The notes: generated from the sequence alone by a model not told the origin. A stretch of 33,542 bases of DNA from Bacteroidota bacterium (GCA_028288545.1 JAQBNQ010000298.1:1-33542), one strand, 5' to 3'. Positions 1 to 33,542 are shown, counted from the first letter of the stretch. A program made the numbers and translations.

Positions 1-4128
<4,128 letters not shown>

Positions 4129-4140
4129 AATTTTTAAACC

Positions 4141-4163
4141 GGGCAGGGCCGCGGGCCCTGCTT
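4141..4163 (+). terminator. GC-rich hairpin just after the fibre gene stop (possible weak or partial terminator)
   Basis: gcagggcc (4143-4150) pairs with ggccctgc (4154-4161) around loop gcg. Only a 2-nt T tail follows before an A-run, so it may be an attenuating or stabilising hairpin rather than a full terminator. Confidence 0.35.
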
Positions 4164-4176
4164 AAAAAAATAAATT

Positions 4177-4872
4177 ATGAAAAAGAAAAATTTTATAACC
4201 CTTATGGCAATAGTTGCTCTGGGTTTATCTGCAAACGCACAGCAAGCGGATGCAAAAGTTACTCAAGCTTCTTTAAAAGGTGCTGGTAACAAAAATTTTG
4301 CTGCTGAACATTCACGTTCGGTTGATCAGAAAATAGCTGAAGAAAAAGCAGCCCGCCAGGCAAAAACAGCCGAATTGCAGAAAAAGCGTTCGGAAGAAGT
4401 TACGGCTAAGGCTAAAAAAGACAGAGTTATGATGACTCCACAAAAGTCTAATGCACCTGCTCAAAAAGCTACCCAAACCGCAGAGGTAAAGACTGTAACT
4501 CCGGTTTCAGCTCAACCACATGTAGCAACCGTTAAGCCTGTAAGAGACGAAGCGGCTATACGTGCAAATGCTGAAAAGCAAAGAGCACAAAAGGCACAAA
4601 ACGTTCAGAAGCCTGTAAGCAAGACTTCTAATAAGGTTGTAGCGCCTTCTTCAAAAGACACAAGGGTTCAAAACACTACAGCAGCTACAACAACAACTGC
4701 CTCAGTTAATGCTAAGCCTAATATGACTAACGAAGAGCGCGTTGCTCAAATGAACGAGCGCAATGCTGCAATACATGCTAAAGAAAAACAAAATGCAGCT
4801 GCCGCAAATCACGCACCAGTGAAGCCGGTTCAAAAAACATGGCCAACTGAAGAAAAGAAGGCAACTAAGTAG
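4177..4872 (+). CDS. Secreted low-complexity K/A/Q/T-rich protein, probably intrinsically disordered
   Basis: ATG at 4177 with signal peptide MKKKNFITLMAIVALGLSANAQ. The rest is strongly biased (AKAKKD, QKAQNVQKP, TTAATTTTAS) with no recognisable domain. It lies 48 nt downstream of the collagen/C1q gene and is followed by a strong terminator. Confidence 0.6.
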   Translation: MKKKNFITLMAIVALGLSANAQQADAKVTQASLKGAGNKNFAAEHSRSVDQKIAEEKAARQAKTAELQKKRSEEVTAKAKKDRVMMTPQKSNAPAQKATQTAEVKTVTPVSAQPHVATVKPVRDEAAIRANAEKQRAQKAQNVQKPVSKTSNKVVAPSSKDTRVQNTTAATTTTASVNAKPNMTNEERVAQMNERNAAIHAKEKQNAAAANHAPVKPVQKTWPTEEKKATK

Positions 4873-4893
4873 TTGATTTTTAAAGCAATATTT

Positions 4894-4927
4894 AAAAAGG
4901 CCGGCAATTTTGCCGGCCTTTTTTTTA
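4894..4927 (+). terminator. Rho-independent terminator
   Basis: A perfect 13-bp stem, aaaaaggccggca (4894-4906) with tgccggccttttt (4911-4923), encloses loop attt. The T-run continues to ~4926. Confidence 0.85.
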
Positions 4928-5232
4928 TGGTTTATGTTGATATAATTTGTTGCAACAAATACTTTGGAGTTATTGTTTTTTTGTAATTTTAAATAAAGAA
5001 ATACGCTCAAAGGCCGCTCGGAATGACTTGTGCGTATGGAAGGATTCTTTAAACCTAACGTTGGAAACCTTTTTTTTCAAAAAAATCGGATTGCTTTAAC
5101 AGTTGAAGTAGAATTTATTTGTGGCGGTACCCGGCAAGGTTTCGTATTGATGCTTTTGACAAAATAGGGCAATAAGAATTCGAATTTTAACTAATACCCA
5201 TTAACCACATTACTTAACTTAAAACGAAAAAC

Positions 5233-5757
5233 ATGAAAAAAACTTGTCTCATATTTTGCGTGTTGGCGGCGCCTTTTTTTATGAAGGCTCAAATGCTTAC
5301 ACCTACGGTAATATCAAGTACTGGCGGCTTTTCATCTAATGCCAACGGAAGTTTGTCTTACACGGTTGGCGAGATGACAATGGTGCAAACTTTTAGCGCC
5401 AACGGCAATATTCTTACGCAAGGCTTTCAACAACCAACAGATACCAACTTCCTGGGCCTGTTGGACCTCACTCAATCTGACTTTGGTTCTTTTGTTGTTT
5501 ATCCAAATCCGGCTGTAGACATTACTTCGTTCGGATTTCAATTACCAGAAGCAGGGCGGGTTTCGATATCCCTGTATAATGATCTTGGACAAAAGGTTTC
5601 AGACGTTTACAACAGCAATTATGAGAATGGAAAAACTGTTCAGCAAACGGATGTATCGAGATTTGCTTCGGGTATCTATTTCATGACAATGACCTTCACT
5701 GCTGCTAAAGATCAACAAACACACATCATTACTCAAAAACTGCAAATACTTAAGTAA
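5233..5757 (+). CDS. T9SS-sorted mini-protein (174 aa): signal peptide, ~75-aa conserved N-module, Por/T9SS C-terminal sorting domain
   Basis: Signal peptide MKKTCLIFCVLAAPFFMKAQ. The N-module is MLTPTVISSTGGFSSNANGSLSYTVGEMTMVQTFSANGNILTQGFQQP. The C-terminal ~85 aa are VVYPNPAVD...LYNDLGQKV...GIYFMTMTF...QKLQILK, typical of type-A T9SS CTDs. It is a paralogue of 8632..9153. Confidence 0.85.
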   Translation: MKKTCLIFCVLAAPFFMKAQMLTPTVISSTGGFSSNANGSLSYTVGEMTMVQTFSANGNILTQGFQQPTDTNFLGLLDLTQSDFGSFVVYPNPAVDITSFGFQLPEAGRVSISLYNDLGQKVSDVYNSNYENGKTVQQTDVSRFASGIYFMTMTFTAAKDQQTHIITQKLQILK

Positions 5758-5790
5758 CCCCATTATTTTTTCAACCCTAAATTAAGACCA

Positions 5791-8487
<2,697 letters not shown>

Positions 8488-8515
8488 TTGATTTAAGCAA
8501 ATTTCAGAAGGTATT

Positions 8516-8550
8516 AAAACCTCCGCCACAAGCGGAGGTTTTTCTTTTTT
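8516..8550 (+). terminator. Rho-independent terminator
   Basis: aaaacctccgc (8516-8526) pairs with gcggaggtttt (8532-8542) around loop cacaa. A T-rich tail runs to 8550. Confidence 0.85.
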
Positions 8551-8631
8551 ACCATATCTGAGCGGTCTAAAAATATTTTTTGGAAGTATAATTCCAAAAT
8601 ATTTATTTTAACGCCCTAAAATTTAAATATC

Positions 8632-9153
8632 ATGAAGAAATTTTATCTTATTCTTTTAGTAGCTGTATCTACGGGTTTGAAGGCTCAAATGCTAACCCCA
8701 ACCGTAATTTCAAGCACAGGAGGTTTTTCATCTAACGCTAACGGAAGTTTATCTTACACGGTAGGTGAAATGACAATGGTGCAAACCTTTAGCGCCAATG
8801 GTAATATACTTACACAGGGTTTTCAGCAACCAACAGATACCAACTTTTTAGGTTTGCTTGACCTGACACAAAGCGATTTCGGATCTTTTGTTGTTTATCC
8901 AAATCCGGCAGTAGAAGTAACTTCGTTCGGATTTCAATTACCTGAGCCGGGAAAGGTATCCATAGTTCTGTATAATGCTATTGGCCAAAAGGTATCCGAT
9001 TTGTACAGTGCAAATTATGAGAGCGGAAAAACCGTTCAACAAACCAATGTTTCGCGATTTGCAGCGGGAATGTATTTTGTGACTATGACCTTTACTTCAT
9101 TTAAGGATGAGAAGACGCATATTCTTACTCAAAAACTACAGGTAATTAACTAA
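8632..9153 (+). CDS. T9SS-sorted mini-protein (173 aa), paralogue of 5233..5757
   Basis: A signal peptide is followed by the same 78-residue block (KAQMLTPTV...VVYPNPAV), identical at protein level to the first copy. The T9SS CTD has diverged (VSIVLYNAIGQKV...GMYFVTMTF...QKLQVIN). Confidence 0.85.
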   Translation: MKKFYLILLVAVSTGLKAQMLTPTVISSTGGFSSNANGSLSYTVGEMTMVQTFSANGNILTQGFQQPTDTNFLGLLDLTQSDFGSFVVYPNPAVEVTSFGFQLPEPGKVSIVLYNAIGQKVSDLYSANYESGKTVQQTNVSRFAAGMYFVTMTFTSFKDEKTHILTQKLQVIN

Positions 9154-9188
9154 TCACCCATTTATAAAATTCAATTAAAATCAAGTAC

Positions 9189-11105
<1,917 letters not shown>

Positions 11106-11126
11106 TTAGAACCTTATTTAAAATGC

Positions 11127-11158
11127 AAGGGGATGATTTTTGATCATCCCCTTTTTTA
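11127..11158 (+). terminator. Rho-independent terminator
   Basis: ggggatgat (11129-11137) pairs with atcatcccc (11143-11151), followed by tttttt. Confidence 0.8.
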
Positions 11159-11260
11159 TTGCCCTTAATTGATTAAAACTTTACGTAAGCTTGTGATGTT
11201 ACAGTAGCAATTGTCAGATTGCCGCTAAATCTTTTAAAAAAAACGCCGTTAAAAATTATT

Positions 11261-13219
11261 ATGTCCCCCGAACAACATACAACGGAGTTATCAGCCGAAG
11301 CAAAGAATGCAATTATCAGGATCAATGGTTTTTTTAAAAAGATCAGGTATTCCGCCAAAACAGTTGAGGCAAACAGCGAAGCCCCTGGGCCGGTAGTATT
11401 AACAGATGAATTTCTGGAATTTAAGCAATTACTACTTGTACTTATAAAGGATGCAGATTTTACCGTTGCTTTTACACATAGTGGTATTCCGCAGGGAGCA
11501 TCTTTTACTGACGAAACTCTGCGCATTATCAAAAACAAAATTCTGCCTTATCTCCATAGTCCAAAAGAGGCGGGAACTATAATCCGCAGCATTTTCAATC
11601 ATTCCGGTGACCATCAAAGGCTGGTCTCCTTGTTTGCAACCTTTAAACTGCTGACGGATTATTTTGGTGAAGAAGAGAAGAAGGAAATATTAGCACTATT
11701 CAATGTTCAGCTTACTAATGCAGTAAAAATAATTTCATACCGGATCGCTGCACTGGGAATGGATGAAGATGTGTATGTGCGGGCGGGCAAAGACGATGAG
11801 TTGATTACTCCTTTTATGGAACAAAACCGCGAGGTAAATGAGTTGCTCATAAACCTGCAAGAGGGAAGTGCTGAAAAGGCCGCTGAAGATATGGGCCAGA
11901 TAAAAGTAATGATCAGGCAATGCCGGGCAAATATTGCGGTAATTGATAAAGCTGCAGAAAGCAATGGAACCTCATTGCACCAAACCTTTGTGCTGCGCAA
12001 ACTGGAATTATTGATTGAGCGCATGGAGCAGATACTGCCAATAATTTGTTGCGAGGATGTTGAATCGGAGTTTAAAAATTTAAGCGACCTTATTTGCCAT
12101 ATAATTCTGCTTGAAACAAAGCCCAAGAAACTGAGGGATTTTATATCGCGCAATATAAAACTGATATCGTACCGTATAACCGAAAACAAGCGAAAGACCG
12201 GCGAACATTATATATCCTCAACATCTGCCGAATATTGGGAGCTTTTCTTGTCGGCCTGTGGTGGTGGCTTAGTGGTTTCATTTATGGTGATAATTAAATT
12301 GCTGGCCCATGAGGCGGGGCTGCCTTTACTGTGGGAGGCGCTGCTTTATTCGGTGATTTATGCCACAGGCTTTGTGGTAATACAAGCGCTGCACTTTACA
12401 CTGGCTACCAAGCAACCAGCCATGACCGCAGCATATATTGCCGCCTCACTTGATGACATGGGCGATGACAGGTCGCGGCACGAACATTTTGCTGCCACTA
12501 TTGCAATGGTTTCGCGCAGTCAGTTGGTATCTTTTGCCGGGAATTTGCTGGTTGTATTTCCGCTTACGTTGTTATGGGTTTTTCTTATCAGTATTGCTAT
12601 GCACCGTTCTTTCATTGAACCTAAGGCGGGCCAGGAATTGCTCAGCGCGGTACACCCGGCTTATTCTCTTTCCTTTTTGTATGCTTCTATTACAGGTGTG
12701 TTTTTATTTGCGGCGGGTATTATTTCGGGTTTTGGCGATAACAAGGTTGTAGTAAGTAAAATTGGCTTGCGTATAGAAAATCATCCTTCACTGAAAAAGA
12801 GAATTTCGGCAAAACGATTACATGGTATTGCCTCGTACCTGGAAAGAAACTTAGGGCCCTTATTAGGAAATATAATTTTGGGATTTATGTTAGGCTTTGC
12901 AGGGTTATTCGGAAAGATTACGGGTCTTCCGTTTGATATCCGGCACATTACCTTTAGTACGGGAAACATGGCTATGGGGTTTTATGGTGTGGATTTTCAG
13001 ATTACTTTGGGATTACTTTTTGCTTGTATAACGGGCATTTTCATCATTGGGCTTTTTAATTTTGTAATCAGCTTTTACCTGGCGTTACAGGTGGCCGCCC
13101 TTTCACGGGGAATTAGTTTAAAGGATTATCCGGGATTATTGAAAGCAGTATTGCGATACTTTAAACATCATCCAATGCATTTCTTTTTTCCGCCAAAAGC
13201 ACAGAAAAATGCTTTTTGA
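11261..13219 (+). CDS. Large membrane protein (652 aa from ATG 11261): helical soluble N-half plus polytopic C-half. Resembles the Gcr-like 'putative site-specific recombinase transmembrane protein' family (Pfam SpecificRecomb), function unknown
   Basis: The ORF track starts at TTG 11219, and the first ATG is at 11261 (MSPEQH...). The C-half has multiple hydrophobic helices and the conserved-looking motifs TGEHYISSTSAEYW, LATKQPAMTAAYIA and LPFDIRHITFSTGNMA. The family call is from memory of these motifs and was not searched. Confidence 0.8.
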   Translation: MSPEQHTTELSAEAKNAIIRINGFFKKIRYSAKTVEANSEAPGPVVLTDEFLEFKQLLLVLIKDADFTVAFTHSGIPQGASFTDETLRIIKNKILPYLHSPKEAGTIIRSIFNHSGDHQRLVSLFATFKLLTDYFGEEEKKEILALFNVQLTNAVKIISYRIAALGMDEDVYVRAGKDDELITPFMEQNREVNELLINLQEGSAEKAAEDMGQIKVMIRQCRANIAVIDKAAESNGTSLHQTFVLRKLELLIERMEQILPIICCEDVESEFKNLSDLICHIILLETKPKKLRDFISRNIKLISYRITENKRKTGEHYISSTSAEYWELFLSACGGGLVVSFMVIIKLLAHEAGLPLLWEALLYSVIYATGFVVIQALHFTLATKQPAMTAAYIAASLDDMGDDRSRHEHFAATIAMVSRSQLVSFAGNLLVVFPLTLLWVFLISIAMHRSFIEPKAGQELLSAVHPAYSLSFLYASITGVFLFAAGIISGFGDNKVVVSKIGLRIENHPSLKKRISAKRLHGIASYLERNLGPLLGNIILGFMLGFAGLFGKITGLPFDIRHITFSTGNMAMGFYGVDFQITLGLLFACITGIFIIGLFNFVISFYLALQVAALSRGISLKDYPGLLKAVLRYFKHHPMHFFFPPKAQKNAF

Positions 13220-13444
13220 ATCTAAAACAGGATTTAGGCGAAACAATCTAAAACACATGTTCGTTTTAACAATATGTAGCCGTTTCGGTGATTGGAATTT
13301 AGTAAAATTATATTTTTCTTCGCTAGCTTTATAGATTAACATCCTTTGGGGCATATTAGATGAAACAATTTGTCAATTTTAAATTGGCTGTTTGTTTCCT
13401 TAATTGTTGATTCCTCAGACGAGCAATTTAAAGCTACCAGAAAA

Positions 13445-14791
13445 ATGATATTTTTTGATAACATAAGAAATCGGATATCCGAAGCGAAACAATCAAAATC
13501 GTTGTTAGGATGGTTTTTTGATAATGGGTTGTGGAAAACTTCTGCCAGTTCTCCCGAAATAGCCTGTACAAAATTTTTCGGGTTTGCTCTATTGGCTATT
13601 GCGATTCCCCTTGTAATTGTAACAAAGCCAGACCAGACATGGTTTTTAGATATACTGAATATTATGTTTTTGGCCTTTATAATTCTGACCTTGAAATTCA
13701 GGGAGCAGTTTACTCTTTCGCCGGACGACCCTGTGATAAGAAAGATGCTGCATGTAGAAAACTGGAAACAAGAAGATTCAAAGCTGGCTGTAGAGGAGGC
13801 GGCAGAAAATGGTAACCAGGCCATAAGGCAATTTAGTTCAATTAAGCAGTTTTGGATAGGCAGCCTTTTGTTGTATGTTTTAATGCTGGTTAGATCCTTA
13901 ATTACATCCCGCGATCTACGCAACTGGCTAAAAGGCCATCCTCACTATTGGGATATTTCTTACTTGTTTTATTCAACATATCGCGAAAGCATTGATAAAT
14001 TCGGTAACGACGTTTTTCAGATAGGTTCGGTACTGCTTTCAAACTTGGCGGTGTACGGATTAATACTTGGCTTCTATGTATTATATTATCCTTCCACCGG
14101 CTTCAATAATAAAGCGCACAAAGAGAATACTTCGTGGTGCCTGGTGGGTATAGTTGTTTTTTCGATTTTGCATGGATTAATACTTCTGCAATACCTCAAA
14201 ATTGGAACTGACGGAGCGTTTCTCTTCGAAAAAACAGCAATGGATATAACGCTCATGGCGCAGTTTTTTAGTGGGCTTATAAACACGGTTGCCATGGCAT
14301 TTTTTATTGCACGTTTTGCGAGCCCGTTATTGCGTATACCAGCTATCGTTCAAGCCATTCTTTTTCTATACACAATTCTTCAAACAGGGCTAATGATAGT
14401 GCTAATGGATGGTAGCAATAAGGATTTTATTTTTTTACATGATTTGTGGCTGCCCTGGGCGCAAAAAGGGATATTGCTGTTTTGCTTATTCGGTAAGATT
14501 GTATTGTATCTTGTGGTACTCTACTTATATACGACTGGTAAATTATTCTTTTATTTTGTATCCATGAGAGCCTTCAAACGTACCTCCGACCTGGAATGGT
14601 CTGAGATTATAGAAAATATCGGTAATTTCTCGTTTGATGAACGAAAGCTTTATATGCAGTATTATTCAATACAGGTTGATGGCGATAACCACCAGAGGGC
14701 CTATTTAGAAGATTATCCGGAGATTGAAGCGGAAGGCAACAGCATTACACAGATTGAAACTGAATTAAAGAATAAGATTTTGGGAGATTAA
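13445..14791 (+). CDS. Polytopic (~8 TM) membrane protein of unknown function, paralogue of 14809..16410
   Basis: The ORF track starts at TTG 13370, and the first ATG is at 13445 (MIFFDNIRNR). About eight hydrophobic segments are present. The block TLMAQFFSGLINTVAMAFFIARF...ILFLYTILQTGLMIVLMDG...GKIVLYLVVLYLYTTGKLFFYF aligns with the next gene. The C-tail is short and acidic. Confidence 0.8.
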   Translation: MIFFDNIRNRISEAKQSKSLLGWFFDNGLWKTSASSPEIACTKFFGFALLAIAIPLVIVTKPDQTWFLDILNIMFLAFIILTLKFREQFTLSPDDPVIRKMLHVENWKQEDSKLAVEEAAENGNQAIRQFSSIKQFWIGSLLLYVLMLVRSLITSRDLRNWLKGHPHYWDISYLFYSTYRESIDKFGNDVFQIGSVLLSNLAVYGLILGFYVLYYPSTGFNNKAHKENTSWCLVGIVVFSILHGLILLQYLKIGTDGAFLFEKTAMDITLMAQFFSGLINTVAMAFFIARFASPLLRIPAIVQAILFLYTILQTGLMIVLMDGSNKDFIFLHDLWLPWAQKGILLFCLFGKIVLYLVVLYLYTTGKLFFYFVSMRAFKRTSDLEWSEIIENIGNFSFDERKLYMQYYSIQVDGDNHQRAYLEDYPEIEAEGNSITQIETELKNKILGD

Positions 14792-14808
14792 ATGAAAGAT
14801 TAAAAGAG

Positions 14809-16410
14809 ATGAGCGCAACAGGAAGCAATAAGTTGATAACCTTTGGAAGTTGGATGTCGGAAGGGCAGGAGCTGATGGAAAAGCTGCTTGGACCGGTTGT
14901 TTTGTTAACTGAAATATTTCTTACTTTTTGGGAGAAGGTTGATCAGAGAAATATTGCAATTTATGCGATTAATATTTTTTTTATTTCAATGGTTTTATAC
15001 TCCCGGCCACTTAAGCACCTGTTTTATTTAAAAGCGAAACGTCAAAAGATTCCGGATCCACAAGCAAGGTATCACCCTTTAAAGCTAACGTATCAAAATC
15101 TTATCCCTCACGAAAAACTCCAGGAATACACGGAGTATGCGAATCTTTGCATTTTCTATTTTGGTAAAATAAGATGGTTTTGGCGGGTTACGTTATGGTT
15201 GTATGTATTGCTTTTTACTAAAGAAATTTTGGTTAAATCGATAGCTATTGACCTGGGAAATAGCCCTCTGTTTATTAAGATTTTTGACATAATCACAACG
15301 GCTGTTAATACCGGTAGTGCTTACGGGTTAATTCTGTGTTTCTATTCCTTGCATTCTGCGGAACTTCTTTCTAACCGGGATATTACGCCGGAAAAAATGG
15401 CCAGATGGTTTTGGTTTTTCTTCGCCGTACTATTTCTTGTCCATTGTTCAATCTTAAGTTGTGACGTTTCGTGGATCGCCAATAATAAAATTACCTGGTT
15501 ACAAGGCATTACACACTTTGTTATTGATCCTGATAATGTTCACGACATTAACATGTTGGCCCAATTCGGATCGGGTTTGGCGGTGGCGGCATCATTCGCA
15601 TTCCTCGTATCCCGATTCGAAATTACTTTAATGGAAATTCCTATTTATTTTTTGGTGATATTATACCTCTATGCTGCTCTTCAAACATCCTTAGTTTGGG
15701 TACTTATAGATACCGGAGGGAAATTCGGAAAACTGTGGGAGCATTTGCAAAATGCTGTATTAAGTATGTGTCTTTTAGGAAAGGTAGGGTTATATTTAAC
15801 CACCCTGTATATCTATTCTTCAGGTCGGCTGTTTTATTATTTTCTGCGTATCCGGCAGGAACTGATGCCAAGGCAGTTTATTGTATGGAAAGATGCGGCT
15901 AAAGGTATTGGCTGGAACCCGGTTACAATAAGACGTGGTAAATTGTTTCTTGAAGATAAGAAAGAACTAACTGAACGGTTTTCGATATACCAAAAAATGC
16001 TTATAAAGACAGAGCAGCAAAGGCAACTGAGTCGAAGAAACGAGAGAATAAAACTTTGGAAATATCTTCCGGATGATACCTCAGACCAAAAGCTTTCGGA
16101 TAAAAAGAATTCGGAATATTTCAATATTCTAAATGAATTGGATGCGGTTGATACCCATACTCTACGAATTGCGCACCGGTTAGCTGAACAGGAAGGAGGG
16201 ACTATTAATATTTCCGATTTGAAAGAGGAGTTGATGTTTAAGGACGATCTTGTCGAAATTATTCTGAATAAATTAATGACTTTGGGGCTTGTAAGATTTT
16301 GGCCAGAGGGTCTTGCTAAAGCGGGTCCAATTGTACCGTTATTAAGTCATGATAGTTTTCAGTTAACCAGCACCGGCAAAGAGGTGATTGTTGGTTATTT
16401 GGACACCTGA
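14809..16410 (+). CDS. Polytopic (~8 TM) membrane protein with ~190-aa cytoplasmic tail containing a charged linker and a winged-helix-like domain
   Basis: ATG at 14809, 17 nt after the previous stop. The paralogous block is NMLAQFGSGLAVAASFAFLVSRF...ILYLYAALQTSLVWVLIDTG...GKVGLYLTTLYIYSSGRLFYYF. The tail is KKELTERFSIYQKMLIKTEQQRQLSRRNERIK followed by HTLRIAHRLAEQEGGTINISDLKEELMFKDDLVEIILNKLMTLGLVRFW (wHTH-like pattern). Confidence 0.85.
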   Translation: MSATGSNKLITFGSWMSEGQELMEKLLGPVVLLTEIFLTFWEKVDQRNIAIYAINIFFISMVLYSRPLKHLFYLKAKRQKIPDPQARYHPLKLTYQNLIPHEKLQEYTEYANLCIFYFGKIRWFWRVTLWLYVLLFTKEILVKSIAIDLGNSPLFIKIFDIITTAVNTGSAYGLILCFYSLHSAELLSNRDITPEKMARWFWFFFAVLFLVHCSILSCDVSWIANNKITWLQGITHFVIDPDNVHDINMLAQFGSGLAVAASFAFLVSRFEITLMEIPIYFLVILYLYAALQTSLVWVLIDTGGKFGKLWEHLQNAVLSMCLLGKVGLYLTTLYIYSSGRLFYYFLRIRQELMPRQFIVWKDAAKGIGWNPVTIRRGKLFLEDKKELTERFSIYQKMLIKTEQQRQLSRRNERIKLWKYLPDDTSDQKLSDKKNSEYFNILNELDAVDTHTLRIAHRLAEQEGGTINISDLKEELMFKDDLVEIILNKLMTLGLVRFWPEGLAKAGPIVPLLSHDSFQLTSTGKEVIVGYLDT

Positions 16411-16477
16411 AGCTATAAATACTCCCTGTAAAAATTCATTTCAATATTAATTTCATTTGTAGTGAACGCAAAATGAA

Positions 16478-16717
16478 TTGGACAGTGATGGGTTTAAAAA
16501 GCTGGTCAATTATCTTTCCATCAATGAACCGCTTCCTTGCGCGTTTTATCCGGTTTCGCCCACGCCATATTTAAATGGTGGGCCAGAAGATTATTTATCC
16601 CGGATATTGGAGTCCAAATCTATAGATTTTAACCAGGACCGGATGGCTGATTGGCTTGAATCAAGGTTGCCATCGCCGGTTAGCGACCTGGCCCAATGGA
16701 ATGCAGGGGCTAATTAA
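16478..16717 (+). other. Orphan 79-codon reading frame with no in-frame ATG until codon 56; possible small CDS or gene remnant
   Basis: The only candidate start is a TTG. The translation looks protein-like (PEDYLSRILESKSIDFNQDRMADWLESRL) but matches no motif I recognise. Confidence 0.2.
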
Positions 16718-16739
16718 TCCTTTCATTAATGTTTCCCTG

Positions 16740-17375
16740 TCACTTTACAATGGAATAGCTCTTCAATTGATAGGTTTTGTTCGCATTTGTATATTCTTCA
16801 AAAACCGTAAATCCAATGAGCCCAACATTTTTTGCATATAAATAAGTGGGTGCCAATTGTGGAAAGGCCGGCCTGAATTGCACAAATGTCATTCGAACCA
16901 CATCCTCGTAACTTTGATTATTGATGGAATAGGTTTTGTAGATATTGAGGGTATCGTGAAAATAGGTGTTAACACTAAACGTTTCGTCTTTTTTGTTCAG
17001 TTCCAGTTCGCAGGACAAATTTAAACTATCATATTTTCCGTTCATGTTATAAAGATCAATGTTCGCGTTGGTGTGAACAGTTACAGTAAGGGTATCGTTG
17101 GTTTTTTTAGAGATTAACATGTAGTTAACCTGTTGCGTGTAACTGCCATCGCAGGGTTTTTCCGTATATCCAAAATTCGTTACATCAGACCTGTTGACCA
17201 GGGTAAGCGTATCAACATCGTTTGCGTTGGCTACATTTTCAAATACCCAGTAACTCCCATCTAAAAACTCCGAAAAGTATTTTTGCGATGAGAGAGTTAA
17301 AAGATAAGTTGGTTTGTTGCCGCAGCGGCACGAAGCAATAAGGAACAGAAAAATCACTATTGAAAATCTTGTCAT
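16740..17375 (-). CDS. Hypothetical lipoprotein (211 aa from internal ATG)
   Basis: The internal Met at 17375 gives MTRFSIVIFLFLIASC, a lipoprotein signal peptide with lipobox-like LIASC. The 21 upstream codons of the track ORF look non-native. No domain was recognised. Confidence 0.65.
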   Translation of the reverse strand: MTRFSIVIFLFLIASCRCGNKPTYLLTLSSQKYFSEFLDGSYWVFENVANANDVDTLTLVNRSDVTNFGYTEKPCDGSYTQQVNYMLISKKTNDTLTVTVHTNANIDLYNMNGKYDSLNLSCELELNKKDETFSVNTYFHDTLNIYKTYSINNQSYEDVVRMTFVQFRPAFPQLAPTYLYAKNVGLIGFTVFEEYTNANKTYQLKSYSIVK

Positions 17376-17463
17376 GTTTTTAAGTATTATCTGGTACTTT
17401 AAATATACAAAACTTCTGTAATCAGCCTTTGTCATCATGGTATAACGAAATTCTTTTCTTAAA

Positions 17464-17471
17464 TATTTTTG
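17464..17471 (+). promoter_or_regulatory. Candidate Bacteroidota -7 promoter box (TAnnTTTG) upstream of gldM
   Basis: tatttttg matches TAnnTTTG. It lies 113 nt upstream of the gldM ATG, which would imply a long leader. Confidence 0.25.
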
Positions 17472-17583
17472 GTTCGCACATTAATTCTATAAAAATCTTT
17501 TGAACCTCTTGGCTCCGCAATTTTTATAAATGGGCTTTCGTTTCCAGTAGGACACGTTTTTTTGTAACTAAAAAATATCCACT

Positions 17584-19203
17584 ATGTCTCACTCCGAACT
17601 TAAGCCCAGGCAGAAGATGATAAACCTCATCTACCTTGTTCTTACAGCCATACTTGCTCTCAATGTTTCGGGCGAGGTGTTGGACGCCTTTAAAACCGTT
17701 AACGACGGCATTGGCAATTCCAACACCTCCCTTAAAACAAAAAATTCCGACATCTATACCGATTTTGGGACGCAGTTCTTAAACGATTCCGCCCGCGCAG
17801 AAAAGGCTTATAAAAAGGCATTGCAGGCAAGGGCCTTATCTGATAAGCTTTATGTTTTGCTGGAGCAATACAAAAAGCAAATGGTGACCGAAGCGGGTGG
17901 GATTGATCCTGAAACCGGAAAAATTAAAAGAGATGATGACATTAATGTTTCAACGGGGCTATTTGTTGAAAATGAAGGCAAGAAAGGAAAAGAACTTAAA
18001 AAGGAAATAGAAAATACGAGGCAGGATTTGCTGAATCTTTTAGAAGCGCAGGATAGAAAAGAGGCCGAGCAATCGTTTGCGTTAAAAATTGATGGCGCTG
18101 TTCCGGGCAAAACGTGGGAATACGCGAAGTTTAATAGTGTGCCCGTAGTGGCAGCAGTAACCTTGCTTACAAAATACCAGAATGATCTGCTAAGTGCCGA
18201 AGGTAATGTGGTGGCTAAGCTGTATAGTTCGGTTTACAAAAACGTGGATAAGGTAGATCGCTTTGCGGCTAAGGTGATAGCACCCGGTAGTTATATTTTA
18301 CAGGGAGAATCATACAAGGCCGACGTAATGGTAGCCGCTTATAATTCTACCAAGGACCCTGAAGTTTTTTTGGGGCAGTTTACTCCCGATGTTAAAGCCG
18401 ATCCGGATGGCGGCTATAAAATGATAGCCTCTGCAAACGAGGCTTTGCCATTGGTGAACCCTGTAAAGGTAGATGTGCAGCACGGCATAGGTAAATTGGC
18501 CATGGCCGGCGCTGCTACCGGCAACAAAAAATACACGGGGGTTGTGCGGGTAAAAAATACGGATGGCGTATATAAGTTTTTTCCGTTTGAGGGCCAATAC
18601 CAGGTGGCACCGAAAACGGCAGTGGTTTCGCCAAAGATGCTGAACGTATTATACATTGGTTTGGATAACCCCGTGGATGTAAGTGTGCCTGGCGTTGCAC
18701 AAAGTGACGTAATTGCAACTTTTGAAGGAGACGGGAAGTTAGTGGCTTCAACCGATGGCGGGTTCAAGGCCCTGGTTACTACTCCCGGAACTACCAAAGT
18801 TAAAGTGAGTGCAAAAATTGACGGCAGGGTTGTACCGATGGGAGAGAAGCAGTTTCGGATAAAGAGGATTCCCAATCCTGTGACCACGATAGATGGAATT
18901 TCGAGTGGCGGTACAGCCACCGCCACGTTTATTGATCAAAGAGCAGGCGTTGTTCCAAAGTCGGATGATTTTATTTATGGATCATTGCCATGGAAAGTAA
19001 TAAAGTATGTGGTATCCATTCACAAAGGAATGGATCTATATAAAATTGAGAACGAAGGCCCCGTATTTAACCAAAAGATAAAAACGCTAAAGAAGGGTTT
19101 GAAAAAAGGCGATACCTTTTTTGTTGATGAGATAATAGTAATGGGCCCCGACCAAAAGCAAAGATCTATTCCCCCACTAGCGTACAACATAACGGCGCAG
19201 TAA
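17584..19203 (+). CDS. gldM: Gliding motility / T9SS motor protein GldM (PorM)
   Basis: The N-terminus LKPRQKMINLIYLVLTAILALNVSGEVLDAF closely matches the conserved GldM/PorM N-terminal TM signature (TPRQKMINLMYLV...ALN.S.EVL.AF). The 539-aa size is appropriate, and gldN follows. Confidence 0.9.
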   Translation: MSHSELKPRQKMINLIYLVLTAILALNVSGEVLDAFKTVNDGIGNSNTSLKTKNSDIYTDFGTQFLNDSARAEKAYKKALQARALSDKLYVLLEQYKKQMVTEAGGIDPETGKIKRDDDINVSTGLFVENEGKKGKELKKEIENTRQDLLNLLEAQDRKEAEQSFALKIDGAVPGKTWEYAKFNSVPVVAAVTLLTKYQNDLLSAEGNVVAKLYSSVYKNVDKVDRFAAKVIAPGSYILQGESYKADVMVAAYNSTKDPEVFLGQFTPDVKADPDGGYKMIASANEALPLVNPVKVDVQHGIGKLAMAGAATGNKKYTGVVRVKNTDGVYKFFPFEGQYQVAPKTAVVSPKMLNVLYIGLDNPVDVSVPGVAQSDVIATFEGDGKLVASTDGGFKALVTTPGTTKVKVSAKIDGRVVPMGEKQFRIKRIPNPVTTIDGISSGGTATATFIDQRAGVVPKSDDFIYGSLPWKVIKYVVSIHKGMDLYKIENEGPVFNQKIKTLKKGLKKGDTFFVDEIIVMGPDQKQRSIPPLAYNITAQ

Positions 19204-19222
19204 AAGAAACGCAGAAATAGCG

Positions 19223-19248
19223 GGGCGCAATGTTACTTTTTTGCGCCC
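19223..19248 (+). other. Hairpin in the gldM-gldN spacer
   Basis: gggcgcaa (19223-19230) pairs with ttgcgccc (19241-19248) around a 10-nt loop. There is no proper T-tail, so it is probably not a full terminator. Confidence 0.3.
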
Positions 19249-19273
19249 TTGCATTATATAAGAAACCACTTTT

Positions 19274-20104
19274 ATGATGACCATTAAAAAGATTGCCGGC
19301 ACTATTGTTTTAATCCTGGCGCTGCAAAACATTTGGGGACAGAGTGCCCAACAACAAAATCCATGGCAGGAACGGGACCGGAAAGATGCCCAGCCGTTGC
19401 CACATGAATATCAAAGAGAGGCGGATGTTTTTTGGAGCAAAAATATCTGGAGGATAATTGATACCCGCGAAAAAATGAATAAACCTTTCGAGTATCCTCA
19501 ACAACCCCTGATACAGATAATTCATGAGGCTGCAAAAAGGGGTGAAATAACTGTCTACGATCCGGCGGTGCAGGATGCTGACCAGTTTAGAAAAGTAATG
19601 GATACCAGCGAGGTAATTTCAATGGGTACGAAAATTGATACCACTATTCAATCCTTGCCAGAAAATCCGGATTCGGAACAAACTGTTATTGTTCGCAATG
19701 AATTGACCTGGGATAAGATCAAAAAATTCCGAATAAAGGAGGTTTGGTTTTTTGATACTAAAACCTCGGCAATGCAGGTGCGCATTATTGGAATTGCACC
19801 CGTTATGGAAGACTACGACGCACAGGGAAATTATCGCGGAGACATGACCATGTACTGGGTTCCTTTTGAGCAGATGCGTGGCCTATTAGCAAAGCGCGAA
19901 GTATTTAATCCTCAAAATGACTCAAAGCGGTTTAGTTGGGAAGACCTTTTTGAAATGAGGAAGTTTGAAAGCTACATTTATAAAGAAAGCAATGTGTACG
20001 ACCGTAACGTACAGGAATATGCCACAGGTGTTGATGCGCAAATTGAAAGTGAACGGATTAAGCAGGAATTATTTGAAAAGGAGCATGATATGTGGGAGTA
20101 TTAA
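19274..20104 (+). CDS. gldN: Gliding motility / T9SS periplasmic ring protein GldN (PorN)
   Basis: It has a signal peptide. The motif region READVFWSKNIWRIIDTREKMNKPF...IKEVWFFDTKTS is typical of GldN, and it sits immediately downstream of gldM. Confidence 0.8.
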   Translation: MMTIKKIAGTIVLILALQNIWGQSAQQQNPWQERDRKDAQPLPHEYQREADVFWSKNIWRIIDTREKMNKPFEYPQQPLIQIIHEAAKRGEITVYDPAVQDADQFRKVMDTSEVISMGTKIDTTIQSLPENPDSEQTVIVRNELTWDKIKKFRIKEVWFFDTKTSAMQVRIIGIAPVMEDYDAQGNYRGDMTMYWVPFEQMRGLLAKREVFNPQNDSKRFSWEDLFEMRKFESYIYKESNVYDRNVQEYATGVDAQIESERIKQELFEKEHDMWEY

Positions 20105-20155
20105 CCGGGATCTTTACCTTAAAGTAAAAACTGTAAACCGTAAACCGAAAAATAT

Positions 20156-20163
20156 TAGGTTTG
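20156..20163 (+). promoter_or_regulatory. Candidate -7 promoter box (TAnnTTTG) for lspA
   Basis: taggtttg lies 20 nt upstream of the TTG start at 20183. Confidence 0.35.
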
Positions 20164-20182
20164 CCGCCTAAATATTTGCCCG

Positions 20183-20809
20183 TTGAAACCTTACAAAGCG
20201 GTTCTGATTATTGTACTCATAATTATAGCTGACCAGGCACTGAAGATTTGGGTGAAAACCCACATGATGCTGGATGAGGAGATATTCATTACAAACTGGT
20301 TCCGTATTCATTTTGCTGAAAATAAAGGCATGGCCTTTAGTATGGAATTACCCGGTGTTTGGGGTAAGGCGCTATTAGGTATTTTCCGTTCCGCTGCAGC
20401 AGTTGCAGGAACCTGGTACGTTATACGTTTATTAAAACAAAAGGCGCATTGGGGATTTATTGCGGCATGTTGCAGTATACTTGCCGGGGCCATAGGTAAT
20501 TTGATTGACGGTGCATTTTATGGCTTGCTTTTTACTGACAGCTATGGCAGGCTGGCGCAGGTCTTTCCGGCAAAGGGGTATGCCGGTTTTATGCAGGGGC
20601 AGGTAGTTGATATGCTGCGCTTTCCTTTATTTCATGGATTCTCCCCTAATTGGCTACCCTTATGGGGCGGTCAATATTTTGAATTTTTCAATGCCGTTTT
20701 TAATATATCCGATGCGGCTATAACAGTGGGGGTCTTTATAATTCTCATTTTCCAAAAGACATTTTTTAAGGAGCCAGTGGCTGATCAATCCATAGGTGAT
20801 TCAATTTGA
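20183..20809 (+). CDS. lspA: Lipoprotein signal peptidase (signal peptidase II)
   Basis: VLIIVLIIIADQALKIWV...FRIHFAENKGMAFSM...GAIGNLIDGAFYG...VVDMLRF...FNISDAAITVG are classic LspA motifs. The first TM helix requires the TTG start at 20183, because the first in-frame ATG would delete it. Confidence 0.9.
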   Translation: MKPYKAVLIIVLIIIADQALKIWVKTHMMLDEEIFITNWFRIHFAENKGMAFSMELPGVWGKALLGIFRSAAAVAGTWYVIRLLKQKAHWGFIAACCSILAGAIGNLIDGAFYGLLFTDSYGRLAQVFPAKGYAGFMQGQVVDMLRFPLFHGFSPNWLPLWGGQYFEFFNAVFNISDAAITVGVFIILIFQKTFFKEPVADQSIGDSI

Positions 20810-20920
20810 AGGATCGGCTCCGAGTTAAAATGCAGCAACAAAAAGTGATTGTAATCTTGTTTATATACGACCGGTCTTTTGGTTACCCACTAAACTGAGA
20901 TAATTTAACTAAGTTCGGAA

Positions 20921-22810
20921 ATGCAAAAATGGCGTAATACAATTTTGGTATGGATGCTTCATGCCGTCTTATCTGCATTAATTGCCTGGAGCGTTTTATT
21001 CAAGGGGGAGTTTAGTGTAGTAAAGAGTTCTCTTTTTCACTTTGCATTGGTGTTGAGAAGCATTAAGGACGCCCTCATTTATGTTTTGAAAGAAGATTAT
21101 AGCCAATGGGTGGTTTCTTTTCATTTTACCGGCATTTTTTTATTCCTTTTTTTACGGGTAGTCCCCTTCGGAATCCTTATAATATGGGTTTATAGGCGCA
21201 CTCCTTTTAAAAAAATATCTTATGCTTATCATTCGTTTAAGTCCTTTGCTTTAAAGGTAAAGGGCCTTATTATTTATGATTTTCTGGAAGCAGATGTATT
21301 TGTTCTCTTCTTGATTTTTTTCTCATCCTGGATGATATCTCAAATGTTGATTTATCTTATTGCTCAACAAAAGATGGATTATTTAGTTTTAATGGAGGGT
21401 CAATTCGTACAAGGGAAAATTGTAGTTTGGGGGTGTTATTTATTTGCTTTGATCGCAATTATAGCAAGATGGCAAAGTTTCAAAAGCAGGTGTAAACGTT
21501 TTTGGGGACACAAGATTTTTCCACATGGGCTTTCATTGTTTAGGATATTATTTTTTTTGGAGGAAATACAAGTGCTCTTTTATGATAAAACAGTTTTAAT
21601 TCACCGGGTTGCTCCACCTGGTGTTCCGTTGCAGCCGATGGAGTTTACGGGTTGGTACGCGAACCTTTTACCAGCAAACCAGGAAATTTATAGTATGGCC
21701 TGCATATTGGCGATTGTTGCTTCCGCCTTTGTTGTACTTGGGTTTATGACACGTTTATCGCTTATCACTTTAACTGTGCTCGCATTTTATGTTTACGCTA
21801 TGCCAAATATGTATGGGAAAATTAACCATAATCATATTCATCTCTGGATACCTTTGATATTGATTTTCACTCCTTGTGCTGAGGTATGGAGTTTGGATGC
21901 GCTAATAAATAGATGGCGGGGAAACAGACAAATTGTAGGATTATCTTCGGCTTATTGGCAGCCGTTGGCAGCTATTTATATGATTCTTGGAGTTATGTAC
22001 ACATTTTCGGGATTGCGTAAATTATGGGATTGCGGTTTTGCCTGGGGTTTGAGTGATCATTTTATATATCAGATACAGGAGGAATGGATTGAAAATTATA
22101 AGATAGTGCCAGCCCTAAGAATAGATCACTATCCTACAATTGCAAAAGCCGGGGGAATGGGTATAGTAATATTCGAAATATTATATCTGGGACTTATCTT
22201 TTATCCGGTGGGCAGATGGATTGCTTGTATTGGAGGACTTGCGTTACATAATCTGGCAGGATATTTTATGAATATTGATTTCGCCGATTTACAAAAAGTA
22301 TACTTTTCGTATTTAACGCCGTTGGTCAAAAGAAAAGAAAGTTTCTATGGTCAAATTGATTCGCTGAAATCTTCATATAAATTTTATTTCATCCTGGTAA
22401 TTCTTTTAACTGGTAATATAGTCATGTCTTTATGGGGCAAAACCTCTTGGCCTTTTTCGCCATATCCTTCTTATTCTACCTTGGCTCCAGGTACAACCAC
22501 TATTATTAAATTTGAGGCGCTAGCTGCAGACGGTACAAGAATTAACATAGATAGTCTTGCTCAAACAAGCGGCTTTCGCAAGGAAACCTTTCGGCCGCTT
22601 GAAGAAGAATTAATAAGAATAAAAGATTCTGACACAGCGATACTGCAACGAAGCGCGTGGAATTTGTGGTCGAATTGGTCGGGCTTTTTACCACCATTGG
22701 CTGGTTTTAAAAAAGTTGAAGTGTATGCAGTGACGTTTCCTGTAGCGCCGGAACGATATAATGAAATTGTAAAAAAGGAATTGCTGACAACCCTTGATTT
22801 AAAGAATTAA
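20921..22810 (+). CDS. Polytopic membrane protein (629 aa); central/C-terminal part is HTTM-like (vitamin K-dependent gamma-carboxylase-type horizontally transferred TM domain)
   Basis: It has many TM helices. The segment LSLFRILFFLEE...ILAIVASAFVVLGFMTRLSLITLTVLAFYVY...HIHLWIPLILIFTPCAEVWSLDALI follows the HTTM pattern as I remember it. No search was done. Confidence 0.7.
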   Translation: MQKWRNTILVWMLHAVLSALIAWSVLFKGEFSVVKSSLFHFALVLRSIKDALIYVLKEDYSQWVVSFHFTGIFLFLFLRVVPFGILIIWVYRRTPFKKISYAYHSFKSFALKVKGLIIYDFLEADVFVLFLIFFSSWMISQMLIYLIAQQKMDYLVLMEGQFVQGKIVVWGCYLFALIAIIARWQSFKSRCKRFWGHKIFPHGLSLFRILFFLEEIQVLFYDKTVLIHRVAPPGVPLQPMEFTGWYANLLPANQEIYSMACILAIVASAFVVLGFMTRLSLITLTVLAFYVYAMPNMYGKINHNHIHLWIPLILIFTPCAEVWSLDALINRWRGNRQIVGLSSAYWQPLAAIYMILGVMYTFSGLRKLWDCGFAWGLSDHFIYQIQEEWIENYKIVPALRIDHYPTIAKAGGMGIVIFEILYLGLIFYPVGRWIACIGGLALHNLAGYFMNIDFADLQKVYFSYLTPLVKRKESFYGQIDSLKSSYKFYFILVILLTGNIVMSLWGKTSWPFSPYPSYSTLAPGTTTIIKFEALAADGTRINIDSLAQTSGFRKETFRPLEEELIRIKDSDTAILQRSAWNLWSNWSGFLPPLAGFKKVEVYAVTFPVAPERYNEIVKKELLTTLDLKN

Positions 22811-22913
22811 ATCCTCTTCAAATCATTCCATCTTATTTCAAATAGTTAATCAGCCTAACGATAATGTAGCAAGTGAGGTAAAATAGCTGCATTTTTGAAT
22901 ACTCTCCGACCCA

Positions 22914-22931
22914 ACATGACAATTGTCATGT
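22914..22931. promoter_or_regulatory. Perfect 18-bp palindrome, candidate operator upstream of the XRE regulator gene
   Basis: ACATGACAATTGTCATGT is perfectly self-complementary and lies 89 nt upstream of ATG 23020. Confidence 0.35.
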
Positions 22932-23019
22932 CGATAAGCAACTATGATCATATTGTACGGTAATCATTTGTGCCAATTTTGCCGTTAAATAGCTTAAGTA
23001 AACCCATGAACCAATTTAT

Positions 23020-23265
23020 ATGACTGACATTAAATTTTTATCCTCTCTTGGATCCAGGATCCGGGAGATACGCAAAGAAAAAAGCATTACCCAAACCACT
23101 TTAGCCGAACTGTGCGAAATTGAAAAAGCGAACATGTCCCGCATCGAATCTGGCAAAACCAATGTAACGGTGCTTACCTTGCTGAAAATAAGCAAGGCAT
23201 TAAACACACCGGTTTCTGATATTCTTGCCAATATGGATGTTAGGGCGGATGGCATAGCTGCCTGA
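23020..23265 (+). CDS. XRE-family helix-turn-helix transcriptional regulator (81 aa)
   Basis: LGSRIREIRKEKSITQTTLAELCEIEKANMSRIESGKTNVTVLTLLKISKALN is the canonical HTH_3/Cro-CI pattern. Confidence 0.85.
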   Translation: MTDIKFLSSLGSRIREIRKEKSITQTTLAELCEIEKANMSRIESGKTNVTVLTLLKISKALNTPVSDILANMDVRADGIAA

Positions 23266-23439
23266 TCAGGCAGCCTTTAAACGGTAGAGATGTTGTTGTT
23301 ATTAATAACAATAGCAAAACTGTATTTGACCAATAAACTAGTCTGACTCTAAGTAATTGAGTTTCAGCCTTAGAGTTTTTGTGTTGTTAAAAAGGAAAAT
23401 TCATCAAAACTTAAGCGGTTGTCAGACCGTTTGAGTGAT

Positions 23440-23691
23440 ATGAAGAATAAACGAAAACTCAAAGTTGTTGAAGTTAAGTTAGGAAGGGAAAGGGCGTTGG
23501 GAATAGCGGATTATGAAAATTTCAATATTCTCGTTGATCCACGGCAAAAACCCTACGAATATCTGAATACAATGGTGCATGAATTAATTCATCACATGGC
23601 CCCGTCGTGGGATGAAAGTAAGGTTGCCTGGTGGGCTAACCGTTTATCCCGTTTTCTCTGGAGCCATAACTACCGCCAGGTAAAACAGTAA
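23440..23691 (+). CDS. Small HExxH-motif protein (83 aa from ATG 23440), putative minimal zinc metallopeptidase-like protein
   Basis: The track ORF starts at TTG 23419, and the first ATG is at 23440. It contains MVHELIHHMAP (HExxH) preceded by a beta-rich segment. No family was identified. Confidence 0.55.
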   Translation: MKNKRKLKVVEVKLGRERALGIADYENFNILVDPRQKPYEYLNTMVHELIHHMAPSWDESKVAWWANRLSRFLWSHNYRQVKQ

Positions 23692-23750
23692 TAGCTACCT
23701 ATTGCCTTTGGGCGAAGAACTGCTATCTTTTTCTATTTTTACCCCCGCTT

Positions 23751-25544
23751 ATGGCAGAATACATTGTTAGTGCTAGAAAATACCGCCCTGTTAGCTTTGC
23801 CGAAATGGTGGGCCAGGAACAGGTTGCCGTTACCCTAAAAAATGCGATACGTACCGGGCATTTGGCCCATTCGTTTCTTTTTTGCGGTCCGCGTGGTGTT
23901 GGTAAGACTACAGCTGCCCGTATTCTCGCCAAAACTATTAACTGCGAGAATATTACAGCCGATTTTGAAGCTTGTGGAAAATGTCCTTCCTGTTTTTCGT
24001 TTCAACAAAACTCTTCCTTTAATATTCATGAGTTGGATGCAGCATCCAATAACTCGGTAGAAGACATCAGGGCTTTGGTGGAACAGGTTCGTTTCCCCCC
24101 ACAAAGCGGTAAGTATAAGATATACATTATTGATGAGGTTCACATGCTATCAACCAGCGCATTCAATGCGTTTTTAAAAACGTTGGAAGAGCCGCCGGCT
24201 TATTGCAAATTCATTCTTGCCACTACCGAGAAGCATAAGATATTACCCACTATTCTTTCTCGCTGCCAGATTTTTGATTTTAAGCGCATCAGCATAGATA
24301 CTATTGTTAGCCACCTTAAACATATTTGCGAGATAGAGAAGATAGAAGCCGAGGAAGATGCCCTGCACATTATTGCTCAGAAAGCCGACGGCGGAATGCG
24401 CGATGCGTTATCTATGTTCGATCGCCTTTCGGGTTTTAGCGAAGGCAAGTTGACTTATGCCGGCGTGTTGGAAAATTTGAATGTGCTGGATTACGATTAC
24501 TTTTTTAAAGTTACAGAAGCGCTTTTGGCGGAAGACCTTTCTTTGGTTCTTCGCTTATTTGACGAGATATTGAAAAAGGGATTTGAAGGGGATGATTTTA
24601 TACTTGGATTGTGTGAGCATTTCCGGAATCTTCTTTTTTGCAAGGACCCAGGCACTTTAAAAGTGCTTGAAGTAAGTGAAGGGCTTAAACAAAAATATGC
24701 ATCTCAATCCGCATTAGCATCTGCCGACTTTTTAGTCAATTGTCTTAACCTGGGCAACCAGTGCGATGTACATTACAGAGCATCCAAAAATAAACGCCTG
24801 ACGGTTGAGCTTTCGCTTATTAAGATGTGCTACATCAATTCGGTGGTACGGATGGATGAAGGAGGCGAAAAAAAAAAGTTAAAGCCTGAACCCAGGCCCG
24901 AAATAAAAACTGAAAGGAAAGAGGAGCCCAGTCCTGAACCAGACAGCCAACTTGCCAGGGGGGAAGAAATTACTCCGCCAATTCCGGTAAGAGAAATTGC
25001 TACCACTGAAAAAGCGATAGCAACCAGGGACCCCGTGGTATCAAATCAAAAGCCAACCGTTTTGACCAAATCAAAAAAGGTGCTTACGGCTGACTCTTTG
25101 GATGACCTCGAAAATTCTCCTCAAAATAAGATACTGGAACACTTACAGGAAGAAATACAGGGAGAGATTTTGCTGCTTAACGCAGAAAATATCCTGAAAC
25201 TTTGGGATGAATTTGCGGGTCGTGTTCCGGACGCGAAAAGAGGCCTGAAAATTATATTTAATACTTTTAAGCCGGTGCTTGATGAAACCGTGCTGAACAA
25301 GGTTTTTGTAAAAGTGCAAAGCGATATTCAAAAATCGCAGTTGGATGAGATACGGAACGGACTACAAAATTTTATATCAAAAAGAGTAGGCGCCGAAATA
25401 GCTTTAGAAATAATTGCCGATAAAGAGGTGGACACAGGCACCAAGCCATATACGCCGAAAGAAAAGTTGGAGCGATTGATACAAAAAAATCCTGCCATAA
25501 AAAAAATGCAACAGCAGTTGGGACTTGAAATGGATTACGATTAA
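23751..25544 (+). CDS. dnaX: DNA polymerase III subunits gamma/tau
   Basis: KYRPVSFAEMVGQE...FLFCGPRGVGKTTAARILAKTINC (Walker A), a Cys-rich zinc module (CGKCPSC), IYIIDEVHMLS (Walker B) and ILATTEKHKILPTILSRC (sensor/SRC motif). A P/E/K-rich linker and C-terminal tau domain follow. Confidence 0.95.
   Translation: MAEYIVSARKYRPVSFAEMVGQEQVAVTLKNAIRTGHLAHSFLFCGPRGVGKTTAARILAKTINCENITADFEACGKCPSCFSFQQNSSFNIHELDAASNNSVEDIRALVEQVRFPPQSGKYKIYIIDEVHMLSTSAFNAFLKTLEEPPAYCKFILATTEKHKILPTILSRCQIFDFKRISIDTIVSHLKHICEIEKIEAEEDALHIIAQKADGGMRDALSMFDRLSGFSEGKLTYAGVLENLNVLDYDYFFKVTEALLAEDLSLVLRLFDEILKKGFEGDDFILGLCEHFRNLLFCKDPGTLKVLEVSEGLKQKYASQSALASADFLVNCLNLGNQCDVHYRASKNKRLTVELSLIKMCYINSVVRMDEGGEKKKLKPEPRPEIKTERKEEPSPEPDSQLARGEEITPPIPVREIATTEKAIATRDPVVSNQKPTVLTKSKKVLTADSLDDLENSPQNKILEHLQEEIQGEILLLNAENILKLWDEFAGRVPDAKRGLKIIFNTFKPVLDETVLNKVFVKVQSDIQKSQLDEIRNGLQNFISKRVGAEIALEIIADKEVDTGTKPYTPKEKLERLIQKNPAIKKMQQQLGLEMDYD
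24859..24897 (+). promoter_or_regulatory. Putative dnaX recoding (ribosomal frameshift / transcriptional slippage) cassette
   Basis: AAGGAGG (24859-24865) is followed by an A10 run (24868-24877) containing the in-frame heptamer A-AAA-AAG (24872-24878). Stops occur in the -1 frame (tga 24887-24889) and the +1 frame (taa 24880-24882). A small hairpin, gcctg/caggc (24884-24897), follows. Confidence 0.4.
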
Positions 25545-25584
25545 ATAAACCCGCTATTAAATAAATCATCATTAAAACAATTTC

Positions 25585-28500
25585 ATGAAAGCCAGATCAT
25601 TTTTTATTTTACTCTTTTCGGTTTTGTTTGCTGTTAGCCATGGCCAAACTCCAACCCGTCCGATTCAGATCATTCCTATCCAGGGTCTGCCTGCTAAACA
25701 AGCTCAACTTCAGGCTCCCCCTGCAAAAACCAATGGAGCCGCTAATGGCAGTTCTCAAAAAAATACGGCAACAGCAACTAACGCCGTAAGTACTGCGCCG
25801 CTTACATTCGAATCGTATCCTGATGATCCTTTCAAAGCAAGGATATACACATTGAAGAACGGCTTGAAAGTTTACATATCTGTAAACAAAGACGCCCCGC
25901 GCATTCAAACTTATGTAGCGGTAAAAGCCGGTTCAAAATTTGATCCTGCACAAACTACAGGACTTGCCCATTACCTGGAGCACATGATGTTTAAAGGGTC
26001 TCATGATTTTGGCACTAAAGACTGGAGCAAGGAAAAGGTGTTGCTCGATTCTGTTTCTGCTTATTTTGAAATGCACAAAAACGAAAAGGATGAAGCAAAA
26101 AAGAAATTGCTTTATGCCAAGATTGATTCGTTCTCTTACGAGGCTTCAAAACTGGCTATCCCTAATGAGTTTGATAAAATGATGAGTTCGATGGGAGCTA
26201 AAGGTACTAACGCTTTTACTTCTACCGACATGACGGTGTATGTTGATGATATTCCTTCAAACGGGCTTGAGAAGTTTTTAATGTTGGAAAGCAACAGGTT
26301 TGAAACAGCAGTACTCCGTTTGTTTCATACTGAATTAGAAACAGTTTATGAGGAGTTTAACCGTAACCAGGATAATGACCGCGTTTGGAGTGACCATGCT
26401 ATTGAAAATGCGCTATTACCTAATCACCCTTATGGAACGCAAACAACGATTGGCGAAGGAGAGCATTTGAAAAACCCGTCGATGGTTAATATTTATAACT
26501 ACTTCAACACTTATTATCGTCCTAATAATGTTGCAATCATTTTGTCGGGTGATATGGATCCTGATAAAACCGTTGCTATGGTTGAGAAATACTTTGGCAA
26601 TTGGAAACAAGGTCTAATACCTCAATTCATTAAAAAAGATGAGCCTGTAATTACCCAACCAATTATACGCGAATACAAAGGGCCGCAGCCAGAGCACGTT
26701 TTCATCGGGTATCGTTTTGATGGCGCTAACTCGCATGATGCATTAATGGTTAAGATGCTGGATGAGATATTATCAAACGGCGATGCCGGCTTAATTGACC
26801 TTGACCTTGTACAACAACAAAAAGTATTGAAGGCATATTCAAGCCCGGATGAGAATACGGATTACGTGATACATAAACTTTATGGTGAGCCAAAACAAGG
26901 CCAAACGCTGGAGCAGGTTAAGGATCTTTTGTTGGCGGAAATTGAGAAGGTAAAGAAAGGCGAATTTGGTGATTGGCTGATTCCGGCCATTATCCAAAAC
27001 CAAAAGTTACGCCGAATGAAGGCTGCAGAAAAGAACCAGGAGAAGGCGGGTTACATGATGGGCACCTTTGTACATAACGTTGACTGGAAAGATTGGGTGA
27101 ACGAGATAAAAGAAATGGAGAAGATCACCAAGGCCGATATAGTAAAATTTGCCAATGAGCGGTACGGAAATAACTACGCTGTGTGTTACAAACGCCAGGG
27201 GGACGCTACCGTTCACAAAGTAGATAAGCCGGCTATTACGGCGGTAGTAATGAACAAGTCGGACGTTTCTGATTTTAAAAAGACATGGGACAAATTACCT
27301 CAGCCTCCGGTATCTCCAAAGTTCCTCGATTTTGATAAGGACATTGTACACCGCAAACTTGCAGCTGGTGATGTTGCGTTTGATTACATCAAAAACGATG
27401 TGAACAAAACTTTTAGCCTTAGCTACCTCTTTGACATGGGTACAGATAATATTAAGAACCTGGGTGTAGCGGTTAACTACCTTCAATACCTGGGCACAGA
27501 TAAATATTCTGCCGAGCAGCTTAAGATTGAATTTTATAAACTGGGTCTCACATTTGGTGTAAGCAATGGCCGTGATAGAGTTGCTATTTCTTTATCAGGA
27601 CTCGAAGAAAACCTGGATAAGGGGATGGCCTTATTTGAGCAACTCCTGGCCAATGTAAAACCTGACAAGGAAGTTTATAGTTCACTGGTAGATGATATCC
27701 TTCAAAGCAGGGTAAATGCTAAGAAGAACAAGAATACCATACTACAGGGAGGGCTTGTTAACTACGCCAAGTACGGAACAGTGAATCCTTTTAACAACAC
27801 CATGAGCGAGGAGGAACTGAAATCGCAGGATATAAACAAACTGGTGGACCTTATCAAATCTGTAACCACTTACAAGCATCGCATTTTCTACTATGGTAAT
27901 CGCAGTGCAGATGAAGCAATTGCGGTGGTTAATAAACTTCACGCAGTTAAAGCTCCTTTAAAGGAATACCCTGTTGCCACAAAATATCCCGAGTTGCCGC
28001 TTAACGATACCAAAGTTTACGTGTGCTACTATCCAATGAAACAGGCGGAGATTGTAATGGTATCTAAAGATGTAATGTTTAATAAAGATCTTTTTCCGTC
28101 TGTCTATCTTTACAACGAGTATTATGGTTCGGGCTTATCGTCTATAATGTTTCAGGAGATACGCGAAAAGCAGGCTTTGGCATATTCTGTTTATAGCAGT
28201 TTTGGTGTACCTCAGTATGGCAATGAGTCGCACTACGTTACATCTTATGTAGGTACCCAGGCCGACAAATTAAAGACAGCGCTTACTGAAATGAACAAGC
28301 TGCTGAATAACATGCCCGAAGTGCCTCAGCAGTTTGAAGATGCAAAGGATAACGTTATAAAAACGCTCTCCACCGATTGGATAACCGGGGCTGACATTTA
28401 TTCTGCCTGGGATCGCGCCCGCAAACGCGGGTTGAATTACGATGTTAGAAAAGACGTTTACGAAAAAGCAAAAACTACCAGCTTAGGCAATATTCACGAT

Positions 28501-28635
28501 TTCTTTAACCAGCACATTAAAGGCAAAAAATTCAGTTACCTGGTTATCGGTAAAAAGGAAGATTTGAATATGGATGTGCTAAAGGAAATTGGCCCCGTGC
28601 AAGAAGTAAGCACTAAGGAATTATTCGGCTACTAG
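25585..28635 (+). CDS. Secreted M16-family (insulinase/pitrilysin-like) zinc metallopeptidase, two-lobed, 1016 aa
   Basis: It has a signal peptide and the inverted zinc motif GLAHYLEHMMFKGS (HxxEH). The length is consistent with fused active plus inactive M16 halves. Confidence 0.9.
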   Translation: MKARSFFILLFSVLFAVSHGQTPTRPIQIIPIQGLPAKQAQLQAPPAKTNGAANGSSQKNTATATNAVSTAPLTFESYPDDPFKARIYTLKNGLKVYISVNKDAPRIQTYVAVKAGSKFDPAQTTGLAHYLEHMMFKGSHDFGTKDWSKEKVLLDSVSAYFEMHKNEKDEAKKKLLYAKIDSFSYEASKLAIPNEFDKMMSSMGAKGTNAFTSTDMTVYVDDIPSNGLEKFLMLESNRFETAVLRLFHTELETVYEEFNRNQDNDRVWSDHAIENALLPNHPYGTQTTIGEGEHLKNPSMVNIYNYFNTYYRPNNVAIILSGDMDPDKTVAMVEKYFGNWKQGLIPQFIKKDEPVITQPIIREYKGPQPEHVFIGYRFDGANSHDALMVKMLDEILSNGDAGLIDLDLVQQQKVLKAYSSPDENTDYVIHKLYGEPKQGQTLEQVKDLLLAEIEKVKKGEFGDWLIPAIIQNQKLRRMKAAEKNQEKAGYMMGTFVHNVDWKDWVNEIKEMEKITKADIVKFANERYGNNYAVCYKRQGDATVHKVDKPAITAVVMNKSDVSDFKKTWDKLPQPPVSPKFLDFDKDIVHRKLAAGDVAFDYIKNDVNKTFSLSYLFDMGTDNIKNLGVAVNYLQYLGTDKYSAEQLKIEFYKLGLTFGVSNGRDRVAISLSGLEENLDKGMALFEQLLANVKPDKEVYSSLVDDILQSRVNAKKNKNTILQGGLVNYAKYGTVNPFNNTMSEEELKSQDINKLVDLIKSVTTYKHRIFYYGNRSADEAIAVVNKLHAVKAPLKEYPVATKYPELPLNDTKVYVCYYPMKQAEIVMVSKDVMFNKDLFPSVYLYNEYYGSGLSSIMFQEIREKQALAYSVYSSFGVPQYGNESHYVTSYVGTQADKLKTALTEMNKLLNNMPEVPQQFEDAKDNVIKTLSTDWITGADIYSAWDRARKRGLNYDVRKDVYEKAKTTSLGNIHDFFNQHIKGKKFSYLVIGKKEDLNMDVLKEIGPVQEVSTKELFGY

Positions 28636-28655
28636 AATCCCATTTACCTGAAATT

Positions 28656-28690
28656 AAAAACGCACTTCATTACCGAAGTGCGTTTTTTTA
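28656..28690 (+). terminator. Rho-independent terminator
   Basis: aaaaacgcacttc (28656-28668) pairs with gaagtgcgttttt (28675-28687) around loop attacc. The T-run continues to 28689. Confidence 0.85.
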
Positions 28691-28902
28691 TGCCTTAACC
28701 TGCTTGGCTGTTTTGCCTTTAAAGTCCTCCTTCGGGGGATTTAGGGGGCCGGGCCGGATAGTTTCTATTTTAGACAGTTTTTCGACAAATAAATTATAAT
28801 TTTAAAACTATGCATTTTATTGAACTGTAGCTGATTAAGTATGGAATTAGAGATTTTTAGGCCAGGAATAATTGCAAGAAAGTAGAAACTCTTTTTTGAC
28901 CC

Positions 28903-29475
28903 TTATTGAGGCAGCGAATCGGCTTTGCAGGGGCTGTCTACCGAATCGCCGGGGTTAAGACTATTGTGCCTGTCAATAGCCACCTGTATGGAGTTATTAA
29001 ACGCCGGCGCGCCAAAATGCTCGGGACAAAGCGCAGTGTTGTTATTTAATATAATGGCAAAGTTGATGATGCCTGTGGGGTTGATGCGGCCCAGGATTGT
29101 TCCGGGGTTAAGCGTATCGTTTACGTGCACATTCAGATTGACAATACCCGAATAAACAAAGGTGTATATAGAGCGCGGCTTGTATAATACACGAATAGTA
29201 TTTCCATGGGCATCAGGTGTAATGGAGGTAATCTTTCCTATGCTGGCTGATATTATACTTTGGTTGGTGTTTGCAAGATGAATTTCATATCCTTTATGGA
29301 GGCCTGTGCTATCTGCCTCCCCAAACGGGATGAATTTTGTAACCGAAGCAAAACTGATGATAGGATAGATAAGGGTAGGTATGGATATGTCAGGCTGTGG
29401 CCCTTCGGGCTGCGATGGCTTTTTACAACTACCCGCCCAAAAGATCAAAAACATAAACACAAAAAAAAGTCTCAT
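28903..29475 (-). CDS. Lipoprotein with degenerate LytM/M23-like domain (190 aa from internal ATG 29475)
   Basis: MRLFFVFMFLIFWAGSC is a lipoprotein signal. HKGYEI...GKITSI...GNTIRVLYKPRSIYTFVYSGIVNLNVHVNDTLNPGTILGRINPTGIINFAIIL follows the M23 layout, but the final HxH is replaced (INFAII). A -7 box at 29494-29501 supports the shorter start. Confidence 0.6.
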   Translation of the reverse strand: MRLFFVFMFLIFWAGSCKKPSQPEGPQPDISIPTLIYPIISFASVTKFIPFGEADSTGLHKGYEIHLANTNQSIISASIGKITSITPDAHGNTIRVLYKPRSIYTFVYSGIVNLNVHVNDTLNPGTILGRINPTGIINFAIILNNNTALCPEHFGAPAFNNSIQVAIDRHNSLNPGDSVDSPCKADSLPQ

Positions 29476-29493
29476 CGCCTGCCACATGTATCT

Positions 29494-29501
29494 CAAAAAT
29501 A
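29494..29501 (-). promoter_or_regulatory. Candidate -7 promoter box (TAnnTTTG on minus strand) for the LytM-like lipoprotein gene
   Basis: caaaaata on the plus strand is TATTTTTG on the minus strand. It lies 19 nt upstream of ATG 29475 and inside the longer track ORF. Confidence 0.35.
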
Positions 29502-29735
29502 TCATTTTGCCATAGTGAACGAAAGTAATCTGTAATAGTTACTTGTCCCTTAACTGATTGTAATCAATAATCCGCCGTGCAGTATAACTTAACGCTAAAT
29601 TTTCAGTTAAATTTCCCGAACAATCAAAAGGGTGCTTCACTATTACCAATGGGGAGTTATTGATGTCTAAATTATAATTTTTTCTGTCACTGCAATGCAG
29701 AATGCTGTATTCTTAACCTACTAATGTTTTTTCAA

Positions 29736-29743
29736 TAAATTTG
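29736..29743 (+). promoter_or_regulatory. Candidate -7 promoter box (TAnnTTTG) for the E2 gene
   Basis: taaatttg lies 22 nt upstream of ATG 29765 and overlaps the TTG (29741) that the ORF track used as a start. Confidence 0.4.
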
Positions 29744-29764
29744 TCTCCAATACAAAAACCTCTT

Positions 29765-31000
29765 ATGGCCGAAGCGATACAACTTGGAAGAATGACCGAT
29801 ACGATGGAGGAAGGCTTTATTGCCGAATTGAACGTAAAAGTGGGCGATAAAATAAAATCGGGCGACACTATTGCCGAAATAGAAACCGATAAGGCCACTT
29901 TACCACTTGAATCTTATTATAACGGCACCATTTTACATGTGGCAGCCAAAAAAGGCGATACCCTTAAAATTGGTGATCTGATTGCTGTGGTTGGTAAAGA
30001 AGGCGAGGATTTTTCGGCTTTGCTAAAACCGGCGGATACTAAACCTGCGGAAAAGCCTGTAGAGAAAGTTGTGGAGACCGAACCTGCGGTAAGCGGAAAT
30101 AATTTAGTTGCAGAGAAGAAAAGTGAAAAGCAGGAAATAGTAAAGGAAGCCCCTGCCCAAACGACGGATGATGGAAGAGTTAAAGCATCGCCTCTTGCAC
30201 GTACCATTGCCAAAGAAAAAGGCATCGACCTTGCCAAAGTAAAGGGCAGCGGCGAAGAGGGCAGAATAGTAAAACGCGATTTGGAAAGTGTTGCCACAGC
30301 CCCTGCATTTGTTGGTAAGGAAAGTTCGCGCGAGGTAAGGGTTAGCCAAATGCGCAAGGCAATTGCCAAGCGCCTCAGCGAAAGCAAAAACGGGGCACCG
30401 CACTTTTATCTTACTGTTGATGTAAATATGGACAATGCTGTTGCCCTGCGCACTCAACTTAATGCGGTTCTTCCCACTAAAGTTTCTTTTAACGATATTG
30501 TTATTAAAGGCGTGGCACTTGCCTTGCGCCAGTATCCAAACGTAAATTGCTCATGGCTGGGGGATACTATCCGGTACTATGATCACATTCATATTGGTAT
30601 GGCCGTGGCGGTTGAAGATGGTTTGCTGGTACCCGTAATAAAATTTGCCGATGGTAAAACAGTTCAGCAGATAGGGGCGGAGGCTAAGGCACTGGCCGAA
30701 AAGGCTACTTCTAAAAAGCTGTTGCCAACGGATATGGAAGGAAACACTTTTACAATTTCTAACCTGGGTATGTTTGGCATTGAGGAGTTTACCGCTATTA
30801 TCAATCCACCCGATGCCTGTATACTGGCTGTTGGTGCTATACGCCAGGAGCCAGGCGTAGTGAATGGCGAAATTAAAGTGATTAATAAAATGAAGCTAAC
30901 CTTAAGCTGCGATCACCGTGTGGTTGACGGGGCTACAGGCGCTAAGTTTATGCAAATCCTTAAAAAAGTGTTGGAAGAACCTGTCAGGGTGTTACTCTAA
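29765..31000 (+). CDS. 2-oxoacid (pyruvate-type) dehydrogenase complex E2, dihydrolipoamide acyltransferase
   Basis: Lipoyl domain MAEAIQLGRMTDTMEEG...IAEIETDKATL, E3/E1-binding domain ASPLARTIAKEKGIDLAKVKGSGEEGRIVKRDL, and catalytic motif LSCDHRVVDGA. The start was moved to ATG 29765. Confidence 0.9.
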   Translation: MAEAIQLGRMTDTMEEGFIAELNVKVGDKIKSGDTIAEIETDKATLPLESYYNGTILHVAAKKGDTLKIGDLIAVVGKEGEDFSALLKPADTKPAEKPVEKVVETEPAVSGNNLVAEKKSEKQEIVKEAPAQTTDDGRVKASPLARTIAKEKGIDLAKVKGSGEEGRIVKRDLESVATAPAFVGKESSREVRVSQMRKAIAKRLSESKNGAPHFYLTVDVNMDNAVALRTQLNAVLPTKVSFNDIVIKGVALALRQYPNVNCSWLGDTIRYYDHIHIGMAVAVEDGLLVPVIKFADGKTVQQIGAEAKALAEKATSKKLLPTDMEGNTFTISNLGMFGIEEFTAIINPPDACILAVGAIRQEPGVVNGEIKVINKMKLTLSCDHRVVDGATGAKFMQILKKVLEEPVRVLL

Positions 31001-31312
31001 AGTAACGTAAGCAATAGATTCGACAGGAATATCCCGTCCGTCTTTCAACAATACAAATTGTTCTGTTGCGCCCCAAATTTCGGTAAGCACTTCGTTATAG
31101 CCTTCAATAGTGTTGAATACGATTTTTACATTGCTTTTGGGGCTTTTGCTCAAAAGCATGGATAAATGCAACTTCCGGCTGCGTTCGCGCAGGTCGCAAT
31201 CGGTTGAATAGCCTTGAGATTTGACAAAAGAACAAACGTTCAATTGCACCTTTTCTATCCTTTTAATGTCATTTTTCGATGGGGGCATCATAAGCATTGT
31301 TTTGTACGGCAT
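30992..31312 (-). CDS. Hypothetical small protein (106 aa); weak resemblance in layout to Rof/YaeO-type Rho-binding antiterminators
   Basis: An ORF with an ATG start, convergent with the E2 gene and overlapping it by 9 nt. The pattern C-D..., KIVF, ...EQFVLLKDGRDIPVESIAYV is reminiscent of Rof-like proteins but not convincing. Confidence 0.45.
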   Translation of the reverse strand: MPYKTMLMMPPSKNDIKRIEKVQLNVCSFVKSQGYSTDCDLRERSRKLHLSMLLSKSPKSNVKIVFNTIEGYNEVLTEIWGATEQFVLLKDGRDIPVESIAYVTLE

Positions 31313-31361
31313 ATGCGCTCAAAATGTTTCCTATGAGCCTGATTTTGAAACTAAATTCATT

Positions 31362-31369
31362 TAGGTTTG
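31362..31369 (+). promoter_or_regulatory. Candidate -7 promoter box (TAnnTTTG) for the CoA-binding protein gene
   Basis: taggtttg lies 19 nt upstream of ATG 31388 and overlaps the TTG (31367) that the ORF track used as a start. Confidence 0.4.
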
Positions 31370-31387
31370 TTTCCAATAAAAGCAATT

Positions 31388-31741
31388 ATGAAAACCTTAG
31401 TCCTCGGAGCATCCACAAATCCTTCCCGTTATTCTAACAGGGCAATAAACCTTTTACGGGCGCATAAGCACGAAGTGGTGGCTGTTGGTTTAGATGAGGG
31501 TAAGGTGGGGGATGTGAAAATTCTGCACGATTTTCCGAACGAAGAAATTGATACGGTAACTATGTACCTGAACCCCGAAAGGCAGCACGGCTATTACGAT
31601 AAAATAATAAACGCAAAACCCCGCCGCATTATCTTTAACCCCGGCGCCGAAAACCCGGAACTCGAAAAGCTGGCTGCCCAAAACAATATCCTCACCGAAG
31701 AAGCCTGCACTTTGGTTTTATTGAATACAGGACAGTATTGA
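31388..31741 (+). CDS. CoA-binding domain protein (YccU/YneT-like), 117 aa
   Basis: MKTLVLGASTNPSRYSNRAINLLRAHKHEVVAVG...IDTVTMYLNP...RRIIFNPGAEN matches the small CoA_binding Rossmann-like family pattern. Confidence 0.7.
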   Translation: MKTLVLGASTNPSRYSNRAINLLRAHKHEVVAVGLDEGKVGDVKILHDFPNEEIDTVTMYLNPERQHGYYDKIINAKPRRIIFNPGAENPELEKLAAQNNILTEEACTLVLLNTGQY

Positions 31742-31847
31742 GTAATTAGAATGACTATATTTTTGTTTTCCTAACGTTGCGAGGGGTCCCTTTCCGGGCA
31801 TCGCAATGGGACGTATGAGCCCAACTACCAATTTCTAAATACTATAT

Positions 31848-31855
31848 TAGATTTG
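31848..31855 (+). promoter_or_regulatory. Candidate -7 promoter box (TAnnTTTG) for the SDR gene
   Basis: tagatttg lies 44 nt upstream of ATG 31899. Confidence 0.35.
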
Positions 31856-31898
31856 CCCTTATCTAACTACTCAATACTAAAACTAAATACTCACCAAA

Positions 31899-32780
31899 AT
31901 GGCCAACACAGAAGGAATGCTTAAAGAAGGATCGCTGAAGGGTAGAACAATTATTATCACCGGCGGCGGAACAGGTCTGGGAAAATCAATGACCAAATAT
32001 TTTCTGACGCTTGGCGCTAACGTGGTAATTAGCAGCCGTAAGATAGATGTGTTAAAGGCAACGGCGGATGAATTGATGAAGGAAACAGGTGGCCAGGTAT
32101 TGGCCGTGCAGTGCGATGTGCGCAAATACGACGAAGTAGAGGCGATGCTGGCTGCTACTTTAGCTAAATTTGGCAAAGTAGATACCCTTGTAAACAACGC
32201 CGCAGGCAATTTTATCAGCCCTACCGAAAGATTGAGCGCCCGCGCATTTGATACGGTTGTAGATATAGTTTTGCGCGGCTCATATAATTGCACCCTGGCA
32301 CTTGGCAAGCATTGGTTAAAAGAAAAGCAAACAGATAAAACAATACTTAGTATTGTAACTACATACGCCTGGACAGGCTCGGCATTTGTCGTTCCTTCTG
32401 CCTGTGCCAAGGCCGGCGTATTGGCCATGACACGTTCGTTGGCTGTTGAATGGGGTAACCGCGGAATAAGATTGAACGCTATTGCACCAGGGCCATTCCC
32501 AACCAAAGGTGCCTGGGACCGTTTAGTGCCGGGAGAGTTCCGCGAAAAATTTGATCTTAAAAATAAAGTGCCACTGGGCAGGGTAGGCGAGCACCAGGAA
32601 TTGTGCAACCTGGCAGGTTTCCTTATTTCGGGTTATTCAGGATATATCAATGGCGATTGTATAACTATTGATGGCGGCGAATGGCTGAAGGGCGCAGGAG
32701 AATTCAACATGTTCAGCGAAATCACAGCAGATCAATGGGATGCCATTGAGATGATGGTGCGCGGCGCTAAAAGCGAATAA
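31899..32780 (+). CDS. Short-chain dehydrogenase/reductase, 2,4-dienoyl-CoA reductase-like
   Basis: LKGRTIIITGGGTGLGKS (TGxxxGxG), NNAAGNF, SACAKAGVLAMTRSLAVEW and NAIAPGP form the classical SDR layout, resembling the DECR-type subfamily. Confidence 0.85.
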   Translation: MANTEGMLKEGSLKGRTIIITGGGTGLGKSMTKYFLTLGANVVISSRKIDVLKATADELMKETGGQVLAVQCDVRKYDEVEAMLAATLAKFGKVDTLVNNAAGNFISPTERLSARAFDTVVDIVLRGSYNCTLALGKHWLKEKQTDKTILSIVTTYAWTGSAFVVPSACAKAGVLAMTRSLAVEWGNRGIRLNAIAPGPFPTKGAWDRLVPGEFREKFDLKNKVPLGRVGEHQELCNLAGFLISGYSGYINGDCITIDGGEWLKGAGEFNMFSEITADQWDAIEMMVRGAKSE

Positions 32781-32931
32781 TACAGCAACAGGATAACTTC
32801 TTGCGGGGAAGAAGAGGGCTTACTAATTTATCTCTGCTACAAACATCAAAACCGGCGTTAACATAAAATTTTGCGGCTTTCCGCAATTCGTTTAAGTCTC
32901 ATATTTTTTAACATTAAATATTCTTCGTTTT

Positions 32932-32939
32932 TATATTTG
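32932..32939 (+). promoter_or_regulatory. Candidate -7 promoter box (TAnnTTTG) upstream of the partial beta-propeller-repeat gene
   Basis: tatatttg lies 71 nt upstream of ATG 33010 and is immediately followed by the 10-bp palindrome gttgcgcaac. Confidence 0.3.
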
Positions 32940-33009
32940 TTGCGCAACTTTACGTAATAGCTTTTATACCGGCGTCCGTTTTCAATTTCGTAACATAACC
33001 CCCCATGTC

Positions 33010-33542
33010 ATGAAAAACGCCATCCGCCTCCTCATTTTCTTCTCTTTTATTATTACAACACCGGCTTTACTAAACGCCCAAACCCTGGTTAACCGACAAT
33101 TCGTTGCCACGCTTGGCCATCCAACCCTCCAATTTCCCTTTATAAACGGTGCCAGCGATGGCAGCAATTTTGTACTGGTAGAAAACCAATACATAACAGG
33201 CCAGCCTTCCGGCTTTAAGATTGGGAAACTGGATGGCAGCGGCAATTTTGTTTGGACCAACCAGTTTAGTACTACCGATAATGATTATGCTACAGATTTA
33301 TTCATTAATAATGACGGATACATATATGTTACCGGGTTTAACTGGGATAGTGCTACAAGCAGAGCGGTTTTTAACATGGTTAAGTTTAGGGAGGACAACG
33401 GTGACACGGTATTTAGCAGGCAGTACCATGGAAGTTATGGAGGCTATGATGCGGCCGCAGTAATAATGGCTGACGACACTGGCAACATATTTGTTGCGGG
33501 TACCGAACAGGTTGGCAGTCTTGACTACGAAATGACATTAAT
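33010..33542 (+). CDS. Secreted beta-propeller (SBBP-like) repeat protein, 3'-truncated by the window end
   Basis: This ORF is absent from the ORF track because it has no stop. My own translation from ATG 33010 is open to the window end: MKNAIRLLIFFSFIITTPALLNAQ (signal peptide), then repeats such as DNDYATDLFINNDGYIYVTGF and YDAAAVIMADDTGNIFVAGT. It contradicts the antisense track ORF 32982..33260. Confidence 0.65.
   Translation, partial: MKNAIRLLIFFSFIITTPALLNAQTLVNRQFVATLGHPTLQFPFINGASDGSNFVLVENQYITGQPSGFKIGKLDGSGNFVWTNQFSTTDNDYATDLFINNDGYIYVTGFNWDSATSRAVFNMVKFREDNGDTVFSRQYHGSYGGYDAAAVIMADDTGNIFVAGTEQVGSLDYEMTL

Follow-up and report, generated by a model that had tools for sequence, protein, structure and literature searches.

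A PF10136 protein and an adjacent pair of paralogous eight-helix membrane proteins, the latter possibly a transmembrane transcription regulator, in a Bacteroidota bacterium

The locus analyzed here lies within a 33,542-nucleotide stretch of DNA from a Bacteroidota bacterium (GCA_028288545.1 JAQBNQ010000298.1:1-33542), which is referred to as the window. A sequence-only reading had proposed a terminator-bounded, inserted module of three same-strand membrane protein genes, and all three ORFs were found at their expected positions on the plus strand. Gene 1 (11261..13219; 652 aa) encodes a PF10136 ('SpecificRecomb'/Gcr-like) protein, and gene 2 (13445..14791; 448 aa) encodes an 8-TM domain of an uncatalogued family. 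Its paralogue gene 3 (14809..16410) comprises an 8-TM core (residues 1-338; 14809..15822; delimited by paralogy and family profile), a juxtamembrane part (residues 339-445; 15823..16143; from AF2 secondary structure and charge analysis) and a putative MarR-like winged-helix domain (residues 446-533 plus stop codon; 16144..16410; from weak Pfam and Foldseek matches). The ATG start of gene 2 at 13445 corresponds to a database gene call of 448 aa, while the mechanical ORF opens at a TTG at 13370.

Upstream of gene 1, a collagen-like gene (9189-11105) ends at an intrinsic terminator (11127..11153, plus strand; 12-bp stem with 5 G-C pairs, 3-nt loop, followed by TTTTATT), which is the 5′ limit of the gene 1 transcription unit. 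The strong terminator reported in front of gene 1 is present, and the block is bounded at this end; downstream of gene 3, a search found no terminator, and here the description as terminator-bounded does not hold. Terminator prediction also gave none in the A+T-rich spacer between genes 1 and 2 (13220..13444, plus strand; 225 nt, GC 0.31), which, judged by its composition, probably contains promoter and regulatory sequences for genes 2 and 3. The block is flanked by a collagen/C1q and T9SS-tail cluster on one side and by gldM-gldN on the other, in agreement with the accessory fibre cluster and gldMN described before.

Gene 1 matches the PF10136 HMM over its full length (E 8.7e-171; 569.9 bits at a gathering cut-off of 24.6), with residues 53-644 aligned to profile positions 45-639 of 639, thereby confirming the family that had been suggested for it. 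It is an unremarkable member of PF10136 and widely conserved. An alignment of 57 family sequences contains 47 invariant columns, all of which gene 1 keeps by definition since it is one of the aligned sequences. The invariant H562 and T389 were noted by eye as candidates for the central pore His and Thr of FNT channels. The motif LATKQPAMTA starts at residue 381 and FDIRHITFSTGN at residue 558. The N-terminal half (~320 aa) is all-helical and cytoplasmic, the C-terminal half polytopic and FNT-like; hydrophobic segments begin near residue 330, as expected from the ~330-aa soluble half noted earlier. In the AF2 model (pLDDT 84.4), an FNT/aquaporin-like six-TM fold was seen by Foldseek, with FocA (9g49) and PfFNT (6vqq, 6vqr, and 7mxy) as the sole high-probability matches (probability 0.9-1.0; target TM-score 0.44-0.58 over ~350 columns). 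The profile PF01226 was matched collinearly by 21 of 57 gene 1 relatives (E 1e-5 to 1.7e-7), all of these matches lying at 23-31 bits and thus below the gathering score of 34.6 bits; gene 1 itself gave no match to it at E≤0.1 in the Pfam scan. For gene 1, the FNT-like fold and the weak profile matches of its relatives contradict the earlier statement that no transporter signature is present.

A site-specific recombinase identity of gene 1 found no support: Pfam and NCBIfam scans returned no recombinase, integrase or resolvase family, and half of the protein is polytopic membrane. The doubt raised about the family name was therefore justified. As judged from the model, the name 'recombinase' is probably wrong, and gene 1 most likely encodes a membrane protein of the gated-channel or transporter type.

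Reading the three genes as one horizontally inserted module would mean a three-component membrane system acting together. This agrees with their adjacency on the same strand, with the lack of a predicted terminator between genes 1 and 2, with the polytopic nature of all three proteins and with the lower total GC of genes 2 and 3 (0.384 and 0.385, compared with 0.421 for gene 1 and 0.419 for the window). However, co-occurrence of the three genes elsewhere was found in neither direction. The closest relatives of gene 1 are stand-alone PF10136 genes which have kept the upstream collagen/T9SS genes and have no gene 2/3-like neighbours; tblastn and HMM searches of their loci gave no homologues of genes 2 and 3, and PF10136 was absent from the five gene 2/3-family loci found. 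In the loci L005 and L006, the gene 1 orthologue follows those of the T9SS-tail, collagen/C1q and coll638 genes, and synteny with these fibre genes stops directly after gene 1. Also, members of the PF10136 family in distant phyla sit among housekeeping genes, no homology between the two families was detected by hhalign, and the 225-nt spacer parts gene 1 from gene 2.

Base composition gives no support to an insertion either. That the block is more AT-rich holds for the total GC of genes 2 and 3, but not for gene 1, and the lower GC is located in codon positions 1 and 2 because of the amino-acid composition of membrane proteins. GC3 (0.416, 0.411 and 0.385 for genes 1, 2 and 3) and synonymous codon usage (z 1.5, 0.3 and 3.9) lie inside the spread of the other genes and cannot be told apart from those of the remaining contig. 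As to island hallmarks, no tRNA and no convincing att-like flanking repeats were found, and PADLOC-DB v2 models gave chance-level matches only (E 0.006-0.023 at 12-13 bits). A single inserted module is thereby largely refuted and highly improbable, and the block consists of two independent units, namely gene 1 and the gene 2/3 pair. Since gene 1 belongs with the conserved collagen/T9SS block to its left, it is no component of an inserted module.

Genes 2 and 3 are true paralogues separated by 17 nt (29% identity over 354 aa, E 3e-27), the sequence blocks quoted in the sequence-only reading being included in the alignment, and each has ~8 TM segments as stated there. Neither gave a family match in Pfam, NCBIfam, PADLOC or the PDB, which bears out that they belong to no characterized transporter or enzyme family in these resources. 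Profiles A1 and A5, which define the 8-TM family with genes 2 and 3 as seeds, retrieved 448 representatives from 1.84 billion proteins at E≤1e-3, of which 100 reached E≤1e-10; the E-values of independent members went as low as 1e-73. The family shares the motif AR...LYxYAxLQ...GK...LFYYF, whose R, Y, Q, and K are invariant; both genes have it. The family is rare and diverges fast, with a patchy occurrence over phyla (this Bacteroidota-like contig, an Acidobacteriota genome); searches of viral contigs and plasmids gave no relatives. Sequence comparison makes genes 2 and 3 a paralogous, lineage-specific pair within this uncatalogued family. Tandem double copies of the domain occur in ~30 of the top 150 relatives (800-1100 aa). 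In 13 of 149 relatives, an N-terminal OmpR-type Trans_reg_C winged helix precedes the 8-TM domain in one uniform layout, and other N-terminal fusions are EAD1 (three relatives), EAD11 (one), TIR_2 (one) and HNH (one); in most of the family an output domain is lacking. The five related loci hold the 8-TM gene as a single copy without conserved neighbours, so that genomic context provides no functional clue, and the neighbours in the loci L007 and L009 are not defence genes. The sole relative found by word index, P0002, adjoins a gene which by eye resembles a type I restriction HsdR-type helicase.

The invariant R, Y, Q, and K of the family fall within TM6-TM8 (R269, Y288, Q292, and K325 in gene 3), and alignments show that gene 2 keeps all of them; this would be compatible with a buried polar site in the 8-TM core. 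For the membrane core, AF2 gave no usable model (pLDDT 48). The core of gene 3 is predicted to be N-in/C-in, and its K+R counts agree with the positive-inside rule. Cytoplasmic termini are likewise suggested by the N-terminal winged-helix fusions of relatives together with the C-terminal tail of gene 3.

The tail of gene 2 is short and acidic, and this protein has no DNA-binding domain; the long tail with a winged-helix-like domain is confined to gene 3, as had been noticed from the sequence. The first part of the gene 3 tail (residues 339-445) contains a basic juxtamembrane segment (pI 11.4) together with a long K/R-rich helix (~381-417) and an acidic linker. Residues ~446-533 resemble OhrR, MarR, PefR, and MepR (Foldseek probability 0.9-0.99) in a moderate-confidence region of the model (pLDDT mostly 60-76 for residues 441-533), and the tail matches Pfam MarR_2 at E 0.041 with 14.5 bits, below the cut-off of 27. 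No counterpart of the winged-helix tail was found in 149 relatives, and the Pfam scan detected neither Trans_reg_C nor EAD in gene 2 or gene 3. DNA binding by the tail is only putative because the domain (pI ~5) and its putative recognition helix (pI 4.3) are acidic.

In the spacer, a near-palindrome of 18+18 nt (GAAACAATTTGTCAATTT t AAATTGGCTGTTTGTTTC; 13362..13398, not assigned to a strand) is located 47-83 nt 5′ of the gene 2 ATG. It has 14 of 18 positions complementary, which was equalled in 1.35% of spacer shuffles; as RNA it reaches -14.3 kcal/mol (z -2.4) and has no T-tract. From its sequence, it may be regarded as a candidate operator for a dimeric winged-helix protein.

We tentatively interpret genes 2 and 3 as a polytopic, heterodimeric sensor resembling transmembrane transcription regulators, with a probability of roughly 0.4. 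The tandem-copy relatives suggest that the two proteins pair as a heterodimer; in the inner membrane, this would be equivalent to the single-chain double-copy proteins. The putatively buried R, Y, Q, and K in TM6-TM8 could form a site perceiving a membrane- or envelope-borne signal or ligand, which might be passed via the basic juxtamembrane helix of gene 3 to the cytoplasmic MarR-like winged helix. The latter would then control transcription from the membrane, with the palindrome upstream of gene 2 as a possible target. The proposed sensing role of the pair would fit with one membrane domain being joined to varied cytoplasmic partners (winged helix, TIR, HNH, and EAD), as for a sensor with different outputs, while DNA binding by gene 3 is suggested by the fold of its tail. 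These fusions in relatives also lend real support to the earlier idea of a membrane-embedded sensor/effector system for genes 2 and 3 alone; it does not apply to gene 1. In favour of a regulator, the winged helix is N-terminal in 13 relatives and stands at the other cytoplasmic end in gene 3; further arguments are the frequency of transmembrane transcription regulators in Bacteroidota and the statistically unusual palindrome. Against it count that the winged-helix call of gene 3 combines a sub-threshold Pfam match with a moderate-confidence fold match, that the gene 3 tail is absent from the 149 relatives examined, and that an output domain is missing in most of the family.

The main rival is that genes 2 and 3 serve a conflict system (anti-phage or abortive infection) as its membrane effector or sensor-effector, whose triggered 8-TM domains would disrupt or depolarize the membrane while the winged helix of gene 3 senses invader DNA or controls expression. 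Fusions of the EAD1, EAD11, TIR, and HNH type are characteristic of effectors in conflict systems (Kaur et al. 2020, PMC7159879) rather than of housekeeping signalling, which weighs against the regulator; the patchy, fast-diverging distribution of the family and the HsdR-like neighbour of P0002, recognized by eye only, fit an effector as well. However, among the scanned representatives such fusions number ~6 compared with 13 for winged helices, and no PADLOC model was matched. Neither a defence island nor a mobile element was found at the locus: the window holds no defence genes beside genes 2 and 3, the neighbours being fibre/T9SS genes and gldMN, and codon usage is native with no sign of recent acquisition. 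Together with the non-defence neighbours in L007 and L009 and the negative search for relatives in viral contigs and plasmids, this makes a conflict effector unlikely.

Alternatively, the pair could function as a transporter, channel or membrane enzyme built as a pseudo-symmetric heterodimer, e.g. for a lipid or envelope precursor, with the gene 3 tail as a regulatory or protein-binding winged helix that does not bind DNA. Invariant polar residues inside TM6-TM8, paired or tandem-duplicated membrane domains as typical of transporters, an acidic winged helix, the absence of signalling domains in most family members and the nearby envelope and gliding/T9SS genes would all suit such a function. 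We nevertheless consider it quite unlikely, as no similarity to transporter or enzyme families was found in Pfam, NCBIfam or the PDB, conserved metabolic neighbours are absent, and transporters do not usually show recurrent fusions to genuine DNA-binding domains of the OmpR type.

Extending the regulator reading to the whole family is doubtful. The 8-TM domain would then be a previously unrecognized, phylogenetically scattered dimeric membrane sensor, occurring as homodimer, tandem fusion or split heterodimer and wired both to transcription (through winged helices of OmpR type or MarR-like form) and to immunity (with TIR, HNH, and EAD adaptors as outputs); separately, the PF10136 'recombinases' would be FNT-derived gated channels. 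If true, the 8-TM domain would be a common 'membrane-state receptor' of signalling and anti-invader systems, and a widely propagated annotation would be overturned for PF10136.

Compared with known systems, nothing sets gene 1 apart from the PF10136 family, of which it is a full-length member. Its membrane half shares the fold of FNT channels (FocA, NirC, PfFNT; PF01226), from which it differs by the extra N-terminal helical domain of ~320 aa; its RH(I)T and KQPAMT motifs were matched to the central His and Thr by eye only. Some 8-TM relatives resemble EAD-linked effectors of NTP-dependent conflict systems and TIR/TM effectors in carrying N-terminal EAD1, EAD11, TIR or HNH domains, whereas genes 2 and 3 have none of these, and STAND, vWA-MoxR and GTPase core genes are absent nearby. 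The predicted fold of gene 3 residues ~446-533 resembles that of MarR, OhrR, and MepR, in addition to the weak MarR_2 match; MarR proteins are soluble dimers, whereas the gene 3 domain is fused to a membrane protein, with a sub-threshold profile match and an acidic putative recognition helix.

Transmembrane transcription regulators (TTRs) are frequent, with an enrichment in Bacteroidota, and at least 3 TM segments occur in 27% of them (Demey et al. 2023, PMC10269533). ToxR, CadC, and TcpP combine an OmpR-type winged helix with one TM segment, and BcrR an HTH with 4 TM segments. Genes 2 and 3 lack the N-terminal OmpR-type Trans_reg_C of the ToxR/CadC type, which is present in 13 relatives, and they differ by an 8-TM domain which is absent from Pfam and has no periplasmic sensor domain. 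Gene 3 also differs by its C-terminal, MarR-like and weakly supported winged helix and by a paralogous partner, gene 2, that has no DNA-binding domain. With ~8 hydrophobic helices, gene 3 has the at least one transmembrane region that a TTR requires; for the DNA-binding domain which a TTR must carry in the same protein, its tail is a candidate. Like TTRs, the 13 relatives combine a DNA-binding-type domain on the cytoplasmic face and a membrane-embedded sensing part in one polypeptide.

All three same-strand open reading frames (ORFs) described by the sequence-only reading are present: gene 1 at 11261-13219 (+; 652 aa from ATG), gene 2 at 13445-14791 (+; 448 aa from ATG, as in the public gene call, with the mechanical ORF beginning at TTG 13370) and gene 3 at 14809-16410 (+; 533 aa). 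What that reading observed was largely accurate; its interpretation as an inserted membrane module is supported only in part. A strong terminator (11127-11153; 12-bp stem followed by a T-run) closes the collagen-like gene upstream of gene 1. Genes 1 and 2 are separated by a spacer of 225 nt (GC 0.31), genes 2 and 3 by 17 nt. Downstream of gene 3, a gap of 329 nt leads to a convergent ORF (232 aa) that contains a lipobox-like LIASC; gldM, gldN and lspA come next. The upstream flank (4-11105) consists of three collagen-repeat genes interleaved with two small genes whose products bear T9SS sorting domains; one collagen gene ends in a C1q domain, and its codon usage is strongly deviant (z 25.8), with the Gly-X-Y repeats as the probable cause. 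The contig is Bacteroidota-like, and gene 1 has few named relatives, which belong to metagenome-assembled genomes of Chitinophagales or other Bacteroidota.

Several further features of the flanks were recorded. The gap behind gene 3 (16411-16739) has a coding-like GC of 0.41 vs ~0.30 in other intergenic regions and contains a 79-aa ORF with a TTG start (16478-16717, +), whose product would be an acidic soluble peptide; tblastn detected no counterpart among the relatives' loci compared. The genes gldM and gldN (17584-20104; Pfam E 9e-45 and 3e-70) are preceded by the convergent lipoprotein-like ORF and gene 3 instead of gldK and gldL. Since gldKLMN normally form one operon, the locus may have been rearranged or may hold a second copy of gldMN. 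Between lspA and dnaX lies a 629-aa ORF (20921-22810) of low GC3 (0.347), for which no Pfam family was found at E<=0.001.

The total GC of genes 2 and 3 (0.384 and 0.385) is below that of the window (0.419), and to this extent the AT-richness noted by eye holds; the deficit, however, sits in codon positions 1 and 2, thereby reflecting amino-acid composition. At the third position, genes 1, 2 and 3 (GC3 0.416, 0.411 and 0.385) resemble gldN (0.435), lspA (0.413) and dnaX (0.419). Their synonymous codon usage, calculated leave-one-out, gave z values of 1.5, 0.3 and 3.9, well inside the wider spread of other genes (gldM 9.4; a 1016-aa ORF 4.4), which counts against an inserted module. Neither tRNAs nor Rfam elements were found when the region around genes 1-3 was scanned, and a search for flanking direct repeats gave no convincing pair.

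Comparison with related loci separated gene 1 from genes 2 and 3. In every nearest gene 1 relative inspected (60-62% identity, long contigs), the gene occurs alone and is followed by uvrB, dinB, an M3 peptidase gene, or a gene coding for a PKD protein or for one with an MGMT-type domain; neither tblastn nor the family HMM found a gene 2/3 homologue in the loci of these nearest relatives. Conversely, the family of gene 1, PF10136, was absent from all five loci of gene 2/3 relatives (L001, L007-L010), and no homology connects the two families (hhalign probability 0.2%). In two loci of gene 1 relatives, the T9SS-tail gene, the collagen/C1q gene and coll638 of the window all have orthologues (61-66% identity for the first, 55% over 383 aa for the last). 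These lie directly 5′ of PF10136 (L005 535-7895; L006 1-2912) and keep the window's gene order, but nothing from downstream of gene 1 in the window recurs there. This places gene 1 in a conserved left-hand block, with synteny stopping right after it. Absence of co-occurrence elsewhere, and GC3 and codon usage like those of the rest of the contig, were two findings that the sequence-only reading had itself set against its proposal, and both were obtained. That genes 1-3 form one module is thus highly improbable, their relatives never occurring together in either direction in the loci compared; the practical outcome for this genome is negative, as the proposed three-gene defence module does not exist.

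For gene 1, the family named by the sequence-only reading was right: PF10136, 'SpecificRecomb', matches over the full length (Pfam E 8.7e-171), and more than 1,500 relatives were found, the closest at 64% identity. An AF2 model built from a 57-sequence alignment was all-helical with a mean pLDDT of 84.4 and hydrophobic helices from about residue 330. Its sole high-probability Foldseek matches in the PDB were formate/nitrite-transporter (FNT) channels, namely FocA (9g49) and PfFNT (6vqq, 6vqr, 7mxy), with a probability of 0.9-1.0 and a target TM-score of 0.44-0.58 over ~350 columns. The FNT profile PF01226 was matched by 21 of the 57 aligned relatives (best E 1.7e-7, all below the gathering score), and in ten of ten relatives examined individually the alignment was collinear, residues ~320-470 corresponding to profile positions ~14-140. 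Gene 1 itself gave no match to PF01226 reaching E 0.1, and comparing the PF10136 profile by hhalign with one FocA sequence, that of E. coli, gave no informative result. From the model and these profile matches, we conclude that the membrane half of gene 1 is a predicted divergent FNT-like channel domain.

Pfam and NCBIfam scans gave no recombinase family match for gene 1, and a profile search of the PDB gave no significant sequence relative of gene 1 or PF10136. Together with the FNT-like fold, this suggests that the name 'recombinase' probably goes back to a historical mis-annotation that has been propagated. The label 'site-specific recombinase' is carried in several sources by proteins of PF10136, a family represented here by P0005-P0123 and by the genes at L012 4803-6854 and L013 1629-3617. 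In Acinetobacter and Sulfurovum, PF10136 has housekeeping genes as neighbours. A single-sequence scan of reference genomes for gene 1 returned no loci, and we found no literature on the function of PF10136/Gcr. Gene 1 is unremarkable within a known family whose name misleads; the FNT-like fold suggests a channel function and implies that the label on many database entries is probably wrong, a useful correction to the annotation of PF10136.

Genes 2 and 3 are indeed paralogous, as had been proposed (29% identity over 354 aa, E 3e-27), and neither has a Pfam, NCBIfam or PADLOC family. A word-indexed search of 5.8 billion clusters returned one relative of gene 3 (P0002) and none of gene 2, while a profile search with HMMER, run exhaustively over 1.84 billion representatives, returned 448 proteins at E<=1e-3, of which 100 reached E<=1e-10 and 20 reached E<=1e-30; apart from P0002, the family is visible only by the latter. 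Because of this result and the missing database family, the eight-helix (8-TM) domain, as judged from sequence, is real, rare and uncatalogued. Family profiles had no significant match in the PDB. Eight hydrophobic helices were counted, of which the last three carry the conserved signature AR...LYxYAxLQ(T/P)...GK(I/V)...G(R/K)LFYYF; R269, Y288, Q292 and K325 (gene 3 numbering) are invariant, also in gene 2, and R340 is nearly so. Both termini are predicted to be cytoplasmic, since a DNA-binding domain precedes the helices in relatives and a DNA-binding-like one follows them in gene 3, and the K+R distribution agrees with this topology. Matches of the gene 3 AF2 model to 7TM-receptor (GPCR) folds were disregarded because the model, based on a 3-sequence alignment, was poor (pLDDT 48).

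About 30 of the best 150 representatives are 800-1100 aa long and contain the domain in two tandem copies. As these are the fused counterpart of the adjacent genes 2 and 3, we infer that the functional unit may be a dimer and genes 2 and 3 a heterodimer. In 13 of 149 representatives the layout was uniform, with an OmpR-type winged helix (Trans_reg_C, Pfam E down to 4e-18) at the N-terminus and the 8-TM domain after it; a few relatives have N-terminal conflict-type fusions: EAD1 (3), EAD11 (1), TIR_2 (1) and HNH (1). The ~1000-aa tandem relatives (e.g. P0142, P0150-P0156) share a conserved Cys region in the C-terminal ~120 aa (consensus ...CD...CES...PYCKY) with no Pfam match, which could be a metal-binding cytoplasmic domain. 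The closest subgroup (P0126, P0128-P0137, P0144, P0154) has a common ~75-aa C-terminal cytoplasmic tail (Y.A.IP.LF..G.G.TP.EAK.DL), likewise with no Pfam match; a HicB/UPF0150-like tail in gene 2 and its closest relatives was considered and dropped, as Pfam gave no support and the tail HMM detected neither gene 2 nor gene 3.

The five loci recovered contain single copies with unrelated neighbours, for instance GAF-HD and STAS genes in a Pyrinomonadaceae genome (L007) or esterase and flavin oxidoreductase genes (L009). At L001 (4589-11134), P0002 has on one side an unusually long PLP-dependent decarboxylase-like gene (904 aa) and an overlapping gene for a 248-aa membrane protein, and on the other a gene that by eye resembles HsdR/type I restriction helicase. 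A tighter subgroup alignment yielded one genome locus and three metagenome loci, too few for neighbourhood statistics. No relatives of the domain were found in viral contigs or plasmids.

The juxtamembrane segment behind TM8 of gene 3 is basic (pI 11.4); a long K/R-rich helix and then an acidic linker connect it to residues 446-533. The tail had been called wHTH-like, which is backed by a weak, sub-threshold match of residues 446-533 to MarR_2 (E 0.041) and by Foldseek matches to OhrR, MarR, PefR and MepR (probability 0.9-0.99; pLDDT mostly 60-76), yet falls short of the standard for family membership. With a pI of about 5, the domain is acidic, and so is its putative recognition helix; of three bona fide Trans_reg_C domains checked in relatives, two are likewise acidic (pI 5.2 and 5.8) and the third has a pI of 8.1. 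No counterpart of the tail was found in the 8-TM relatives. An 18+18-nt near-palindrome at 13362-13398, 47-83 nt 5′ of the gene 2 ATG, was equalled in only 1.35% of spacer shuffles. It is A+T-rich and has no T-tract, and was rejected as a terminator; it is a candidate operator or could form a 5′-UTR hairpin.

Genes 2 and 3 belong to a real, uncharacterised family with suggestive fusions, and any function proposed for them is putative. Our leading, still tentative reading (probability roughly 40%) is a heterodimeric polytopic sensor complex resembling transmembrane transcription regulators (TTRs); equally tentative is the broader description of the two as a regulator-like pair that is tethered to the membrane and has an uncatalogued 8-TM domain as its core. 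The main rival, a membrane effector of a conflict system, appears unlikely: EAD1 typically serves to recruit effectors, and putative pore domains of the multi-TM type have been noted in these systems (PMC7159879, PMC8195603), but PADLOC gave no match, the window offers no defence context and signs of mobility are lacking. A single membrane domain with varied cytoplasmic partners (winged helix, TIR, HNH, EAD) is a better fit to a sensor than to an effector. A membrane enzyme or transporter whose tail is regulatory is, if anything, slightly less probable than the effector.

In the sensor reading, genes 2 and 3 would assemble into a heterodimeric polytopic complex, a buried polar site would sense a membrane- or envelope-borne cue, and the tethered winged helix of gene 3 would relay this cue as a transcriptional response, acting from the membrane. 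If true, membrane-tethered transcription factors, a class now known to be common and mechanistically poorly understood, would gain a new polytopic sensor domain, defined by this pair. A natural split heterodimer alongside single-chain tandem versions would be convenient for studying sensor signalling, and through its association with TIR, HNH and EAD proteins the domain would be tied to bacterial immunity. The proposed mechanism follows the same logic as that of TTRs, which are abundant and enriched in Bacteroidota and have at least three TM segments in 27% of cases (PMC10269533).
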